Part shown: piece by piece, positions 1 to 64,000 of the stretch
How the letters are laid out: every line of letters begins with the position of its first letter
Numbering within the stretch: the stretch's first letter is position 1
NCBI GenBank assembly: GCA_937625935.1
Contig: OW569344.1
Coordinates: 496,001-560,000 of the forward strand
DNA length: 64,000 nt
DNA from: Tetramitus jugosus
Lineage: Eukaryota > Protista > Heterolobosea
Reading direction: 5' to 3'
Notes under the pieces: generated by a model
Told to the model about the DNA's origin: nothing
Database searches by the model: none
Seen by the model: only the letters and a program-made list of their open reading frames with translations
Made by a program: the position numbers and the translations under genes

Positions 1-1
1 T

Positions 2-3000
2 GAGCACAAACTCGTCAAGATGGGCAAGAAGATTCACCTGTATAGAGCTTCCATGAGATCTCACATATTCCTGAAAGCATTCCCTGCGAACCAAGGTGTG
101 TGGACATCTTCTACGAGTCCCTTGATTTATCTAAATCCTGCAGCCATGAGTACGAGCAAGGAAAGAATTCCTGTCGCTTCTCAATGGCAGATTCTGGATG
201 AAAAGCGTAGACCGCTAAAGATTCATTTCGACTATAGTCGTTCCCAGGGTACTGCTTTCCGTGAAGTCATGTTGTATGTTCCTTACTGGATAATGAACCA
301 TACCGAGCAACCACTGTTAATCAGAGAACTCCATGATATTTCAGCCGGCCAAGAGCAGACAAGAGCAGACAAATCTAAAGCTACACAATCCACTTCAATC
401 ACCCCAACCAAGGTGGATGAAGACGAAAAGCTTTCAATGGAACAGTACCAAAAGGATTTGTTAATGTTTTCATTCCTGTGTGATAGTCCTGAAGAGCAGG
501 CAAAACAGAGAATCGCTATTAAGGTTAATGATACTCAATACTCTGAATTTTTCAGAATTGAGAAGGTCGGTGTCAGTGGCAACTTGTCGCTGCACTCCAA
601 ATCGCAGCGATACTCCATTGGTTTCCATACTTCATTGTGTCCTGGTAAGTTTAACAGGACCAAACTTGTCACTTTCTACTCAAGATATATGATTGTCAAT
701 AAGACCGAAAAAGATCTCGTATTTAGACAATCGAACACCAAATCGGCGTACTGTGTCAAAAAGAATGAGAGAGTGCCATTTTATTGGAGAGAGCTAGACA
801 TTCTTGAACCTCGATTGCAATTCAATATTGCTGAGTCTAACCTTGATTGGTCAGCAGCGTTCCCTCTCAATACATTGGACGAAATGTCAATTAAGTTGAA
901 TGGCAGCTCTGCGAATACTACTGGTATTGCTCCACCATCTGGACATATCCTCTCTGTTAATATTACAGAAAAGCAAGGTTGTATTCTTGTTACTGTCAAA
1001 GAACCCTTGGAGCCACCATACCTCATCGACAATGAACTCGAGTGCGATGTCGTAATTAACCAACAAAACTCGACACAATATTGGAGTATTCCAAGCTCGT
1101 CGAAAGTTGCTTACGCCTGGGATAGTTTATCAGGAATGCAGAAATTAAGTTTCCAATTCTTGAACTGCCCTCCAAAAGACTTGGACATTAATGAAGTGAC
1201 TCAGAAACCAATATTCTGGCAGATGCAAAATGCAAAGGATCGATCTCAATCAAGACGAGTCAAGATAACAGTGTCTGCCCAAGGTCCGACAAGAGTTGTT
1301 CGTATCAGTGATGCAAGAAGTGCTGAAACAGAAGAGAAGGACAAGAAGAGGGATGAAGAAGAATTGACCTTCTTCCTTGACACTAAGCTCTCTGGTGTAG
1401 GTCTTTCACTGATCGATAACTACCCAAGGGAGATATGTTATGTCTCCATCAGCGATATTAGATTTAGGCAGAGTTCAAGTGAGAGTAATATGTACCTGGA
1501 GTTTAGATGCCTAGGTGTTCAGATTGATAATATGTTACGAGAGGCTGCATTCCCTGTTGCCTTTGCTCCTGTCAACAAACATACATACGGTGAGGATACC
1601 CACGACAATACGTTATCAAAACCTTTCCTGCATTTCAGTATGTGTAAGTCACTGAAAGAGAGTGATGATAGCATCAATTTGTTCAGATATCTATCATTCA
1701 ATCTGCAAGAAGCAACCATTGAAATCGACTACACATTTGTCGAGAATGTGATCAATCTCGTTGATGAGTTAAGCGCAGAAGATACCAGCAGAGTTGACTC
1801 TGTTGTGGAGAGTGTGGTGGACAAAGATATTGTATCGGTAACCGATATGCTCAAGGTAGTTGTCGATAATAGTGCTGAGAGTCATCAAAAGTACTACTTC
1901 GAGGACTTTGAACTTCATCCTGTCAGAGTCAATCTAACATTCAAGTTTACACAACTCGGACAAGATGAAATGGACGAAGATTCTCAGTCTTTGAAGGGCA
2001 GATTGTATAATATGATGAAATCTCTCGGTTTCTTGACTAATGTTGATGATGCTCCAATTTGTCTCAACGCTCTGTTGTTGAGACATCCATTACTCACAAA
2101 GGAAGCACTCCAAGATCGTATTATGAAGCATTATACTCGTTGTGGAACCTATGAACTGTATAAGATTGTCGGTTCACTAGAATTGATTGGTAATCCAGTA
2201 GGCTTGTTCAATGATTTGACAACAGGTGTCAAAGATTTATTCTATGAGCCTGCAAGTGCTCTTACAAGAAGTCCTGAAGAATTCTCTCGTGGTCTAGCCA
2301 AAGGCTCTCTCAGCTTGTTGTCCCACAGTATCCATGGTACTTTTAACACTGCTTCGAAAATCACGGGAACCATCGGCAAAGGTGTATCTATGCTCACTCT
2401 AGATGATAATTATGTGAAGAGAAGAGAACGAAGTTCTGCAAGAAAGGCAAGAGGTGTTAAAGAAGGTCTTCTTGATGGAACCGAAGCGTTGGCAAAGGGA
2501 ATTTATGAAGGAGCTGTGGGTGTAATTGCTCAACCGGTAAAGGGTGCCAAGAGTGAAGGATTCTTTGGAGCCATGAAAGGAATCGGCAAGGGCATCATCG
2601 GTCTTCCTACCAAACCAATTTCTGGTATTGTAGACTTTGCTTCAAAAACAACTGAGGGAATATCGAATATTGGAACAGTACATGTAGAACGTAAGCGTAA
2701 GACCAGAGTATTTAGAAATGATGGACTCCTCATCCTCTACAGCGAGCAAGATGCTTTTGCTGCTGATTTGATGTATGAAGTGAATGAAGGCTCCTACATG
2801 AGAAAGAGTAATCAGATGACAATACAAGCAAACATGGAGCCAGAAAGGTCGTTGTACTATATGCCAAATAGAGATGATAATTGCGTGTTCCTGATTACAA
2901 GCAGAAGTGTTCTGAAAATCAGGATCCAGAATAAGACGATTCAATGGATGGTGGACGTCAAGCAAATCAAGGCTGTGAAGAGTGGACCAAATGATGAAAT

Positions 3001-3124
3001 TATCATTACCTACAGGGAGAGTAATAAGGACGTAGAAAGAAAGATGTACTACAAAGATCCAGACTATCGCAAACGTTTCAAAGAACAACTGCTCTCCGTC
3101 CAGCAGGCTCAATTTGGAAAGTAA
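2..3124 (+). CDS. VPS13: VPS13-family lipid transfer protein, C-terminal part (VAB/SHR-BD repeats, VPS13_C/ATG2_C, PH-like end); 5' end lies outside the window
   Basis: Frame is open from position 2. Motifs LYVPYWIMNHT, PPYLIDNE, YAWD, GVGLSLID, QIDN, FELHPVRVNLTF, GSLELIGNPVGLF, GVKDLFYEP, and Gly-rich amphipathic repeats (GIGKGIIGLPTKPISG). Confidence 0.95.
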   Translation, partial: EHKLVKMGKKIHLYRASMRSHIFLKAFPANQGVWTSSTSPLIYLNPAAMSTSKERIPVASQWQILDEKRRPLKIHFDYSRSQGTAFREVMLYVPYWIMNHTEQPLLIRELHDISAGQEQTRADKSKATQSTSITPTKVDEDEKLSMEQYQKDLLMFSFLCDSPEEQAKQRIAIKVNDTQYSEFFRIEKVGVSGNLSLHSKSQRYSIGFHTSLCPGKFNRTKLVTFYSRYMIVNKTEKDLVFRQSNTKSAYCVKKNERVPFYWRELDILEPRLQFNIAESNLDWSAAFPLNTLDEMSIKLNGSSANTTGIAPPSGHILSVNITEKQGCILVTVKEPLEPPYLIDNELECDVVINQQNSTQYWSIPSSSKVAYAWDSLSGMQKLSFQFLNCPPKDLDINEVTQKPIFWQMQNAKDRSQSRRVKITVSAQGPTRVVRISDARSAETEEKDKKRDEEELTFFLDTKLSGVGLSLIDNYPREICYVSISDIRFRQSSSESNMYLEFRCLGVQIDNMLREAAFPVAFAPVNKHTYGEDTHDNTLSKPFLHFSMCKSLKESDDSINLFRYLSFNLQEATIEIDYTFVENVINLVDELSAEDTSRVDSVVESVVDKDIVSVTDMLKVVVDNSAESHQKYYFEDFELHPVRVNLTFKFTQLGQDEMDEDSQSLKGRLYNMMKSLGFLTNVDDAPICLNALLLRHPLLTKEALQDRIMKHYTRCGTYELYKIVGSLELIGNPVGLFNDLTTGVKDLFYEPASALTRSPEEFSRGLAKGSLSLLSHSIHGTFNTASKITGTIGKGVSMLTLDDNYVKRRERSSARKARGVKEGLLDGTEALAKGIYEGAVGVIAQPVKGAKSEGFFGAMKGIGKGIIGLPTKPISGIVDFASKTTEGISNIGTVHVERKRKTRVFRNDGLLILYSEQDAFAADLMYEVNEGSYMRKSNQMTIQANMEPERSLYYMPNRDDNCVFLITSRSVLKIRIQNKTIQWMVDVKQIKAVKSGPNDEIIITYRESNKDVERKMYYKDPDYRKRFKEQLLSVQQAQFGK

Positions 3125-3133
3125 ACTAATTAT

Positions 3134-6100
3134 TTAATTGTTCAGAAGATCACTCTTAATCTTGTTCACCATCTTACTCATTGCATCTTCGCCCTTGCCA
3201 GCAGATGTGATCGTTTGTCCCTTCTTCTGGCTGGCCTGATTCTTCTTTTGATTTTTGAGTTGTTCGGCCTTCGTTGCCTGAATACACTTGTCGAACTTTA
3301 GGAGGAATTCAGAGATTATGCCAAAAAACTCAGTGGTTTCAGTCTTCTCAATTTCTTGATCCTTGTATGCGTAATACTTCAGCAATGCATGATATTCCTT
3401 CTTAACAGCGGCGAGTCCTAGTTCAATCTGATCACACTTCTTTCTCGAATCGTTGTAAAATTGAGTAGCAATCTTCATGAATGGATCGTCATCGTCCACG
3501 TGTTCCTTTACCTTTTTTACCTGGGCTTTAAACTTATTGAATCCAGCCGCTATTGTTCCAATTCCCTTTGTCAAACTGTCCAAACTTGTCCCCTTAATTT
3601 CATGAACAATTTTGAGATCATCAGACATATTGACTAGATCTGGTCTGGAGGAGACAGCAGTATCAATGGCGTATTGCAATAAGCTGATTTTGTTTGTCTT
3701 GTCCTTTGTTGCATCAATCTTTGGCAACACTTTTAAGTGAAAACCATCGGCTTGTCCTTTCGGCGTATCTCCATTGAGATAATTACCCATAGACAGTAGA
3801 TAGCCGAGCAAGTACGGAAAGTCTTTGTTATTCTTGATCAACTCGATAGCCTTTTTCATGGAATCTAATGGTGATATCATCGTGGAAACATTATTCTCAA
3901 ATTCGTGCATAAACACCCAGCAATCTAGTCTGGTCGCGAATTCAGGTATAGTAATAATCATAAGCATGTACTTCTCGGCCTCCGTGAAATTCTTCATTGG
4001 TTTGTTCTTGTACTTGTCCTTGAATTCTTTCATATCTTCGTTGGTAGGCATATTTTGGATGATGATATCAATTTGATCTTTTGAAAGAGACTTACTATCA
4101 AGCTCAAGAATAGCCTGTTGAAGTTTGGCAGGTTTAGGTAATTTCCTCAACATAATAGATAGATTTTGAAATAACTTTGCATCAATAAGAGGGGCATTTT
4201 CAGGAGCTACCTCTTTCTTTTCAACTCTTTTCGCAGTAGGTGGAGCCTCTCTCTTAGCAAACATACTCTCAAACTCCTTCATATCAAACTCTCCCTCCTT
4301 GACTCCTGTCCATATTGTCCCTGCGCCTTGGGGTGTGTTTGTTAAGATTCTATCCCAAAACAAACCCTTCATCTTTCTCTGCGGTACGATCTTGGGTTTT
4401 GTAGGTTGTCCTGGTCCTCCAAACCCTCCTGGCCTGAATCCGCCCATCATAGGTGGAGGCATTCCGCCCATCATCGGTGGAGGCATTCCGCCCATCATCG
4501 GTGGAGGTGGCATTCCACCGCCCATCATAGGAGGTGGAGGAGGTCCACTCATCATAGGAGGAAGCATGCCACCCATCATTGGAGGTGGTGGTGGAGGCAT
4601 ACCGCTCATTGGGGGTGGTGAAGACATGATGCCACCCATGGGAGGAGGTGGAGGAGGTAGGCCACTCATCATAGGAGGTAGTGGAGGCATAATACTGCCC
4701 ATCATTGGAGATGGCGGAGGCATACCAGCCATTGGTGTTGGTGGAGGAATACTACCAGTAATTGGGGAGAGTAGAGGCATGCCACTTATCGGAGGAGGTA
4801 TTCCACTACCATTCATAGGTGGTGGAGGAGGTATGTTTCCACCCATTGGTGGAGGAGGTATTGCACCGATAATCATACCATTACTTGAAGAAGGTACTGT
4901 ACCTCCAATTATTATTGGAGGTGGGGGTGATGATGTACTTGATGGTGAGGATACACTCACTTCGGGTGCCATAGTAATGTTTGTTGTCTTGTTGCTACCG
5001 ATTTGTTGATTTGTTGGAGTCTTAGTAGCTGGCTCTGTTGTGACTTGAGACCCAGTCATTGGTGGAATAAAGTCGTCACCATCAAAATCGGGTGGTGGAG
5101 GCGGAGGTACATAGTCATCCTCTTCATGTACGAAATGAGCTTGTCTCTCAAGTCGCTCTTGCAATTCCTTCACTTTATCTCTCAATTTTTGCATTTCTAA
5201 CGTGATCTCAGGACTAATCCTCTCATCTTTCCCTTCTTCCTCATCGTCTGAACTGTCAAATGGATCGCTTGGCTTTATAGACTGTTTACGTTGGACAACA
5301 GTTGGCTTTCTTGATGGTATTAAATTATTGAACTCCCGGTTGCTCATAAACCGATGTACAAGTTCTCTTCTTGTTTTCTGTAACATTTCATACTCACTTG
5401 ATAACTCTAGTTCCATCTTATCATACATGCTCAGATCGATGACCTCCCCTGCGATTAGATCACCTGACCTGTCTCCTATCCTTGATGTTGGATAGCTTTT
5501 TGGAAGGTATCCACACTGTATTGACATCATTTCCAGGGTTTCATGACACCTACTCAACTCAGCTCTCATCAACTTAATGAGTGGCTGCTGTCTCTGGTAT
5601 TCAAATAATTTTTCTTGAGTTTGTTCATACTTTACTGTCATTCGCTCCCATTCCTTCTTGTACTTTTCAGATTCATACCACGACCGAGGAATTGAATAAT
5701 TTGAAATCTTTTGCAATATATGAAGCTGGTCCTTAATCGCTGGATATTCAGATTCATTTAATCCCTTCAAAATAGGTCTCAACTCTACTTTTTCCCATTG
5801 GAAAATTAACTTCTTTTTCTTTTCCTCTGTTTTGCTCTTACTCAGCATAATATTCATGACAGCAAGGGTATTTACTTGTACATCAAGATCTCCACTTCGT
5901 AACAAGTGCATAAAGTTCTCATATGGCTCCTTTGTTTTAGTCTTGGAAATGGACTCTTTGGCCGCTTCCTTGACTAAAGCGAGACCATTCTCAAGATAAC
6001 TTACGAATACAAGTAGCAATTCGAGCGCATTTTTGTAAATTGTTAAACCATACTCTTGTGTGGTATCTGTCAGATTATAGATCTCTCCAACAATTCTTGG

Positions 6101-6674
6101 AGAATCAGAAATAACATTCATTGCACTGACATAAACAAGAGCTGCTCTCAACCCAGCGAGACAGTATGCCTGTAAATTTCCTTTGGACCGATTGATAAAA
6201 GTTGACAAGATAGCTATACCATCATTCTCAATGAACTCTTCTGCGAATGAAGGATCTTGCATGGTATCTTTCAATTTAAACAACACTTTTCCTTGGGCAA
6301 CCTTGTCATTGTCGTGAATCACTTCAATAATCTCTCTTGCTTGTATTGCCGGTTTTAATTTGAGAAAGACATCAACTCTCTTGAAATCATGATGTTTGTT
6401 AATACCACTCACAACTCTAAAACACAGTATGTTAAAATGAATTACTCACACTTTCACTTCCAAAAGTAGTCTCTGTTATTTTGCTGGTTGTATCGATGTA
6501 CTCCCCAGAGAAACTGTGGAGTTGTAGTGCATGCTTTTCTCTTCTGATCTCTGGTATCTCAAATAGCTTACAGATCTCTTGGAATTGAGATGGAAAGTCA
6601 ACAGACATATCGTAGTCAAACTTCTTTGAAGTTGTCTGAAGACCTTCAACAAATTGAATGTTGAGATGCAACAT
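3134..6674 (-). CDS. FHOD-type formin (N-terminal GBD/FH3, polyproline FH1, FH2); two exons with a short intron near 6415-6451
   Basis: FH2 motifs MKGLFWDRI, NLSIMLRKLP, GNYLNG..GQADGF; long poly-Pro FH1. The upstream ORF (6432-6689) carries KHALQL..GEYID, like the FHOD N-terminal domain. Exact splice junction and start codon are uncertain. Confidence 0.9.
4420..4930 (-). repeat. FH1-coding imperfect tandem repeats (core 24-nt unit ccgcccatcatcggtggaggcatt at 4440-4507; encodes MPPPMMGG)
   Basis: Directly visible tandem units. Confidence 0.9.
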
Positions 6675-7792
6675 GATATAGAGATACAAGTTTCAACTCC
6701 ACCACAAACACAATCGTTTTTGTTGTCTATCGGATTTTATGGTTGTTGGGGCGACTGAGGACATCGTAAATTGTCGGGCTATTGGAGGGTATTTACCGGT
6801 CTGGTTACGGCTTGAATGACAAAAAATTTCAATGGATGCTTGCGACGTCATATGGTTGTCAGGTTGGTTATGAACCACTAAAGAGAACTGTTCACGCGTT
6901 CTGGGTATTACTGTCCAGACTGAATAAAGCCTTGTTTTATTCTGTCAGAGGTGATGGTTATACCTGAAGCAATTCATCATTGTTCTGTGTTTGATCAATC
7001 AGCTCGTTGCTCATCTCATCAAAAGATCCACCGCCAGATTCGTCATCAGACTCACCAAGCGATTCCATATCAGACTCCACCGGAGAGCTCACTATATACA
7101 GAATGCTCGTCATTAGGCTGACTCACAAACTCACCAATATTTCCAAGTTCATTTCCGTCCTTTGATACTGGGGAGTGCCAGCAACAGTTCATCAATATCT
7201 GAGCGATCCTCTCGGAGCAGAGTTGCCCTTTTCATAATCTCGGCCATGTTATCCGATGTGAGAGGGGTAATTGTGTCGTTGGCTCAGTAAAGCAAACACT
7301 CTTGTATCCAAGAAAGGATAGAAGCTACATCATAGCACACATACTTGCCAGAGGATCCTTCAATCTTAAGATAGACACCTTGCCTCTTCTAGTGGTTCGT
7401 GTGAAATTGGATCGTCCTCTTTCCAGTTGATCGTGTTGCTCTCAGTTGCTCTGTTTGGTTTCTGTATGAAAGTACGTCGAATGTGGCGGAATGTTTACTT
7501 GCCAGATATGAGTATCCTTTCGGTAACATTCAAGATCGGACTTGTATATCACGATGTCAATTGCACCAATACAACCATTTTTGCTTTCAGGTCCGGAAAT
7601 TGCATAACTACCGGTGCTTCCACCATGGTGACAATTTCACAACACAAGACCATAGACCATTGCCATTCTTTGCTTTGCGAGTCGAAATTTTTCTTTTTTC
7701 CCCGCCATTGAAAGTTCAAGCAAATCGAGAGTCAACTCTGCATTACAACAAAAGCACGACAAAATCACGCAACTGTCATCAACACACGAGAA

Positions 7793-8382
7793 ATGTTCTA
7801 TACACACCCAGCCAAAGTTCTAGCTTTTGCAGCCACCTTCCTAGGTGTTACATACATGGCCGCTGCTCCTCCAAGAGAGTATGCAACCTTGATCACCAAG
7901 CACGACGAACAACTCATCCGTGAAAGTAATTATCGATTACATCAAATATTTTGTCTTTTGTTTTTTGTGATCATCTTTTGACATTGTTGTTTTTTCATGA
8001 AATTGTTTAGCCGCTCTTGAAGTCCAAAAGGCTGTTGATGCCAGCAAGACTGTTGAGGAAAACAAGGCTTCCATCTGTTCCCAATTCACTGGTGACAAGC
8101 AAACTGATGTATGTATTGGTTCACTCTTTTTTACTATTCTTCATGTCTGTGAAAGGAGTGTCGTATATTCACACAATATTCTTTTTTTTCGTAATCCTTT
8201 TAATAACACGACAGTGCGAGTCTTTGCTTAACGAGCTTTTCAACGATTTTTCAAAGAACGTGAAGGCCGGAAGTACCGAACAATTACCAAAGAATTTTGA
8301 TGTTGTCAAAGTGTTTGCTAGAAGAGTCGCTAAGAACACTCCAGCTGAGCAGCTTTTGAAACAAAACGCTCATCATCATTAA
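7793..8382 (+). CDS. Small three-exon protein of unknown function (132 aa; N-terminal hydrophobic segment; exons 7793-7925, 8011-8108, 8215-8382)
   Basis: GT..AG introns 7926-8010 and 8109-8214 join three segments in frame. Codon choice (aag, gct, gtc) resembles the RPS13 gene. Confidence 0.75.
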
Positions 8383-8591
8383 ATTTGTAAACATTAATAT
8401 GTGATTGATAAAATTTCGGGTATTCCATTGAATGAGTAACTGGACACTATCTATTATATTTATATTTCCGTTGTGTACCATTGAATGTTGGTAGCAGATA
8501 CGAAATTTGTCACAAAGAGTTTGGGAAATGATAAAAGTACTCGGAACTACATGGTTTAAGAGTCATATTGTGTCACTGTGAATGAACTGTT

Positions 8592-9494
8592 TTATTTTTT
8601 ACGGTAGACAGCCATGTATTTTGACTTGTTCTGATCAGAAGTACGTTGTCCGTCTTCGGATGCATTTTGAATGTAAGGAATCATGACATCGTCCTTCAAG
8701 TCTTCGTCTGGTACTCTCTCAAACATTGGTGATTCATTCAAATGCTTTTGCATCCAATCGCCCAACTCTTGAACATCTGTTATAGTGTAGATCATGCCAC
8801 CCTTCTTGAGCAGGTAAGCGTACTCTGAGATGAGTGTTGGAGAAATGATTCTTCTTCTGTAATTCTTTTTCTTGAAGTGAGGATCTGGGAACATGAATGA
8901 AATCTTTTCCAGTTGTCCCTTCTTGAAGTAACATGGCAAATATTTCATTGCATTTGATCGAATGGCCCACACATTGTTATAATTATGAGTGTCATCACGC
9001 TTGGTCAATTGCTTCACTTGCTCTTGATCGACATTACCAGTGCTAGTGTACATGGCAATCGAGTCGTCCTTTGTTCTCAATTTCACAATTCTCTCCTGTG
9101 TGTAATCCACAACCTTCTTACGAATTTCAATTCCAAGAATTCGGTGTTCCTTATGAAGTGGTGCAACACTGCAAATCAATCCACCATACGCACATCCAAC
9201 ATCCAGAATCGTAACAGCATCCTTGGAGGCATCCCAATCAGGGTACATTTCACTCCAGTTGACCTCTGATGGTTCAGCTGGGTGCTCATAAGTCTCATCA
9301 GCCAATGGATTACAATGAGCACGGACTCTCTTTGGGAAACGAGTAAACTTTTGAAGTTTGCGAAGTTTGTGCTTTGATTGCTTGTCTTCCTGGTCATTGT
9401 TTACATCTTCATTGTTCACCTCTTCGTTAATGCCATTGTCAACAGTAGATGTTTGTGGAGTGGTAGTTGATTCTTCTTCGATTCTTCTCTTCAT
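8592..9494 (-). CDS. TRM8: tRNA (guanine-N7)-methyltransferase catalytic subunit (Trm8/METTL1)
   Basis: RAHCNPL, LDVGCAYGG, LGIEIR, RSNAMKYLP, FPDPHFKKKN, YTITDV motifs. Confidence 0.96.
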   Translation of the reverse strand: MKRRIEEESTTTPQTSTVDNGINEEVNNEDVNNDQEDKQSKHKLRKLQKFTRFPKRVRAHCNPLADETYEHPAEPSEVNWSEMYPDWDASKDAVTILDVGCAYGGLICSVAPLHKEHRILGIEIRKKVVDYTQERIVKLRTKDDSIAMYTSTGNVDQEQVKQLTKRDDTHNYNNVWAIRSNAMKYLPCYFKKGQLEKISFMFPDPHFKKKNYRRRIISPTLISEYAYLLKKGGMIYTITDVQELGDWMQKHLNESPMFERVPDEDLKDDVMIPYIQNASEDGQRTSDQNKSKYMAVYRKK

Positions 9495-9743
9495 GATTTT
9501 GTTGTCGTCGTTATTGTTGCAAATTTGATGTTGAAGATGTGCGTTTTGGTTTTTGTGGGGTGATGATTCTGCTGTGTGAAAAGTCCGCGTTCTTCACTTC
9601 GTCAAACAAATTGAAGACCATCTTCTCCGACTTCCAGTTGTTAACGGAAAAAGAGAGAAAATCTGTGATTGATAAAAGCGCGACACAAGGTTCACATGAA
9701 ATAACACGACAACAGCAGCACAACAGCAGCACACAGCCAAACC

Positions 9744-11948
9744 ATGTCATCTGACCAGAGCAGCAATGCCACTCCGACTAATACTACTACTACCAACAAC
9801 AACAACAACAACAACAATAGCAAAAAGCGTAAAAACATGAATGATAACAACACGAAAAACAATCGAACGTTGATGGACTATTGGGCCAAAAAGTATCATC
9901 AGAGCAGAGAATTAGAAATCAAATCATTGATGATGATGGATTCTACCACTTCTTCCTCTTCCTCGTCATCATCCTCAACATCAGATGAAAAGAGACCCAA
10001 ATTCAATGATTTACTCCTCACAAACAACAATAACAAGCATAATAACAAGTATAATGATAGCAGTAGCAATAGTAAGAATCCAATCGAAGTTGATGAAGAC
10101 ATTTCCATTGTCGATGATCATCCCATTGGAGTTTCATCCTCTAATCAAGATTACAACAAGTGGCACAAGAAATCAAACAAAATTCAACCCAACAACAACA
10201 ATACCAACAATACCAACAATGCTAATACTAATACTAATAATAATACTAATAATACTAATAGTGATGATCGATGGGACTCGAAACATGTAAAATTACCTTG
10301 TTCTTCACACAATACTTTTCTAGTCACTTCTCCCTATCATTCATCTGGAAACTCACTCACCAAATCAACCTCGAAATCAAAGTGGTACCTCATTCAGACA
10401 CTGCTCAAACAACCAATATCCAACGTGTATGAACTGCAAGATCTCATTCAATCCATGAAGAATTGTGGCAATAGTGGACAACAGACATCAATGGACATGA
10501 CCATGTTGTTTGATTTCTTTCAATCGTATATTCCGAGAGAGAGTCGAGATGAGTTTTTTGCGAGGATTTTGCCCTGGATGCAAAAAATGGCACTTCGATT
10601 GCCAGATTTATTGCCCCGTTCCGTACCATTGCTCAAGAAACAGAGAGAATCGAGTGTGGAGTTGACTGCAGAGCAAGTGGCGTGTCTCATGTGTCATGCA
10701 TTCTTTTGTACGTTTCCACGAAGAGACAAATTGAACAATAGAAGAGATCACGAGTACTTTACGTTCCCAAACATTAATTTTACAGAGTTGTATCGTGGAA
10801 CGAGATCGGTGGATACGGAGAAGATGATGGCAGCCAAATTGCAGACTATTGTCCAATATTTTGATCATGTTTCGCGGCACGAGAGTGAACTGAGTGCGAG
10901 AACCATTGGATTTCATCGTCGTGTAATTGCACTGTACAATGGATCGAAGAGTAAATCGACAGAGTATCAACAAGTGCTAGACTACAAGGATGGCGATAGT
11001 GAAAAAGAGGATGATGAAACAGAAGAGGAGAACCCCATATTGACCATGTGGAAGAATAGCACTGAAAAATTGATCAGTTGCAAGGTTTCCCTGGATGGAA
11101 CCATCGAAGATGAGTTGAATTCGAGTCAAGTCGATTTTGCAAACAAGTTTATCGGTGGAGGAGTCATTGGAAGGGGCTGTGTTCAGGAAGAGATTCGATT
11201 CTTGATCAACACAGAATGTATCATATCGAGACTATTTACAGAGGAGTTTGATGACAATGAGTGCATGATTATTCGCGGTGCCAGGCGGTTCAGTAAGTAT
11301 ACGGGATATGCAGACACGTATCGATTCGATGGACCATACGATGGACCAGTGTCAGACAAGGAAGAGATTGTGTGCATTGACGCGTTGAACTTTGTTGATC
11401 GAACCATGTTTCGGTCAACCACAGATCAGTATAAACCTGAGTGGATACAGCGAGAGTTGAATAAGGCCTATTGCTCATTCCAGAAGCTATCGTATGACGC
11501 TTACAATCATGATATGAAGATTGCAACGGGGCATTGGGGAGGAGGAGCATTCAGTGGTGATCGTGAACTCAAGGCTATCATTCAACTCATGGCCGCTTCG
11601 CAAGCCAAACGAGAGGCAGTGTCCTATTTTGCTTATGCCGACGAAGATTTTGTGAAAAAGTTTGATCCCATGTACAGTAACTTGGTCTGCATTGAGGCAA
11701 CAGTAGGCGAGCTGTACACATGCTTAATGGAATATCGAGCTAAGAGAGTGCAAGCCAGACAAAAACAAAAGTCAATAGGCATCATTGGTCGAGTGCCATC
11801 AGTATTGGATTTTGTGTTTGGTTGGTTTGTTGCTGAAACCAACGATCCCTTTGATGAGATACCTCCAACAGAGCCACTCACACAGCCAGAGACAATCTTG
11901 GACACCAGCACAACTGAAAATGCAGAAACAATCCATGAAAAACTATAA
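9744..11948 (+). CDS. PARG: Poly(ADP-ribose) glycohydrolase
   Basis: WDSKHVKLP, AFFCTFP, QVDFANKFIGGGVIGRGCVQEEIRF (GGG-x6-QEE signature), FSKYTGY, RELNKAYC, ATGHWGGGAFSGD. Asn-rich N-terminus. Confidence 0.97.
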   Translation: MSSDQSSNATPTNTTTTNNNNNNNNSKKRKNMNDNNTKNNRTLMDYWAKKYHQSRELEIKSLMMMDSTTSSSSSSSSSTSDEKRPKFNDLLLTNNNNKHNNKYNDSSSNSKNPIEVDEDISIVDDHPIGVSSSNQDYNKWHKKSNKIQPNNNNTNNTNNANTNTNNNTNNTNSDDRWDSKHVKLPCSSHNTFLVTSPYHSSGNSLTKSTSKSKWYLIQTLLKQPISNVYELQDLIQSMKNCGNSGQQTSMDMTMLFDFFQSYIPRESRDEFFARILPWMQKMALRLPDLLPRSVPLLKKQRESSVELTAEQVACLMCHAFFCTFPRRDKLNNRRDHEYFTFPNINFTELYRGTRSVDTEKMMAAKLQTIVQYFDHVSRHESELSARTIGFHRRVIALYNGSKSKSTEYQQVLDYKDGDSEKEDDETEEENPILTMWKNSTEKLISCKVSLDGTIEDELNSSQVDFANKFIGGGVIGRGCVQEEIRFLINTECIISRLFTEEFDDNECMIIRGARRFSKYTGYADTYRFDGPYDGPVSDKEEIVCIDALNFVDRTMFRSTTDQYKPEWIQRELNKAYCSFQKLSYDAYNHDMKIATGHWGGGAFSGDRELKAIIQLMAASQAKREAVSYFAYADEDFVKKFDPMYSNLVCIEATVGELYTCLMEYRAKRVQARQKQKSIGIIGRVPSVLDFVFGWFVAETNDPFDEIPPTEPLTQPETILDTSTTENAETIHEKL
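9794..9817 (+). repeat. (AAC)n coding microsatellite (poly-Asn)
   Basis: Directly visible. Similar tracts occur at about 10190-10260 and 61298-61333. Confidence 0.85.
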
Positions 11949-11956
11949 ATTTTTAT

Positions 11957-13345
11957 TTATTCTTGCGAAACGAGAGGAACAGCAGCCTCGACATCGTTTG
12001 ATGTGTCAATCTTCTCCTTGTTTTCCAAGACGTGCAATAGAGCATACTGAGCGATTGCACTGACAGAAGCCAAACACACGCAGATCAAAAACACAGTGTT
12101 TCTTTCCATTTGACTGACACGGTTCAGTGTCAGTACAACAAACAGATTGGTTGGAACTCTAAAGTAGTTCATGACTGTAGATCTGACATTTTCAGGGATA
12201 TACATGCCCTTCAAAGTACCCATGCATGGCCAGAACATACCAACACATGCTTCATAGACCAAGAATCCAATCATCAGAACAAATCCATTGTCTGGTGCAA
12301 GGATTGGAATGACAAAGGTTAGAGCTGCAGTAGCAAACACGATGAGCAACATCTTTTCCTTCTTGACTTGCTTTGCTCCGAGCAATGAGAACAATGAACT
12401 ACCAATCATCACAGCAACCATAAAGCATGCAAACACGAGTCCATGATTCAAATTGGAGATGGAGCGATCCAAAGTAGGGGTCCACATGAACACAAAGATG
12501 TACATGGCAGATTCAAACATGCTCTGAGCCAATCCCAGTGCAGCAACTTTAAAATCGTTTGTCAGAGTGCTGAATCCTTCAACAAAGCTCTGCTTCACAT
12601 CAACAGATGAGTTTCCATAGTTCTCTGTCCACGTGTAAAAGATGATCACACCTCCAATCACCAACAACACAATTGCAGTGTCAAATGGAGCAGTCATCGT
12701 TCCAAAGAAGCTCTTGACTTGAGAAGCAACCAAACCACTCAAAATCGCAATGATACCATTGCCAAACACTTGTAAATAAAAAGTGTGGCCCAACCACTCT
12801 TCACTGTAACCTCTCTTGAAGTGCTCAGACACCATCCAAGACTCAAATGCAGAAAACAGAATACTAGTCGCAATACCACCAGTCAATCTTCCAAGCATCA
12901 AGACAAAAAAGGAACTAGAGTGCTTTGTAGCACAGGAAATGATATAGAGAACCACATAGATCATACAGCTCAGCTTTCTTCCACTATAATGATGAAAAAT
13001 GTGAGCAAAAAAACAACAACTGATCAACCCAAAAAAACAGTCAAAGCTAACATACAATTTATCACTCAGAGAGCCAACAAAAGTACCAAAAATCATAGAG
13101 CTACCAAATCCTGCGATAAACAACAGTCCAATATCCTTGATGGAAAAACCATAGCTTTCATACAGAGCATACACATAGGGACCTTGCATCCAATCAGAAG
13201 CAGACATGATTAGATAAACGGACACATACGTCAGTTGAAACTTTTTAAAGTCATCAGAAGTGGTTGGAGTGACTTGATTGGTTCTGTTGTAGATGACAAG
13301 TCCCGCACAAATGATGGACAGTGCGATAAAAAAGAAGAGTATCAT
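11957..13345 (-). CDS. MFSD5: MFSD5/MOT2-family molybdate-anion transporter (MFS); intron 12984-13055
   Basis: DWMQGPYVYALY, GRLTGGIATSILFSAFESWMVSEH, WTENYG, FESAMYIFVFMWTP, MNYFRVPTN. Removing the 72-nt GT-AG intron restores SLSDKFGRK. ATG placed at 13345. Confidence 0.92.
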   Translation of the reverse strand: MILFFFIALSIICAGLVIYNRTNQVTPTTSDDFKKFQLTYVSVYLIMSASDWMQGPYVYALYESYGFSIKDIGLLFIAGFGSSMIFGTFVGSLSDKLYVSFDCFFGLISCCFFAHIFHHYSGRKLSCMIYVVLYIISCATKHSSSFFVLMLGRLTGGIATSILFSAFESWMVSEHFKRGYSEEWLGHTFYLQVFGNGIIAILSGLVASQVKSFFGTMTAPFDTAIVLLVIGGVIIFYTWTENYGNSSVDVKQSFVEGFSTLTNDFKVAALGLAQSMFESAMYIFVFMWTPTLDRSISNLNHGLVFACFMVAVMIGSSLFSLLGAKQVKKEKMLLIVFATAALTFVIPILAPDNGFVLMIGFLVYEACVGMFWPCMGTLKGMYIPENVRSTVMNYFRVPTNLFVVLTLNRVSQMERNTVFLICVCLASVSAIAQYALLHVLENKEKIDTSNDVEAAVPLVSQE

Positions 13346-13497
13346 TGCTATTTTTTTATGTTGTTGTTGTTGTCGTTGTTGATATCGTGTGAATGATTGT
13401 TTTCTTGGTTTTGTGACCTTCGTTTTTACCGTTTTTGATTTACCGTACAGGTACGTATTTACTCCTTGGGGGCACATGGAAACGCGGCCAAAAAAAA
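13346..13497. promoter_or_regulatory. 152-bp divergent (bidirectional) promoter region, MFSD5 / ureidoglycolate lyase
   Basis: Head-to-head start codons. Contains a TTTACCGT direct repeat. Function inferred from position only. Confidence 0.55.
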
Positions 13498-14076
13498 ATG
13501 ATTGGAAACGTCAATGCATCCATCCAGGATACAGTGCAACAGCTATCAAAGCTCCATTTGCTCTCTCGAGAATCATTCCAACCGTATGGTGACGTAATTG
13601 AGATTCCTACTGGTGGAGATGTCACTGAGGCCAATCAAGGCACAGCCAACAAGTTTCATTACCTAGCTGACATTAGTAATCTGCGTCAGGGCACTGCAAA
13701 GGCCAATCTGTGCATTTTCAAGTGTCAACCTCGCAATAGCAACGGTGCAGAATCATTTAGAGTCAAGATCCTTGAGAGACATCCCTTTAGCAATCAGATT
13801 TTCCAACCCATTGCCGATCGATATCCAATTCGTTACATTGTGATTGTCGCTCTCAATGATCCGGAGACTGATAGGCCTGATTTGAGAACACTCAAGTGTT
13901 TCTTGGCTCATGGTGGTCAAGGTGTAAATTATAGAGAGGGATGTTGGCATCATCCAATGATTGCATTGGATGAAGTGACAAACTTTATGGTCTTGGTTCA
14001 CGAAGATGGAACAGAGGGAGACTGTGAAGTGGTAGATATCGAAGCTTTTGATCTACCAATTCCAAAGTTGGAGTAG
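13498..14076 (+). CDS. DAL3: Ureidoglycolate lyase (AllA/Dal3 family)
   Basis: LSRESFQPYGDVI, ANQGTA, LERHPFSNQIF, GQGVNYREGCWHHPMIAL. ATG at 13498. Confidence 0.94.
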   Translation: MIGNVNASIQDTVQQLSKLHLLSRESFQPYGDVIEIPTGGDVTEANQGTANKFHYLADISNLRQGTAKANLCIFKCQPRNSNGAESFRVKILERHPFSNQIFQPIADRYPIRYIVIVALNDPETDRPDLRTLKCFLAHGGQGVNYREGCWHHPMIALDEVTNFMVLVHEDGTEGDCEVVDIEAFDLPIPKLE

Positions 14077-14140
14077 ATGACTGTATTATTCATAAATAAA
14101 CAACCTTTGTACTTTATAAGGTAAGAATTAGAAGGAAATT

Positions 14141-16027
14141 TTACAAGGACGAAACAAGGAATGCAGTGTTAGCAACCTTTGGGAAACGTTTTGACTTCTT
14201 CAGTGCTTCCAAGGCTTGACCCTTGTCATGTGGATCGTCTCTGGTTCCTAAAGCATACAACACTCTCTCCAATGTTGGTCTGCTCTTGGAATCTTGGACA
14301 AGCTTGATCAAAATCTTTTGAAGAACATTCATCAGAGAATCGAGTTGAGCATCAGGTACTTTGACCTTGAATTGAGTTCTCATCTCTTGCTTCACGTCCT
14401 TGGCAGTCTGGTTGACCATGTGTTCAAATCCACCTGCGGCCTGAACTTGCTTGTCAAGAATCTTATGCTTGGTGTAGAACCACAAGAGGGAGTTGGAGAT
14501 TTCAGCAGTCGCCAAATCCTCCATCTTATTATCAACAGCTACAGCACCGTTTCTATTCAACAAGTACATTGCCATATACAACAAGACGACTCTAATGTCA
14601 CCACGGAATGTATCAATATTGTAAGGCTTTGGTAGTTGATCACTTGTTGGTGCGTTGAGCAAGTCAGGTCTAGAAACAACAATGTCACGAATTTTCTCAT
14701 CGATAGGCTTATGGTGTGGAGTCACCAACAATTGCTTTGCAATTTCGAGAAGACCGATGTGAGCGACCCATGTCTTGCTAGCTCCGTAGAACTGACGTTC
14801 TTCAGCCTTGTTCTTCAAACTGGATTGAAGAATTTGTTGATTTTCACGTTCGCGGATTGATAGATCAGGGTGAGAGCTTGGCAATGTAGCATTCATACCA
14901 CCAATGAACATGATACCATAATGATGACAGAGTTGAGCAGTTCTTACCTGATACTTCTTCAACAAGTTGACGTCAGTGGTCACATCGTGCTTGCTAGGCA
15001 AAATGGTGTTGACAGTCTTTCCATCAATTTCAGCTCTTGTGTGTTCAGCAATTACTTGAACATAAGAGTACAAGTAGTCCCATCTACCACAGTTCACACC
15101 GATCAATCTTCCCTCGAATGCCTCAATCATTCTTGGCAATTGGAAAACAGCAGGGAACGTCTCTGCTAGGAACACAGTCTTGATTGTTCCCTCAGGCAAA
15201 TGGAACAAGTTCTCAATACGAGTGAGCACTTGGTGCCACATGGCTGCTTCCTGATACACTTGCATCTTTGGAATATAGAGCAATGGAGTCACATTCTTTT
15301 GCAAGAGTTCTGGCAATGAGAATTGAGCCCAGAATGCAACATCAAAGAATGGTGCAACCAATGGCTCATTTGATTTCTTGTCAATCACGTGAGCTTCAAT
15401 ACAGTGAAGGCCTCTAGGACGGAATGAACATGGTGGGATTCTGTCCTTGTACTTCAACTTGTAGAGCTTGTTGTTAAAGTCGACTTGTGCATCACCAGAG
15501 ATCAAATCTCTATAGTGTCTCAAGTTCTCCAAGATGCTCTCAATCTGTGCACCGTTCGCATCCTCTCCGCAACACATCCAGCAAACTCTTGGTCTATCAT
15601 CACCACTCTGTCTCGAGATATCCTGATTGATCTCATTAATGTAGTTGAATGCATTGATACCCATGCGATTCAATGCATTACCAGTCATTTCCAAGACACA
15701 ACTTGCATAATTGTCATAATTCTTGACATAGCTTCTTGGCTTCCAGTTTGGTGTTGGTCTCATGAGCTGCAACGATTGACTCAATTGGCCCTGATCAATC
15801 TTTTGTTGCATTTCCTGTCTAAATTTCATAATCTGATCTACTTGTGGACCAAATGCTCTGTCTAGCTCAACAGCTAGATTCAATGCCTTGCTCAGAGCAC
15901 CACTCGATGCATCATTGCTGCTATTGTTATTGTTGATCTTTGAGGGAAGATCAGCAAAATACTTGGAAAACAATGGCTCACACAGTACCTTGTACTGTGA
16001 AGATGACAGTGTGTTGGTGGTATTCAT
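14141..16027 (-). CDS. aceB: Malate synthase (MSA/AceB type), divergent; C-terminal SSL
   Basis: RPRGLH, LYIPKMQ, GTIKTVFLAETFPA, GVNCGRWDY, IGGMNA, TWVAH, MEDLATAEIS. Start placed at the MNTTNT ATG (16027). Confidence 0.93.
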   Translation of the reverse strand: MNTTNTLSSSQYKVLCEPLFSKYFADLPSKINNNNSSNDASSGALSKALNLAVELDRAFGPQVDQIMKFRQEMQQKIDQGQLSQSLQLMRPTPNWKPRSYVKNYDNYASCVLEMTGNALNRMGINAFNYINEINQDISRQSGDDRPRVCWMCCGEDANGAQIESILENLRHYRDLISGDAQVDFNNKLYKLKYKDRIPPCSFRPRGLHCIEAHVIDKKSNEPLVAPFFDVAFWAQFSLPELLQKNVTPLLYIPKMQVYQEAAMWHQVLTRIENLFHLPEGTIKTVFLAETFPAVFQLPRMIEAFEGRLIGVNCGRWDYLYSYVQVIAEHTRAEIDGKTVNTILPSKHDVTTDVNLLKKYQVRTAQLCHHYGIMFIGGMNATLPSSHPDLSIRERENQQILQSSLKNKAEERQFYGASKTWVAHIGLLEIAKQLLVTPHHKPIDEKIRDIVVSRPDLLNAPTSDQLPKPYNIDTFRGDIRVVLLYMAMYLLNRNGAVAVDNKMEDLATAEISNSLLWFYTKHKILDKQVQAAGGFEHMVNQTAKDVKQEMRTQFKVKVPDAQLDSLMNVLQKILIKLVQDSKSRPTLERVLYALGTRDDPHDKGQALEALKKSKRFPKVANTAFLVSSL

Positions 16028-16348
16028 GACTTGTTGTGAAGTTGTTGTGTTTGTTGATGAAGGGGTCGTGTGATCAGGGAAAAGAAAGCACACAAGATGA
16101 ACTTTAGCGCAGTGTTGCACAGAGAGGGAAAATATCCTTGTTTTGGTTTAAATTTGACTCTTATTGCTCCGCTCGGAAAACTTTTGGGACGACGGATAAC
16201 GCTCGCTCTTATTTTTAGTTCACGAGATTTTTCTCCTGCTGCATGTCAATTGGTTGTTGTGAGATCAGAACTTGCAAAATCGTTGCTGGCTCCAATCAAA
16301 AACAAAACGAATCCAGTTCTCTTGCATAAAGAAATAATATTAGGTAAA
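16028..16348. promoter_or_regulatory. About 320-bp divergent promoter region, malate synthase / allantoicase
   Basis: Head-to-head start codons. Function inferred from position only. Confidence 0.55.
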
Positions 16349-17606
16349 ATGAGAAACAAGCTTGTACTCCTTCTTGCTCTTGTAGCCTTGTTCGTGTACA
16401 GTGCTCATGCTGTCCAAGTCGTGATCAATGAAGTACGTATTTCTTTTCGTTTAAAAAGCTTTTGTTTCTTCACATATGTGGAATGTTTGGTCTAATCTTA
16501 TTCATTGACCTTTTCTCATTTGTTTTTTTGTGCAATAGAGTGGTCAACAAACAGTGTCATCTTCGTTGACATCCAAGAGCTACAATCCGTTGACTTTTAC
16601 TCCTGTTGCTGACCCAAAGGAGTTTTCTGAAATGGTTGACTTGCTCCAAGAAAAATTGGGCGGCAAATGTCTGTCGTGTACAGATGAATTTTTCGCCGAG
16701 TGCTCCAATCTCGTCAAACCAGGCAGAGGCATCACCAACAATGAATACACTGAGAATGGAAAGTGGATGGACGGTTGGGAGTCCAAGAGAAAGAGAGATG
16801 CTGGTCATGATTCTGCCATCTTGAAGCTAGGCCTCGCAGGTATCATCAAGGGCGTGGATATCGACACCAACAACTTTATTGGTAACTATCCATATTATGC
16901 ATCGTTGGATGCTGCCAATGTTGAAGAGGGAAAGGACACTGATGTTCAATCAATTGAGTGGACAAACATTCTGCCAAAGGTGCCACTCAAGGCTACTAGT
17001 CAGCATTTGCTCAAGATTGATCCAAGGTTTTATGCCACAAAGTTTACTCATGTCAAGTTGCACATTTATCCTGATGGTGGTGTTGCTCGTTTGAGAATTT
17101 ATGGTGATGTGACCTATGATCTCAGAAAGGCAAGTGGAAGTGTTGTCGATGTTGCTGCTGTTCAAAACGGAGGTGTTGCCATTGCATGCAGTGATCAACA
17201 CTTTGGTGTCAAGAGTAATTTGCTTGCTCCTGGCAGAGGTGTCAATATGGGTGATGGATGGGAGACCAAGAGAAGAAGAGGTGCCGGAAATGACTGGGTC
17301 ATCATCAAGTTGGGTGCAACTTGTACTGAGATTGACAAGATTGAAGTAGACACTGCTCATTTCAAGGGTAACTATCCTGATACTTGCTCTGTTGAAGGAA
17401 ACTATTTGGAAGATTCTCATGGTGCTGATATCGCTCTCGGATGGCAAGAAGTTCTACCAAAGACCAAGCTTCAAGCACACACTCAGCATTACTTCTCTGG
17501 AAAGCAATTGAGTGATTATGCTAGAAACACAAAGATTAACTACGTCAGGTTGAACATTTTCCCTGATGGTGGTGTCAGTAGATTCAGAGTTTGGTGCAAA
17601 GTTTAA
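16349..17606 (+). CDS. ALLC: Allantoicase (two allantoicase repeats) with a signal-peptide exon; exons 16349-16432 and 16539-17606
   Basis: DEFFA, WMDGWESKRKR, DIDTNNFIGNYP, IYPDGGVARLRIYG, MGDGWETKRRR, VDTAHFKGNYP, IFPDGGVSRFRV. Phase-0 intron 16433-16538 (gtacgt..caatag) is in frame. Confidence 0.95.
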
Positions 17607-17733
17607 TTGCTCAAATACAATACATAATTAATATTTGTAAATTAACAACGTTGTTTACTCCGCGTGAGGAAAACTGAGCCATTGTATCAGGACAAAAGAG
17701 AATCTTGAAGCAGTTGCATGAAATTGAGATATT

Positions 17734-19923
17734 TTACTTGGCAGTAAATAGGAACTGTACAATCCATATGGATATGATAGATATGAATACCAAGAGAGGC
17801 AAACTCAAAGACGAGTAGGAGCCATTCGTACCTGAAGCCCTTGGTTCAGAGTTCTTTGGCGAGTGTCCATGAGATGTCGAAGGTAGCGAGATTTGAGGTT
17901 CTGATTGACGTGGATTCGGCAGTGAAGGAGATGGAGCAGGAGAGGGTGTTGGCTTCTCTGATGAGGAAGGAGCTGGAGAAGATTGAGCTGGTGGTGCAGA
18001 AGGGCTTGGATTAGGTTGTCCAATTTCCCGCACAACACCATTGAGGCATATATGTGTTGCTTCGTTATAACAGGCAGCACCACAGCACTTCTGACCATTT
18101 GCTCCACATTCTGATAAGCGACACTGATCCTCAGCAATACCTCTGTTCAATATTCCATACACATGCACATTGGCATCTCGACTTGGATCATTCGAGAAAG
18201 TACCGATATACACTCGACCATTGGCCACGATTGGAGGATTGAACTTACCAAAAACACCGACAGAATCTCTTCCATTCATTTGACTGTTCCAGAGTTCAAC
18301 TTTGACATCTTCAGCATCGAATGCTCTTAACATACCAGATCTCAATCCATGATTCGCATTACCATCGATTGTGTGATAGGCCCACACAACTCCACTCTTT
18401 GGCTGCGACCCAAGTGCTGACAGAGACAAAATACCACCAGGATACTCTGCTATTGGTACATTGGACATTTCAATGTTGCCCATATCGAAAACACCCAAGT
18501 TTCCATTCGGTATCAAGCGCAAAGCTCTGAGATTGCTGTTGGCAGGCCAATAATAGATTCTCTTTCCCTTGGTTGGAGAGTCCCAGACTACACCAGCAGC
18601 ATGGACACCATAGTAGAATGCCTCAGGTGTAGTAACATCAGGTCTAAACGTTTGAGTGTTTACATTGTAGCTCGGATTATATCCTCCCATATTGTTCTTA
18701 TTGGCCATGTAGCAATTACCAGATTTGGCGCAAACAACACACAAATCCGTTCCTGGAATCAATACGATGCCTCCCGTAGCAAAGTCCAAGTCCCACTCAT
18801 ACAATAGTGCCTGATTGAATGGAGCAAAGTGATCTGTTACACCGTTGAGTACATTTGCGTATTCTCCAACATTGTTACCCTTGTTATTCAAGTCAACCTT
18901 GACGATTGAATCTCCATAATTTTTCGCTCCTGGGTTGTACTCTCCGTTCGCTGTTCCAAAGTACACAAAGTTGCCTTCGACTGCAGGTCCTGAGCCACCC
19001 ATCCACAATGAACCTCCTTCTTCGTTTGGAGTTGTGCAGAACACGTGTGTTTGTTGGAGAGATCCTGCATCGTAGCCCAATAACCATCCGTGCCATGGAC
19101 TCGTGAAACAATAGGTTCCAAATGAAACGAGCACTGTTCCACTGTCTGTCAATGCGAGAGAAGCTCTTTGTAGCTGAGAGATGTGATCAAGGACGAGAAC
19201 ACCATTAGCACTTCCTGCTCCCACACCCTGTACCTTGGCTACAATGTCCACTGGGCCCGGAGCTCTAACATCACCAGAACTAATATCGATTGAATATAAG
19301 ACGTGCTTGAGAACAGGTGGATTCGTGGATATCTTATTGACAGCAGCTACGTAAATATTGCCTCTAGATAAATCAATCACCGGAGTGGAGGCGATTCCCA
19401 CTTCTACGGATATATCCCTGTAATCTCCACAACTCAGACCAACAATTCGATCTGATATAGGAACAGATGGACCTACATTTATTTGCCAGAGAGGATCAGC
19501 TCGATTAGGATCAATAGCGTCAAAGGCATAAAGATTGTTTGCCATGGTAGCCTACAAACAAGGAAAAATTTGTCAGGACAGAGTTTACAATAGATCAAAA
19601 ACAAAATCTCAAAAAGTATCACATACCACAAATATGACATCGTGTTTTCTGTTTGTAGACCTTATGTACAAGTTAGGGACATACAATACTTGTGCGTACA
19701 CTTGACCAACAACCTTCCTGGTGAACAATTTACCAAAATTTTGTGGATTGACGGTGGTCGTATTCAAATACTTCTCCACGAGAGTCGCACCTGTTCTCTG
19801 ATTGTTGTACGCGCGAGTGGTGATGGGTACTTGAGCATTTACCCAGAACGGCGTCCAACAGAGTGCCAAGCAGAACAAGATTAAGAATAAAAATAGCTTG
19901 AGAACCCCTGAAGTATTGTGCAT
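17734..19923 (-). CDS. Secreted/GPI-type PQQ-like beta-propeller protein with a Cys-rich module and Pro/Ser stalk; intron 19552-19626
   Basis: Signal peptide; YNNQRTG..FGKLF..GQVYAQ; GIASTPVID; HGWLLGYDA; DLDF; LRAFDA..ELWNS; PPIVANGRVYIGT; C-terminal hydrophobic tail. The 75-nt phase-0 intron is in frame. Confidence 0.8.
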
Positions 19924-20181
19924 GTGGGATTTTCTCAAAATGAGAGTGTGAGAACGGTCCATTATAGTAATACTATGGAGTGTTCTTTGGTGACAATTGG
20001 ATATAATTTGTTATTGTTGCTCAGGTTCTCTGCTGGTTTGTCTGCTGTTTTAGTACCAGTGCTTTTTCGACCCGAGCCAGTGCATAAAATCATGTTATCG
20101 CGGCGGATGATGGATAACAGAAATAGATACCCATCGATTGTGTGGAACTGCAAGACCACAAACACCAAACGACGAGCTGAT

Positions 20182-23100
20182 TTAGGGTATGGCATTGTCC
20201 GATACAATCTCAGTCAGTGGAAGAGGAGGCATTTTCGCACCACTACCGCCAGTCACATTGGGCCGATGTGAGTGAGTATCCTCAAAGACGTCCTCCTCGG
20301 AGTCTTCTTCGACAGGCGATAGAGACATGGGAGATATAAAGAGATTCCTGGTAGGGACACGAACACCAAGAGAATTCTCAGAAATAGACATATCGTGATC
20401 AGTTGGGAGCATAGGGCTATCAATCAAGTCCATCTCGGGTCCAATTGTAAATGATACCGGTTCATCTAGGAGCAGTGGTTTCTTTCTAACTGGTTGACAG
20501 ATGAAGAGACAACACAAGCCACAGAAAGAGAACCCGAGCAACATGGCAATAGTGACGAGAGAAGAAACAAGTCTTCCGTTCGAAGGTTTTCCAGGTGGCA
20601 CAGGAGGTACGACAATATTGGTGGGAGACGAGAGGGAATGCAGTTCATCCACGTAAGCTGAAGTGAGATCGAATCCCCAAAAGTTGTTCCAATATCCTGC
20701 AGCTATAATTCCACCAGAGCCTTTGGACTTGATATCCTTTGTTACAATCAAATAGTCAGGGATGTGCAGTCCCGATGCCACAGGTATCATTCGAGCAGCC
20801 AAATTGACACCTTCAAGACTTGTACCAGCAATGACCAAGGCAAGACGAGACAGATGACTTGCAGGACCAGGTGATGCAATATTGGGCAGTGCTGCTAGGA
20901 ATATGCATCCCAGTGGATCCTCTGGTTCAATCATGTTGTGACGAGAGTTGAACACATAGTCGCCCAACGATATTTGACTTCTATTGCCATGAAATCGTAC
21001 AGGAAAATATTTTGCAAAGTATTGACTCACAAGATTCGTATGTGGACCTCCGATTAAGAGCAAATTGGAATCACTCTCACTGTACTCACTGGTAACAAAA
21101 TCAGAGTCCTTAATAATTGGGACATAATGCTTGCCGACGATATAGAGTTGATTACTGAGTAAAATGGCTTGCTTTTCATACCACGTGGCTTCTTCGGCAG
21201 ATCCCAGGGTTCCCACGATAATAACAGTAAACTTCTCAAACACTATTCTCATTGGGCCATAATTGTCTGGATTTCTCTCATAAAACGTCCATGTTACACC
21301 CTCGCACGTTTTCCATTTTCCTGTAGAATCTTCTTTGCAGAAATGAATGGAAGGATAAAGATTAGGAGTAACTGGTATGGGATCGGATTGATCAATCCGA
21401 ATAGTAGTTGGCAATTCATAACCTTCTACTTCTTTGATACCAAATCGCCTAATGTTGGATGTTTTGAGATACCATTCATTTGAGAAGCGAGACACTCTAA
21501 TTTTGCCAATTCGGAAGGGAATCGTGAGTTGAAGGGGTAGAATTCCACCTTTTCCTCCAAAGCCATGTGGATTCATGCATGTAATTGTAAATGTAGCAGG
21601 CAATTCAGGTTTGATAGATGAATCATTACCAAGATACTGATTCATAAAATTTCTTGTGTCCTTATCGTTCAAGATACTATCCCACCAATGACCAACACCG
21701 GGTATCTCACTTACAATACTATCGGACATATTGCCTGATATTTGGGCATGAATACGAGCCATTCTTCGAGGATGCCATGGACTAACATTATCGTCAATAG
21801 CACCTGTTCGTGTCATGAGAGGTACACCTTTCATATTCTCCATGTGTAAATCAGGATTATGCTCATAGATTGAACTCTCTAGCAATCCCTTCAGAACAGC
21901 ATCAGTAAAACTGATATCATTTCGGGTGAAGTATGGAATATATTGGTGATGAGTGGTCCATCCAGACACACACATAGATCCCAAGGCCAGATCAGGGTTC
22001 ATTGTTGATATTAAGAAACAGCTATGGAACAAAAGGATGTTAGAAATCTTTCACTATTCGCCATTCGTTTTGAAACATATTTAAATGCAATGATTCATAC
22101 CCATGACCTCCCATTGAATGACCTGAGAAGAATAATCGATCAGTGCTCGGGGGTTTATCTTGAAGTTGTTTGGAGCTGAGAGAAGCTTCCAATGCTTTGA
22201 CTGCTGAATAAGCATTGTTGATTTGAGGTCCAGTCCAATCGTATCCATATCTTCGACGTCCGCTAGGTGCAATAATCCATGCGTGATCAAATTGTCCATA
22301 GTATCCAATGAGCCACTCTGCTCTACTTCCAGCACCGTGCGTAGCAACGATAATTGGGCACTTGGATTTGTGCATGGATTTGCATGATTTCTTCGGTGGA
22401 ACAGCCACAGCATACTGTACAGTTTTGTCCAAATCGACAAATGTATAGGTAAATGGTTGATATGTGTCCACATCAACAAGCGTTAGATTGTGACTGATGG
22501 GTTCGATCAGTCCCTTTTCAGTATTGATATTTACAAGTAAAGATGATGAATCTGAGAGATCGGCTCTGATTGGAAGCAGTACGGTTTGACCGGGTTGTAT
22601 CACTGGTGATGTGACAAAAGAAGCCGGTTTTGCATCCTTCTTCTCATTCACAATGGATACTTTGAATCCTTGCAGTACACTATCACCAGTATTGAGTATC
22701 GGAATGGACAAATAATCGCCATAGGAATGTCCTTGCTTGTCTCTCGAAGGAACAACAGAGTCCCACTTTACAAAATATTGTGGATTTGTCAAATTACGAA
22801 ACTGCAAGTGAATGGTGGCAGATTGGATGGCACTCTTCTTGATCCGTATCGTGTGATCACCCTTTGATAACTGCACAACGTTCCAACCATATCCAAGCCC
22901 ATACAAATCACCCATAAAATCCCATTTTTCATCAATGGTAAACAGAGCACACGACCCACAATTCACCAACACCTTACCCTCCACTTGCACATGAAAAGAA
23001 GCATAGATCCACGAATAAAACAATGCACCTGCCAATCCATACGGTTCAGTCATCATTTTCCACCGAACACCATCCGTCTCATTATACGAAATCTCAATTT

Positions 23101-23506
23101 CATCCTCAAATCCCACCTCTTCATCAAACGTTCTTTTGCTCGCTTCCAATCTCTTCCATTTGACTCGTCCACCATCACCCAACTCACTAGGATAACTCAA
23201 TTCTTTGTCATCTACCGCCGCCGCCATCGTCATCATCCAATTTTTCCAAATGCTCTCAATCGAACCAAAGCTCTCCAACACATCACTTCCAATTTCTCTG
23301 TTACCAATGGGAAATGGTCCCAATACGTGATAAACGGTTGGCATTCGAATGGGCACACTCATTGAGTTCGACGTCTCTTGTTTTTGTTCTTGTTGTGGTT
23401 GCCTCGTTGGTGATGCACCACCAAGGCACATGAACAACAACAATAAAAAGATGAACAATGATGATGATGTGAACCGTTGTTGTTTATCAGTGATCATTAT
23501 CATCAA
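20182..23506 (-). CDS. Secreted single-pass alpha/beta-hydrolase (peptidase S9/esterase-like); intron 22022-22100
   Basis: Signal peptide; HGAG; GHSMGGHG|C after splicing; GAIDDNV (Asp); GHWW (His); C-terminal TM and cytosolic tail. Confidence 0.85.
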
Positions 23507-23765
23507 AATTCTCGACTAATTTGTTGTTGGTTATTGGTTTGGTTGATTGATTAATTGATGATGATGAGCTGTTATTCTTGTTTGTCGCTCAGAGGGGCAT
23601 GAAAATGGCGAATTTTTGGTTGTGTTTTGATCCGCGGGCAATCTTATGCTTCTATTGGTGATTGTCGGTGTTTCCGAAGAGGAATGTGCAGGAGGATAGT
23701 GATCTGTTGCATTGGGGTGAGTATGGAGAATGAGAGAAGATTGTAAAGATTTATGGATTCATTTG

Positions 23766-24599
23766 TTAAGATTGTGAGTTGGCTGGGATTTTGTTGGGTG
23801 TGGCGACTTGTTGTAAGAAGACATCTCCCACCACATACAGCTTATCCTTCATGTAGTGCTGGAAAATGGGAGACTTTACAAACACATCAAACGGTCCTTC
23901 ACTCAATTGTTTAGCTACATTTCGAACAGCATCATCAAACAACCGACAAGGGATCATGGTCTCGGAACAAAAACTGTCAAATTCTCCAATAATGTCCTGT
24001 CGAATGGCTTCGCTAAGCTCAATTCTGTTCTCTGCATCTCGTCTAATGTAATCTTTCATGATAAGCTTTGCAAGGTAAAACCGATTCTGAGGAGATGTTT
24101 TTGAATGAAATTGTCTCACATGCTCCATAAAATCTAACTGTTTCTGATATGTGGAGCTCCACTCCTTGTTCTTGGACACAAAGTGAGTAAAAAGACCTCG
24201 AAAGTCTTCCAACAAGAATAATCGGTCAAACAAGTAGTTGTAACTGGCAATTAACTTGCTCCTTGGACTATTGTCCCTGTCAATAGGTAGTTGATTCATG
24301 GTTGGTTGTCTTCTGGATATCGTCTTTCTGTCAACTTCCTTCTCGTTCGTTGAGTGATCAAGTTGCTGTGAGGAATCTCTGGTTAAGGTTGGTTGTGATG
24401 GTGGAGGTGATAGTGGTTGTTCGGTGATGGATGAGATTGGCAATGTAGCTGGATGCGTTGTGTCGATTGTCATCTGATTCTTGATGATCCTGCTATCATC
24501 CGGTTTGTTCACAATGGTGAAATAGTCGTCATGATCTTGATGGAACTCTTCATTGCTCCCTCCTTCACCTCCTTGTTTTGATGTATGAGAATTGCCCAT
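23766..24599 (-). CDS. RGS-domain protein, probably N-myristoylated
   Basis: MGNSHTS N-terminus; LDFMEHVRQF, AKLIMKDYIRRDAENRIELS, LFDDA, PFDVFVKSPIF. Confidence 0.85.
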   Translation of the reverse strand: MGNSHTSKQGGEGGSNEEFHQDHDDYFTIVNKPDDSRIIKNQMTIDTTHPATLPISSITEQPLSPPPSQPTLTRDSSQQLDHSTNEKEVDRKTISRRQPTMNQLPIDRDNSPRSKLIASYNYLFDRLFLLEDFRGLFTHFVSKNKEWSSTYQKQLDFMEHVRQFHSKTSPQNRFYLAKLIMKDYIRRDAENRIELSEAIRQDIIGEFDSFCSETMIPCRLFDDAVRNVAKQLSEGPFDVFVKSPIFQHYMKDKLYVVGDVFLQQVATPNKIPANSQS

Positions 24600-24754
24600 G
24601 ATTGATGTATCGTATCAGTTCTATTTGAATGCTTTGTATTTGCTGGTATGAGATTGAGGGAAAGAAAATAATTTATTTTTTGTAAATTTTGGGTTGACTC
24701 CAAAAATACAGTTTGTTGTTCGAAAGCTCATCATGACACGCGCAAGAAATTCAC

Positions 24755-25837
24755 TCATAGAGCAGTCAGTGGTGTCCGTAAGTCCTTCAAATCGTTTGAT
24801 TTCTTTTGGAATGATGAGACTATACATAGTGTCAGGAATACACAAACAACTCCAACGACTGAACCCATGAAGAAGAAGCCAAATGAAAAAACTATTATCC
24901 TCTTTCTTGGACTTGTCTGTCCTTCCAATGTAACAAATGCACACTCTTTCGATTCAGGCGTATCGGCGCACACAATGTACTTTAATGTGGCGTAGTCATC
25001 CACACAAGTGATAGGAGGAAGAGCAACACCAGTCTCGTCGAATCTCCGCTTCACGTCTTCCTTCAGCTTCAATATAGATCCTGATGTACAAGTCTCCCCT
25101 ATACTATCATTCTTCAACAGTAAGATCTGTAGGGACGTGATATTGGGCGTTGATAGATTCGGTAATTCAAAGCCTGCAAAGAAGGAAGCAGTCTTATAAG
25201 CGGTGCCATGATGTGCACTCAACAAAACGTGAACATCGCCTCGTGCATTTGCTGCAAATCGCCGACTACTCTGTGCCCAGAACGATACCATTGCACCAAG
25301 TGTCTCATTTGAGCTCAGAACCTGCCCAAACGGACACAACTCCTTGTAATCTACACCGTTCACACAATCCAAACTCGTCGAATTATCTTCACCCGTACAT
25401 CCACAAAAGGTTAAACGATTCACAGCTCGGCCCAGCACCGTGTCTTCCAACGTGACAAAATTCTGTGGGAAATTATTGGAGAGCACATGAGCAACGCGAT
25501 CCGTGTTACTCCAGAACAGTGATTTATCTCTAGGTGCCATGAGCAACTCATTGGGCAGCTCATTGAAGAATGGTTCAAAATCAGCAAGAGACACACTCGA
25601 GGAAGCCTTGGATACCCATACAGAGGCAAAATTTTCATAAATTCTTGCACAGTCAACTGCTGTGGACGATACATTGGTCATGACATCTGTGTTGACGATG
25701 ATTGCCTCAGAACACCTTCCCACGACAATTTCTCTCAAGTGAGGTGTCGTAGCTACCGTTATGCCGCCAAGCACAAGTGACGAATGCAACAGGAGGAGAA
25801 AAAGCAGAGGGGCAAGAAGAATTTTGGTCGAAAACAT
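24755..25837 (-). CDS. ADP-ribosyl cyclase / NAD glycohydrolase, CD38/CD157 family; signal peptide plus C-terminal TM
   Basis: TTPHLREIVVGRC, VDC, SLFWS, FVTLEDTVLG..LTFCG, SFWAQSSRRFA..ARGDVHVLL, SFFAGFELPNL, ETCTSGSI..L; Cys pattern. Confidence 0.9.
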   Translation of the reverse strand: MFSTKILLAPLLFLLLLHSSLVLGGITVATTPHLREIVVGRCSEAIIVNTDVMTNVSSTAVDCARIYENFASVWVSKASSSVSLADFEPFFNELPNELLMAPRDKSLFWSNTDRVAHVLSNNFPQNFVTLEDTVLGRAVNRLTFCGCTGEDNSTSLDCVNGVDYKELCPFGQVLSSNETLGAMVSFWAQSSRRFAANARGDVHVLLSAHHGTAYKTASFFAGFELPNLSTPNITSLQILLLKNDSIGETCTSGSILKLKEDVKRRFDETGVALPPITCVDDYATLKYIVCADTPESKECAFVTLEGQTSPRKRIIVFSFGFFFMGSVVGVVCVFLTLCIVSSFQKKSNDLKDLRTPLTAL

Positions 25838-26043
25838 TCACAATGATTTTCTTTCAACAACAGCAACGTGAACAAAAAATGACTGGATAGTGGTGTCGGC
25901 CGTAACGTCAGAAGCTTATCCTGGGCACTTGAGCTTGTTTGTTTGAGGGAATTGCAATTTTGACCCCGATTTTTGATTGAGCACGAAAGGCTGCCCGAAT
26001 TTGTGAAAAAACCGAGATTTATATAAATTCTTCGGAGTAATTT

Positions 26044-27081
26044 TTACGCGGCAGCGGACCGTTCTTCAATGTACTGAATGTCAGAGGTCAACATGGATGT
26101 TTCGTCGGATGATGGAGCAGACTGTTCTAAGATTTCTTTTTTGAATTCCTTTTGGTGTTTGGGAGATGTTCTGGGGAAGCTCAAATGGATGAGGAGGTAC
26201 TGCACGAGCAACAAAATACATTGCAACAAGGTCACAATGAGGAAGCTCCAATCCTGTTTTCCCTTTAACGATGTCTTCTGGATCACCATTGTTTGGATCA
26301 TGTTGGCAATTGTTCTGAAAAAGAAGTAAATGTTACACGAGCAAACCAAGGTCTGTGCCCTGTACACGAGCTTCTTACCAGAGGACGCTTGGTGTGACAC
26401 TGTGCATGTAAATGAGATGGAACATATGAGAATTAGAATGGCATTACACGTGATACCGGCATCAAATATCTTATCTGCCACAAATTTAAACTTGATTGAT
26501 CCTGGTGTGTGAGTTGACCGAGCTGCGTTGTAATGACTACCTGAGAAGTAGTAGACATCAGCGGCTACCTTTGGAACGATCGTAATGGCAATCAAAGTTA
26601 GTTCAGCGATTACTAACAAGTACTCTACCCTTCTGCCGGACTCTTTCTTGTTGGGAATTCTATTTACCACCATCTGAACCAAGGAGGAACAGAACACACG
26701 AGCAATTCCGAGCAGGATCTCATTCACCAATACGACAGAGCAAAATTCTATACTTAGCAATAATAGGCGATAGAGTTGGATGGGTGTTCGATTCAACGCA
26801 TGAGGTATCAGTAGTACACTCAAACTTCCTGCCAATATCAACAATTCCAATACACATATGCATAACGCTGCGATACTTGCTCTTATCTTAATTCGATTGT
26901 ACACTCTAGCGAGACTTTTCTCCTTGGATAACTCTTTTCTTTCGCTCCAATTGCCCCACAGTGTTTGCAAGAACAGGAGAAAGAGTATCAAGATGAACAA
27001 GAGATTGATACATGTGAGTACCAAAGCAGGTATTAGAGATCCTTCCATTAATGTTGTTGAAATGTTTTTCTGAACCTTCAT
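26044..27081 (-). CDS. Seven-TM membrane protein (GPCR-like)
   Basis: About seven hydrophobic segments and a polar C-terminal tail. No family motif recognised. Confidence 0.6.
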   Translation of the reverse strand: MKVQKNISTTLMEGSLIPALVLTCINLLFILILFLLFLQTLWGNWSERKELSKEKSLARVYNRIKIRASIAALCICVLELLILAGSLSVLLIPHALNRTPIQLYRLLLLSIEFCSVVLVNEILLGIARVFCSSLVQMVVNRIPNKKESGRRVEYLLVIAELTLIAITIVPKVAADVYYFSGSHYNAARSTHTPGSIKFKFVADKIFDAGITCNAILILICSISFTCTVSHQASSGKKLVYRAQTLVCSCNIYFFFRTIANMIQTMVIQKTSLKGKQDWSFLIVTLLQCILLLVQYLLIHLSFPRTSPKHQKEFKKEILEQSAPSSDETSMLTSDIQYIEERSAAA

Positions 27082-27367
27082 GGAGGATACATGAAAAAAA
27101 TTGAGTCAATCACATACAACATCCTATAAATTGTAAGGTGAAGAGCCCAAAATAGAGTGATTCGTTGTCCCAGGGACCTACCTACTTTGTGGAACGCGGA
27201 TGCCGAACAAGCCGGCACCACTGAGCATGAAGTCACCAGTGTATCACTAAATGAATATTAAACATTATCTGATTTATCAGATGTATGATCTTGTGATTAG
27301 CCCATTGCTTTCAGACAGACTATGTATCAAATTCTCCCTTTGTGCTATACTGTACTGTGTCCGCTCT

Positions 27368-28065
27368 TCACAGAATGTCTCCCCGACGCAATAGTTCCTC
27401 ATCAGATATCTCCTCACAATCAATTAATGCCTCGTCATGCACTTCCTGCACAATAGTTAATATTTCTGCAATGTTTTTTATATGTTTTGAATCTCTTCTG
27501 TTGTACTTCAGCATTGTTATCATGAAATGAGAAAGCTGCTTGTTGTCCTCAAAAGCTTGACATTCTGTCATAAAATGGGTTAGCATTTGAATACCATTCA
27601 TCTTAACTACCAATTTTTTTGTATCCAGATCAATTTGAAATACAAATTCGTCACTCTTGGTGCCTACTGTAACATTATCACCATCAATGTTCTTCAAAAC
27701 CCAGTCATGAATATTGTTGTCCTGAGAAATCCTTCAACTGTTAATTTCAATCTCTTGTCATTGATATCTATGTTGTCAAGAATATCAACGATATTATCCA
27801 CTTCCGAACTTTTGGTTGGAAGAGGTCTTTGCCATGTTGCGATTATGTCATTGACAATGTCTTCTTTACTCCGCATTGTATCACCTATTGCTTTTGATAC
27901 AGGTAAACTGTTTCTATCAATGATTTCCTTCAATTCTCCAAGAGACTTTTGCAGAAAATATTTCCTGATAAGAATCGTGGCAAGCAAGTCATTAGTCCAG
28001 AGTGTTGCAAAGTCATCTGGAATTGCGCTGGAGAAGTATGATGTTGGAAGCTTAGCTTGAGTCAC
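27368..28065 (-). pseudogene. Probable frameshifted gene remnant (two ORFs overlapping at 27694-27697), function unknown
   Basis: Two protein-like ORFs abut in different frames with no intron-like sequence. Neither has an ATG start in the ORF track. Confidence 0.4.
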
Positions 28066-28374
28066 ATCGCATTTTCCTCTCCGTTACTTCACAAGATCTT
28101 GTTCAAAAGGCAGATGACTGTATAGATCTGCTATAGAGTATATTTTTGGAGTGAGTCACTCTCAAGCACACACAAAAATTTTCTATCCAAATTTTCTGAG
28201 TCACTCCAATGATTGTCACAGAGTTCCTTAACTACAAGTGAGTTTATGATTGATAGCTTTGGTACAACAGTTAATGAATTTTCAGCAACTTGAGCGTAAC
28301 TCATTCTTCAATGAACTCTTCTCTTCGAGAACGAAGAGGATCATAGCGCAAAAAATAACAAACAACTAACGACC

Positions 28375-29181
28375 ATGCTAACTGTCGACGAAATTGTAAC
28401 AGCATCCTTCTTCCTTCCACAAAGTGTCGAGGGAATCAAAACTACAAGCGTAGACAAGTGTCGATTCGCTGTGTCAGATACTTTTCTTCACTTCTTATTC
28501 AACTGTGATTTTCCTTACAAGGAGACCAAGTATATTGAGGAGGTTATGGACACTAAAGACATGTACTACATGAGATTGAATATTTGGCTCAAGTGTGTTT
28601 TGTTCTCGAATGAACCAAGTCACTACGTACTTGAAGATAGTGTTGAGACCACGGACAAAGATATTAAGTATAGAAGAAGAGTAACAGATCAATTATTAGA
28701 TTTTGAACCAGAATTAACAAGATTCCATGAAGTTAAACCAGTTATCAGGTTTGAAGTGACTAGAAGAACTTACACTTTTAATGTTCATGAGTTAGTTGCG
28801 CAATTGAATGTAGATGTTACAACATATCCAGACAAAGATAATCATGTATCTTGTTCATTATCAGTGCAGAAGGGAGATGCATCTACTCTGAGATCATTTG
28901 ATTATTCACAATTAGCAGAAGCGGTTGGTGTTATTGATATCAGAAGCAAAGTGGTAGAGTATTTGTATCGTTACCACAACAGAGATGAAAATGATATCTA
29001 TGCAGCAGTATTAAAGTTCCTTCCAGAAAAAGATTATGAGACCACATTTTTGCAATCAGAGTTAGATAAGTTACCAGATGAAGAATACTACAAAGCTTTG
29101 ATCAATATTGAAGGAAAAAGATTCGCTCCTGCTTGGAAATCATTTGCAGATGAAACAAAGAAGTTAATTCTAAACCAGTAA
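28375..29181 (+). CDS. Unknown protein, possibly a degenerate CYTH/thiamine-triphosphatase-like fold
   Basis: MDTKD..MRLNIWLK, FEVTRRTY, LNVDVT and SKVVEYLYRY resemble THTPA segments. The EXEXK motif is absent. AT-rich codons. Confidence 0.45.
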   Translation: MLTVDEIVTASFFLPQSVEGIKTTSVDKCRFAVSDTFLHFLFNCDFPYKETKYIEEVMDTKDMYYMRLNIWLKCVLFSNEPSHYVLEDSVETTDKDIKYRRRVTDQLLDFEPELTRFHEVKPVIRFEVTRRTYTFNVHELVAQLNVDVTTYPDKDNHVSCSLSVQKGDASTLRSFDYSQLAEAVGVIDIRSKVVEYLYRYHNRDENDIYAAVLKFLPEKDYETTFLQSELDKLPDEEYYKALINIEGKRFAPAWKSFADETKKLILNQ

Positions 29182-29192
29182 CATGTTACACA

Positions 29193-29405
29193 ATGACCAT
29201 GTGTGGTATCTCATCTACAACTCTTGAAGGAACAGTTGATGATTGGAAGTCTATCCGAGAGGTGAATGCCTTAGTATCAGCATTGGATCACTTGTTGCAG
29301 CTGCATGTGGCAACACAGATAAAGATCAATGGTCCAATTTGTACAAGTACAACAATGATAGTGGTGGTGCATATGTAACTTGTTGGGTCACCAAGCTGTT
29401 CCTTA
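29193..29405 (+). pseudogene. DUF4419-like gene fragment, frameshifted
   Basis: CGISSTTLEGTVDDW in one frame and DQWSNLYKYNNDSGGAYVTCWVTKLF in another both match DUF4419 motifs. Confidence 0.6.
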
Positions 29406-29416
29406 ACCAGAGTATA

Positions 29417-29666
29417 TCACACTTTGTTTGAATAACATACTGAAGCATTACACTCAATTTCTACTTTTGATCCCGATGGTGACTGATGCACTACGTAACA
29501 AGCTCTTGCAGGTTTATGATCTCCAAGATGTTTTGCATACACTTTATTCATAGTCTGGAATCTTTTATGTCTTCGAGTAGAATGGACACTTTGATAACAC
29601 AGAACCTCCATTCCCAAAGCAAGAGTTGCTTGTGTTGTATCCTCTTCATTCGATTCGATTTCCCCG
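29417..29666 (-). pseudogene. RidA/YjgF/UK114-family remnant, frameshifted near 29560
   Basis: VIKVSILLEDIKD in one frame continues as FQTMNKVYAKHLGDHKPARACYVV..P.GSKVEIEC.A in another. N-terminal half missing or decayed. Confidence 0.7.
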
Positions 29667-29757
29667 CATATGTTTTCCCTGCATGAACAGCTAAAAAGCC
29701 AAGACACAAAAAACAACAAAATCATCATTCACACAAATAACCAATAAGATAGCAATC

Positions 29758-30285
29758 ATGTCCAATCGAACACCAAACAACAAACAGGGCAATGACCTTC
29801 CAGGATACGACTGGGGCAACAACAATCCATCTTCCCAGTCTGAACAACAACAACTCCATCCGCTAGACAAGGCGAAACAACAACAATCATCATCATCTTC
29901 ATCATCTTCATCTTCATTACATCATCAATACATGCGACAGAGTCAACAACAACAACATGGTGGTGGAGAAGAAATCAACACTCAAACCATTCAACAAGGT
30001 CAAGAGATATCATTGATCAATGTTCCTATTCGTACGATGGCCACCTACACCTTTGTTCGTAATCCAATGCTTGGTGCATCCGTTTATGGAATGATTGCTG
30101 GTTATGGCGCGCTTTTTCACAGTTTGTTGACGAGAGCTCCCGCCAAAAATACGTTTTACTGGGGAAATATTTGTGTGGCGTGGAAAGTAGCTCTGATTGC
30201 AACTGTTTACTTTAGAGGAATAGAATCAGATGGTAAACCTGGTGGAACACTGTACAAGGAATATGTAAAGGTAGAGGACTTTTAA
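29758..30285 (+). CDS. Small membrane protein of unknown function with an S/Q-rich N-terminus
   Basis: 175-aa ATG ORF with two hydrophobic segments. Confidence 0.6.
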   Translation: MSNRTPNNKQGNDLPGYDWGNNNPSSQSEQQQLHPLDKAKQQQSSSSSSSSSSLHHQYMRQSQQQQHGGGEEINTQTIQQGQEISLINVPIRTMATYTFVRNPMLGASVYGMIAGYGALFHSLLTRAPAKNTFYWGNICVAWKVALIATVYFRGIESDGKPGGTLYKEYVKVEDF

Positions 30286-30371
30286 ATGATGGAGATACAG
30301 TTGAGATACATGTATCAATACACACAACAAACAATTGCTAATCAGAATGGTTTGTTTGTTTTTTTATTTAT

Positions 30372-30737
30372 TTACTTCTTCTTTTTGGACTTTGAGCTCT
30401 TTTCTGTTGGAGTTGTGTTCGTTGTTTTTGTTGTATTCGTTTCAGCTGCTGCAGTTGATGCATCCGCTTGAGTCGCAGCAGGTGGTTGAGTGGAAGCACT
30501 TGTCGAAGCTTCAGCCAAAGTTGGTGGTACTGTTGCGTTTTCAGCTGTTGTTGTCGATGATGCTGGTGTTGGTGCCGTTGGTGGCTTCTTGTTAAACTCG
30601 TTCAAAAAGGTGTTTTTGGTCGCATTGAAAAACTTGCCTGCTTCTTTGGCGCTTCTTGGGTTGAAAAATCTCTTGAATCCACCAGTGAAATGAATGGCAG
30701 CAGCTCCGATCGCTGCAAGAATGAGAAGACGAGACAT
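30372..30737 (-). CDS. Small single-TM protein (TM, amphipathic helix, T/A/S-rich tail)
   Basis: ATG at 30737, MSRLLILAAIGAAAIHFTGG... Confidence 0.65.
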   Translation of the reverse strand: MSRLLILAAIGAAAIHFTGGFKRFFNPRSAKEAGKFFNATKNTFLNEFNKKPPTAPTPASSTTTAENATVPPTLAEASTSASTQPPAATQADASTAAAETNTTKTTNTTPTEKSSKSKKKK

Positions 30738-30839
30738 GTTTATGATGTGATTTCGTTTTGGGTTTTTAGTGTTCAAGTTTTCAGAGTCGAAAAATGTTTT
30801 TTGGATGATCTTTGATCGGACTTTTTGTTTATGAGTGCC

Positions 30840-32021
30840 CTATTGGTACAGAGTGTGAGTGCTTGAGGCTTCGTGTATCGAGTGGGCTGCGTTCAAGTCA
30901 GTGTTCTTTGTTTGGTCCATCATTTCAACCAGAACGTTGATGGCATTCGAGAGACTCGTCGTTTTCTTTTGAACTGATTTGCTCAGGTTTGTTACTTCAG
31001 ATGCGACTCGCTCACTGTACTGTTTCACAGAAGAGAACTTTAGTCCCAGATCACTCACAGAAGACTGAAGAACTGAATTTTCAGATCGTGTTTCCTTGAG
31101 GATAAACTCGTATCGATCTTTGAGTCCTTCACAAGCTACTTGGAGTTTCTTTAAGTTAAATGCGACTGCTTCTACTGATGTGTCCTCTTCGTTCTTATCT
31201 GACATCACTCTTTGTAACTCGTACTCGATTTGATTCACTCTGCTCTGCAACTTTGATGTTACCTTCACTTGATTTTTTACTGATATCATTTCTTGTGATA
31301 GATGACTAACATCAGACTTCAAGGATGAAGAGTTCTGCCGTATTAGCTCATTTGTCTTTTCATATAGTTTAGTTATTTTGCTTTCTAGATCCGATACTAT
31401 CCTTCCTTGACTGTTCGTTCCTATATTTTGTTCCAGGTCGAGTTCAGATAGTACTTCAGAGTGGCTCGATATCTTATCCTGAGCCGAACTAATTAATTCT
31501 GCTTGTTGTCTAATTGCTGCGACGATCTGTTTCACCTTTTGCTCCAATTTCGGAACCTTCTCGTTCGTTATTGATTCCAATCTCATCGTGTTTAAGGATG
31601 ACCATTGACTTCTCATCTCCTCCATCTCCTGCTTAAGTACATGATTCTCGTTCTGTAATTCTCGAATTCTACTATCCATTTTTATCAATTCTGTCGATTG
31701 GTTATTCATCTCTGTTTGATAGTGATGCTTTAAAGTGATAAACTCTTCTTCGAATACATCTGTTAATGTGAGCATTGATCCTCTAATGACTCTCAATTGC
31801 TCTGCAAAAAACTCAAATGTCTGCTGAGATTCGAGCTCCAGTTTTAATTGTTGTGAAGCATCCCCATGAAGCGCTTTTAATGCATGCTTAATATCTTTCA
31901 TGTCACTTAAGACTTTCTTCTCCTTTTCTTGTTTTTCATAACTCTGTAAGAGTGTAGCAGTTCTGCATGGCCTAGATCTAGCTAACGATGATACAGTATG
32001 GTTTTGAAATGATGATCTCAT
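30840..32021 (-). CDS. Coiled-coil protein of unknown function
   Basis: 393-aa ORF with heptad L/E/K/Q pattern. Confidence 0.75.
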   Translation of the reverse strand: MRSSFQNHTVSSLARSRPCRTATLLQSYEKQEKEKKVLSDMKDIKHALKALHGDASQQLKLELESQQTFEFFAEQLRVIRGSMLTLTDVFEEEFITLKHHYQTEMNNQSTELIKMDSRIRELQNENHVLKQEMEEMRSQWSSLNTMRLESITNEKVPKLEQKVKQIVAAIRQQAELISSAQDKISSHSEVLSELDLEQNIGTNSQGRIVSDLESKITKLYEKTNELIRQNSSSLKSDVSHLSQEMISVKNQVKVTSKLQSRVNQIEYELQRVMSDKNEEDTSVEAVAFNLKKLQVACEGLKDRYEFILKETRSENSVLQSSVSDLGLKFSSVKQYSERVASEVTNLSKSVQKKTTSLSNAINVLVEMMDQTKNTDLNAAHSIHEASSTHTLYQ

Positions 32022-32169
32022 TTGTTCATTCTATTCTCTGGCTCAAACCGTTTGGCACCGAATCTCTTTTTCGAATGGACAACGGTGGTCGGGCTGTAGT
32101 TTAGGCGCGTTATCGTTTCTCATTTGTCCGCCCCGCTCATTGTCTCAACAACAATACTATCCTGTGCAA

Positions 32170-33826
32170 ATGGAAGCAAACCACCCAAAGAGTTACTTGT
32201 GTACTAGTATGAGCTCGAGTCAGCTATTATTGAATGTGAATACGGAGACAAGTATAGACTGGCGAACTGACCGAGATTCCGAAGAGGAAGAAGCTTTTGT
32301 TAGTTGGCCTGTGTATGAGTACACATACTCGGGAACTGTTCAATTACTGCGTATGTGTGAGCATATTGAACGCTGTTTGTTAAACTCAGTTTGAACATTG
32401 TTGTTGTTAATCTCCATTCTAGTTCTCTTTATCCACAAACATCAGGACTTTGTTTTGATCGATGCCTTCAACAGCAAGGTCAAGTACAAGTTTCCTCTGA
32501 GAGAGCTTGAGAAAATGTCCTATGATGAGAACATAACTCCCGGAATAAATCCTCTCCTTCTCTTCAGAGTGACATTCAGACCGAACAATGTAGTAAGTAA
32601 ATTACTGAGTACCGAGATCAATTGTTAGTTGATAATGTTCACCCATTCATGACTCAATCTATAAGAATATTTTCCTGAGTAAGGACAGAAATGAAATTAT
32701 AAATCATATCATCTATAGCTACAGGAAAGAGAATCCAATCATCCAAGAGCTAATCCCTCAGTATGCAACAGCTACGACGTTGATCCACAACAATGAACAA
32801 CCACATAATCTTTCAACCCAAGATATTGGAAATAATCACACTCTATCCAAGGCATATTCACCCAAGTTTTATCATGCATACCATGAGTATCAAGTGTTCG
32901 GAGTCGACTTGAACCAAAAGTTACATACTCACCGCCTAGGTCTGTATCCAGACACGATCCGCCACTTTGAATCAGAGTCTAAGGAAGTTTTCTCGCAACA
33001 CACCTACCTAGAATTGAAAGACGTGGCATTCATCGGGGAGAATAAGATTTGTATTAGCTATATGCGCGATAATAGCTACACCTTTATCGTATCAGATCGA
33101 AATAGGGATGAAATTATCATGTTGGTGAAGGGAAGAGCTTTCCTATGGAGGAATATCATTGCACAAGAACAGACTCTCGACTCGCTCTCTCAAAAGTCAA
33201 TGCCCAAGCAGAACATACCGTCTGAACAACTAAACTTCCCCAAGAGGTTTACGTATCCAGACAAGGATGGAATCAGAGATAAACATAGTCATGAAATAGA
33301 GACTCAAACTGATGTAGTGTCACATATGAACACATCACCCAGTGAACGAACGACACCCGAGCCGAGCACACATATCCGCTTTATCAAGACTGGAAGCTAC
33401 TTGTACAAGCACGTCCGTAAAACAATATCAAAGAACAAGAGCAGTACCTATCATGAACGTTACTTCCGTGTTGCCTATGATAAGAACAAGCGCAAAATCC
33501 TACTCCAATGGGGACCTAGTTCCTCCAGAGTAAAGCAATCTGCAGTGGTCATTGGCATCTCTTCCAGCCCTATTGACACCACTCTCTCCTGCTCCAAGCT
33601 CTCCAAACGTCTAACCGACCACTACTCATTTGAAATTACACTCGGTGACAATCAAAAGTTGTTCCTTGTTGCCAAAGACTCACTCACCTATCAGCATTGG
33701 ATTGAAGGACTAGGAAAGATGATCAAACGACTCATTGAAATCATCAACCTACCTTCCACGGCAGCAACAGCAGCTCTCACTGATCCATTTGATATTCCTG
33801 CGTCGGTGACACCCAACTCATCATGA
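32170..33826 (+). CDS. Multi-exon PH-domain protein
   Basis: Introns at about 32351-32422 and 32594-32665. C-terminal PH-like KTGSYLYK..HERYF..LQWG..SFEI..LFLVA....QHWIEGL. Confidence 0.7.
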
Positions 33827-34004
33827 TTGTCTCATCACTTGAAAGTTAACAAAATTCTTCGCTTCGATTTTGATACGATCCGGCCTTTCTGAATCAAAAC
33901 CGGAATGTGATTTCTCGCGTGAGCGAATTCCCAAACAACAACCAACATTCACACAATTTTGAGCGCTTCGTCCCCAAACACAAAACGAACCCATTATTTG
34001 CAGC

Positions 34005-35468
34005 ATGTCATTGGGCGGCAGTGATGATCATCAGCATGACCAATCCTCAATAAACACGAGCATTCATCAATACATTTCAAACGAAAGCTTTTATGACTAT
34101 AGACAACCGAATCATAGTGGGAAGCTGGAACAAGTGAATAGTGATGATTGCTCTCCACTGTTGTTATCACCGACAGCTTCGAAACAACAGATGCATCATG
34201 AATGGACTGAAAAAACAGAAAAGAGGTGGCAGAAAATGATTGGTGTGAAAACAGGCTTGTTTTTCTCAGTTTGGAACTTGATTAATGATGTGTTGAGTCC
34301 AGGAACAGTCGGCATGAGTCAATATGTGGCGCAGTCGGGTGTTCTTTTGGCCGCTGTATTGTTTGCTGTGTTTGGCGCCATTACTTCTTATACGTTGTGT
34401 ATTTTGTATGAGATGGCAAAGGAGCACAAGAAAAAATCATTGCCTGAGCTGGCCGAGCAAGGTTTCGGAAAAATAGGTTACATACTTACGTGTTTATTCA
34501 TTGTAATGTTTAATTGGGGAGGTGTTTGCGGTCAATTTCTAATGTTTGGTGAGGTGGTGCCGGAGCTTTTGGTGTACTTGTATGGTGGTGAGCATTTTTT
34601 GATTAGCAGGACTGCTGTGCTCATTTACTTGACCGTGTTCTTGTTTCCGATTGCTTGTTTGAAGGACCTGGGTGATTTTGCAATCATATCTTTTGTGTCA
34701 GTGAGTTGCGTGTTGACGATTGCCGTCATGGTACTGTACAAGGTGGCCACTGGTCAGAGATACAATCCTCCATCGCCCGAATCATGGAAATTTGCTCAAC
34801 CGCAGGCGTTGAGTGCCTTGGGAGGCATGTCATACATTTTCGTGTGTCACGATTTGAGTTTCAATGTGTTTCAAGGGTTGAAGAAGAACACCAGAGTGCG
34901 ATATTACTCTGTGGTGCTAACTACGATGACATTGACTGTGATCACGTGTGCCACGATTGGATTTAGTGGATACTTTTTGTTTTTCGATCTGAACCTATCG
35001 ATTGCGAATGTATTGCAATTGTTACCAAGGAGTGATGTGTTAGCTATCGTTGGTAGATGCTTTTTGGCAGTGGATATTGCCCTTTCGATTCCTTACTCTG
35101 CATTTATGCCTCGATTGGGTCTCACCTTTATCACTACAGCATTCTTTCCATCTGTGAAGACCAATGCGACGAGAGCCAACATTGTCCACTACTTGTTCAC
35201 GTTTATCTGCGTGTTTGGTGCATTGGGAATTGGTTTGTTGTTCACGGATCTGGGAGCAGTGTTTGAGATTACGGGAGGTGTGAGTGCATGTTCGATAGCC
35301 TACATTATACCACCGTTGCTCTACCTGAAGCTCAGTAAGAAGTGCTTCAGCATCAATAAGTTCATCTGTCTGATTGTTTTGATGATTGGCTTGGGAATAT
35401 TTGGTTGCAGTTTGTCCAGTGTCATCTACAATGAAGTACAAAAACGAAAACATCCTGACACGACTTGA
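34005..35468 (+). CDS. Amino acid transporter, AAAP/SLC38 (Aa_trans) family
   Basis: SVWNLINDVLSPG, FVCH, GFSGY, ITGGVSA..IAYIIPPLLYL; about 11 TMs. Confidence 0.9.
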   Translation: MSLGGSDDHQHDQSSINTSIHQYISNESFYDYRQPNHSGKLEQVNSDDCSPLLLSPTASKQQMHHEWTEKTEKRWQKMIGVKTGLFFSVWNLINDVLSPGTVGMSQYVAQSGVLLAAVLFAVFGAITSYTLCILYEMAKEHKKKSLPELAEQGFGKIGYILTCLFIVMFNWGGVCGQFLMFGEVVPELLVYLYGGEHFLISRTAVLIYLTVFLFPIACLKDLGDFAIISFVSVSCVLTIAVMVLYKVATGQRYNPPSPESWKFAQPQALSALGGMSYIFVCHDLSFNVFQGLKKNTRVRYYSVVLTTMTLTVITCATIGFSGYFLFFDLNLSIANVLQLLPRSDVLAIVGRCFLAVDIALSIPYSAFMPRLGLTFITTAFFPSVKTNATRANIVHYLFTFICVFGALGIGLLFTDLGAVFEITGGVSACSIAYIIPPLLYLKLSKKCFSINKFICLIVLMIGLGIFGCSLSSVIYNEVQKRKHPDTT

Positions 35469-35561
35469 ATCGTGTCATAGCATTTGGTGCACCAACAATG
35501 CACATGCACATTGAGTTTAATTAAACACAATTTACAATTTTATTACAATTGATGCTCCGAG

Positions 35562-35978
35562 TTAAAAATTTTGAGTTCGAATATTGAAGCTCAAAGTTCC
35601 CTTCTCCATTGGAACATCTTCGAATTCCTTGCCTTGTGCAGACTTTAGCTCTTCATCTTGTACATCCAACTGCACAGTCACCTTGCCCAACAAATCTCTC
35701 TTGGACAGTGCGTCCCAATCGTACACGGACAATGTCACAGAAAACACTTCCTTGTTCTTTCTTGCATTCTCCAGCTCGTGGTCATGCAAAAAGAAACTCT
35801 TCTTCTCGTTCCATTGAGGATTACAATCATCCATAATCGTCTCTGTCTTGCACTTTTGAGATCCGTGTGAAAACGAAATTTCAACGTAGGGATCACTCTC
35901 GCTGAACTTGTCAGCCTTTCTCAGGTTTTTTGCATTCTTGACGAATAGGTAGACCTTGGGACAATAGATGTCTGTCAT
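35562..35978 (-). CDS. Single C2-domain protein (Ca2+-binding Asp residues present)
   Basis: AKNLRKADKFSESDPYV, KTETI..CNPQWNE, VYDWDALSKRDLLG. Confidence 0.92.
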   Translation of the reverse strand: MTDIYCPKVYLFVKNAKNLRKADKFSESDPYVEISFSHGSQKCKTETIMDDCNPQWNEKKSFFLHDHELENARKNKEVFSVTLSVYDWDALSKRDLLGKVTVQLDVQDEELKSAQGKEFEDVPMEKGTLSFNIRTQNF

Positions 35979-36130
35979 TTTGTGTTTTCTTATTGGGAGC
36001 TACTTGGTTGTTTTTTACTCTTCTGATGGAACTTCACCCTCTTCTGGAAATCTGACACGTGACAGCCGTGGTGGAGAATTATTTTTCAAGGTAAATTTTA
36101 TATTTACAAAAATGAACTAGGGTCAGCTGT

Positions 36131-37633
36131 TTAGAATGCAACAAGCTTGACAATGGTTGCAACAACAAGAATAGCCAAGATTGCTAGTAATGTTGATTGG
36201 TTAGTGCTGGTCGCAGAGTTGGAACCTGTTCCGCCAGTTCCTGGAATGCTTGGTACAGTCGTAGGAATTGGTCTTTCGGATTGAAGTGGAATAGTGGTTG
36301 GATCAATAACTGATTGAGCTGATCCAGTCAAAGCAAACACATCACCAGAATAGGAATATTGGGTAAAACCTGAGTTTGGCAATCCTTCCTTGATCGCAGT
36401 GAAGATGGTGCTCTTCTTTGTGACTGTATCAGTGAGGAATACACCAGCCTCAGAACTGTCACCAGTAGCGTTGTTTGAGGTGGTAGCAGAAAAGGTAACA
36501 ACACCCATATCTTGATCTCCCTCTCCAGCTTGGAATTGATCAGAGTACTCCTGGAACACTGCTCCGATGCAACCATCTCTTCTTGCGGTGTAGATAGCCT
36601 TGATTTGCATGTTGACCCAGTCAGATTGAGATTGAGTTTCCTTAGCTTGATGATGAGCTCCGAATTCACCCAACATCAATGGAATGTTATAATTCTTGCT
36701 CAAAGATGCCCATCCAGGGAATGTCTTCAAGTCTTCAGTAGGGTCAGGACGCCAGAACTTGCTCAAGTAGTTTCCTCTGTAAACATTAGCAGTAAAGATG
36801 TCAACCTTAAGTTCCTTCACCAATGTCAAATAACCAGATGGAAGATCTGCCTCTGCACTGGTAATTGGAACAGTTCTGTTCCACTTCTCTAACATATAGC
36901 TCTTAATCTTCTCAATCATTTTGTTGACCTTTTCTCTTAGCGCAACTTTGGATGCCAGGCCCAAATTGTTACCAATGCACCACATCAACAAGCTAGGATG
37001 ATTACCCAACTCGTCAACTCTTGCCTCAATAAATGCAAACAATTCTTCATCTGTTCTCAATTCCAGAGTCTCTTCTTCTGAAACAATAGGAACAATAGCC
37101 ATCAATCCATTCTTTTCCAATTCATCAAGGAATGGTTTGTGTTCAGCACCCTGGTTAGGATACGTGTAAAGTGGAGGACCAAACAGAGAAGAGAACTTGT
37201 TGAAGAGAGTCTTGGTGAATGGTTGAAGGGTCTGAACTCTAACAGTGTTGACACCTAGCTCCTTAATAATAGGCAGATCTCTCTCCCATAGTGGTTGGAA
37301 CCATGGACCATCTGGTGCCGGATATCTAGTAACAACATTGTTCACCATTCCATCATAGAAATCATTTGTGAAACAAGCACTTTGAACATTACCTAAATAG
37401 TTTCTTTTCACAGAGCAGAAGCCACCACCAGTCAATCCAGCGTTACCCATCTTGGCATAACCAAGAGGTGTGGGTTCGTAGTTGATACCCTTGACAAAGA
37501 ATTCTTTTCCATTGACATAGAGCTTTAGATCATGCACAAAAATATCATTCTTGTCATAGGTGGATTTACAATTGATTACGACAAGGCAATAAGCCAGTAA
37601 AAGAGTCGCCACAACAGCTAACTTGTATATCAT
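36131..37633 (-). CDS. Secreted, GPI-type clan GH-A glycoside hydrolase-like protein
   Basis: Signal peptide; LYVNGKEFFVKGINY.P; RDLPIIKELGVNTVRV; HPSLLMWCIGN; PLMLGEFG; S/T stalk and hydrophobic C-terminus. Confidence 0.85.
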   Translation of the reverse strand: MIYKLAVVATLLLAYCLVVINCKSTYDKNDIFVHDLKLYVNGKEFFVKGINYEPTPLGYAKMGNAGLTGGGFCSVKRNYLGNVQSACFTNDFYDGMVNNVVTRYPAPDGPWFQPLWERDLPIIKELGVNTVRVQTLQPFTKTLFNKFSSLFGPPLYTYPNQGAEHKPFLDELEKNGLMAIVPIVSEEETLELRTDEELFAFIEARVDELGNHPSLLMWCIGNNLGLASKVALREKVNKMIEKIKSYMLEKWNRTVPITSAEADLPSGYLTLVKELKVDIFTANVYRGNYLSKFWRPDPTEDLKTFPGWASLSKNYNIPLMLGEFGAHHQAKETQSQSDWVNMQIKAIYTARRDGCIGAVFQEYSDQFQAGEGDQDMGVVTFSATTSNNATGDSSEAGVFLTDTVTKKSTIFTAIKEGLPNSGFTQYSYSGDVFALTGSAQSVIDPTTIPLQSERPIPTTVPSIPGTGGTGSNSATSTNQSTLLAILAILVVATIVKLVAF

Positions 37634-37975
37634 CTTATCAGTGTGTTATCGTATGGATTTCTTTTGTTTGCTCAGAGAAAAGACTGAATCGATATCTGAG
37701 GTGATCATTTTATACAATAAGGTCAGGGCACCATAAGGGAGTGGATAATTTTCATCTCTCATTAGCCAAAGAGAATTTGTGGCATGGTTGATGACAAGAA
37801 TCATTTTTCCAGTCATCTTGTTGGATCACTTCTTTTTTCATCTCGTGGGCAAGCGGCAAACGACGACCTGAAATGAAGCACAGCTTTATCCACACACGAA
37901 AAACAAACTATTGCCCTCTTTAGGGTCCGCGCTGGGGGACGCTGTATCAGGCCTTCAGTGAAAAGTATATGAGCT

Positions 37976-38878
37976 TTATTGCAGGAATAAGTCGGGTGAA
38001 TACTTCTGAAGATATTCCCGAAGAGATGTCTTGAAATCACACAGATAGGTGTGATCTAACCAGTTATCATAAATGTTCCGACCGAGGCTATGCTGTTGAC
38101 CCAATTGCAGACATGCTTTCAGCACGTGCGTCACATATTTGTCCACTGGAAGAATGGGACAAGCTTTCTGATTAGATGATCCTTCTTCTTGCTGTTCATC
38201 TTGTTCTGTGGAACAGCAAGCAATGTTGGATGAATGGTACCACAGTTGTCCCGAAAAATATTGCCCTACTAGTTCATGATACACTTCACTGGACTGATAA
38301 CATTTTGTTTTCAGGTAAATCTCATCTGTCGATTGACAACAAATGAGTCCATAACCAGACTTTAATCTTTGATTCAGCTGTTCACTATTCTCTTCAGCTT
38401 GTTCGACTCCAGACAATGACAATGATGAATCAATTGTCTCATAACGTACCCATCCGTACTCATATCTGTGTTCTCTCTTGAGGAAATCTGGCCAACAGTC
38501 CACCGGAGTCTCAAACACTGAGACATAAAGAAAATTCTCACTGTCATCACCCTCCAACGTTGCATATCTCTGTTTCAGAGTCTCAGGCAAATGCTGTGCC
38601 TGACAAGCAGATATACTGGCCACCTTATTGGAATCATCGGAAGCAAATCCCATTCGAATGCACGAGATGGCCACCAAGTTGAACGATCGGACATATTGGC
38701 GGATTGTGGCCAATCGAAAGTTTTTCAAGTTGGGAAAGGTTCTCTTGGCAGAGGTGTGATCCAACAGAGAGCCGACACCAACAATGGTCAGGTACTCTCG
38801 TTTCTCTTTGACAAACTTTTGACCATGTTCTGTGTCAATTGGGAAGTGTTCTAATTCGCAAGGGCAGTGATGGCTCAT
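37976..38878 (-). CDS. Gamma-glutamylcyclotransferase-like fold protein
   Basis: IVGVGSLL..SAKRTFP.L.NFR, FLKREHRY, ILPVDKY...L, NWLDHTYL. ATG at 38878. Confidence 0.65.
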   Translation of the reverse strand: MSHHCPCELEHFPIDTEHGQKFVKEKREYLTIVGVGSLLDHTSAKRTFPNLKNFRLATIRQYVRSFNLVAISCIRMGFASDDSNKVASISACQAQHLPETLKQRYATLEGDDSENFLYVSVFETPVDCWPDFLKREHRYEYGWVRYETIDSSLSLSGVEQAEENSEQLNQRLKSGYGLICCQSTDEIYLKTKCYQSSEVYHELVGQYFSGQLWYHSSNIACCSTEQDEQQEEGSSNQKACPILPVDKYVTHVLKACLQLGQQHSLGRNIYDNWLDHTYLCDFKTSLREYLQKYSPDLFLQ

Positions 38879-39014
38879 GTTTGTACAAATGGTTGTTTTT
38901 GTGTTTTCGAGAAAAACATCAATCAACAAGAAAAGGAAGAAAAATGTTGTCAAGTCTCTGATTGAGTACCAACACATGCGTCGAACAACACGAACAAACA
39001 ACAGGAATGCCTCC

Positions 39015-39629
39015 ATGGTGGCGAGTGGTGCTCCATCGACTCGCAACAACAATCAAGTGTACAATGCCATCACCTCCATGAACAACCAAAGTAACAACAG
39101 CAAGCAGAGACCACTGGACACCTTGTTCATTCTGTTAAAGCACCGCAGGCTTCACTTTGACCAATTTCACACCAACAGCAACATTCAATATCAGTTATTG
39201 AAGTGGTTGAGTGAGGTGTCGACGAGTGATATGAAGCTAAACTCGTCCAATGAAGCCTACTTGGCCTACATTTATGAGATTTGCAAGAGAGACTTGAATC
39301 AAATCAAGATTTCTCTTCCAACAACGGGCAGCAATCGCTTGAGAATGAGTGATGATCATTGGGTGGAGCTCTCAAAGCTTTTTACAGTCAGATGGATCCC
39401 ATTGTCATTCTCAAGCAAAGCTGCAGGAGGTGTGAGCTTGCTTGTGTTGCTATTACTCTGTAGCTTTGCTTACTATTCCGGACTGATGTATTGGCGGCGA
39501 AAATGGCGCCAAAAATCGCAACAACTACGATGGGTGAACAATGTGCAGACTGGGAGTGTAATTCAGGACATGTATCAGCACTATCCAGCACCCAGAACAA
39601 GCATCCCCGTACCACTGTTCAGAAGATGA
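39015..39629 (+). CDS. Unknown single-TM protein
   Basis: Protein-like ORF with a C-terminal TM followed by basic residues. Start uncertain. Confidence 0.5.
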   Translation: MVASGAPSTRNNNQVYNAITSMNNQSNNSKQRPLDTLFILLKHRRLHFDQFHTNSNIQYQLLKWLSEVSTSDMKLNSSNEAYLAYIYEICKRDLNQIKISLPTTGSNRLRMSDDHWVELSKLFTVRWIPLSFSSKAAGGVSLLVLLLLCSFAYYSGLMYWRRKWRQKSQQLRWVNNVQTGSVIQDMYQHYPAPRTSIPVPLFRR

Positions 39630-39924
39630 GATGACACACAAAAAAAAGAATAATAAAAAAAAACCATTGATATTTCTGATTGTTTATTTGTGTTGGTTGT
39701 TGTTCGGAGGAAAATTTGATAGTGGATATTGTGGGGAGGTGTGCAAATTGGAGACTGTCTTTTTTTTCTTGCAATGTCCTTTCAATGACATTGAAATCAT
39801 TTCGTTCGTCAATCCCACATTGGTCATAGTGATCACAGTGATCAATGGATGATCCAATGTAGACAATGTTATATGCGCGCAAATAAAAAGACACGACTCC
39901 ATTTCGCTTCTTCTTCAAAAGTGT

Positions 39925-40092
39925 TTAGAAAAAATAGTTCCAGACAGAGGTCACTGCCTCAGATGCCTGAGTGGAGACATAAGGTGCCAAACGCAAGAAG
40001 ACACATCCAACAATGAAAATTTGCAATTTGTTCTTCATTTCCTTTTCTGCCTTTCTCTTTGGTGGCAGAGGTTCTTGTGGTAGTCCATACAT
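39925..40092 (-). CDS. Tom5-like small TOM-complex subunit (55 aa)
   Basis: MYGLPQE...FIVGCVFLRLAPYV resembles yeast Tom5 (MFGLPQQE) and the LRxxP TM of animal Tom5 and plant Tom6. Confidence 0.6.
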   Translation of the reverse strand: MYGLPQEPLPPKRKAEKEMKNKLQIFIVGCVFLRLAPYVSTQASEAVTSVWNYFF

Positions 40093-40581
40093 TTTTGAAT
40101 GATGATTGTTTGCTGTTGTTGTTTGGTTGTTTTGGTTTTTTGATCGAACCAAAAATGTTGTGTGTAAATGCAACGCCGAGTCGGGCAAATGAGAAAGTTT
40201 TTGCGAACAATCTACGGATTGGAAGAAAAAACATCATCATGGAGGATGTAGATCATGAGAGACAAGAAAAGATAACATGATTAAGTTTGCGAGACGATAT
40301 GTTATTTTTATTATATTTTGTATCTCGATTCACTCTTCTATGATATGATGATATTACAGGACAAAAGGCAGTCTCTTCGATCAAGAATGGTTCTATTGAA
40401 GCGATAAAAACTCGCATCTCTCTCTTCGAGAAGCCCACATACTTACAAGAACTTACTCTTTCTCTTCACAATAGTGACGAAAAATTGCAAAACGATTCTT
40501 CTGTCATTTCGATTGACTCTCCAATCGAAAAGACAATATATGTGTGGTAATCGGTTGAATGCTGTCGTCTCTTGAGCCAAC

Positions 40582-41982
40582 TTATAGCACACCGCCCAAG
40601 ATATTCTCAACGAGGAGGCGAATGGACTGCTCATCAACAGCATTTGAATAGAACACTTCTCTGACACGATTATCTCTATCTTCCTCCAAAATCTTGTCCC
40701 TAACGAATTGTTTGTAATCCTCTACACTGGAATCATTGCCAGCGAAATCGCGATGGAATTGTGACATTTTTCTCTGACCTGTTTGACATTTTTCAGTCAT
40801 GACATCCAACTTGTTCAAAACGAGATACACGGGCACCGCTGACATATCCTTTGTTTCATAGAATGTCTTGAATACATTGATAGAATCAATGAGACGTGGA
40901 GTGGTATTGTTTTCATAGGTTAACTGATCGTACTCACTCAGACTGCTAACATACACTACGGCATCCACATTGGCAAACTAAACAAACATATGCATTGCAC
41001 CCAACAGAAAGCAAAAGTTAGCGACAAAGGATAAAAAGAAAATAGACAACAGAAAAACAATTGAATTTCCAACACGCACAAAATTGATCCACTTTCTTCG
41101 TTCGTTCTTCTGGCCTCCAACGTCCACGACCTTGAGCTTCTTTCCTCTAATCTCAAAAATCTGATCAGCTACACCGACAGTCTTCTTTCTACTTCTCAGA
41201 ATATCTTCAAACGATGGTACATAGTTCTTTCTTGTCAGTTCAGCCATCTTTGATAAAAAGTAGGGAGCATTGTCATCCAAATGAAACATGCTTCTCTTTT
41301 CATATGTCTTTTGAATTCCTTCGTCCAGCCACAGTGTGTATAGGTCCATGGGATCCATTGGCAAACATTCCCATCCTTGTGTCTAAACAACATGAGTCAA
41401 GAAAAAAAACTTGCGTTAGCTCTGAGCCGTTGTAAATGTTTGCGCGCCAAATTTTTTTGTAAACGGCAGTTGAAAAAATCACGCGAGCTCATACGTACAT
41501 CAGTTTTTTCTAGAATACTCTCTTCCAATTCTGTAATCTTCCGAGCAGTTTCTCTATTGTTTGCATCCACAATGGGATCATAGATAAAGCTGGCCTTCAC
41601 CAGAATTTGTATCGCAGTCAACACATTATCAACAATAAAAGCTTTGAACTGCATGCGCTCCTCTGTTCTCTGGAACGACTTTGTGTACATGTGTTGCAAT
41701 TGCTACAGATGGACACACAAAGAATATTTTGCGCGATTGTTGTCATTTCAAACGTTGTCGTAAGCTTTCCTATTCGTCTTCACTCACTCACTCGAACAAA
41801 CATACACACAAAACAAAAAACATGTCTATATATACCTTAAATATTGTTGATTTGCCAGAATCTCCTGCACCTAGCAATAATACAGTGCGGTCTGGCTCTA
41901 ATCGCTTGCCACGATAAGCAGTGTCCTCCTCAGTATCATCAGTATCTGAGATGGATCGGAGATCGGAGCATCCCATACCCAT
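40582..41982 (-). CDS. Heterotrimeric G-protein alpha subunit; introns 41703-41835, 41383-41498, 40978-41079
   Basis: MG(MG)C lipidation motif; LLLGAGDSGKSTIFK|QL; DILRSRKKTVG; DVGGQKNERRKW; NKLD. All three introns are phase 0 and in frame. Confidence 0.95.
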
Positions 41983-42766
41983 TTTTTTGAATAATTATGA
42001 CTAGAGGTTTACTTGTTTGTTATTGGTTCGTTTTTGTTATGATGATTGTTGTTTTTGAGAAGTGTTGGTTATTCTCGCTCGTGATTGTTGTCTTCTGTTT
42101 TTTGTTTTTGCGTGATTGTTAGAAATCGGATAAGCAAACAGTGAAAGATTGATTATAATACTTCTTTGTTTTTTGAGCAAGAGATTTCAGCTTTTCTTCA
42201 CTCTTTTTTTTGTGATGTTCATTTCTCTGACGTGAGATGTGACATGAAAGCTCCGGTGACGTCCGAACAACGGGAATATACCGAAACGCATATCAAACTT
42301 CCGCTCTCGAACGAAAAAGGACAAGCAACAACATCTCTGGCCCACCAATTGTGTGCAGTGTGGAAATCCTCCTTTTCCCTCAAGATATCTTCCCTATGGA
42401 TAACGGTGTCTTGAGATAAAATCTCTGTTCTAGACTTGTTCGACTTGGTATTGGTTGACCTTCTCTAAGAATTGCTGTTCTCTTCCTTTCAAGTCCTCTG
42501 TCTCTTCCAATCCTTTCTCTCGCCATCTTTACTTCTTCTCTTCTTTGAGTATCTGGATAATCACATATTAGTTCGATCTGTTCTGTTCATCCTCTCGCCA
42601 TCAAATCATGATAGTGGGTAAGAGCTTGGTTCTCCTTGCCTTTTTCCTATTGAAGGTTCAACTCTTCCTTCATGACTGTTTCTTTGCGAACTGAATACAA
42701 GATTATGGTTACAAATGCTGAAGTAAAGATGTTCGAGAAATTGGTTCTTTCGTCGAATGAGTTTGT

Positions 42767-43115
42767 TTGGCATTTTCTTTCATTCTTTGTTCTCTTGAAG
42801 AAAAGTTAAATGGTTCATTGAGAACCTTTATCGAACATACACACAAAGAGTACCGCCACGAGAACTCATTCCTCACACCTTTGTTACTGGGATCTAACTA
42901 TGTGAAGTTCCAGAATATGGACAGTTGGACAACAGGTGTTTACGGCTGTGTCCTTTTTGAATATTTCATAGAACCATAACAATTCTCAATCTTCGAGTGG
43001 GAAGAATTCAAACATTGAGTTCTTGTATGTATTATTCAGAGCAACGAGCCGAGAGGACATCCAGCGATTAACCTAACAGAAATATGGATTCGGTTCTCAC
43101 CTTCCAGTCATTCCA
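42767..43115 (+). pseudogene. Possible decayed RGS-domain fragment
   Basis: TFIEHTHKEYRHEN, YFIEP* and later NLTEIWIRF resemble RGS helices, interrupted by stops. Confidence 0.4.
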
Positions 43116-43296
43116 CGTCCTCTGTCGTTGGTTGCTCCGGGGTGGTTGAGAGGGTGAGAACTTTTGTTTCTGGTGTTTAAATACATTAGACTCACACGAG
43201 AGGAAGCAGTGGGTAATTTAAATGATGGACTGAGAGAAGGGAGAAAACTGAGTTGAGTAGTTTGTTCTTCGAAAACATTTACTGAGTGTTCTTAGA

Positions 43297-44325
43297 TTAA
43301 CTCAATATGCATCTTGACTTTGGAGCCATTTGTGCTTCTGATAGCAAGCCAGCTTGAAGATCTTCAAGGGCAGCCTGTTGATGGAATGTATAAAAGCGCC
43401 TCAATATAATGTCAGACATTACGTGCACATTGTCGCAAGTCAACTCAAAATATTCCAAAGGTAAAAGGTCAAACACTTGAGCACAATCCTTGAGGAACCT
43501 CTGTTTAGAAATGGGTGCATCTTCTGACCAAACACCTACACCAACAATCAATACACCCTTGCATGCCCTTGGTGAAGTAAGATTTAAAAGTGGTTTGCTC
43601 TCCTTGAGTGCAGCTAAAGCTTTTGACAAAGAATTCGAACCATAGCTACTACACGAATGAGTAGTAGAATAAGTGTCGTCATCTAGCCATGCATGTCTTG
43701 TGTCGACTGTGATCACCAAGCAACGAGCTGCACGGTAGTAAGAATTTGAAATGGTTCTAAAGCGCTCTGGTCCTTGACCAATCGTCCAAAGCTGAATTGT
43801 CCAGTTAGGAGTGACTTTTGGCTGTCTCGAGGCCATAGGCACAATGGTGAAATCGATACCCAATTGTTGATACGGTGCCCCATCTTGTGGTATCACGAGT
43901 TGGCTATTGCTTTTCAACGCATCCATCACTGCTTGATTCAACAAGCTACTGGGCACACCAAACAAGATTTTTGACAGTGTATGATTGTTTACATCATTGT
44001 ACTTGGACCTGGCCTCCACTCGATCAAACGGAAAGTGATAAATTTGTACGTAGTAACACACGTAATCCTTCATTTCATTACAACAATTCTGACTCAACAC
44101 GGCAGCAGAAGCAGTGGTGTTCTTCATGAGAGCAAATTCTTGTCTTGAAGGCAAGTGCTCTGTGACATGGGCAAAGTCTCTCTTGAGAAGCACAGTCCAC
44201 AAGTGCTGATTGGACATGATACAGTCATGGTTCACGGAATTGGTCTGTGAATGATGACACACGTCGGCCACTGGGAGAAAGAGAAGAACCTGGAAGAGTT
44301 CATCCGAGCTGAGTGTTGCTATCAT
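43297..44325 (-). CDS. F-box plus degenerate Rab-like GTPase domain, with CaaX end
   Basis: LSSDELFQVLLFLP..LW..LLKRDF; LGIDF; IQLWTIGQGPERFRTISNSYYRAA; ends in CILS. Confidence 0.8.
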   Translation of the reverse strand: MIATLSSDELFQVLLFLPVADVCHHSQTNSVNHDCIMSNQHLWTVLLKRDFAHVTEHLPSRQEFALMKNTTASAAVLSQNCCNEMKDYVCYYVQIYHFPFDRVEARSKYNDVNNHTLSKILFGVPSSLLNQAVMDALKSNSQLVIPQDGAPYQQLGIDFTIVPMASRQPKVTPNWTIQLWTIGQGPERFRTISNSYYRAARCLVITVDTRHAWLDDDTYSTTHSCSSYGSNSLSKALAALKESKPLLNLTSPRACKGVLIVGVGVWSEDAPISKQRFLKDCAQVFDLLPLEYFELTCDNVHVMSDIILRRFYTFHQQAALEDLQAGLLSEAQMAPKSRCILS

Positions 44326-44718
44326 TTTTTTGTGCAAGTTGTGTGTTCTTCCAATGAATGGTTGTTCCGAGAAATCAGAAGTTGTTTCGGTATTCTCGAG
44401 GTATCAACGAGGATGTCACTCAAGAGTTGAGGGGTGCTTCTATTAATTAGATTGATGTGGCGGATACCAGGCTTTTGGCTCCTAACCACACACCTGTTTT
44501 AAACAGGCTGAACTGCGAAATGAAGTATTTTTGTTGAAGGACTTTTGTTCTGCTTTGTTACTAGTTGTCGCTCTTTGAGATTCAAATTTATTGAGCAAGG
44601 ATCACAGCTCTCCATCCAGAATAATTGTGGTTCAGGTGAAGTTCTCCATCAGGCTATGCTTTTGTTTTGAGAAGTGGAACAGATGCGAAATTTTGTTTTC
44701 TTTTTATTCCCTTGGTAT

Positions 44719-45837
44719 TCATTTGGAGTACAGGTACTTGTGATATGATGGATTCATTTCCTTCAATAAGTCAATATCTTCCTTTGATTGAATGATTCTG
44801 AACTCGAATGGACCATTGTCGAACAAATCTCTTTCTGTTTTCCAGTCAAATAAGCAGCTGCCTGTTCCAATCTCATACGGATTCAACTCCACAACTAATA
44901 CACACTTCAAGAGTTGAGACTCATCAAATAGCAACTCTCTGTTTACAGTAAAGTCAATGACATATGAGCCTATGGAGCTCAACTTGGGTTGAATAATCTC
45001 AAACAACTGCAGAATTCGCTTCAGAATAATGTCTCGGTTCTCTTTGATCTCATCAATGTAACACGCATGATTATATTGAGAGAGAGCATTGAGGCGATTT
45101 TGATGCACAAAGCCTCGAAACTCCAAATCAAAATCAATGTCCACCCACTCCCTCAACACTAAACTAATGGAGAACTGGGAAGATGGCTTGAGTTGGATCT
45201 CCTGATCCAAATCCTCAGCTACTCTTTCACTTCGGATGAGTAAGCTCATGATTTGCTGAAATGAATTGACTTTCAGGAGCTTACAAGATGCACGAACAAT
45301 TGCTCTGCATCTTTGATGATTGTCCTTTAGTTCTTCCTCCGAGAGCAAGCTCAACTCTTGATCCATCAACTGTTCAAAGTCACCTGTTTGCACATCTTTG
45401 GGAGATCTGCTGCTCAACTTGACAAACACCTGGCTGTTCTTCAACTGATTTTCCATGGCGTGAATCACTTGCTTGTGCAGGTCTGGAAATTGTTGAATCA
45501 GATCACTCTCTCGCCAAACAAATTCGTCCTTGTTGTTCAAGAATTGTTTGTGCATGGCCATAATGCGTTGTCCTTGTTCAAAACTTAATGGAATGAAAAC
45601 GGTTTTCATCGTGTGTTCTTCGATGAGGTGATACCAATTATCGACGTGCCCTGTTCTGATCGCCTCATAATACTCAATCTCTTGTCTTCCGTCTGTAATA
45701 ATTGGCTTGCTCTTGTCGATTGTTTCAACTTTCTTGAGCTTGATATTCTGGAGGAGGTTTGATGATATCATATTCTGTTCTTTTGTTTGCTTTGTGGGAT
45801 GCTCTTGCGATTCGGTCGGTCCCTTTTTGATCTCCAT
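44719..45837 (-). CDS. CDC123/R2K-like ATP-grasp protein with an N-terminal WH2 (actobindin-like) motif
   Basis: LKKVETIDKSKP; FVKLSSRSPKD; LVLREW; EFRGFV..LNALSQY; YVIDF; VELNPY..GSCLFDW. Confidence 0.85.
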   Translation of the reverse strand: MEIKKGPTESQEHPTKQTKEQNMISSNLLQNIKLKKVETIDKSKPIITDGRQEIEYYEAIRTGHVDNWYHLIEEHTMKTVFIPLSFEQGQRIMAMHKQFLNNKDEFVWRESDLIQQFPDLHKQVIHAMENQLKNSQVFVKLSSRSPKDVQTGDFEQLMDQELSLLSEEELKDNHQRCRAIVRASCKLLKVNSFQQIMSLLIRSERVAEDLDQEIQLKPSSQFSISLVLREWVDIDFDLEFRGFVHQNRLNALSQYNHACYIDEIKENRDIILKRILQLFEIIQPKLSSIGSYVIDFTVNRELLFDESQLLKCVLVVELNPYEIGTGSCLFDWKTERDLFDNGPFEFRIIQSKEDIDLLKEMNPSYHKYLYSK

Positions 45838-46480
45838 GAAGGAGTGAACTCGAAGCGAACTTGCCAGTCAAGCAATTCCCTTTCAAAGACACCTCATTTA
45901 TCAGGATGTGTTGTCTGTGCTTCTTTGTTGCTTCTTTGTTTTGATCGCAAGCTTCAACGCTCTAAGCAACGCATTTCTGTTAGTTTTGAAAAAGAAACCC
46001 GTCAGTATGACCAGGAAGCCCCCAAGCAAGCAGCCGAAGCCACCAGTTTGTAGCGATCATCAACATACGAGGATGAAGAAGCACAAGGCTAGCATAGCAT
46101 CCAGCACAAAATTCACGCTCAGGCAAACGGTCTATACATCCTCATCCGGGAGATCACGTTCCGTGATTTTATAGGGTGTTTAAGTACGACTTCAGAAATA
46201 ATCCTGACGAAGTACAGTCATGTTTCGAAAAGTGAATGTTGCTTCCTCACTCACTTGTTTTATGCTCTTGTTTTCCATCACATGTACCCAAAGTGTTATG
46301 GGTGTACTCGTGCGGAGTGTGTGAATTTTAGCAGCGGCCGGAAAAACAACCAACACGTTTTTGTTTGGAGCTTTCTTCTTTTCCAAAGGACGGATCCAAT
46401 GGTGACCCATCAATTGAGTGAAGAGCTGGGTCACACTCAATTCAAAAACAAAACACTCAGAGCTTAGATAGATTATCATC

Positions 46481-47111
46481 ATGTCTGGTCATATGAACAT
46501 GGACCACAATGGTCAACAACCGCTTGGAATGTGCAAAATGAAGATGTACTTTAGTGGTGATTCAATGACAATGATGGTTCATCATTTGTTGTTCAAAAAG
46601 TGGTCCATTCACACTGATGATGTGACTAAATATGTTTTCTCTACGCTGTTTGTCTTTTTGTTGTGCTTTGTCAATCAATTTATCACATTTTTGATTCATG
46701 TGATTCATAAAAAGTGGAGCAACGACAAGCACAGTGCAATGAAGAGATGGGTGGGAAATTTGACGCAACCAATTCTCTTCTTCTTTAATGTGGCCAATGG
46801 ATTTTTGATCATGTTGATCTTGATGACTTATAACTTTGGTTTGTGCATGGTATGTGAGCTTTTATTTGGAATGGTTCCCGCTCGTTTTTTTGTATTTTGT
46901 TTTTTGTAATGTGCCGTGTTTTGTGTTGTATGTTTGCTTACACAATTGTGTTTGTTGATGCGAAAATGAAAATGTTTGGCAATAGGCTTTGTTGGGAGGT
47001 AACGTGATTGGTTACACATTCTTCACCGTTTTTCTTCAGGAGTACTTGCTGGAGAGTGGAAAGCTAAAGGGATTTCATATTCAGAACTCTGGATACATGA
47101 ATGATCTGTAG
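46481..47111 (+). CDS. Ctr/SLC31 copper transporter; intron 46850-46985
   Basis: Met/His-rich N-terminus, MKMYF, LLFKKW, MLILMTYN (MxxxM). Exon 2 supplies GNVIG (GxxxG) in frame. Confidence 0.92.
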
Positions 47112-47164
47112 ATGTATGGGCAATAAACGCAAGTAAAAAACACATTGTTGTTGTATTCAATCTC

Positions 47165-48907
47165 TTACAACAATTTGAAAATCATGCTCGATAGCATTTG
47201 AGCTACGAATAAAAATATGAGATTCATGCGCAGTGGACTCATCTTTGCATCACTGAACCATTTGTTTCGAATGAGAGAGAACAGGGAGGGTATCATTGCT
47301 GAAAGAATTGGTAGGATATAGATCTGGAATCTCGTAATCTGTGGATGCATACTCGTGTTGTCACTCGTCACTATTGATCCACCACTCTTGAGCCCTGATT
47401 TCACCAAGTGCTGGTGTAAAAGAGACAGCGATACTGAAAAAGTAGAGAAAGAGGCTGCAAACATTCTCGAGTTCTTGGACATGATTGCTGCAGCCAATGA
47501 AGCACCCTGTACAAGCAACAGAATAGAAAAGCTATGCTGTGCTGCACTCTGTTGCAACGTGGAGTGAGCCACGAACTGGTCTGATGCGTTCAGAAGTCTG
47601 TTGATTACAATGTTGGCCAGAGAGATAAGTGCTCCAATAGACGAAGCTCTTTTGTGTCCCATTCGACCGCACACTTGAAGTGTGGCATGAGATTGAGACT
47701 GTAGGATGTCCTTTCCCATGTATGATGAGAACAAGAGACACAAGTATGATACAGTTTTAAATGTGCTTTGAATTCGTTGCTTTAAGACTTCCTGTCTCTT
47801 CTGATCAGTCATTGATGCGTCACTATGATCCAATTTCTGCGATCTACTACTACTTGCCTCACCATTACTCTTCTGTCTTTTCTTATTCTCACCTCGAATT
47901 TCTTCAATTTCGAGCATGGAAAAGAGTGGCATGCAAGCCAAGCAGAATAGACCAGTAATGAAAAATGTGGTAGACAGTCCATACTGTTCAATAATCAAGC
48001 TCTGAATGGGACTGGCCCATATTTTAGCTCCTGTTGTCAAAACAAAGTAATAAGCTGTCATGAGCTTTCGTTTCTGGACACTTGTGAAATTCTCGACAAT
48101 CACTGAGGCATTTCTTTCCAAAATTCCACTAGAGACATGCGCAATACAATTCAATAGAACAAATTGTAGTTGACCCATGTTGGATAGCGCCGATTCAGTG
48201 CTGCGAGACATGTTTGGATTGAAATATTCGTGCCATTTCTCATTGATACGCCTATTCAACAGCACAGATAGAGCAAAATTGCACAGAGCTAAAATACTGG
48301 TTGATATATAACTTGAATTCTTAATACCAATAGTGTTCTTTGCTCTGTTGTGCGAGCTCAACAACAGAAAGCTCAAATTATGAGACACGCGCGACAGTGA
48401 ATACGTCCAGCTCTGTAAATCGAATCGCGTATCAAGATCATGATTCAACAGCGGATCATTACCATCTGCACCTTGATTATTCTCATCATCTGCCTCTTCT
48501 TCGACCGATTTGTTGTTCGCTGTATGGTAATGATACAAGTATCTGTACAGTGCATTTCTGTAGACGTCCAATGACCTCGTTGTAATGCTCGTTAATTGAG
48601 AGATGAGAGCCAATGGCACTAAATTCAGTGATTCTTCCTCTGATGACTCATTGTTATCTACTTGTTGCTCTGGATTGGTGGATAACGATGAAGAAGAGGT
48701 GGCCACTCTTCTTGTGGAAGCATCAGAAGCAGCAGTGGCATTTGATTCCAGAAGCAGGGAGTTCATATGGTGTTCATGATGGTTGCTACTCTTGAGATGA
48801 GAGAGTAACACTTGACATCGCCTCCGCTGTCTTTCACCGCTTAGAGTGAGGGTTGGGAGTGATTTACTTTGTTGATCAAAGCCTCTGGATCGACTATGAT
48901 TTTGCAT
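47165..48907 (-). CDS. Divergent multi-pass (MFS-like) membrane protein
   Basis: Multiple hydrophobic segments; SPIQSLIIEQYGLSTTFFITG resembles MFS TM5-6. Confidence 0.6.
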   Translation of the reverse strand: MQNHSRSRGFDQQSKSLPTLTLSGERQRRRCQVLLSHLKSSNHHEHHMNSLLLESNATAASDASTRRVATSSSSLSTNPEQQVDNNESSEEESLNLVPLALISQLTSITTRSLDVYRNALYRYLYHYHTANNKSVEEEADDENNQGADGNDPLLNHDLDTRFDLQSWTYSLSRVSHNLSFLLLSSHNRAKNTIGIKNSSYISTSILALCNFALSVLLNRRINEKWHEYFNPNMSRSTESALSNMGQLQFVLLNCIAHVSSGILERNASVIVENFTSVQKRKLMTAYYFVLTTGAKIWASPIQSLIIEQYGLSTTFFITGLFCLACMPLFSMLEIEEIRGENKKRQKSNGEASSSRSQKLDHSDASMTDQKRQEVLKQRIQSTFKTVSYLCLLFSSYMGKDILQSQSHATLQVCGRMGHKRASSIGALISLANIVINRLLNASDQFVAHSTLQQSAAQHSFSILLLVQGASLAAAIMSKNSRMFAASFSTFSVSLSLLHQHLVKSGLKSGGSIVTSDNTSMHPQITRFQIYILPILSAMIPSLFSLIRNKWFSDAKMSPLRMNLIFLFVAQMLSSMIFKLL

Positions 48908-49225
48908 TTCTTTGCTTCTTGAAGCTTTTTTTTGTTCTGGTGTTCCTGGCAAAGTCACAAGTCTTGGCTCTTAGGCAAGGCTAAAGTTCCTAAGATACCA
49001 AGAGAATTCTGAGGAGGAAAGTGACTGACAATGCATTTCATAGCGATAGTAACCAACTCGCCGAGTATTATCCAACTGATTCCGATGACAGGCTGGAAAT
49101 CGCTCATTTTGTCGTAAACTCCGCTGGTGATGACGCAATAGTAATTCCCTCGTCAGCGAAACGTTGAAGGGCCGTTTGAGAGCATTCGCCTAAGATTCCA
49201 CTCCACAAAAAAAACAAGTTGAACA

Positions 49226-50566
49226 ATGATTCATACTGTGTCATTCAGTCATGCACCACTGTTGATCATCCTCTTGGCATTTGTTATGCTGCTCAATTAT
49301 GAGCTATTGATTTTTTCTCCTTTTTCTTTCCCTCTGTTCCAACAACGACAACTATCCAATACTGTTGTTGGAAGAGATGCTGACGCGACATGGACTGCAC
49401 GTTCGTCATTACTTGTGCAAGCAAAGCTGCAGGTTGTTCCAACAACGGAGCGCGTTTCACTCATGAGAAAACACATGCTGGAAAAACAGATTAAAAAATG
49501 GGCGCCAAATATCCCACCAGAAACTTTACAATCGCTTCTCTCTTTGCCGCCATCGCCCAGCGAGGTCGAAGGAGAATTGATGGATGCTCAGTTGCAGCAA
49601 CGCTTCGAGCAGACATTGTCCTCTGCTGCTCTGGATGAATTTTCAATTCCACAACATGTGGCTACAGCAGCTCCAGCACACAGCAGCAATGATACAACTG
49701 TTGCTGTTTCAGCTAGTCAATCCTCCTATGATACCAATTATCTTTTTGAGGATAGAGACTATGCACGGCTTGCTCTCGAGTGCTATTGTCAAAACAAGCC
49801 AAGAGTAATTCAGTTTAATGACACTGATCGACCTCCATGCCTCAACGAGTGGATATTTGTGACTCAAGTGGACTTTAGCAAATTTTTGTATGATGTGGCA
49901 GTTAAGATTTATGTCAATCATTGCAAGAAGGAGCTCGTGGTTGCATTTAGAGGCAGTCAGGCAGTTTCTGATTGGTTGAAGAATTTGGAGGCAACAAAGG
50001 TGTCTTGTCCATGGAGTACTCCTGACTTTCAATGTGGTCACATTCATCAAGGATTCTGGAGCTATTACAATGTCGTTCGTTTGACCTTGTTTGCCAAGTT
50101 GGCTGCCCATATTTCTCCACTCTCTCCCTATTATTATGTGAAGCACATTACGGTTGTGGGTCATTCATTAGGAGGAGCAATGGCTACTCTTCATGCATTT
50201 GAATTGATGAATGCAATGAGATTGAATTTGTTTGTATTCTTCTCTAGAGTCAAAACAATTGATGTTCGAACGTTTGGATCACCAAGAGTGGGCGATCCAA
50301 TATTTGCTACAGTGTTTGATCAAATGTTGCAAACTTCGAGACGTTATGTGAATCATTTGGGAGAGACGAGCGATGTGGATATTGTAACCACGTTGCCACC
50401 TGACTGGATTGGTTTCAAGCATGTCAACACCAGTATTGCACTCCCATGCTCTCTTAACTCGTCTCTCAAGTGTCATTCCATCACATATGCCTATCTTCCA
50501 CAATTCGATCCTCACGCGGATGCAACACTCGAGAGCTTCTTGAAAGTTAGTAAAAACTATTGCTGA
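49226..50566 (+). CDS. Class 3 lipase, secreted or signal-anchored
   Basis: LVVAFRGS, HQGF, VVGHSLGGAMA, TFGSPRVGD, DIVTTLPP, FKH. Confidence 0.93.
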   Translation: MIHTVSFSHAPLLIILLAFVMLLNYELLIFSPFSFPLFQQRQLSNTVVGRDADATWTARSSLLVQAKLQVVPTTERVSLMRKHMLEKQIKKWAPNIPPETLQSLLSLPPSPSEVEGELMDAQLQQRFEQTLSSAALDEFSIPQHVATAAPAHSSNDTTVAVSASQSSYDTNYLFEDRDYARLALECYCQNKPRVIQFNDTDRPPCLNEWIFVTQVDFSKFLYDVAVKIYVNHCKKELVVAFRGSQAVSDWLKNLEATKVSCPWSTPDFQCGHIHQGFWSYYNVVRLTLFAKLAAHISPLSPYYYVKHITVVGHSLGGAMATLHAFELMNAMRLNLFVFFSRVKTIDVRTFGSPRVGDPIFATVFDQMLQTSRRYVNHLGETSDVDIVTTLPPDWIGFKHVNTSIALPCSLNSSLKCHSITYAYLPQFDPHADATLESFLKVSKNYC

Positions 50567-50600
50567 GAATCATCAGAAGTAAATTATTAAGGTTGTACAT

Positions 50601-51980
50601 TTATTTCTTTGCTTTCTTACTCTCCTCTACCTTTTTGCTACTTGCTCGCTTCCTCTTCGTTTTCGATTCCTCAGAGAGCCATCCAGTTGGAAGTCTAATG
50701 TTCATTCTGTCAATATACAACCACAACTTTCTGCAGTCTAAGTTTTGGTCCGCAAATGGATGAGTGAAAGTTCCTTCGCATGTATTCCATGTGTTGACAC
50801 CCAACTTGGCAGTGATCGCATACGTTGCTTCACTGAGACGAATCTTTTGCTGTTCTTCGAGATAGAACAGTTCAACCATGGCACCAAAGCTCGTTGCAAC
50901 CTTTTTATACTCCTTTGCTCCAAGTTCGTTCGGTGTCAACAAATCACATCCCTTGTTCTTTGTAAATTTGGTAGCAGCTTTGTACAGTTTGGTTGTTTGC
51001 TTCTTTGGAACAGCTCCCTCTACAACCACATATCCAAATTTCTTGAAAAATGCGATATGTCTATCTGTTAATAGTTGTCCATGATCATCAATTATTTGTT
51101 GAGCAGGCGTATCTGACTTTTCAAGTTCATTCCAAGCTGTTTGATTGTACAAAGCCTTTGCCAAGTCTGTCTTCAATGGAACCAAGGGAGTGTTCTCTTC
51201 CAGGTCTGCCCATCCCTTTGGAAAGTCTGGTGTGTGCTTTCTTTGCAATCTACACTGTGCGTAGGCAGTGATGCGAGCTTGATTGATAGTACTTGGTTGA
51301 GCTACCATGTAAGCATGATAGAACACACTTCGTACTTGATCAGTGTCATTACTGTCAGAGTTTTGATGTGGAGTTCTTATGTCCCACAGAACAAAGTCTC
51401 CTGCTTCAATTGGCTTGAACTTTAACTTTCGATGCTCTGCTGCAATGGAGGTGCAATAGCGAGCGCAAGCAGCTCGCGTTTTACACTGGAGAGGATCAAT
51501 TGTTCTGCTGGATGAAGAGGAAGATGAAGCCTCGCTGTTATTGTCATTACTGTTACTGGCTGCACTGCTTGTTGTTGTTGATGGTGGATTCCAGTCATCA
51601 GGAATGCGCTGTGCCTTCACAATCTGACTCAAGATCCAATCATCATTCTTCTTTGAGAACTTTGTGTTGTAGGAACCCCAACGAAAGAGATTTCTGCCAG
51701 GTACAGCATCACCAGTAGTCCAATTCTCTAATCCTGCTCTAAAGTATGATTCACAAACACTGAAGAATCCAGGAACAATCTCCAACCCACCATCTTTAGT
51801 ACCAGACTGATCAGACGCATCAGTCAGTGCCACAAAGCTTTGAAATGGTCGAAACCACTCCAAATCGACCTCGACCGATCTTTCTCCCTTGGTTTCAGAT
51901 CTCCTTTCCGTTTTCCATAGATTATATGCGTTGCAGTCCAGATGCAATCCAGTTCCAGTTTGTCCAGACACCTGAGCCAT
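50601..51980 (-). CDS. PhyH-like Fe(II)/2-oxoglutarate dioxygenase, apparently circularly permuted
   Basis: HLD; QSFVALTD..GGLEIVPGF; AGDFVLWDIRTPH; RSVFY. C-terminal FFKKFGYVVVEGAVP..LWLYIDR. Confidence 0.8.
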   Translation of the reverse strand: MAQVSGQTGTGLHLDCNAYNLWKTERRSETKGERSVEVDLEWFRPFQSFVALTDASDQSGTKDGGLEIVPGFFSVCESYFRAGLENWTTGDAVPGRNLFRWGSYNTKFSKKNDDWILSQIVKAQRIPDDWNPPSTTTSSAASNSNDNNSEASSSSSSSRTIDPLQCKTRAACARYCTSIAAEHRKLKFKPIEAGDFVLWDIRTPHQNSDSNDTDQVRSVFYHAYMVAQPSTINQARITAYAQCRLQRKHTPDFPKGWADLEENTPLVPLKTDLAKALYNQTAWNELEKSDTPAQQIIDDHGQLLTDRHIAFFKKFGYVVVEGAVPKKQTTKLYKAATKFTKNKGCDLLTPNELGAKEYKKVATSFGAMVELFYLEEQQKIRLSEATYAITAKLGVNTWNTCEGTFTHPFADQNLDCRKLWLYIDRMNIRLPTGWLSEESKTKRKRASSKKVEESKKAKK

Positions 51981-52346
51981 TATTGATCTTGATCTAGTGT
52001 CTTATTTTGTTTTTTATTAAGTTCTGAACAAAAACTATGCTCAAAATGTTCGTTCAAATACCAATCCACGAAACAATGTGCACCTGCACAATTTACATTG
52101 AGGTACAGAATTCGCTCGAACTTCCCAGACTTCTGTTCGCGGAGTAATCGACCAAAATTCCACGCTAACTTCCGGCTCCGCCCCTTAATCTTTCACAAGA
52201 AAGCAAAATCAACAACATTTTCCATTGACTGTCGTGTCACTCAACAACATTAAACAAAAAGGAGATTCTCTTGCGTGTGTGAATTGTTCATTCATCCAAG
52301 TACAAGTGTGTGAGTAACAACCAATCCTCCATCTTGATCACACAAA

Positions 52347-54701
52347 ATGAATCACATAAACTCCGACTCCGACACTGAAGCAGCAGATGACACACAGAGT
52401 ATGGTATCGACGAGAAGCAATGTGTCTCAAGTCTCCATCATGTCATCCAATCATCATCACAACCATCATGATGCTCAAAAAACTCACAATACGGAACGCA
52501 AAAAACGAAAGAAGCAAAAGCTTTTGGAGAAACAACAATTGTTGGAGCGAATTTTGGCCGAAGAGGACGAAGAAGAAGAAGATGAACCAAAAACAATAGT
52601 AACAACAAATCATGTACAGCCACAACCGATTCGTGCAGCACAACCAATGATTGCAACAACGACATCGACGACAACAACAACAACAGCGACAAATACTCGA
52701 AAAATTACATCGAAAAAGAAGAACAAGACGACATCCAAAACATCAACGACCTCTTCAATAATCGAAAAGGAAAGAGAACAGACTCATGTACAACAACAAC
52801 AACAACAATACTCTCATGCGAATTACTATTACACATCGACAATGAACAATGATGATAATGATGATGGCTATGATGATGAATATAATAATGATGATGAATA
52901 TGATCATCCATCCAACAAGAAAAATCGACAAAAACAACATGCGACGACTGCTGTGTCGACATCAGGTCTTCCTAGCTTCAAAAACAATAACAAAAACAGC
53001 AGCAACAACAATAATAACAATAGTAACAATAAGAAGAGAAGTGATAGCACAGCGAGTCAAGACAGTAGTAGTCGGAGTGGTGCAAGTGTGAATGGTGATG
53101 CATATGATCACAGAGTGATTAATCCTTATTTGAATATGGGTTCGTTGCCACGTGATAGCAACGGTCATCTCTTGTTCACAGATGCCTCCTCTCCCACGAC
53201 GAATGACGATGAAATGTCGGAGTATTTTGATAACGGGCACGGAAAAATTACAATGAAGCTTCAATCTAATCAGGGGGAGTATCCGGAGATTACGTTGGAG
53301 GAGATTGCAGCGAATACGGTGATTAATGGATCGAATGCGCACTCTCAATACAGTCTTCATCAGAGACCAGTGCGGTTGTTGCTGTTTAAGGTGAAGAGAG
53401 CGATACAGTATGTATAGTTTGCGAATCCATTGTGTGTTGCTTATCAGCTTTTGTGTTGTATTGTGTTTTATGAGCTCATGGCAACTCTAACCTTATGTAT
53501 GTTAACATTGTTGTTGTGTTTAAAGGCGCATGTCCATTTGGAGCAAGCTCTTTCTGTGTATTACATTTGTAATGTTGCTCACTATTAGTGTGAGTGCAAC
53601 TACAAATATTATTCTCATGTTGTCTCTCAATATGGATGGCACATTCTACTCTCATTACTTTTTGCATGCACTTAACATTGCACAATGTCTCATGCTGTTG
53701 TTTCTAGTCATTGAAGCTCTATTCACGGAGAATGAGTATCAATTGATTACATTTGTACTCAGCAGTCTCATTATGACTGCTCGAATCATTTATTCTTTGA
53801 TTCAGATCACGATTGTTGTGTTCAAACCGGGGCAAAAAGCTAAAACAATTGTTGTACAGGTGTTGACAACCATTTTGCCAGCTATATTAATTTTATTGTT
53901 TCAGATTGCTCTCATTGTGCTCGTGGTACCAGTGTTTAAGTCATTTGGATGGAAGCTGTATCGTGTAGTAGGTGCCTCCCCTCACTTGATTCGCCACTAT
54001 CGTACCTATGTATGTCTATATTTTGTGCCATTTTATCAATTTCACTTGTTTTAATGGGTCTGCTTAACAATTGACTTAACACTCACATGACTTGTTGTAA
54101 CACAAACAGTCAATCTATGTAAGCATGGTGAGAATGGATCTATTATGTATTATGACCATTATTGCAATGGCCTTCTTTTTCATCTCATTCGGTATGTTTA
54201 CTCTTTGCTTGTTTTTCTCTTGTGCACCAACTCCTCAAGCTTTCATCATCTGACACTCGTATTCTAGCATGGTGGTCCTATGTCGGATTGGGACTCGCAG
54301 TTTTGCTTTCTGTAGCCCTTGCTCCTCTCTCTATCACAATCGGGGCTCAGCGCGAGTATGCCAGTGTAATGATATTTTTTGTACTCCTCAGTTTTGCATT
54401 GCCCATGTATCTGTTGTATAAGATGATTGAGGTGTGGAGGACAAGCAGCACAGGTTTAAACCTACCACACTATGTGACATCCGAAGAAAGAACAGTTATT
54501 CTTGCTCTATTCACTGCATTTGGTTGTCTGTGTATACTCTGGAGACTGTTGTTGATTGTGGCTGCAGTCCTCGTGACTTTCAACTTCCGAAAAGGGCTTG
54601 CTGATGTATTTGCTCAACGAAGACTCAAGCGAAGACTAAAGGCACAGAAAGGCTTTAGTACAATCTCTGTGAGCAGATTACTGAAGGGATACAAGAAATA
54701 A
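52347..54701 (+). CDS. Multi-pass membrane protein (UPF0658-like) with a long low-complexity N-terminus; introns 53408-53525, 54010-54109, 54192-54267
   Basis: Three GT-AG introns join in frame. ENEYQL, FGWKLYRVVGA, MVRMD, RE motifs; about 8 TMs. Confidence 0.75.
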
Positions 54702-54772
54702 GTAAAAGTGTTCGTTGAGCAATGCATAAGTTTTGTAAAATACACTCGAATATTTATTGAAAACAACTTCTT

Positions 54773-56833
54773 TTAGAAGAATGAATTGGCTGCAATCCTG
54801 AGATTCCATTGTTGGTTTGCATTGCCACTCATCTTTTGTAGAACGCAGCTTGCTCCCTTCTGAGTACCGCTGCTCTCAAGGACAAAGGATGGATCGGCAG
54901 CACTTGCAATAATAATTGCTTCGTTCTTTGCGCTCGATGCACCAACAATGTTATTCACAGTTGATCCTAATGAATCCACTACAGTGTTAAACGTGTTTTT
55001 CATGTCCATAGAGCTGCTTGGTGTAGGATTCTCAGGATGATCTGCACTACTGCTGTCTACTCGCTTAAAGATCCACTTTTGAGTCAAGTTGTCATTCTCT
55101 CTCTTCTGATTAATAAAAATGGACTGATTGCTGTCCTTGATGCACTCCAAGACCAAATTATTGTTCAGTGCACTAACAATGAATCCGTCCTCTGTGATAT
55201 AAAATCTCTGATTTTGTGAAGTGAGGAAGATACGATTGGACCAAAGAGCTATCTTGGTGTAGGGTCTCGTTTGCGAATCAGTCACATCAAGCACATAACC
55301 ACTCGCTCGATTACAAATATACAACTGTTGACTGAATGGAATATCTTCAAACTTTTGCAGCATGTGATCCTCATTGCCTGAGGACGATGATGGAGAAGAC
55401 TCTGTAAACTGACTCAGTTTCAAATTCCTGTACATTGAAACATAGCACATGTATAGATTAAAGTTCCAGTCCTTGATGTTTCTTACGGGGGAGACTTGTC
55501 TGGCACACACCCACAAACTATCTCCTTGTACTTGAGATATCGTGCTACACACGGTGGAGTTTCCTGGCATGTTCGGGTCGCATCTTGGTGTGCACAACAC
55601 ACAATCTGGTGTCACAATTTTCTTGTTTGTAAATTGGAGCAAATAAATCTGTCTTCTGACGCCATCTAATGCACTATTGTTGTGTCCAATGGCTGCAGTG
55701 GCCGCTTGTCTATACACTGGGATCTTGTTGGATGATTGGCTCTGTATCACATCGTACAATCCCTGCGAGTGATTATAATAGAATGCACTCCAATTGAGCT
55801 TGAGAATATTTTCTTGTTTTGGTGCGAGGGATCCACCACCCACTCCCATCATTCCACCCACTCCGCCAACACCACTGCCCAAGCTTGTATTTCCAGGTGA
55901 CGAGACAACATTAGATGAATCACTTCCACCAGTCACACCAGGATCAAATGCCACTCTCCGCAAAACCACAACAAAACGATCGGCATATACTTCTCTCAGC
56001 ATCGGAACAAACACTTCTTCGCTCTGTGAATTGACTGCATGTGCAGTGACAACTACATTTGGAATTGCAATTCTCGCATTCGCACTCGCACTCTCTGCTG
56101 CAGTAGGGGACGATTGCTGCTGAGAAGACGACACGGGAGGAATCGGAACAGTGACCACAATAATTGCATTGTCCTGTTGTACGCCAACACCACCACTACT
56201 AGTACTACTCGTGCTACTACCACCACTACTACTACCTCCCATACCAGCATGACCCTGAATCAAAATACTAGAGTGATAATGATGTTCATTGAGTGAGGAA
56301 GTCAATTGCAGAGAAGGGATCGGTGGAGGAGCACTCTGTGCGCCATCTTCCGATGCATCTTGATGACTCTTTTGACTACTACTACTACTATCACTTGATG
56401 ATGATTTCTGCTGCTGTTGCAATTGTAATTGTTGTTGTTTCTGTTGCAAGTGTTGATAGTGCAACTGTTGTTGAGTCACGAGGTATTTGAGGTAGTTGGT
56501 GGGCAGTGTGGCGTACCAGTTGAGCTTCACAGTATCTTCCTCTCTCTGTGAATTGTTCCATCCTTTGATTAGCATTTTTTCAGAGACGCGTCTCACAATG
56601 GCACAGAATCCACTTGTTGTGGTTGTGATCACATTGGCAACAAATGTATGGATATTGGTCCTGTTGTTCTGATTCAACAGAGCTTGTTTCTGATCGAGAA
56701 AGACTGAGAGTTGAACAATGGGTGGCACGGGGAAACTGCCATGAGGGAATGACACATTGACTAGCATGTGGGATTTGTGAGAAATGTTGTTGGCGACTGA
56801 CACGGAGCCGAACTGTTCTTCAATGATTGTCAT
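54773..56833 (-). CDS. Multi-lectin protein: repeated H-type-lectin-like domains plus a C-terminal ricin-B domain
   Basis: Repeated F..PP.V / F....RRV / LNW.A pattern; C-terminal GYVLDV, NQRF, TQKW, NQQW (QxW). Confidence 0.7.
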   Translation of the reverse strand: MTIIEEQFGSVSVANNISHKSHMLVNVSFPHGSFPVPPIVQLSVFLDQKQALLNQNNRTNIHTFVANVITTTTSGFCAIVRRVSEKMLIKGWNNSQREEDTVKLNWYATLPTNYLKYLVTQQQLHYQHLQQKQQQLQLQQQQKSSSSDSSSSSQKSHQDASEDGAQSAPPPIPSLQLTSSLNEHHYHSSILIQGHAGMGGSSSGGSSTSSTSSGGVGVQQDNAIIVVTVPIPPVSSSQQQSSPTAAESASANARIAIPNVVVTAHAVNSQSEEVFVPMLREVYADRFVVVLRRVAFDPGVTGGSDSSNVVSSPGNTSLGSGVGGVGGMMGVGGGSLAPKQENILKLNWSAFYYNHSQGLYDVIQSQSSNKIPVYRQAATAAIGHNNSALDGVRRQIYLLQFTNKKIVTPDCVLCTPRCDPNMPGNSTVCSTISQVQGDSLWVCARQVSPVRNIKDWNFNLYMCYVSMYRNLKLSQFTESSPSSSSGNEDHMLQKFEDIPFSQQLYICNRASGYVLDVTDSQTRPYTKIALWSNRIFLTSQNQRFYITEDGFIVSALNNNLVLECIKDSNQSIFINQKRENDNLTQKWIFKRVDSSSADHPENPTPSSSMDMKNTFNTVVDSLGSTVNNIVGASSAKNEAIIIASAADPSFVLESSGTQKGASCVLQKMSGNANQQWNLRIAANSFF

Positions 56834-57113
56834 TCTTATTATGGTTTGTGTGTCAAAATGATTATTTGCTACGACTACTGTTCAATAAGTTGAAGAAGAA
56901 GAAATGAGAAATGGGATTATTTTGTCCTCGGATGATCTGGTCAGTATTGTTTGTTGTGTGCTTTTCTCCTTTCGAGTGTTCAAATATCGTATCGAGATAT
57001 TTACTTCCAACAGAGAATTTGCTCGTTTTGCTTGTTTTTGATGTCCTTCTTCAAGCGGAAAAAATATGCATCATCAAAAAAATTTGACAAGAGAGTTTAA
57101 TAAGTCAATACAT

Positions 57114-57760
57114 TTAAGCAACCAATGTATCAGCGGTAGCTGCCTCATACTTCCAGTTTGGAGGGAGGACCTTGGACAATTTGTAGTATCTTGACAATCT
57201 GTGGATCTTAGATTCAGTCAAAATCAATCTGTACTTTGCAGCCTTATCCTTGCGGGTCTTTTCCAAATGCTTTCTGATACCGACAGCCTTCTTGATCAAG
57301 TGGTAGAGATCTTCTGGGATTTCTGGAGCCAATCCGTGCAACTTCAAGATTCTCAAAACCTTCTTGCCAGAGACAGCCTTGACGGAACCAACTCCGTGGG
57401 AATCTCTCAAAACAACACCGATTTGAGCAGGAGTCAAACCCTTTCTGGCCAACTTGCAGACCATGGTGGTGACTTCTTCTTCAGTCATCTTCAACCATGC
57501 TGGTGCGCTTCTCTTGTATGGCTTCACAGATTGTGAAATACCCTTACTGTAAGAAAAAATAAGAATGAGTTTCGGTGTTCAAAACATTTTACAAAGTGTA
57601 TGTGAAAATCGAACTGTCCAAAAGCGAAAGTGTGTGATGATAGATGTGATTTTGTGGTTGTTGATGAGAAGAAGAGGAGTTTTTGAGGCGCTTTGAACAA
57701 TATTCATTTCACTTATTGATTTTCATTTGACACATACCCTTGTCCGTAGATTCTACCCAT
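57114..57760 (-). CDS. RPS13: 40S ribosomal protein S13 (uS15); intron 57547-57737
   Basis: MGRIYGQG|[53 protein letters not shown]. Confidence 0.98.
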
Positions 57761-57982
57761 GTTTTTTAACTTTGTTTATGGCTGTTGTGTATGTTGTTTT
57801 TTGTTTTTCTAAAACTTTTGGATTTTTTCCTTGGTCAATTTTTCGGTCAACCAGGATTCAACCAAAACAATGATGTTCAACCATCCCCGCCAATGTATCC
57901 AACAAACGTGATCAAAACCTCTTGATTATCATCATACAACAACAATCATAGCATCAACCATTTATTTATTTTCTTCATAAGC

Positions 57983-59155
57983 ATGTCCGATTCATCATCT
58001 CCTTCCTCCAATAATCAACATACGCTTGATGACGATGATCTACTGCTCGCAAACATTGACGAAATTGAAACAAAACTCTTTTACAATGAGCATGAATCCG
58101 TGTCAACTGACGAGTACAAGAAGATGATATTGAAATTGTTGCGAATACAACAAGCAACAGCTTCTCTCTTCTCTCACAATGAGACATCATTAAGAGAGTA
58201 TGATACTCACTTGTGGCGGTTTCTATTGACTCCCTATTATTTGAGTGTGTGCTTTCAGAATTGTCATCCTTCACCAAGTGACGAGCCAGATGCTGCTGTG
58301 CGTGCTCAAATTCGTGAAAAATACTTGAATCAAGCATTGACTCACATGCGTGTCTTTGATGAAAAAATGCTTCAGTTCAAAATTATACCGAAAGCGACCA
58401 TGAGAATATTTTATGATGGAACAGCGTCATCAGATTCTACTTCAACTGTACAAAAGGATCCATTTGCTGCCAGATCAGAGAAACTGATGAAATTCAAGAT
58501 TGAGAAGGAGAGAAGAGAGCAGTTGCAACAGTTGAGATCTGCGATTACAGACTTGACATCGCGAAACGACCAGAATGATATGGACAGAGAAAAATTAGCA
58601 CCACTGTACAAGAAGTATAACACTCTCATGTTCCATCAATCCCTAGATGAATGTAAAACTAGTTATCCAATGCTGAAACAGGAGTTGGAGTTTGTAAAAA
58701 TGTCTCATGCTAGAGCCAATGATCCTCTGCATCAAATACAGCAACAGAGACTACAACAGCTCAATCAACAGAGCGTACCATCCAAGCAAACGTTCCAGAA
58801 GATCAAAAAGTTGTCTCATACAGACACAACTGAACAAACGATGCAAAAATTGGCTGGTATGGGTATTCAGACAATTAATATCGAAGATCGAATGAATATG
58901 AGACAGGATGTTGTTGATAAGATGTTCAAGCCATTCAATCCACCAACGGTGTCGCTCGAAGAGTTTGCTGAGCAAGAGGTGCGTGATATGCAAGAAAGAT
59001 CAATGAGATCACAGAAAGCAGAAGAGGAGAACAGACGGAAGCAAGAAGAGAAGCAGGATCCAGACGAGGATTCACACGAGGAACTCATGGAGAAGAGACG
59101 ATGGGATGACTGGAAAGATGATAATGTCAAGGGAGCAGGAAACCTGAAAAGGTAG
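57983..59155 (+). CDS. TAP42: TAP42/alpha4 (IGBP1) PP2A-associated protein
   Basis: FLLTPYYL, RSEKLMKFK, PTVSLEEFAEQE, RRWDDWKDDNVKGAGN. Confidence 0.92.
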   Translation: MSDSSSPSSNNQHTLDDDDLLLANIDEIETKLFYNEHESVSTDEYKKMILKLLRIQQATASLFSHNETSLREYDTHLWRFLLTPYYLSVCFQNCHPSPSDEPDAAVRAQIREKYLNQALTHMRVFDEKMLQFKIIPKATMRIFYDGTASSDSTSTVQKDPFAARSEKLMKFKIEKERREQLQQLRSAITDLTSRNDQNDMDREKLAPLYKKYNTLMFHQSLDECKTSYPMLKQELEFVKMSHARANDPLHQIQQQRLQQLNQQSVPSKQTFQKIKKLSHTDTTEQTMQKLAGMGIQTINIEDRMNMRQDVVDKMFKPFNPPTVSLEEFAEQEVRDMQERSMRSQKAEEENRRKQEEKQDPDEDSHEELMEKRRWDDWKDDNVKGAGNLKR

Positions 59156-59436
59156 AGTGCATAAGAATCCTAACTGAAGGTGAACCATCTGTGTCACGTT
59201 AACTCGTTTATTGTCTTCGTGTTTGTAACAACAAAAACAAGTGATGGACACGAACATCACTCTATAAACATAAATTAATACTTGTAGTAGTCGCGCCTAA
59301 ATCATAGTATACAAACAACCGACGTACTTCTCCCAAATTTTTGTTGAATTGACTGACAGTTCTGTCATTCAGAGTCATCATGATACATCATACGAAGACA
59401 CCATTTCTCAAGCGAATGAGAGCTTGATTGCAACAT

Positions 59437-60111
59437 CTAGGGTAATCTGCGCACTCTCTTTCGCCAATACTTGAAAGCAAATATCGGAAAACAAATTGCA
59501 AAGAAGCATGCCCACACGTAAACGAGCATTGTTTTCCGCGCAGCCATAATGTTCAATACATCTCGCTGATCCATCTCTGTTCTGTTCCGTGTAAATTGAG
59601 CTGACTCATTCTTCCTCATGTGTTCATGCATTTTGAACACATTCTTGTACCGATCGACATACTCCTGATACACTCGCCTAAACTCTTCTTCTGCTTCAAT
59701 GTCTTCCTTTGTCCTATGCCGATGAGTCTGATAGCTTGTTTCTTCATAATAGTAGTAATGTGTTTTTGTTTGATGTGCATCACTGCTGTTGCCGCTACTG
59801 CTCTGATGCTGCTGCTGATAATGGGATGATGTTGAAGAGTACGACGTCTCATGATGATGATGATGATGTGACCGTAGAACCGTTGCATCATAAGAAGTTC
59901 TCTTACCGTTGTCAAACAATGTTTGATAAGCATGATTCACAATTTTAAAAGATTCGGCACATCCTGTTGCACTCGAATCTGGATGATACTTCTTTGCCAT
60001 TTTCAAATATGCAGTCTTGACTTGAGCTTGAGTCGCTGACTGAGGTATACCTAGTACCTGATAATGATTCATACGTTTGAGAGATAGTATTGCAGAATTA
60101 GTGGCAGTCAT
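59437..60111 (-). CDS. DnaJ-domain protein with a C-terminal TM
   Basis: NHYQVLGI, VKTAYLKMAKKYHPD, FKIVNHAYQTL. Confidence 0.92.
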   Translation of the reverse strand: MTATNSAILSLKRMNHYQVLGIPQSATQAQVKTAYLKMAKKYHPDSSATGCAESFKIVNHAYQTLFDNGKRTSYDATVLRSHHHHHHETSYSSTSSHYQQQHQSSSGNSSDAHQTKTHYYYYEETSYQTHRHRTKEDIEAEEEFRRVYQEYVDRYKNVFKMHEHMRKNESAQFTRNRTEMDQRDVLNIMAARKTMLVYVWACFFAICFPIFAFKYWRKRVRRLP

Positions 60112-60275
60112 TTTGTGGTTTTGTTGTTCGAATCTGATTCGTTGAGTTTGTTGTTTCTCTCTTTTTTGTTGTCGTTGTAACCAGGTATTTGATCTGTTGA
60201 TAGTTCATCCAGATGTTTAGTTTCTCCTACAAGTCGAACACAACACAACAAAGCATCAAAGAAACAAAATAGCGA

Positions 60276-60956
60276 ATGGATCCACAACAACCACCACAAC
60301 AGGTCAATCATGACGCAACGATGATAAACAGCTTTGGATTACCCATGTCCTTTGGAAAACAAAAGAATTTCAATCACAATTATGCTGCCAATCACAATAG
60401 TGGAGCAATGATGGAAAATGTTCAACATCAACAACACCAACAACATCAACAACATCACTATCAACATCATCAAAATGTTCAACATCGAGGCAACTATAAT
60501 AATAACAACTACAATCATAGAGGCAACAGACAAAAACGAGAACATCATCAACATTCATCTCATCAACATCAACATCATCAACAACAACATCAACACAACT
60601 ATAACAAGAGACCAAGATTTAACAATCATCACTCAACGAGTCAAAATCATCATAATCAAAATCAACAATCACAACAATACAAATCGAATAATGATGATCA
60701 TTTCGATGTGACACAATACTTTAAACCTTCGTTTTTACAAGATCCATGGCAACCTAGAGTGTCTCACCCAACGGCTGTATTTTCTCCTCCAACTATCGTT
60801 GATCCATCGATGCAAGAAGAAGTGAAACGGTTGGATGAGACAGGAACGACGAGCACATCACAAGAAACAGTTTTAGTGGATACGGCGAATAATGGTGTTG
60901 TTGATGTAGTAACGAGCAATGAAGAGATTATGAACCCAGAATGTATTGACATTTAA
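60276..60956 (+). CDS. MPLKIP/TTDN1/SICKLE-like low-complexity protein
   Basis: YFKPSFLQDPW matches the MPLKIP motif (YFKPSMLEDPW). N-terminal FGLPMSFGK; H/Q/N-rich middle. Confidence 0.65.
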   Translation: MDPQQPPQQVNHDATMINSFGLPMSFGKQKNFNHNYAANHNSGAMMENVQHQQHQQHQQHHYQHHQNVQHRGNYNNNNYNHRGNRQKREHHQHSSHQHQHHQQQHQHNYNKRPRFNNHHSTSQNHHNQNQQSQQYKSNNDDHFDVTQYFKPSFLQDPWQPRVSHPTAVFSPPTIVDPSMQEEVKRLDETGTTSTSQETVLVDTANNGVVDVVTSNEEIMNPECIDI

Positions 60957-61015
60957 TAACTCCGATAAAAAACTCCTTTCGCGCCAAAAAATGTAAATTT
61001 TTGAACGTTTTACTC

Positions 61016-63739
61016 ATGGAAAAAACAAACTTGAGCGAACGAACAACAGAAGACATGCACATGAATAGTGGATCGTTTCGTAGTGATGATCACATGGAGG
61101 ATGACAACAATGAAGAAGACAGTCGCTTCATGACTCCTGTCCATCAGAGTCATCAACACCACCACTTCAACAGTAGCTTCAGTAATCACAATCATAGTAA
61201 CAATAGTAATAATAGTAATAATATTAATAATAACAACAATTCTTCTTTTCATCATCAATTCTCCCCGTTTCAACAAACTCCTTCCTTTACTCATCAGAAT
61301 AATAACAACAACAATAACAACAATAACAACAATAGTCGTGTGATCTCAGATCCCTTTCGTTTATTGTCTCCATTGTCTCCCGATGCGAACTCGAGTAGCT
61401 TGAACAATAGTACGACTAGTATTAGTCATAATAATATGAATAACAGCAGTGGTGGAGCATCATCGATTGCTTCTGCTTCCATGTCCAATGAGTCCTTTAT
61501 TATAAAACAACAACAAATGCAGATTCAACAGTATGAACAACAGAGACAACAGCATTTGGAGATGATTAGTCAGTTAAAACAGAAGAATAGTCGATTGGAG
61601 ATTCAAATTGGAGAGCTTTCGTTGTCTTTGGAGCAAATTCAGTGGCAACAGTGCACCTCTGATGTGAATCATGGTTCTTCTGCTCAACAACAACAGAAGC
61701 AGCAACAACAACAACAAGCTGGATCCAATAACACTCAATCTTCAGTGGTGCAACAAAAGCAAGTGACAGTTACTCATTCATCTAACAATGATGATACCAG
61801 CAAAAAGATTCAAGAACTCAGTGAAAAACTAAAGAGTGAATCAGAGATGGTTCAAAAATTAAGAGCTTCTATGCAAGTTCAAATGAATGATCTCAGAGTC
61901 AAGGACGAAGAACTTTTACTGATTCGTCAACAGTACGAACAGCTTCACCTAGCACATGAACAAATGGATCGAAAATATCAGCACGAGTTTGAGCTACAAT
62001 TGGCAAAGGAAATGAAGTCTGCCAACACCAGAATTAAGAAGGCAGAGCAAGAGAAGGAAATGATGGCAAAGGACCATGAGAAGATGAAGAAAAAGTTTAC
62101 TCAGATGGAGGGAAAACTTCGTCAATCGACGGTGAGTTCTTCTGATCGATCTCGTGAGACAATGGAGCTCCAGAGAGAGAACAAGGAACTAAAGAAGAAG
62201 CAAGCAAAGATTGACAAGGTGCAGGATGTGATGCGGGAGCGCAATGAGCAGATCAAGCTTCTAGAACAACAGGTTGATCAACTTGAGAAGGAAAGGGATG
62301 AGTTTGTGCTAAAGTTTGATTGCATTCAGGGAGAAATGATGCAGGAAAAGATTCTATGTCAACATTTGGACACCAATTTACAGAGTGCAGGCCAACAACT
62401 TACAAATCTACAAAAGCAGAATGAGCTGTTACAATCTCAACTAAACAACACTATTTCCCAGTTGTCACAAGCTCAAGAGAGGCTTTCCTCTACAGACACA
62501 GAAAAGAACACAATCAATGAGAAGACAAAGCAATTGGAAGGTAGTGTGCAGGAGCAGCTTCAGTTGTATAAGGCGCTTGCCGAAAAATACAACACCCAGA
62601 AGCAAGACAGTGCAACATTGATAGAAAAACTGAAGCAACTGGATAAGATGTTGCGAGAGAAGCACGCAGAGAATGCTTCCTTGACCGAGATATGCAGCAA
62701 TCAAGAGCAGCTTATTGTCTCACTGAAGAAACAATCAGAGGAGAAGCATCAGGAGCTTGAAAGAATGCAAGACAATGTAAATCAGTTGAAGAATACATTA
62801 CAAACAACCGAAAGCAATCTCACCCAAAAACTAACGAGTACGGAATCAACGCTACAACAGAGATTGCAAACAGCAGAACATAGCTTAGTTCAATCTGAGA
62901 AGACAGTAGCTATGCTCAATATGCAGATTCAAGAATATGTGGATAATAACTTGAGTTTGAAGTCAGCCTTAGATCAAGTAACGAGACAAAGTTCAAGCAG
63001 TCAAAGTAGCATTCAACAATATCAACAACAAGTCTCTCATTTGGAGAGCATTCGTAAGCATCTAGATGCTGAAATTGTTAGATTGAGAGATGAGCTTCAA
63101 CGTGTGAATGGATCCAGCGTCATGACGAATAATCAAATTCAAAGATTGGAACAACAACTTCGTTTGTCTCAGTCTGATCTAAATGCTTCAAAATCTAAAT
63201 TAGAGAAACAGAATCTGAAACTGCAATCATCAACAGATGCCATTTACAATCTGACTCAAGAGAGGGATGACATGCAGAGCTTAATCGAGGAGATGAGATC
63301 CCAGTTAGGTATGATGGATCAAGTCAATCAATTTAATCACAAGCTAAGGCAAGAAAATGAAGAGTTGACTCGCATGTTGACTCTCAATAAACCAGTCAGC
63401 AACGAAGGTATGGTACCAGAGGCATCAGTGGCCGCCATCATCAAGGATTACGATGAAAAGTTGGACGAGAAGAACAGGACGATCAAATCAATAGAGTCAA
63501 GAGTTCACACTTTATTGAACGAGAAGAAGGAGTTGGAGTCGGATTTAACGGACATGGATGCAAGGTTGCTGGAACTGGAAGGTGAGCGGAATGACCTGAT
63601 CGTTGCCTCATCGAATACCTTCGAGCATCAACGACAGATTCAACAATTAAGATCTGAGCTTGCTCAGTACAAATCCCAGAACAAGGCTATCATTCCAAAC
63701 ACCCGGAGGCCATTCAGAAATGTATCAAACCTGAAGTAG
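61016..63739 (+). CDS. Long coiled-coil protein with an N/Q/S-rich N-terminus
   Basis: About 900-aa ORF with extended heptads. C-terminal RRPFRNVSN is D-box-like. Confidence 0.8.
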   Translation: MEKTNLSERTTEDMHMNSGSFRSDDHMEDDNNEEDSRFMTPVHQSHQHHHFNSSFSNHNHSNNSNNSNNINNNNNSSFHHQFSPFQQTPSFTHQNNNNNNNNNNNNSRVISDPFRLLSPLSPDANSSSLNNSTTSISHNNMNNSSGGASSIASASMSNESFIIKQQQMQIQQYEQQRQQHLEMISQLKQKNSRLEIQIGELSLSLEQIQWQQCTSDVNHGSSAQQQQKQQQQQQAGSNNTQSSVVQQKQVTVTHSSNNDDTSKKIQELSEKLKSESEMVQKLRASMQVQMNDLRVKDEELLLIRQQYEQLHLAHEQMDRKYQHEFELQLAKEMKSANTRIKKAEQEKEMMAKDHEKMKKKFTQMEGKLRQSTVSSSDRSRETMELQRENKELKKKQAKIDKVQDVMRERNEQIKLLEQQVDQLEKERDEFVLKFDCIQGEMMQEKILCQHLDTNLQSAGQQLTNLQKQNELLQSQLNNTISQLSQAQERLSSTDTEKNTINEKTKQLEGSVQEQLQLYKALAEKYNTQKQDSATLIEKLKQLDKMLREKHAENASLTEICSNQEQLIVSLKKQSEEKHQELERMQDNVNQLKNTLQTTESNLTQKLTSTESTLQQRLQTAEHSLVQSEKTVAMLNMQIQEYVDNNLSLKSALDQVTRQSSSSQSSIQQYQQQVSHLESIRKHLDAEIVRLRDELQRVNGSSVMTNNQIQRLEQQLRLSQSDLNASKSKLEKQNLKLQSSTDAIYNLTQERDDMQSLIEEMRSQLGMMDQVNQFNHKLRQENEELTRMLTLNKPVSNEGMVPEASVAAIIKDYDEKLDEKNRTIKSIESRVHTLLNEKKELESDLTDMDARLLELEGERNDLIVASSNTFEHQRQIQQLRSELAQYKSQNKAIIPNTRRPFRNVSNLK

Positions 63740-63794
63740 ATCATGATTGGTTAAGGAAACCAATCATCCTCTATATCCTAGAGATAAATTTTAT

Positions 63795-64000
63795 TCATTT
63801 CCAATTCTTTCCATAAATTAGAGGTATAAGTACATATGACATGGATGTTGTAAGCGCGATTGCAAAAAAGTTGAGCCATATTCCTGCTTTCATCATCCTA
63901 TTGATTGTAATTGCAGACGTTGCCTTGAATGCAATCATGTTAGGCGCAGTGCCAATTGGTAACATGAACGCATATGAACTGCTGATGGTGGCTGGAATAA
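63795..64000 (-). CDS. SLC13/DASS Na+-dicarboxylate/sulfate symporter, 3' end (rest outside the window)
   Basis: Manual translation: IPATISSSYAFMLPIGTAPNMIAF...MMKAGIWLN...GKNWK*. Confidence 0.88.
   Translation of the reverse strand, partial: IPATISSSYAFMLPIGTAPNMIAFKATSAITINRMMKAGIWLNFFAIALTTSMSYVLIPLIYGKNWK

Follow-up and report, generated by a model that had tools for sequence, protein, structure and literature searches.

Three adjacent genes, for ureidoglycolate lyase (UGL), malate synthase (MS) and allantoicase (ALC), were found in the window, the 64,000-nucleotide stretch of Tetramitus jugosus contig OW569344.1 that was analysed (Table 1). Open reading frames and profile matches bore out the adjacency and the orientations given in the original prediction, and the intervals, predicted at 64 bp and about 320 bp, measured 64 bp and 321 bp. 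The cluster is located at 509-514 kb of chromosome C1 (699,783 bp), 186 kb from the chromosome end. The neighbouring MFS_5 transporter, which is possibly associated with the cluster, is the sole copy in the genome and does not adjoin UGL in two relatives (L006 and L011).

Table 1. Features of the UGL-MS-ALC locus (positions in the window).
Feature	Position	Strand	Remarks
MFS_5 (PF05631) transporter	11957..13345	-	head-to-head with UGL, 152 bp between; possibly associated
Ureidoglycolate lyase (UGL)	13498..14076	+	192 aa; AllA/DAL3 type; PF04115
UGL-MS convergent gap	14077..14140		64 bp, stop to stop
Malate synthase (MS)	14141..16027	-	628 aa; PF01274+PF20659+PF20656; divergent malate synthase A
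MS/ALC divergent promoter region	16028..16348		321 bp, ATG to ATG
Allantoicase (ALC) exon 1	16349..16432	+	28 codons; signal-peptide-like hydrophobic stretch
ALC intron	16433..16538	+	106 nt, phase 0, GT..AG
ALC exon 2	16539..17606	+	two PF03561 repeats; ending without ER-retention or PTS1 signal

RNA contigs showed that all three genes are transcribed, in the same samples. The predicted spliceosomal intron of ALC was spliced out in two independent RNA runs and retained in a DNA run; in the searches the two ALC exons were handled separately. RNA contigs cross the gap between UGL and MS, which probably represents overlapping 3' UTRs. They leave positions 16116-16279, within the divergent promoter, uncovered, indicating that the MS and ALC transcripts are separate. 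Scanning of metagenomes gave two transcript-length contigs only. An independent groundwater DNA contig covers positions 13691-16473, comprising the 3' part of UGL, the whole of MS and ALC exon 1. This contig and the linkage in relatives (see below) led us to reject the misassembly that the original prediction had named as a way in which it might fail. A recent foreign insertion was rejected as well; G + C content and GC3 match those of the neighbouring genes, and ALC has an intron. If the genome is assumed to hold 10,000-16,000 genes, the chance that any three of the 11 pathway genes are contiguous is 4e-6 to 1e-5. A promoter word shared by the genes, ATCAA[AC]AA, had been chosen from five promoters; on independent promoters it was not enriched over controls (2 of 10 versus 17 of 79) and was discarded as a common motif.

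UGL scored 152.6 bits against PF04115 (cut-off 23) and matched E. coli AllA (E=1.5e-24) with alignment of the LERHP and WHHP motifs; its scores fell under the lineage-specific NCBIfam cut-offs. It is a single-copy gene (one match in the genome), and its product carries no obvious targeting signal, the N-terminus being the same in P0137. The best named relatives are from two chytrids and one EukProt eukaryote. A larger purine cluster was also met in chytrid fungi.

ALC scored 393 bits against TIGR02961 (cut-off 278), with two PF03561 stretches. The maximal 11-residue hydropathy of exon 1 is 3.45, and a hydrophobic N-terminus is present in the 4 full-length relatives and in none of the other 116 matches. 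Signal peptides were called from hydropathy and conservation only; by these measures the feature is shared with L004, L030 and a second T. jugosus ALC on C33, and the intron position is identical in all three. The C33 copy is intact and unlinked; neither this copy nor the signal peptide of ALC featured in the original prediction. No description of an ALC with a signal peptide was found in the literature searched.

A genome search identified MS as the sole malate synthase. The second copy linked to isocitrate lyase (ICL), for which a search had been proposed, does not exist in the genome, and ICL lies 335 kb away; as the only copy, MS must also serve the glyoxylate cycle. Its C-terminus is SSL (SKL in the Acrasis orthologue), which suggests that the enzyme is probably peroxisomal. 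The catalytic Arg, the Mg-binding Glu and Asp and the Asp base of E. coli (R166, E250, D278 and D447) correspond to R203, E289, D317 and D504. In the acetyl-CoA segment ITGP...KMVINA, judged by what we take to be its key residues, TG, M and NA are kept and two prolines are changed. A structure model (pLDDT 93) gave malate synthase A entries 3CUZ/3CV2 as best match (TM 0.84-0.86 by target). In trees, the amoebal MS sequences form a long-stemmed clade together with Acrasis kona, the stem measuring about 3 changes per site. A grouping with MS-ICL fusion proteins, seen in a fast tree, was lost under a mixture model.

The protein is a divergent family member, filed as MS-family with the malate synthase A fold: it scores 223 bits against TIGR01344 (cut-off 594.5), and throughout the amoebal clade the ADFED motif has Cys in place of Asp. 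Both observations would suit a protein that is, or also acts as, a fish-type MS-like ureidoglycolate lyase, leaving the cluster without malate output, and such enzymes exist (PMC10120013). However, the residues altered in MS-like ureidoglycolate lyases, R276 and W365 of E. coli, are retained as R315 and W420 in all 8 clade members shown, a dedicated UGL adjoins MS, the gene is the only MS of an ICL-bearing genome, and ICL is the partner of its orthologue in L016. We therefore regard this identity as very improbable.

The other purine-catabolism genes, which the prediction had proposed to locate, were found dispersed: uricase on C25 (C-terminus SRL), HIU hydrolase on C32, OHCU decarboxylase on C23 (C-terminus HKL), allantoinase, with a signal anchor, on C21, and molybdoenzyme genes on C34/C38. 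In a six-frame search of the one assembly, neither urease alpha nor UreG was found, urea carboxylase and allophanate hydrolase (urea amidolyase) had no match over cut-off, and a search for an NCS1 permease was negative as well. The proposed coupling of the cluster to purine-nitrogen release thus found no support. With no urea-using genes found, the four purine nitrogens should all end as urea, which the cell, going by its gene content, apparently cannot use. An SSF gene in relative L004 was considered as a DUR3 urea transporter and rejected, as it matches generic sodium/solute symporters.

In Saccharomyces, DCG1 sits between DAL2 and DAL7. The yeast DAL cluster links the same families of ALC, MS and UGL, with MS in the middle, and was apparently also assembled by relocation. 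It consists of DAL1, DAL4, DAL2, DCG1, DAL7 and DAL3, as given for Wong and Wolfe (2005) in PMC2776167 and PMC13751858. The predicted identity of order needs correcting for DCG1, and with three genes, MS lying between ALC and UGL, it has a 1-in-3 chance and weighs little. Compared with these six genes, the amoebal three include no permease or racemase, have no gene between ALC and MS, and lack the allantoinase that is part of the yeast cluster. Yeast has duplicated its glyoxylate-cycle enzyme to give the dedicated MS of the cluster, whereas the amoeba has no duplicate; yeasts with DAL have lost uricase and have urea amidolyase, while the amoeba has kept uricase and has no urea amidolyase. In addition, the yeast cluster is subtelomeric, unlike that of T. 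jugosus, a signal peptide marks the amoebal ALC as different, and the amoebal sequences are not close to those of yeast. The missing urea genes and permease, the retained uricase and the lack of an MS duplicate speak against a true DAL analogue that scavenges nitrogen under limitation, its urea going to an enzyme that escaped recognition or to associated bacteria. The enzyme families are those of DAL2, DAL7 and DAL3 (PMC13751858), which speaks for such an analogue, and yet we find it decidedly improbable. The best reading of the comparison is that the cluster may work like DAL2-DAL7-DAL3 but is not a DAL cluster, and its independence from yeast DAL is supported.

Genomic context was available for about six relatives, some on short or chimeric contigs. 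In L004 (65-69% identity) the run SSF-cactin-allantoinase-ALC-MS-SRP54-unknown was found, the seven genes of which map to C26, C4, C21, C1, C1, C31 and C11 of T. jugosus, i.e. to six chromosomes. Only one of its six adjacencies, ALC-MS, is retained in T. jugosus; the divergent promoter measures 140 bp in L004. Allantoinase adjoins ALC-MS only in this relative, in the sample of which UGL is unlinked. L006 keeps the convergent MS and UGL, and its next gene maps to C4. The convergent UGL and MS, as well as ALC with its right-hand flanks, recur in one further run. Chimeric sequence is suspected in L005 and at the left end of L006, from a G + C step (0.6 to 0.4) and from two unrelated upstream flanks on the same MS, and neither was used for upstream context. 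All three genes occur together on one contig in T. jugosus only. The proposed synteny check thus showed linkage that was kept while the flanking gene order was scrambled.

The linkage might instead be centred mostly on the single MS, head-to-head pairs arising easily in compact genomes and MS taking up drifting glyoxylate-producing partners under weak selection. This would account for the head-to-head ICL and MS pair in L016, the unlinked UGL in the sample of L004, the intact unlinked ALC on C33 and an ALC in L030 that has no MS within 478 bp upstream. Against it, every linked functional partner seen was a glyoxylate-pathway gene, ALC-MS was the sole survivor of the six adjacencies, and the chance of the triple is at most 1e-5. 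We consider it improbable.

As for origin, the prediction had left open whether the cluster was assembled independently or acquired horizontally. Of 80 bacterial ALC loci, 2 (L043, from Melainabacteria, and L065) hold allantoinase, ALC, MS and UGL, all four families lying in a stretch of about 8 kb, and MS is also known from bacterial purine operons (PMC10120013). An ancient bacterial operon, or an ancestral four-gene cluster, could now be splitting differently in each lineage: allantoinase-ALC-MS of L004 and ALC-MS-UGL of T. jugosus together make up the four genes, the UGLs of L043 and L065 share a 12-row subfamily of the tree with amoebal and chytrid UGLs, and the best non-amoebal matches of ALC are bacterial (about 390 bits, versus 249 with yeast). 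The trees did not recover a grouping with the bacterial operons for UGL or MS, although it was not rejected (p-AU 0.073 and 0.115, respectively); for ALC a sister position to L043 and L065 was rejected (p-AU 0.008). Moreover, the MS of L043 and L065 is an ordinary malate synthase A with 27% identity to the long-stemmed amoebal one, the orientations differ, the amoebal genes have spliceosomal introns and targeting signals, and MS is unclustered in Acrasis kona and paired with ICL in L016. Bacterial or four-gene ancestry is consequently unlikely, though less so than linkage centred on MS. Because the affinities of the three genes are discordant and the tree rejects descent of ALC from the bacterial four-gene operons, transfer as one block is disfavoured and assembly within Heterolobosea is favoured. 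No report of a heterolobosean cluster was found in the literature searched, most subscription papers being outside the reach of the search.

On balance, we think it rather probable that this is a small metabolic cluster which was assembled within Heterolobosea and is maintained by selection, and which joins the glyoxylate-forming enzymes of purine breakdown to the sole enzyme that fixes glyoxylate as malate. Its role, as read from the genes, would probably be carbon salvage and disposal of toxic glyoxylate from prey purines, spread over several compartments. Purines of digested bacteria would be converted to urate by the molybdoenzymes, and urate to allantoin by uricase, HIU hydrolase and OHCU decarboxylase, probably in peroxisomes. 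The signal-anchored allantoinase and then ALC with its signal peptide may convert allantoin to ureidoglycolate and urea, either at the surface or in the lumen of the secretory pathway or digestive vacuole. A cytosolic UGL would release glyoxylate and urea, peroxisomal MS would condense glyoxylate with acetyl-CoA to malate, and urea would be excreted. The cell would gain two carbons from each purine and be rid of a toxic aldehyde, and the common promoter should hold MS on whenever ALC is on. It counts against this scheme that no ureidoglycolate transporter was identified. More tentatively, and with rather more doubt than confidence, we suggest that a DAL-like cluster evolved independently in heteroloboseans for prey purine carbon, with luminal or secreted allantoinase and ALC, and that MS swaps its promoter partner among lineages, between ALC for purine breakdown and ICL for the glyoxylate cycle.

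In plants, ureide catabolism follows a similar order, from peroxisomal conversion of urate to allantoin to breakdown of allantoin in the ER, but plants use ammonia-releasing amidohydrolases, whereas the amoeba has a urea-releasing ALC and a UGL without signal. There is precedent for purine carbon entering central metabolism via MS, in the routes proposed for early eukaryotes (PMC10120013) and for Nephromyces (PMC6320678), the latter having no recognised UGL and ICL (PMC6320678). The two reports deal with which genes are present and expressed, while the amoebal case is one of linkage. Glyoxylate toxicity has been argued for DAL3-DAL7 (PMC2776167).

The amoebal cluster may serve as a natural control for the explanations of DAL. 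The yeast cluster is the textbook example of how relocation gives rise to a metabolic gene cluster in a eukaryote, and it is explained jointly by avoidance of oxygen, limiting nitrogen and the toxicity of glyoxylate. As the amoeba has kept uricase and shows no urea use, its cluster does not suit the first two of these explanations, which leaves the link to glyoxylate. The organism would also allow the proposal that the Krebs cycle receives carbon from purine breakdown (PMC10120013) to be tested in a living system. If the more tentative reading is true, then together with the chytrid cluster there would be at least three eukaryotic origins of purine-catabolism clusters, which would allow a comparative test of metabolic gene clustering.

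The genes for ureidoglycolate lyase (UGL), malate synthase (MS) and allantoicase (ALC) were confirmed to be adjacent at the positions originally predicted, with clear family scores (see the table below). The intergenic gaps are 64 bp (UGL-MS) and 321 bp (MS-ALC). All three genes are covered by two independent RNA runs, with no coverage in the middle of the MS-ALC promoter, and both runs skip the ALC intron exactly; these RNA data are contigs, whose depth gives no expression ranking. An independent DNA contig covers UGL, MS and ALC exon 1 in one piece. The genome searched comprised 26,350,207 bases in 56 records, with the window at 496-560 kb of the 699,783-base chromosome 1 (C1); the published genome of strain CCAP 1588/3C has 26.3 Mb in 55 scaffolds plus the mitochondrion, a chromosome 1 of 0.7 Mb and 41% GC (PMC11106597). 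In the searches the ALC exons were analysed separately, not as joined protein. The probability that any three of 11 pathway genes are contiguous by chance is 1e-5 or less, assuming 10,000-16,000 genes.

Location of the genes discussed (plain coordinates: window; C: T. jugosus chromosome; L: other locus)
Feature	Location	Strand	Remark
MFS_5 transporter	11957-13345	head-to-head with UGL	PF05631; genome's only copy
Apparent in-frame MFS_5 intron	~12984-13055		from loose end of RNA contig
UGL	13498-14076	+	PF04115, 152.6 bits
MS	14141-16027	-	PF01274, 147 bits; both accessory MS domains
ALC	16349-16432 + 16539-17606	+	TIGR02961, 393 bits (cut-off 278)
ALC intron	16433-16538		GT..AG
Secreted-looking proteins	17734-23506		no Pfam matches
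ORFs within this region	20182-22032, 22040-23506
ADP-ribosyl cyclase	24755-25837		PF02267, CD38-like
Second ALC	C33, ~451-452 kb (L026:1107-2448)
Allantoinase	C21		TIGR03178 above cut-off
Uricase	C25
OHCU decarboxylase	C23
HIU hydrolase	C32
Xanthine-dehydrogenase-family genes (two)	C34, C38
Isocitrate lyase (ICL)	C1, 335 kb from cluster
MS and ICL, amoebal relative (SRR32315874)	L016:1133-5397	head-to-head
Allantoinase-ALC-MS-UGL, Melainabacteria	L043:4537-10358
Allantoinase-ALC-MS-UGL, bacterial	L065:4544-12945
Seven-gene purine-degradation cluster, Spizellomyces sp. 'palustris' (GCA_006535965.1)	L124:10001-20671
UGL and ALC, Gaertneriomyces sp. JEL0708	L121:397-11949	convergent

To the right of the cluster, the secreted-looking proteins (one of 603 aa) are 57-84% conserved in a relative. 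The two ORFs correspond to a single 1104-aa gene in the amoebal locus L012, where the synteny of the ADP-ribosyl cyclase gene is also kept.

Conserved synteny, which the original prediction had proposed to look for, was found amid scrambled neighbours. In sample SRR25336392, one contig holds convergent UGL and MS, and a second holds ALC next to the right-hand neighbours it has in T. jugosus, which shows little in so near a relative. In the amoebal locus L004, ALC is convergent with allantoinase and divergent from MS across a promoter of 140 bp (MS 69%, ALC 65% identical), and UGL sits on a separate contig of that sample. The seven consecutive genes of L004 map to C26, C4, C21, C1, C1, C31 and C11, and therefore one of six adjacencies survives, namely ALC-MS. 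Convergent MS and UGL are retained in locus L006, while the gene beyond them has its counterpart on C4; the upstream end of this locus looks chimeric. L005 and L006:1-1800 are chimeric-looking JGI contigs that join one MS gene to two unrelated GC-rich upstream flanks. At L016, MS is paired with ICL in place of ALC, and in Acrasis none of the linked genes was called within the 10 kb flanks of MS. In the MS tree, whose root within the amoebal clade is weak, the copies linked to ALC or UGL are nested together (SH-aLRT 97), and the ICL-linked and unlinked copies fall outside this group.

The amoebal MS is divergent (TIGR01344, 223 bits vs a cut-off of 594.5); the closest named MS is that of Acrasis kona (50% identity), and others are ~27-34% identical. 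Some eukaryotic MS-like proteins are UGLs, recognised by the loss of Arg276 and Trp365 (PMC10120013). Equivalents of both residues are retained here, as are those of Arg166, Glu250, Asp278 and Asp447, and the predicted structure (pLDDT 93) matched MSA best. Because a dedicated UGL adjoins it and a relative's MS pairs with ICL, the protein is likely a genuine malate synthase. Across the whole heterolobosean clade, Cys takes the place of the conserved Asp in the ADFED motif (residue 153).

The original prediction left open independent assembly or horizontal acquisition. The best non-amoebal matches of ALC are bacterial (about 55%, 390 bits), with 249 bits to yeast and about 34% identity to chytrid exons. 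UGL finds its best matches in two chytrids and a single eukaryote from EukProt. The MS branch sits on a very long stem, and the tree resolved no sister group for it. A donor among yeasts or other fungi accords poorly with these data. Allantoinase, ALC, MS and UGL do occur together at 2/80 bacterial ALC loci. Grouping with such loci was rejected for ALC (p-AU 0.008, in a tree that contained no full-length eukaryotic ALC) but not for MS and UGL (p-AU 0.115 and 0.073). Transfer of one bacterial block is unlikely. Assembly within Heterolobosea fits best. The UGLs of L043 and L065 fall among eukaryote-type UGLs.

The other purine-degradation genes, which the original prediction had asked to be located, lie on other chromosomes. 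The second MS linked to ICL that it had also asked about was not found: MS and UGL are single copy in the genome search. Another intact ALC with 90% identity is located on C33, 13 kb short of the chromosome end. Its catalytic exon has 88.5% DNA identity to the clustered copy, and it shares with the amoebal locus L030 an extra intron missing from that copy; either gene conversion has acted on an old paralogue, or the clustered copy has lost the intron. The main departure from the original prediction concerns the release of nitrogen. Urease alpha (two models), UreG and NCS1 permease were not found in the genome, and models for urea carboxylase and allophanate hydrolase picked up biotin carboxylases of other kinds and a GatA-like amidase, nothing else. 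Because ALC and UGL both release urea, the pathway would yield no usable nitrogen, barring some unrecognised enzyme.

ALC exon 1 codes for a hydrophobic leader (hydropathy 3.45), present among 120 homologues only in the four full-length amoebal relatives; the ALCs of L004, L030 and C33 also have it, with the intron at the identical codon. No ER-retention ending was seen in ALC. Allantoinase has a hydrophobic N-terminal segment in both species examined. Uricase, OHCU decarboxylase and MS end in SRL, HKL and SSL (Acrasis MS in SKL), and no targeting signal was seen in UGL or ICL. The enzyme compartments proposed here are deduced solely from such leader and terminal features.

For a bacterivore digesting much RNA, nitrogen shortage seems improbable. 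Purines would be converted to allantoin, which allantoinase and ALC would open in a lumen or at the surface; UGL would release glyoxylate, the single MS would condense it with acetyl-CoA to malate, and urea would be discarded. The promoter common to ALC and MS would hold MS available whenever purine glyoxylate forms. Ureidoglycolate would have to cross a membrane, and the adjacent MFS_5 transporter is a candidate for this passage or else for molybdate supply; its position beside UGL is not conserved in L006 or in locus L011. In yeast, the toxicity of glyoxylate has been put forward as one reason why DAL3 and DAL7 are linked (PMC2776167), and use of purine carbon through MS has been suggested for Nephromyces (PMC6320678) and early eukaryotes (PMC10120013).

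The amoebal cluster would work like yeast DAL2-DAL7-DAL3 (ALC-MS-UGL). [quoted passage not shown] It fails most defining DAL features, and its purpose probably differs. Convergent metabolic clusters are already known in fungi (PMC7826186); in the literature searched we found no report of the amoebal cluster, of a signal-peptide allantoicase or of the L124 cluster.

UGL and ALC are also adjacent and convergent in two chytrid genomes, one with five further purine-catabolism genes. In Spizellomyces (L124) these are molybdenum-cofactor sulfurase, a polysaccharide-deacetylase-family gene (possibly a PuuE-type allantoinase), HIU hydrolase, an FAD monooxygenase (perhaps an HpxO-like urate oxidase) and xanthine dehydrogenase; in Gaertneriomyces, molybdenum-cofactor sulfurase lies 7 kb upstream. 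The amoebal cluster is real, conserved and independent of yeast. Because chytrids carry the UGL-ALC pair, purine-gene clustering recurs and the amoebal case is less singular than originally assumed. This recurrence makes the amoebal cluster more useful for comparison.

Follow-up and report, generated by a model that had tools for sequence, protein, structure and literature searches.

Three animal proteins are the closest described systems for the ADP-ribosyl cyclase (ARC) gene reported here. The cyclase of Aplysia californica (1lbe, 3zwm) is soluble, resides in granules and has five disulfides, CD157/BST-1 (1isf) is GPI-anchored, and CD38 (1yh3 and others) has a type II N-terminal anchor, a sixth disulfide and the hydrolysis-favouring residues T221 and D155. 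CD38 and CD157 are ecto- or lumenal glycoproteins, and sea-urchin ARCs work inside the lumen of acidic organelles. Two-pore channels (TPCs) are almost universal in eukaryotes. To our knowledge, an animal-type enzyme that synthesises cADPR or NAADP has been characterised only in animals. The role of Aplysia F174 and its CD38 counterpart T221 at the active site has been described, and F174 and N107 of Aplysia are cyclase-favouring, compared with T221 and D155 of CD38 (PMC2785692).

The domain itself is known more widely: Zhang et al. 2012 (PMC3482391) list it for metazoa, choanoflagellates, Capsaspora, fungi and many bacteria, in the last case as Tox-ARC toxins. There it sits as a cassette at the C-terminus of secreted toxins (T5SS, T6SS, T7SS; repeats of RHS or filamentous haemagglutinin type) and is accompanied by Imm74 genes for immunity; the catalytic signature [ST][DE], S, E is shared with the rest of the superfamily (PMC3482391). 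The view of the family as an animal affair, taken in the preliminary description of this locus, is thus out of date, and our database search adds a protist-type set that includes Physarum.

The window analysed here is a stretch of 64,000 nucleotides from Tetramitus jugosus, and its features are collected in Table 1. In the program ORF list of the window the ARC gene is a complete ORF of 360 amino acids with an ATG start, and no earlier start codon lies between the preceding in-frame stop and this ATG. A JGI environmental contig of 1271 nt (L003) is colinear with the window at 98.5% identity. The coding sequence is also covered by contigs from four soil metatranscriptome studies, one of which used oligo-dT; these contigs end at the gene borders. 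One contig (X3 record 14) spans 24712-25898, and the neighbouring genes are on separate contigs. As neither L003 nor these contigs show any joints, the gene contains no introns, just as first read from the sequence. Compared with the 98.5% identical environmental allele, 12 codon differences are synonymous and 4 non-synonymous. The gene is expressed and under purifying selection. It is present as a single copy in a gene-dense eukaryotic genome of 26.35 Mb (six-frame Pfam scan).

Table 1. Features of the ARC gene and its product, in window coordinates.
Feature	Position	Strand	Evidence
Minimum transcript-like extent: CDS plus ~95 nt upstream and ~90 nt downstream	24664..25933	-	JGI contig L003; soil metatranscriptome contigs
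Complete intronless CDS, 360 codons + stop, ADP-ribosyl cyclase homologue	24755..25837	-	ORF list; Pfam PF02267, E 1.8e-49; single copy in genome
Predicted N-terminal signal peptide spanning residues 1-24, with a putative cleavage site	25766..25837	-	Kyte-Doolittle hydrophobic stretch 4-30, directly ahead of the conserved TTPH..GRC domain start
ARC catalytic ectodomain, residues 31-299	24941..25747	-	Pfam; phmmer to 1isf, 3zwm and CD38 chains; AF2 pLDDT mostly >90; Foldseek TM 0.78-0.84
TLEDT signature, residues 129-133; E131/D132 = CD38 E146/D147, Aplysia E98/D99	25439..25453	-	Alignments, sequence
Inserted loop, residues 146-160, with extra C147 and C158 (pairing presumed)	25358..25402	-	Alignment columns; lowest pLDDT of the ectodomain at 151-154
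Codon GAA, catalytic Glu E224	25166..25168	-	Sequence read and alignments
C-terminal transmembrane helix, residues ~314-343	24809..24898	-	Hydropathy maximum 2.65; AF2 helix 310-359; likewise in most protist-type homologues
Short charged cytoplasmic tail, residues 344-360 (17 aa)	24758..24808	-	Sequence

Family membership is clear from sequence and predicted fold. Residues 31-299 match the Pfam family PF02267 (Rib_hydrolayse) over its whole profile (1-241 of 241) with 168.8 bits against a cut-off of 25 (E 1.8e-49), and the same match was recovered in the six-frame genome scan. A phmmer search against solved structures retrieves CD157, the Aplysia cyclase and CD38 with E-values from 1e-26 to 1e-17; the top match is BST-1 (1isf, E 1.5e-26), with the Aplysia cyclase at 3.5e-25 and CD38 at about 1e-17. 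The AF2 model (pLDDT 86.5, pTM 0.77) has the two-lobed ARC fold, followed by a long C-terminal helix at 310-359. In a Foldseek search with this model the top 50 matches are all CD38, Aplysia cyclase or BST-1, with TM-scores (target) of 0.77-0.84 and E-values down to 9e-20. The predicted fold therefore superposes on CD38, a comparison that the preliminary description had proposed.

All catalytic residues named in that description are aligned. The FWS motif at 108-110 provides W109 (CD38 W125) and S110 (CD38 S126), both among the substrate-positioning residues; E131/D132 of the TLEDT signature correspond to CD38 E146/D147, W187 to W189 and S191 to S193. The segment FFAGFELPNL at 219-228 holds E224, the equivalent of CD38 E226 and Aplysia E179, in all three pairwise alignments. 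Five residues upstream, F219 aligns with Aplysia F174 and CD38 T221. Together with N140 it follows F174 and N107 of Aplysia, not T221 and D155 of CD38. The catalytic set is thus identical to that of the Aplysia cyclase, F174 and N107 included, the ELPNL block is shared and the folds agree with a TM-score of 0.78-0.82. However, the two proteins are ~27% identical, the amoeba protein has a Lys at the position of Aplysia R170, it lacks the C51-C131 pair, and it has two extra cysteines in a longer loop as well as a C-terminal membrane anchor with a cytosolic tail. CD157 and CD38 share with it the fold, the TLEDT signature and the Trp, Ser and Glu residues. Judged from these residues, the active site looks cyclase-like. 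The reading as an intact CD38/CD157-family enzyme in a unicellular eukaryote is supported by profile, sequence of solved structures, predicted fold, residue mapping and genomic context.

The predicted topology differs from that of both vertebrate proteins. The amoeba protein carries a cleavable-looking N-terminal signal (residues 1-24) and a transmembrane segment at 314-343, in agreement with the preliminary description and in contrast to the type II anchor and sixth disulfide of CD38. Behind the hydrophobic stretch come 17 residues, most of them charged or polar; judged from the sequence, this argues against a GPI-anchor signal of the CD157 type, i.e. a hydrophobic end without a charged tail. 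The protein is instead predicted to be type I, and, like CD38 and CD157, ecto- or lumenal and glycosylated, with six N-x-S/T sequons in the ectodomain. A strongly hydrophobic C-terminal helix with a short tail is also found in a Nematostella protein (XP_048588917, P0009), so such an anchor is not unique to protists.

The ectodomain contains ten cysteines (42, 63, 145, 147, 158, 168, 250, 278, 290 and 299). Eight of these occupy the four family-wide core disulfide columns, with C42/C63, C145/C168, C250/C278 and C290/C299 in the places of CD38 C67-C82, C160-C173, C254-C275 and C287-C296; the bonds are predicted. In an alignment of 132 sequences the columns of CD38 C99 and C180 hold no cysteine in the amoeba protein, i.e. 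the fifth disulfide of the animal type (C51-C131 in Aplysia) is missing. Among the homologues, both cysteines are present in 92, neither in 27 and the two are discordant in 4; 21 of the 27 (out of 123) with joint loss are protist-type. Two cysteines, C147 and C158, are additional, and both fall within the C145-C168 loop. The loss of C99-C180 and the extra pair in an inserted loop, both noticed at the outset, are confirmed by this alignment. A pairwise phmmer alignment had equated C158 with Aplysia C125 and C168 with C131; this assignment was dropped, as the multiple alignment places C168 at CD38 C173 and leaves the C99-C180 pair missing.

A search of 15 billion proteins gave only two close homologues, both environmental or unannotated and amoeba-like (P0002 and P0154). 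The extra C147/C158 pair is present only in these two and the query, and the trio forms a clade (support 100/98) that falls with the protist-type sequences and is divided from the animal ones by a split of moderate support (80/87). The tree is unrooted, and its bootstrap fell short of full convergence (correlation 0.945); a quick tree of 113 rows gave a support of 95. Within the unrooted tree the amoeba protein does not fall among animal sequences. Cnidarian and echinoderm ARCs retain the C99-C180 pair and group with the animal sequences at the 80/87 split.

The protist-type set consists of 25 sequences and includes a Physarum polycephalum protein (EukProt P006533, P0041) as well as metagenome and metatranscriptome proteins. 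Like the amoeba ARC, its members have a signal peptide, a TTP..GRC start, TLE[DE]T, the catalytic Glu (kept in nearly all), the C99-C180 loss and mostly a C-terminal transmembrane helix with a short tail. Outside the trio they are 25-31% identical to the amoeba protein and lack the extra cysteine pair. This shows that a membrane-anchored protist-type ARC branch exists well outside animals. A profile search for named protist relatives gave nine matches and no new names, and the distribution of ARC among relatives is patchy. In the literature we found no ARC report for Heterolobosea or Amoebozoa. The search for relatives and the phylogeny, both proposed beforehand, yielded protist-type homologues and the 100/98 clade, but took away the novelty for non-animals: given the earlier reports from bacteria, fungi, Capsaspora and choanoflagellates and the protist-type set, the gene is new for its lineage only.

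Could the gene be foreign, either as contaminating animal DNA or through recent transfer from an animal or a bacterial Tox-ARC toxin? We regard this as very improbable. After the two close relatives, the best named matches are molluscs, echinoderms and cnidarians (33-37% identity), and bacterial toxins do carry ARC domains (PMC3482391). Further, the gene has a GC content of 0.448, where 26 ORFs of the window average 0.421, and its codon-usage correlation of 0.55 is slightly under the range of the other ORFs. However, GC3 is within range, identity to any animal sequence is at most 37%, and in the trees the gene never nests in an animal group but sits with non-animal sequences that also lack the C99-C180 pair. 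It is embedded in a contig at least 560 kb long, among intron-poor eukaryotic genes typical of the genome; its eukaryotic neighbours include VPS13, formin, PARG and RGS genes. Animal contamination, which the preliminary description had considered, is rejected on this context and the tree position. When 185,579 prokaryotic species were scanned for patterns of the ARC protein, a method that detects close relatives only, nothing was found, and a recent bacterial origin is rejected at that level. The protein also differs from Tox-ARC in its architecture: its domain stands alone in a 360-residue protein that begins with a eukaryotic signal peptide and has disulfides of the animal type, no close relative was found in bacteria, and the adjoining genes encode an RGS protein and a multi-pass membrane protein instead of Imm74 or Imm63. 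A conserved 7TM-ARC-RGS trio was considered and rejected, since neither neighbour has homologues beside the ARC genes of three other loci (L001, L004, L005), i.e. the linkage is not conserved. For a 531-residue neighbour at L004, the amoeba genome gave no match.

We suggest that the gene encodes a catalytically competent ADP-ribosyl cyclase/NAD(P) glycohydrolase of the CD38/CD157/Aplysia family, made as a type I membrane glycoprotein, and consider this probable; its activity, product ratio and location are what we infer. The signal peptide would bring a disulfide-bonded catalytic domain into the secretory pathway, facing the exterior or the lumen of endocytic/acidic compartments, with one C-terminal helix as anchor and the 17-residue tail in the cytosol. 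By homology, E224 would stabilise the ribosyl oxocarbenium intermediate once nicotinamide leaves, and W109, S110, E131, N140, W187 and S191 would position the substrate. The bulky F219, as F174 in Aplysia, may favour a folding back of the adenine that yields cADPR, and NADP with nicotinic acid at acid pH could give NAADP by base exchange at the same site. In such a topology the catalytic domain is across the membrane from cytosolic NAD, the same puzzle as in CD38, and this counts against the main reading.

The genome contains candidate targets for such messengers. A search for channels, proposed in the preliminary description, recovered a two-exon TPC-like gene (its two ORFs searched separately) and two IP3R-like channels. 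Neither the RyR repeat nor the TRPM2-type (LSDAT_euk) domain was found in the genome, a negative result of little weight given that the searches had no positive control genome. With a TPC gene at hand and the RyR repeat not found, a route from NAADP to two-pore channels is more plausible than one from cADPR to RyR. Messenger synthesis as the physiological role is a tentative reading, to which we give somewhat under even odds; NAD breakdown or salvage, at the cell surface or within phagosomes, follows closely, and the remainder goes to other roles. The patchy distribution, the loss of catalytic residues in P0154, the failure to find RyR-repeat and TRPM domains and the Lys in place of Aplysia R170 were also counted against the main reading.

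The second of these, a nutritional role, deserves attention: an ecto- or phagosome-lumen NADase might convert the NAD(P) of ingested bacteria or soil water to nicotinamide and ADP-ribose for uptake and salvage, with no messenger role. The organism is a soil phagotroph, judging by its relatives, the gene is present in soil metatranscriptomes, and the predicted outward or lumenal domain with glycosylation sites and disulfides would fit, as would the absence of RyR or TRPM2-type targets from the search results. A patchy, dispensable-looking distribution also suits an accessory metabolic enzyme. The site, however, has the cyclase-favouring Phe and Asn instead of the hydrolase-favouring Thr and Asp of CD38, and TPC-like and IP3R-like channels are present; overall we think this role possible, with odds of about one in three.

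The same patchy pattern could also fit a conflict or immunity enzyme, which would either use up NAD or produce a nucleotide signal that triggers a membrane effector, like TIR and Tox-ARC systems, in place of housekeeping Ca2+ signalling. Bacterial family members are polymorphic toxins (PMC3482391), and one protist-type gene (P0059, locus L014) adjoins a gene of the DUF4231/SLATT_1 family, which has been linked to effectors activated by nucleotides. Beside the amoeba gene, however, the window has no SLATT, TIR or other conflict gene, the gene neighbours differ between the two close homologues, and a domain in the lumen or outside the cell cannot use up NAD in its own cytosol, which makes this role improbable. 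Even less credit is due to the idea that the protein serves mainly as a surface receptor or in adhesion, without catalysis, a function suggested for CD157 and for part of CD38 biology. P0154 has Val for the catalytic Glu and Arg for the E146 equivalent while its fold, cysteines and anchor are retained, so an ARC fold can persist without catalysis; but every catalytic residue is kept in the query and in P0002, and the Glu in nearly all of the protist-type sequences.

It can be speculated, at long odds, that the ARC family dates back to the common ancestor of Discoba, Amoebozoa and Opisthokonta instead of being a holozoan or animal acquisition. There it would have been a type I enzyme of acidic/endocytic compartments that fed two-pore and IP3R-like channels with NAADP (and cADPR). 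Animal enzymes, which have the extra disulfide, would then be one derived branch, and the amoeba would offer a minimal, genetically simple pathway: a single ARC, a single TPC and a pair of IP3R-like channels. If the enzyme is only a digestive NADase, the finding would be an ordinary lineage extension. A protist-type branch has also been delineated that lacks one disulfide, is mostly type I anchored and includes Physarum, and for which we found no description in the literature. The questions addressed are by which enzyme NAADP and cADPR are made outside animals, and how old this signalling branch is. With an expressed ARC gene in one copy whose site is intact, a single TPC and two channels of IP3R-like type, the amoeba provides a tractable test of whether NAD-derived Ca2+ messengers predate animals.

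The gene that the preliminary description had read as an ADP-ribosyl cyclase (ARC) is an ORF of 360 codons that opens with the first ATG following an upstream stop. Its protein matches the entire profile of PF02267 (Rib_hydrolayse, ADP-ribosyl cyclase; positions 1-241 of 241, E 1.8e-49, 168.8 bits with a cut-off of 25 bits); NCBIfam, a prokaryote-oriented library, contains no match. Among all PDB sequences, human BST-1/CD157 (1isf) is the best match, E 1.5e-26, followed by Aplysia cyclase (3zwm and 1lbe, about 4e-25) and some 30 CD38 entries (about 1e-17). The AlphaFold2 model, made from an alignment of 25 homologues, has a mean pLDDT of 86.5 and a pTM of 0.77. When it was compared with PDB by Foldseek, every one of the top 50 matches was a structure of CD38, Aplysia cyclase or BST-1 (target-normalised TM 0.77-0.84). 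Sequence and fold thus both support the proposed family identity.

Features in the window, in other loci carrying ARC homologues and in the host genome (G000, C = contig; L = other loci)
Feature	Location	Strand	Remarks
ARC gene	24755-25837	-	360 codons
345-aa multi-pass membrane protein	26044-27081	-	flanks ARC gene; about 6-7 hydrophobic segments
277-aa RGS-domain protein	23766-24599	-	flanks ARC gene; E 1.8e-11
PARG	9744-11948	+	PARG_cat_N and PARG_cat_C, E 4e-69
P0154, ARC homologue	L004:4580-5602		GCA_016850925.1
P0059, protist-type ARC	L014:1450-2541	-	environmental eukaryotic contig
DUF4231/SLATT_1 gene	L014:3040-4044	+	adjoins P0059
P0052, protist-type ARC	L005:3168-4172		no TM anchor; JGI 3300056825, 45-kb contig, 67% GC
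IP3-receptor-like ORF	G000:C2:114684-121802	-	Ins145_P3_rec, RYDR_ITPR, Ion_trans
IP3-receptor-like ORF	G000:C17:279465-286247	+	Ins145_P3_rec, RYDR_ITPR, Ion_trans
TPC homologue	G000:C25:141718-143933	+	L013:1219-1668 and 1755-3434
Four Ion_trans repeats, two adjacent ORFs	G000:C13:429306-433069	+	933 and 750 aa

All active-site residues named earlier, including the TLED(T) signature, could be mapped from PDB alignments and indexing. Liu et al. 2009 (PMC2785692) showed that F174 of Aplysia cyclase guides the substrate into its cyclising fold, that F174G shifts the enzyme towards NADase and that T221 of CD38 disfavours cyclisation; N107 versus D155 is also listed among the differences between the two sites. 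As F219 and N140 match Aplysia F174 and N107, the site resembles that of Aplysia cyclase at these two positions, from which we infer a product ratio that would lean to cyclase. By homology, the biochemical mechanism can be predicted with fair confidence.

Equivalent active-site residues
Query	CD38	Aplysia cyclase
W109 / S110	W125 / S126	W77 / S78
E131 / D132 (TLEDT 129-133)	E146 / D147	E98 / D99
N140	D155	N107
W187	W189	W140
S191	S193	S144
K215		R170
F219 / F220	T221 / F222	F174 / F175
E224 (catalytic)	E226	E179

The ectodomain contains ten cysteines (42, 63, 145, 147, 158, 168, 250, 278, 290 and 299) and the membrane helix two more. An alignment of 132 homologues shows that the query has no cysteine in the CD38 C99 column (Cys in 94 of 132) or in the C180-equivalent column between C173 and W189 (91 of 132). 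In the 123 sequences scorable at both columns, 92 have both cysteines, 27 have neither and only four are discordant, i.e., the C99-C180 pair is lost as one unit. C168 (in VDYKELCP) is equivalent to CD38 C173 according to the BST-1 alignment and the column analysis; from the CD38 motif and numbering, we take C173 of INYQSCP to be its counterpart. C145 corresponds to C160, the partner of C173. C147 and C158 are additional cysteines in a lengthened loop, common only to the query and its two closest relatives, and it is in this loop that confidence in the ectodomain model is lowest (pLDDT below 50 at 151-154). The column analysis therefore upholds both the absence of the C99-C180 pair and the extra pair in an inserted loop; it contradicts the misleading cysteine mapping implied by a pairwise alignment with Aplysia cyclase.

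Hydropathy agrees with a signal peptide, a C-terminal transmembrane helix and a short tail, as first described. A hydrophobic leader (residues 1-24) comes immediately before the start of the conserved domain; the peak lies at about 314-343 (19-residue mean 2.65), and 17 charged or polar residues end the protein. The ectodomain holds six N-x-S/T sequons. The predicted topology is thus type I, in contrast to type II CD38, GPI-anchored CD157 and soluble Aplysia cyclase. However, the arrangement is not unique, as most protist-type homologues and at least one cnidarian protein, Nematostella P0009, share it.

A word-indexed search found only four proteins. When 1.84 billion cluster representatives were searched exhaustively, 335 had E ≤ 1e-3, with 166 at ≤ 1e-10 and five at ≤ 1e-30. 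These five are a 99% allele, P0002 (42% identical; 44.6-kb JGI contig, 34.5% GC), the P0005/P0154 cluster (about 35%; NCBI assembly GCA_016850925.1, which carries no annotation), the slug Arion and the crinoid Antedon. Proteins of Naegleria, Willaertia and Acrasis in the searched collection are not among them, so a close orthologue there is unlikely, although a distant one may exist. Weaker named matches come from molluscs, echinoderms, cnidarians, an annelid and Physarum polycephalum (EukProt).

In a quick tree of 113 rows, the query, P0002 and P0154 group together (SH-aLRT 97) inside a 25-row group (support 95) with Physarum and otherwise unnamed sequences. All ten members of this group that were looked up occur only in metagenomes or metatranscriptomes, including Tara-type marine runs, and none in an animal genome. 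A careful tree of 65 rows again joins the trio (100/98) and places it among 23 protist-type rows, apart from 42 animal-type rows (80/87, recovered by 78% of the replicates of a bootstrap that had not fully converged). The loss of C99-C180 independently tracks this split. As the trees are unrooted and contain no bacterial Tox-ARC sequences, they are compatible both with vertical descent from an ancient gene and with transfers between protists.

P0154 still has the signal peptide, the anchor and every cysteine, but its catalytic Glu is Val and TLEDT is NIRDT, so it is probably a pseudoenzyme. Two cNMP-binding ORFs lie just upstream of it. The P0052 contig, possibly from a holozoan protist, also carries SH3 and tyrosine-kinase-like genes, and the P0052 ORF shares 4 nt with the end of a sulfotransferase-like ORF upstream of it. 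DUF4231/SLATT_1 proteins are associated with membrane effectors that nucleotides activate in conflict systems, and the presence of such a gene beside P0059 may be a hint that some protists use ARC in an immune-type role.

The host genome (26.35 Mb, 56 contigs) has one ARC copy, in the window, which spans 496-560 kb of contig 1. Genes are densely packed there, as long ORFs without interruptions that encode eukaryotic proteins (VPS13, formin, PARG, malate synthase, transporters). The named proteins nearest to its cytosolic HSP90 come from Willaertia (77%), Naegleria (74-75%) and Acrasis (74%), with 74-75% to plants and 81-93% to unnamed environmental sequences, which fits a heterolobosean host but is no proof of it. 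Compared with 26 window ORFs, the composition of the ARC gene is roughly host-like (GC3 0.438 vs 0.425 ± 0.034; total GC 0.448 vs 0.421 ± 0.015; codon-frequency correlation 0.55 vs 0.58-0.90). The 345-aa neighbour has no Pfam match and, by language-model features, weakly resembles THH1/TOM1/GPR137-like 7TM proteins. This 7TM-like/ARC/RGS trio, all on one strand, does not recur around the ARC genes of L001, L004 or L005, and the neighbourhoods of the three closest ARC genes have nothing in common. PARG, another ADP-ribose-metabolising enzyme, lies 13 kb away, probably by coincidence.

JGI contig L003 (1271 nt) encodes a protein 99% identical to the query and is colinear with 25933-24664 (98.5% identity), including 95 nt upstream and 93 nt downstream of the CDS. 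There are 12 synonymous and four non-synonymous codon differences, two of the latter in the signal peptide. A sequencing-run search found the ARC stretch in soil metatranscriptomes from several studies; contigs from four RNA runs of four studies cover the gene, one spanning 24712-25898, and an oligo-dT library covers 24819-25354. No joints are seen in these contigs, in line with an intronless gene. For such assembled contigs DNA carry-over is formally possible; however, their ends coincide with the gene borders, which favours RNA. Adjoining genes sit on separate contigs and the intergenic gaps are uncovered. In gene, residues, cysteines and topology, the preliminary description holds in every detail.

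In bacteria, ARC is known from polymorphic toxins, in which it serves as a toxin domain (Tox-ARC; Zhang et al. 2012, PMC3482391; also PMC3417536), with eukaryotic homologues listed in fungi, Capsaspora, choanoflagellates and metazoa, and separate acquisitions from bacteria were proposed for animals and fungi (same sources). An oomycete survey found no CD38 homologue (PMC4820453). In the searchable literature, which leaves most subscription journals outside, we found no relevant report of ADP-ribosyl cyclase with Naegleria, none with Amoebozoa, Physarum, Heterolobosea, Excavata or Acanthamoeba; PF02267 or Rib_hydrolayse is mentioned in just one paper, on an unrelated subject.

The partner channels sought in the genome are partly present. 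The two IP3-receptor-like ORFs (2,552 and 2,431 aa) are, by their domains, predicted IP3R/RyR-superfamily channels, and as the genome search yielded no RyR-repeat domain, both look IP3R-like. On contig 25, a 149-aa ORF matches only two-pore channels in PDB (TPC3 residues 26-144, TPC1 73-206), and a 559-aa ORF 87 nt downstream gives a single continuous alignment to mouse TPC1 residues 219-705 (E 4e-63) and also aligns with TPC3 and plant TPC1. Although searched as separate pieces, they apparently form a two-exon TPC gene with one short intron of about 87 nt. A TRPM-type LSDAT domain was not found in the genome, which also encodes three TIR_2 proteins and one AD-domain (LSM12-like) ORF. The ORF pair on contig 13 probably represents one gene for a four-domain voltage-gated cation channel, split by an intron or a frameshift.

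The query is a new lineage record for a well-known enzyme family, not a new kind of system, and belongs to a protist-type branch that is apparently undescribed. For its role, we place messenger synthesis slightly ahead of NAD scavenging. If it does signal, NAADP acting on TPC would be better supported by the components found than cADPR on RyR or ADPR on TRPM2.
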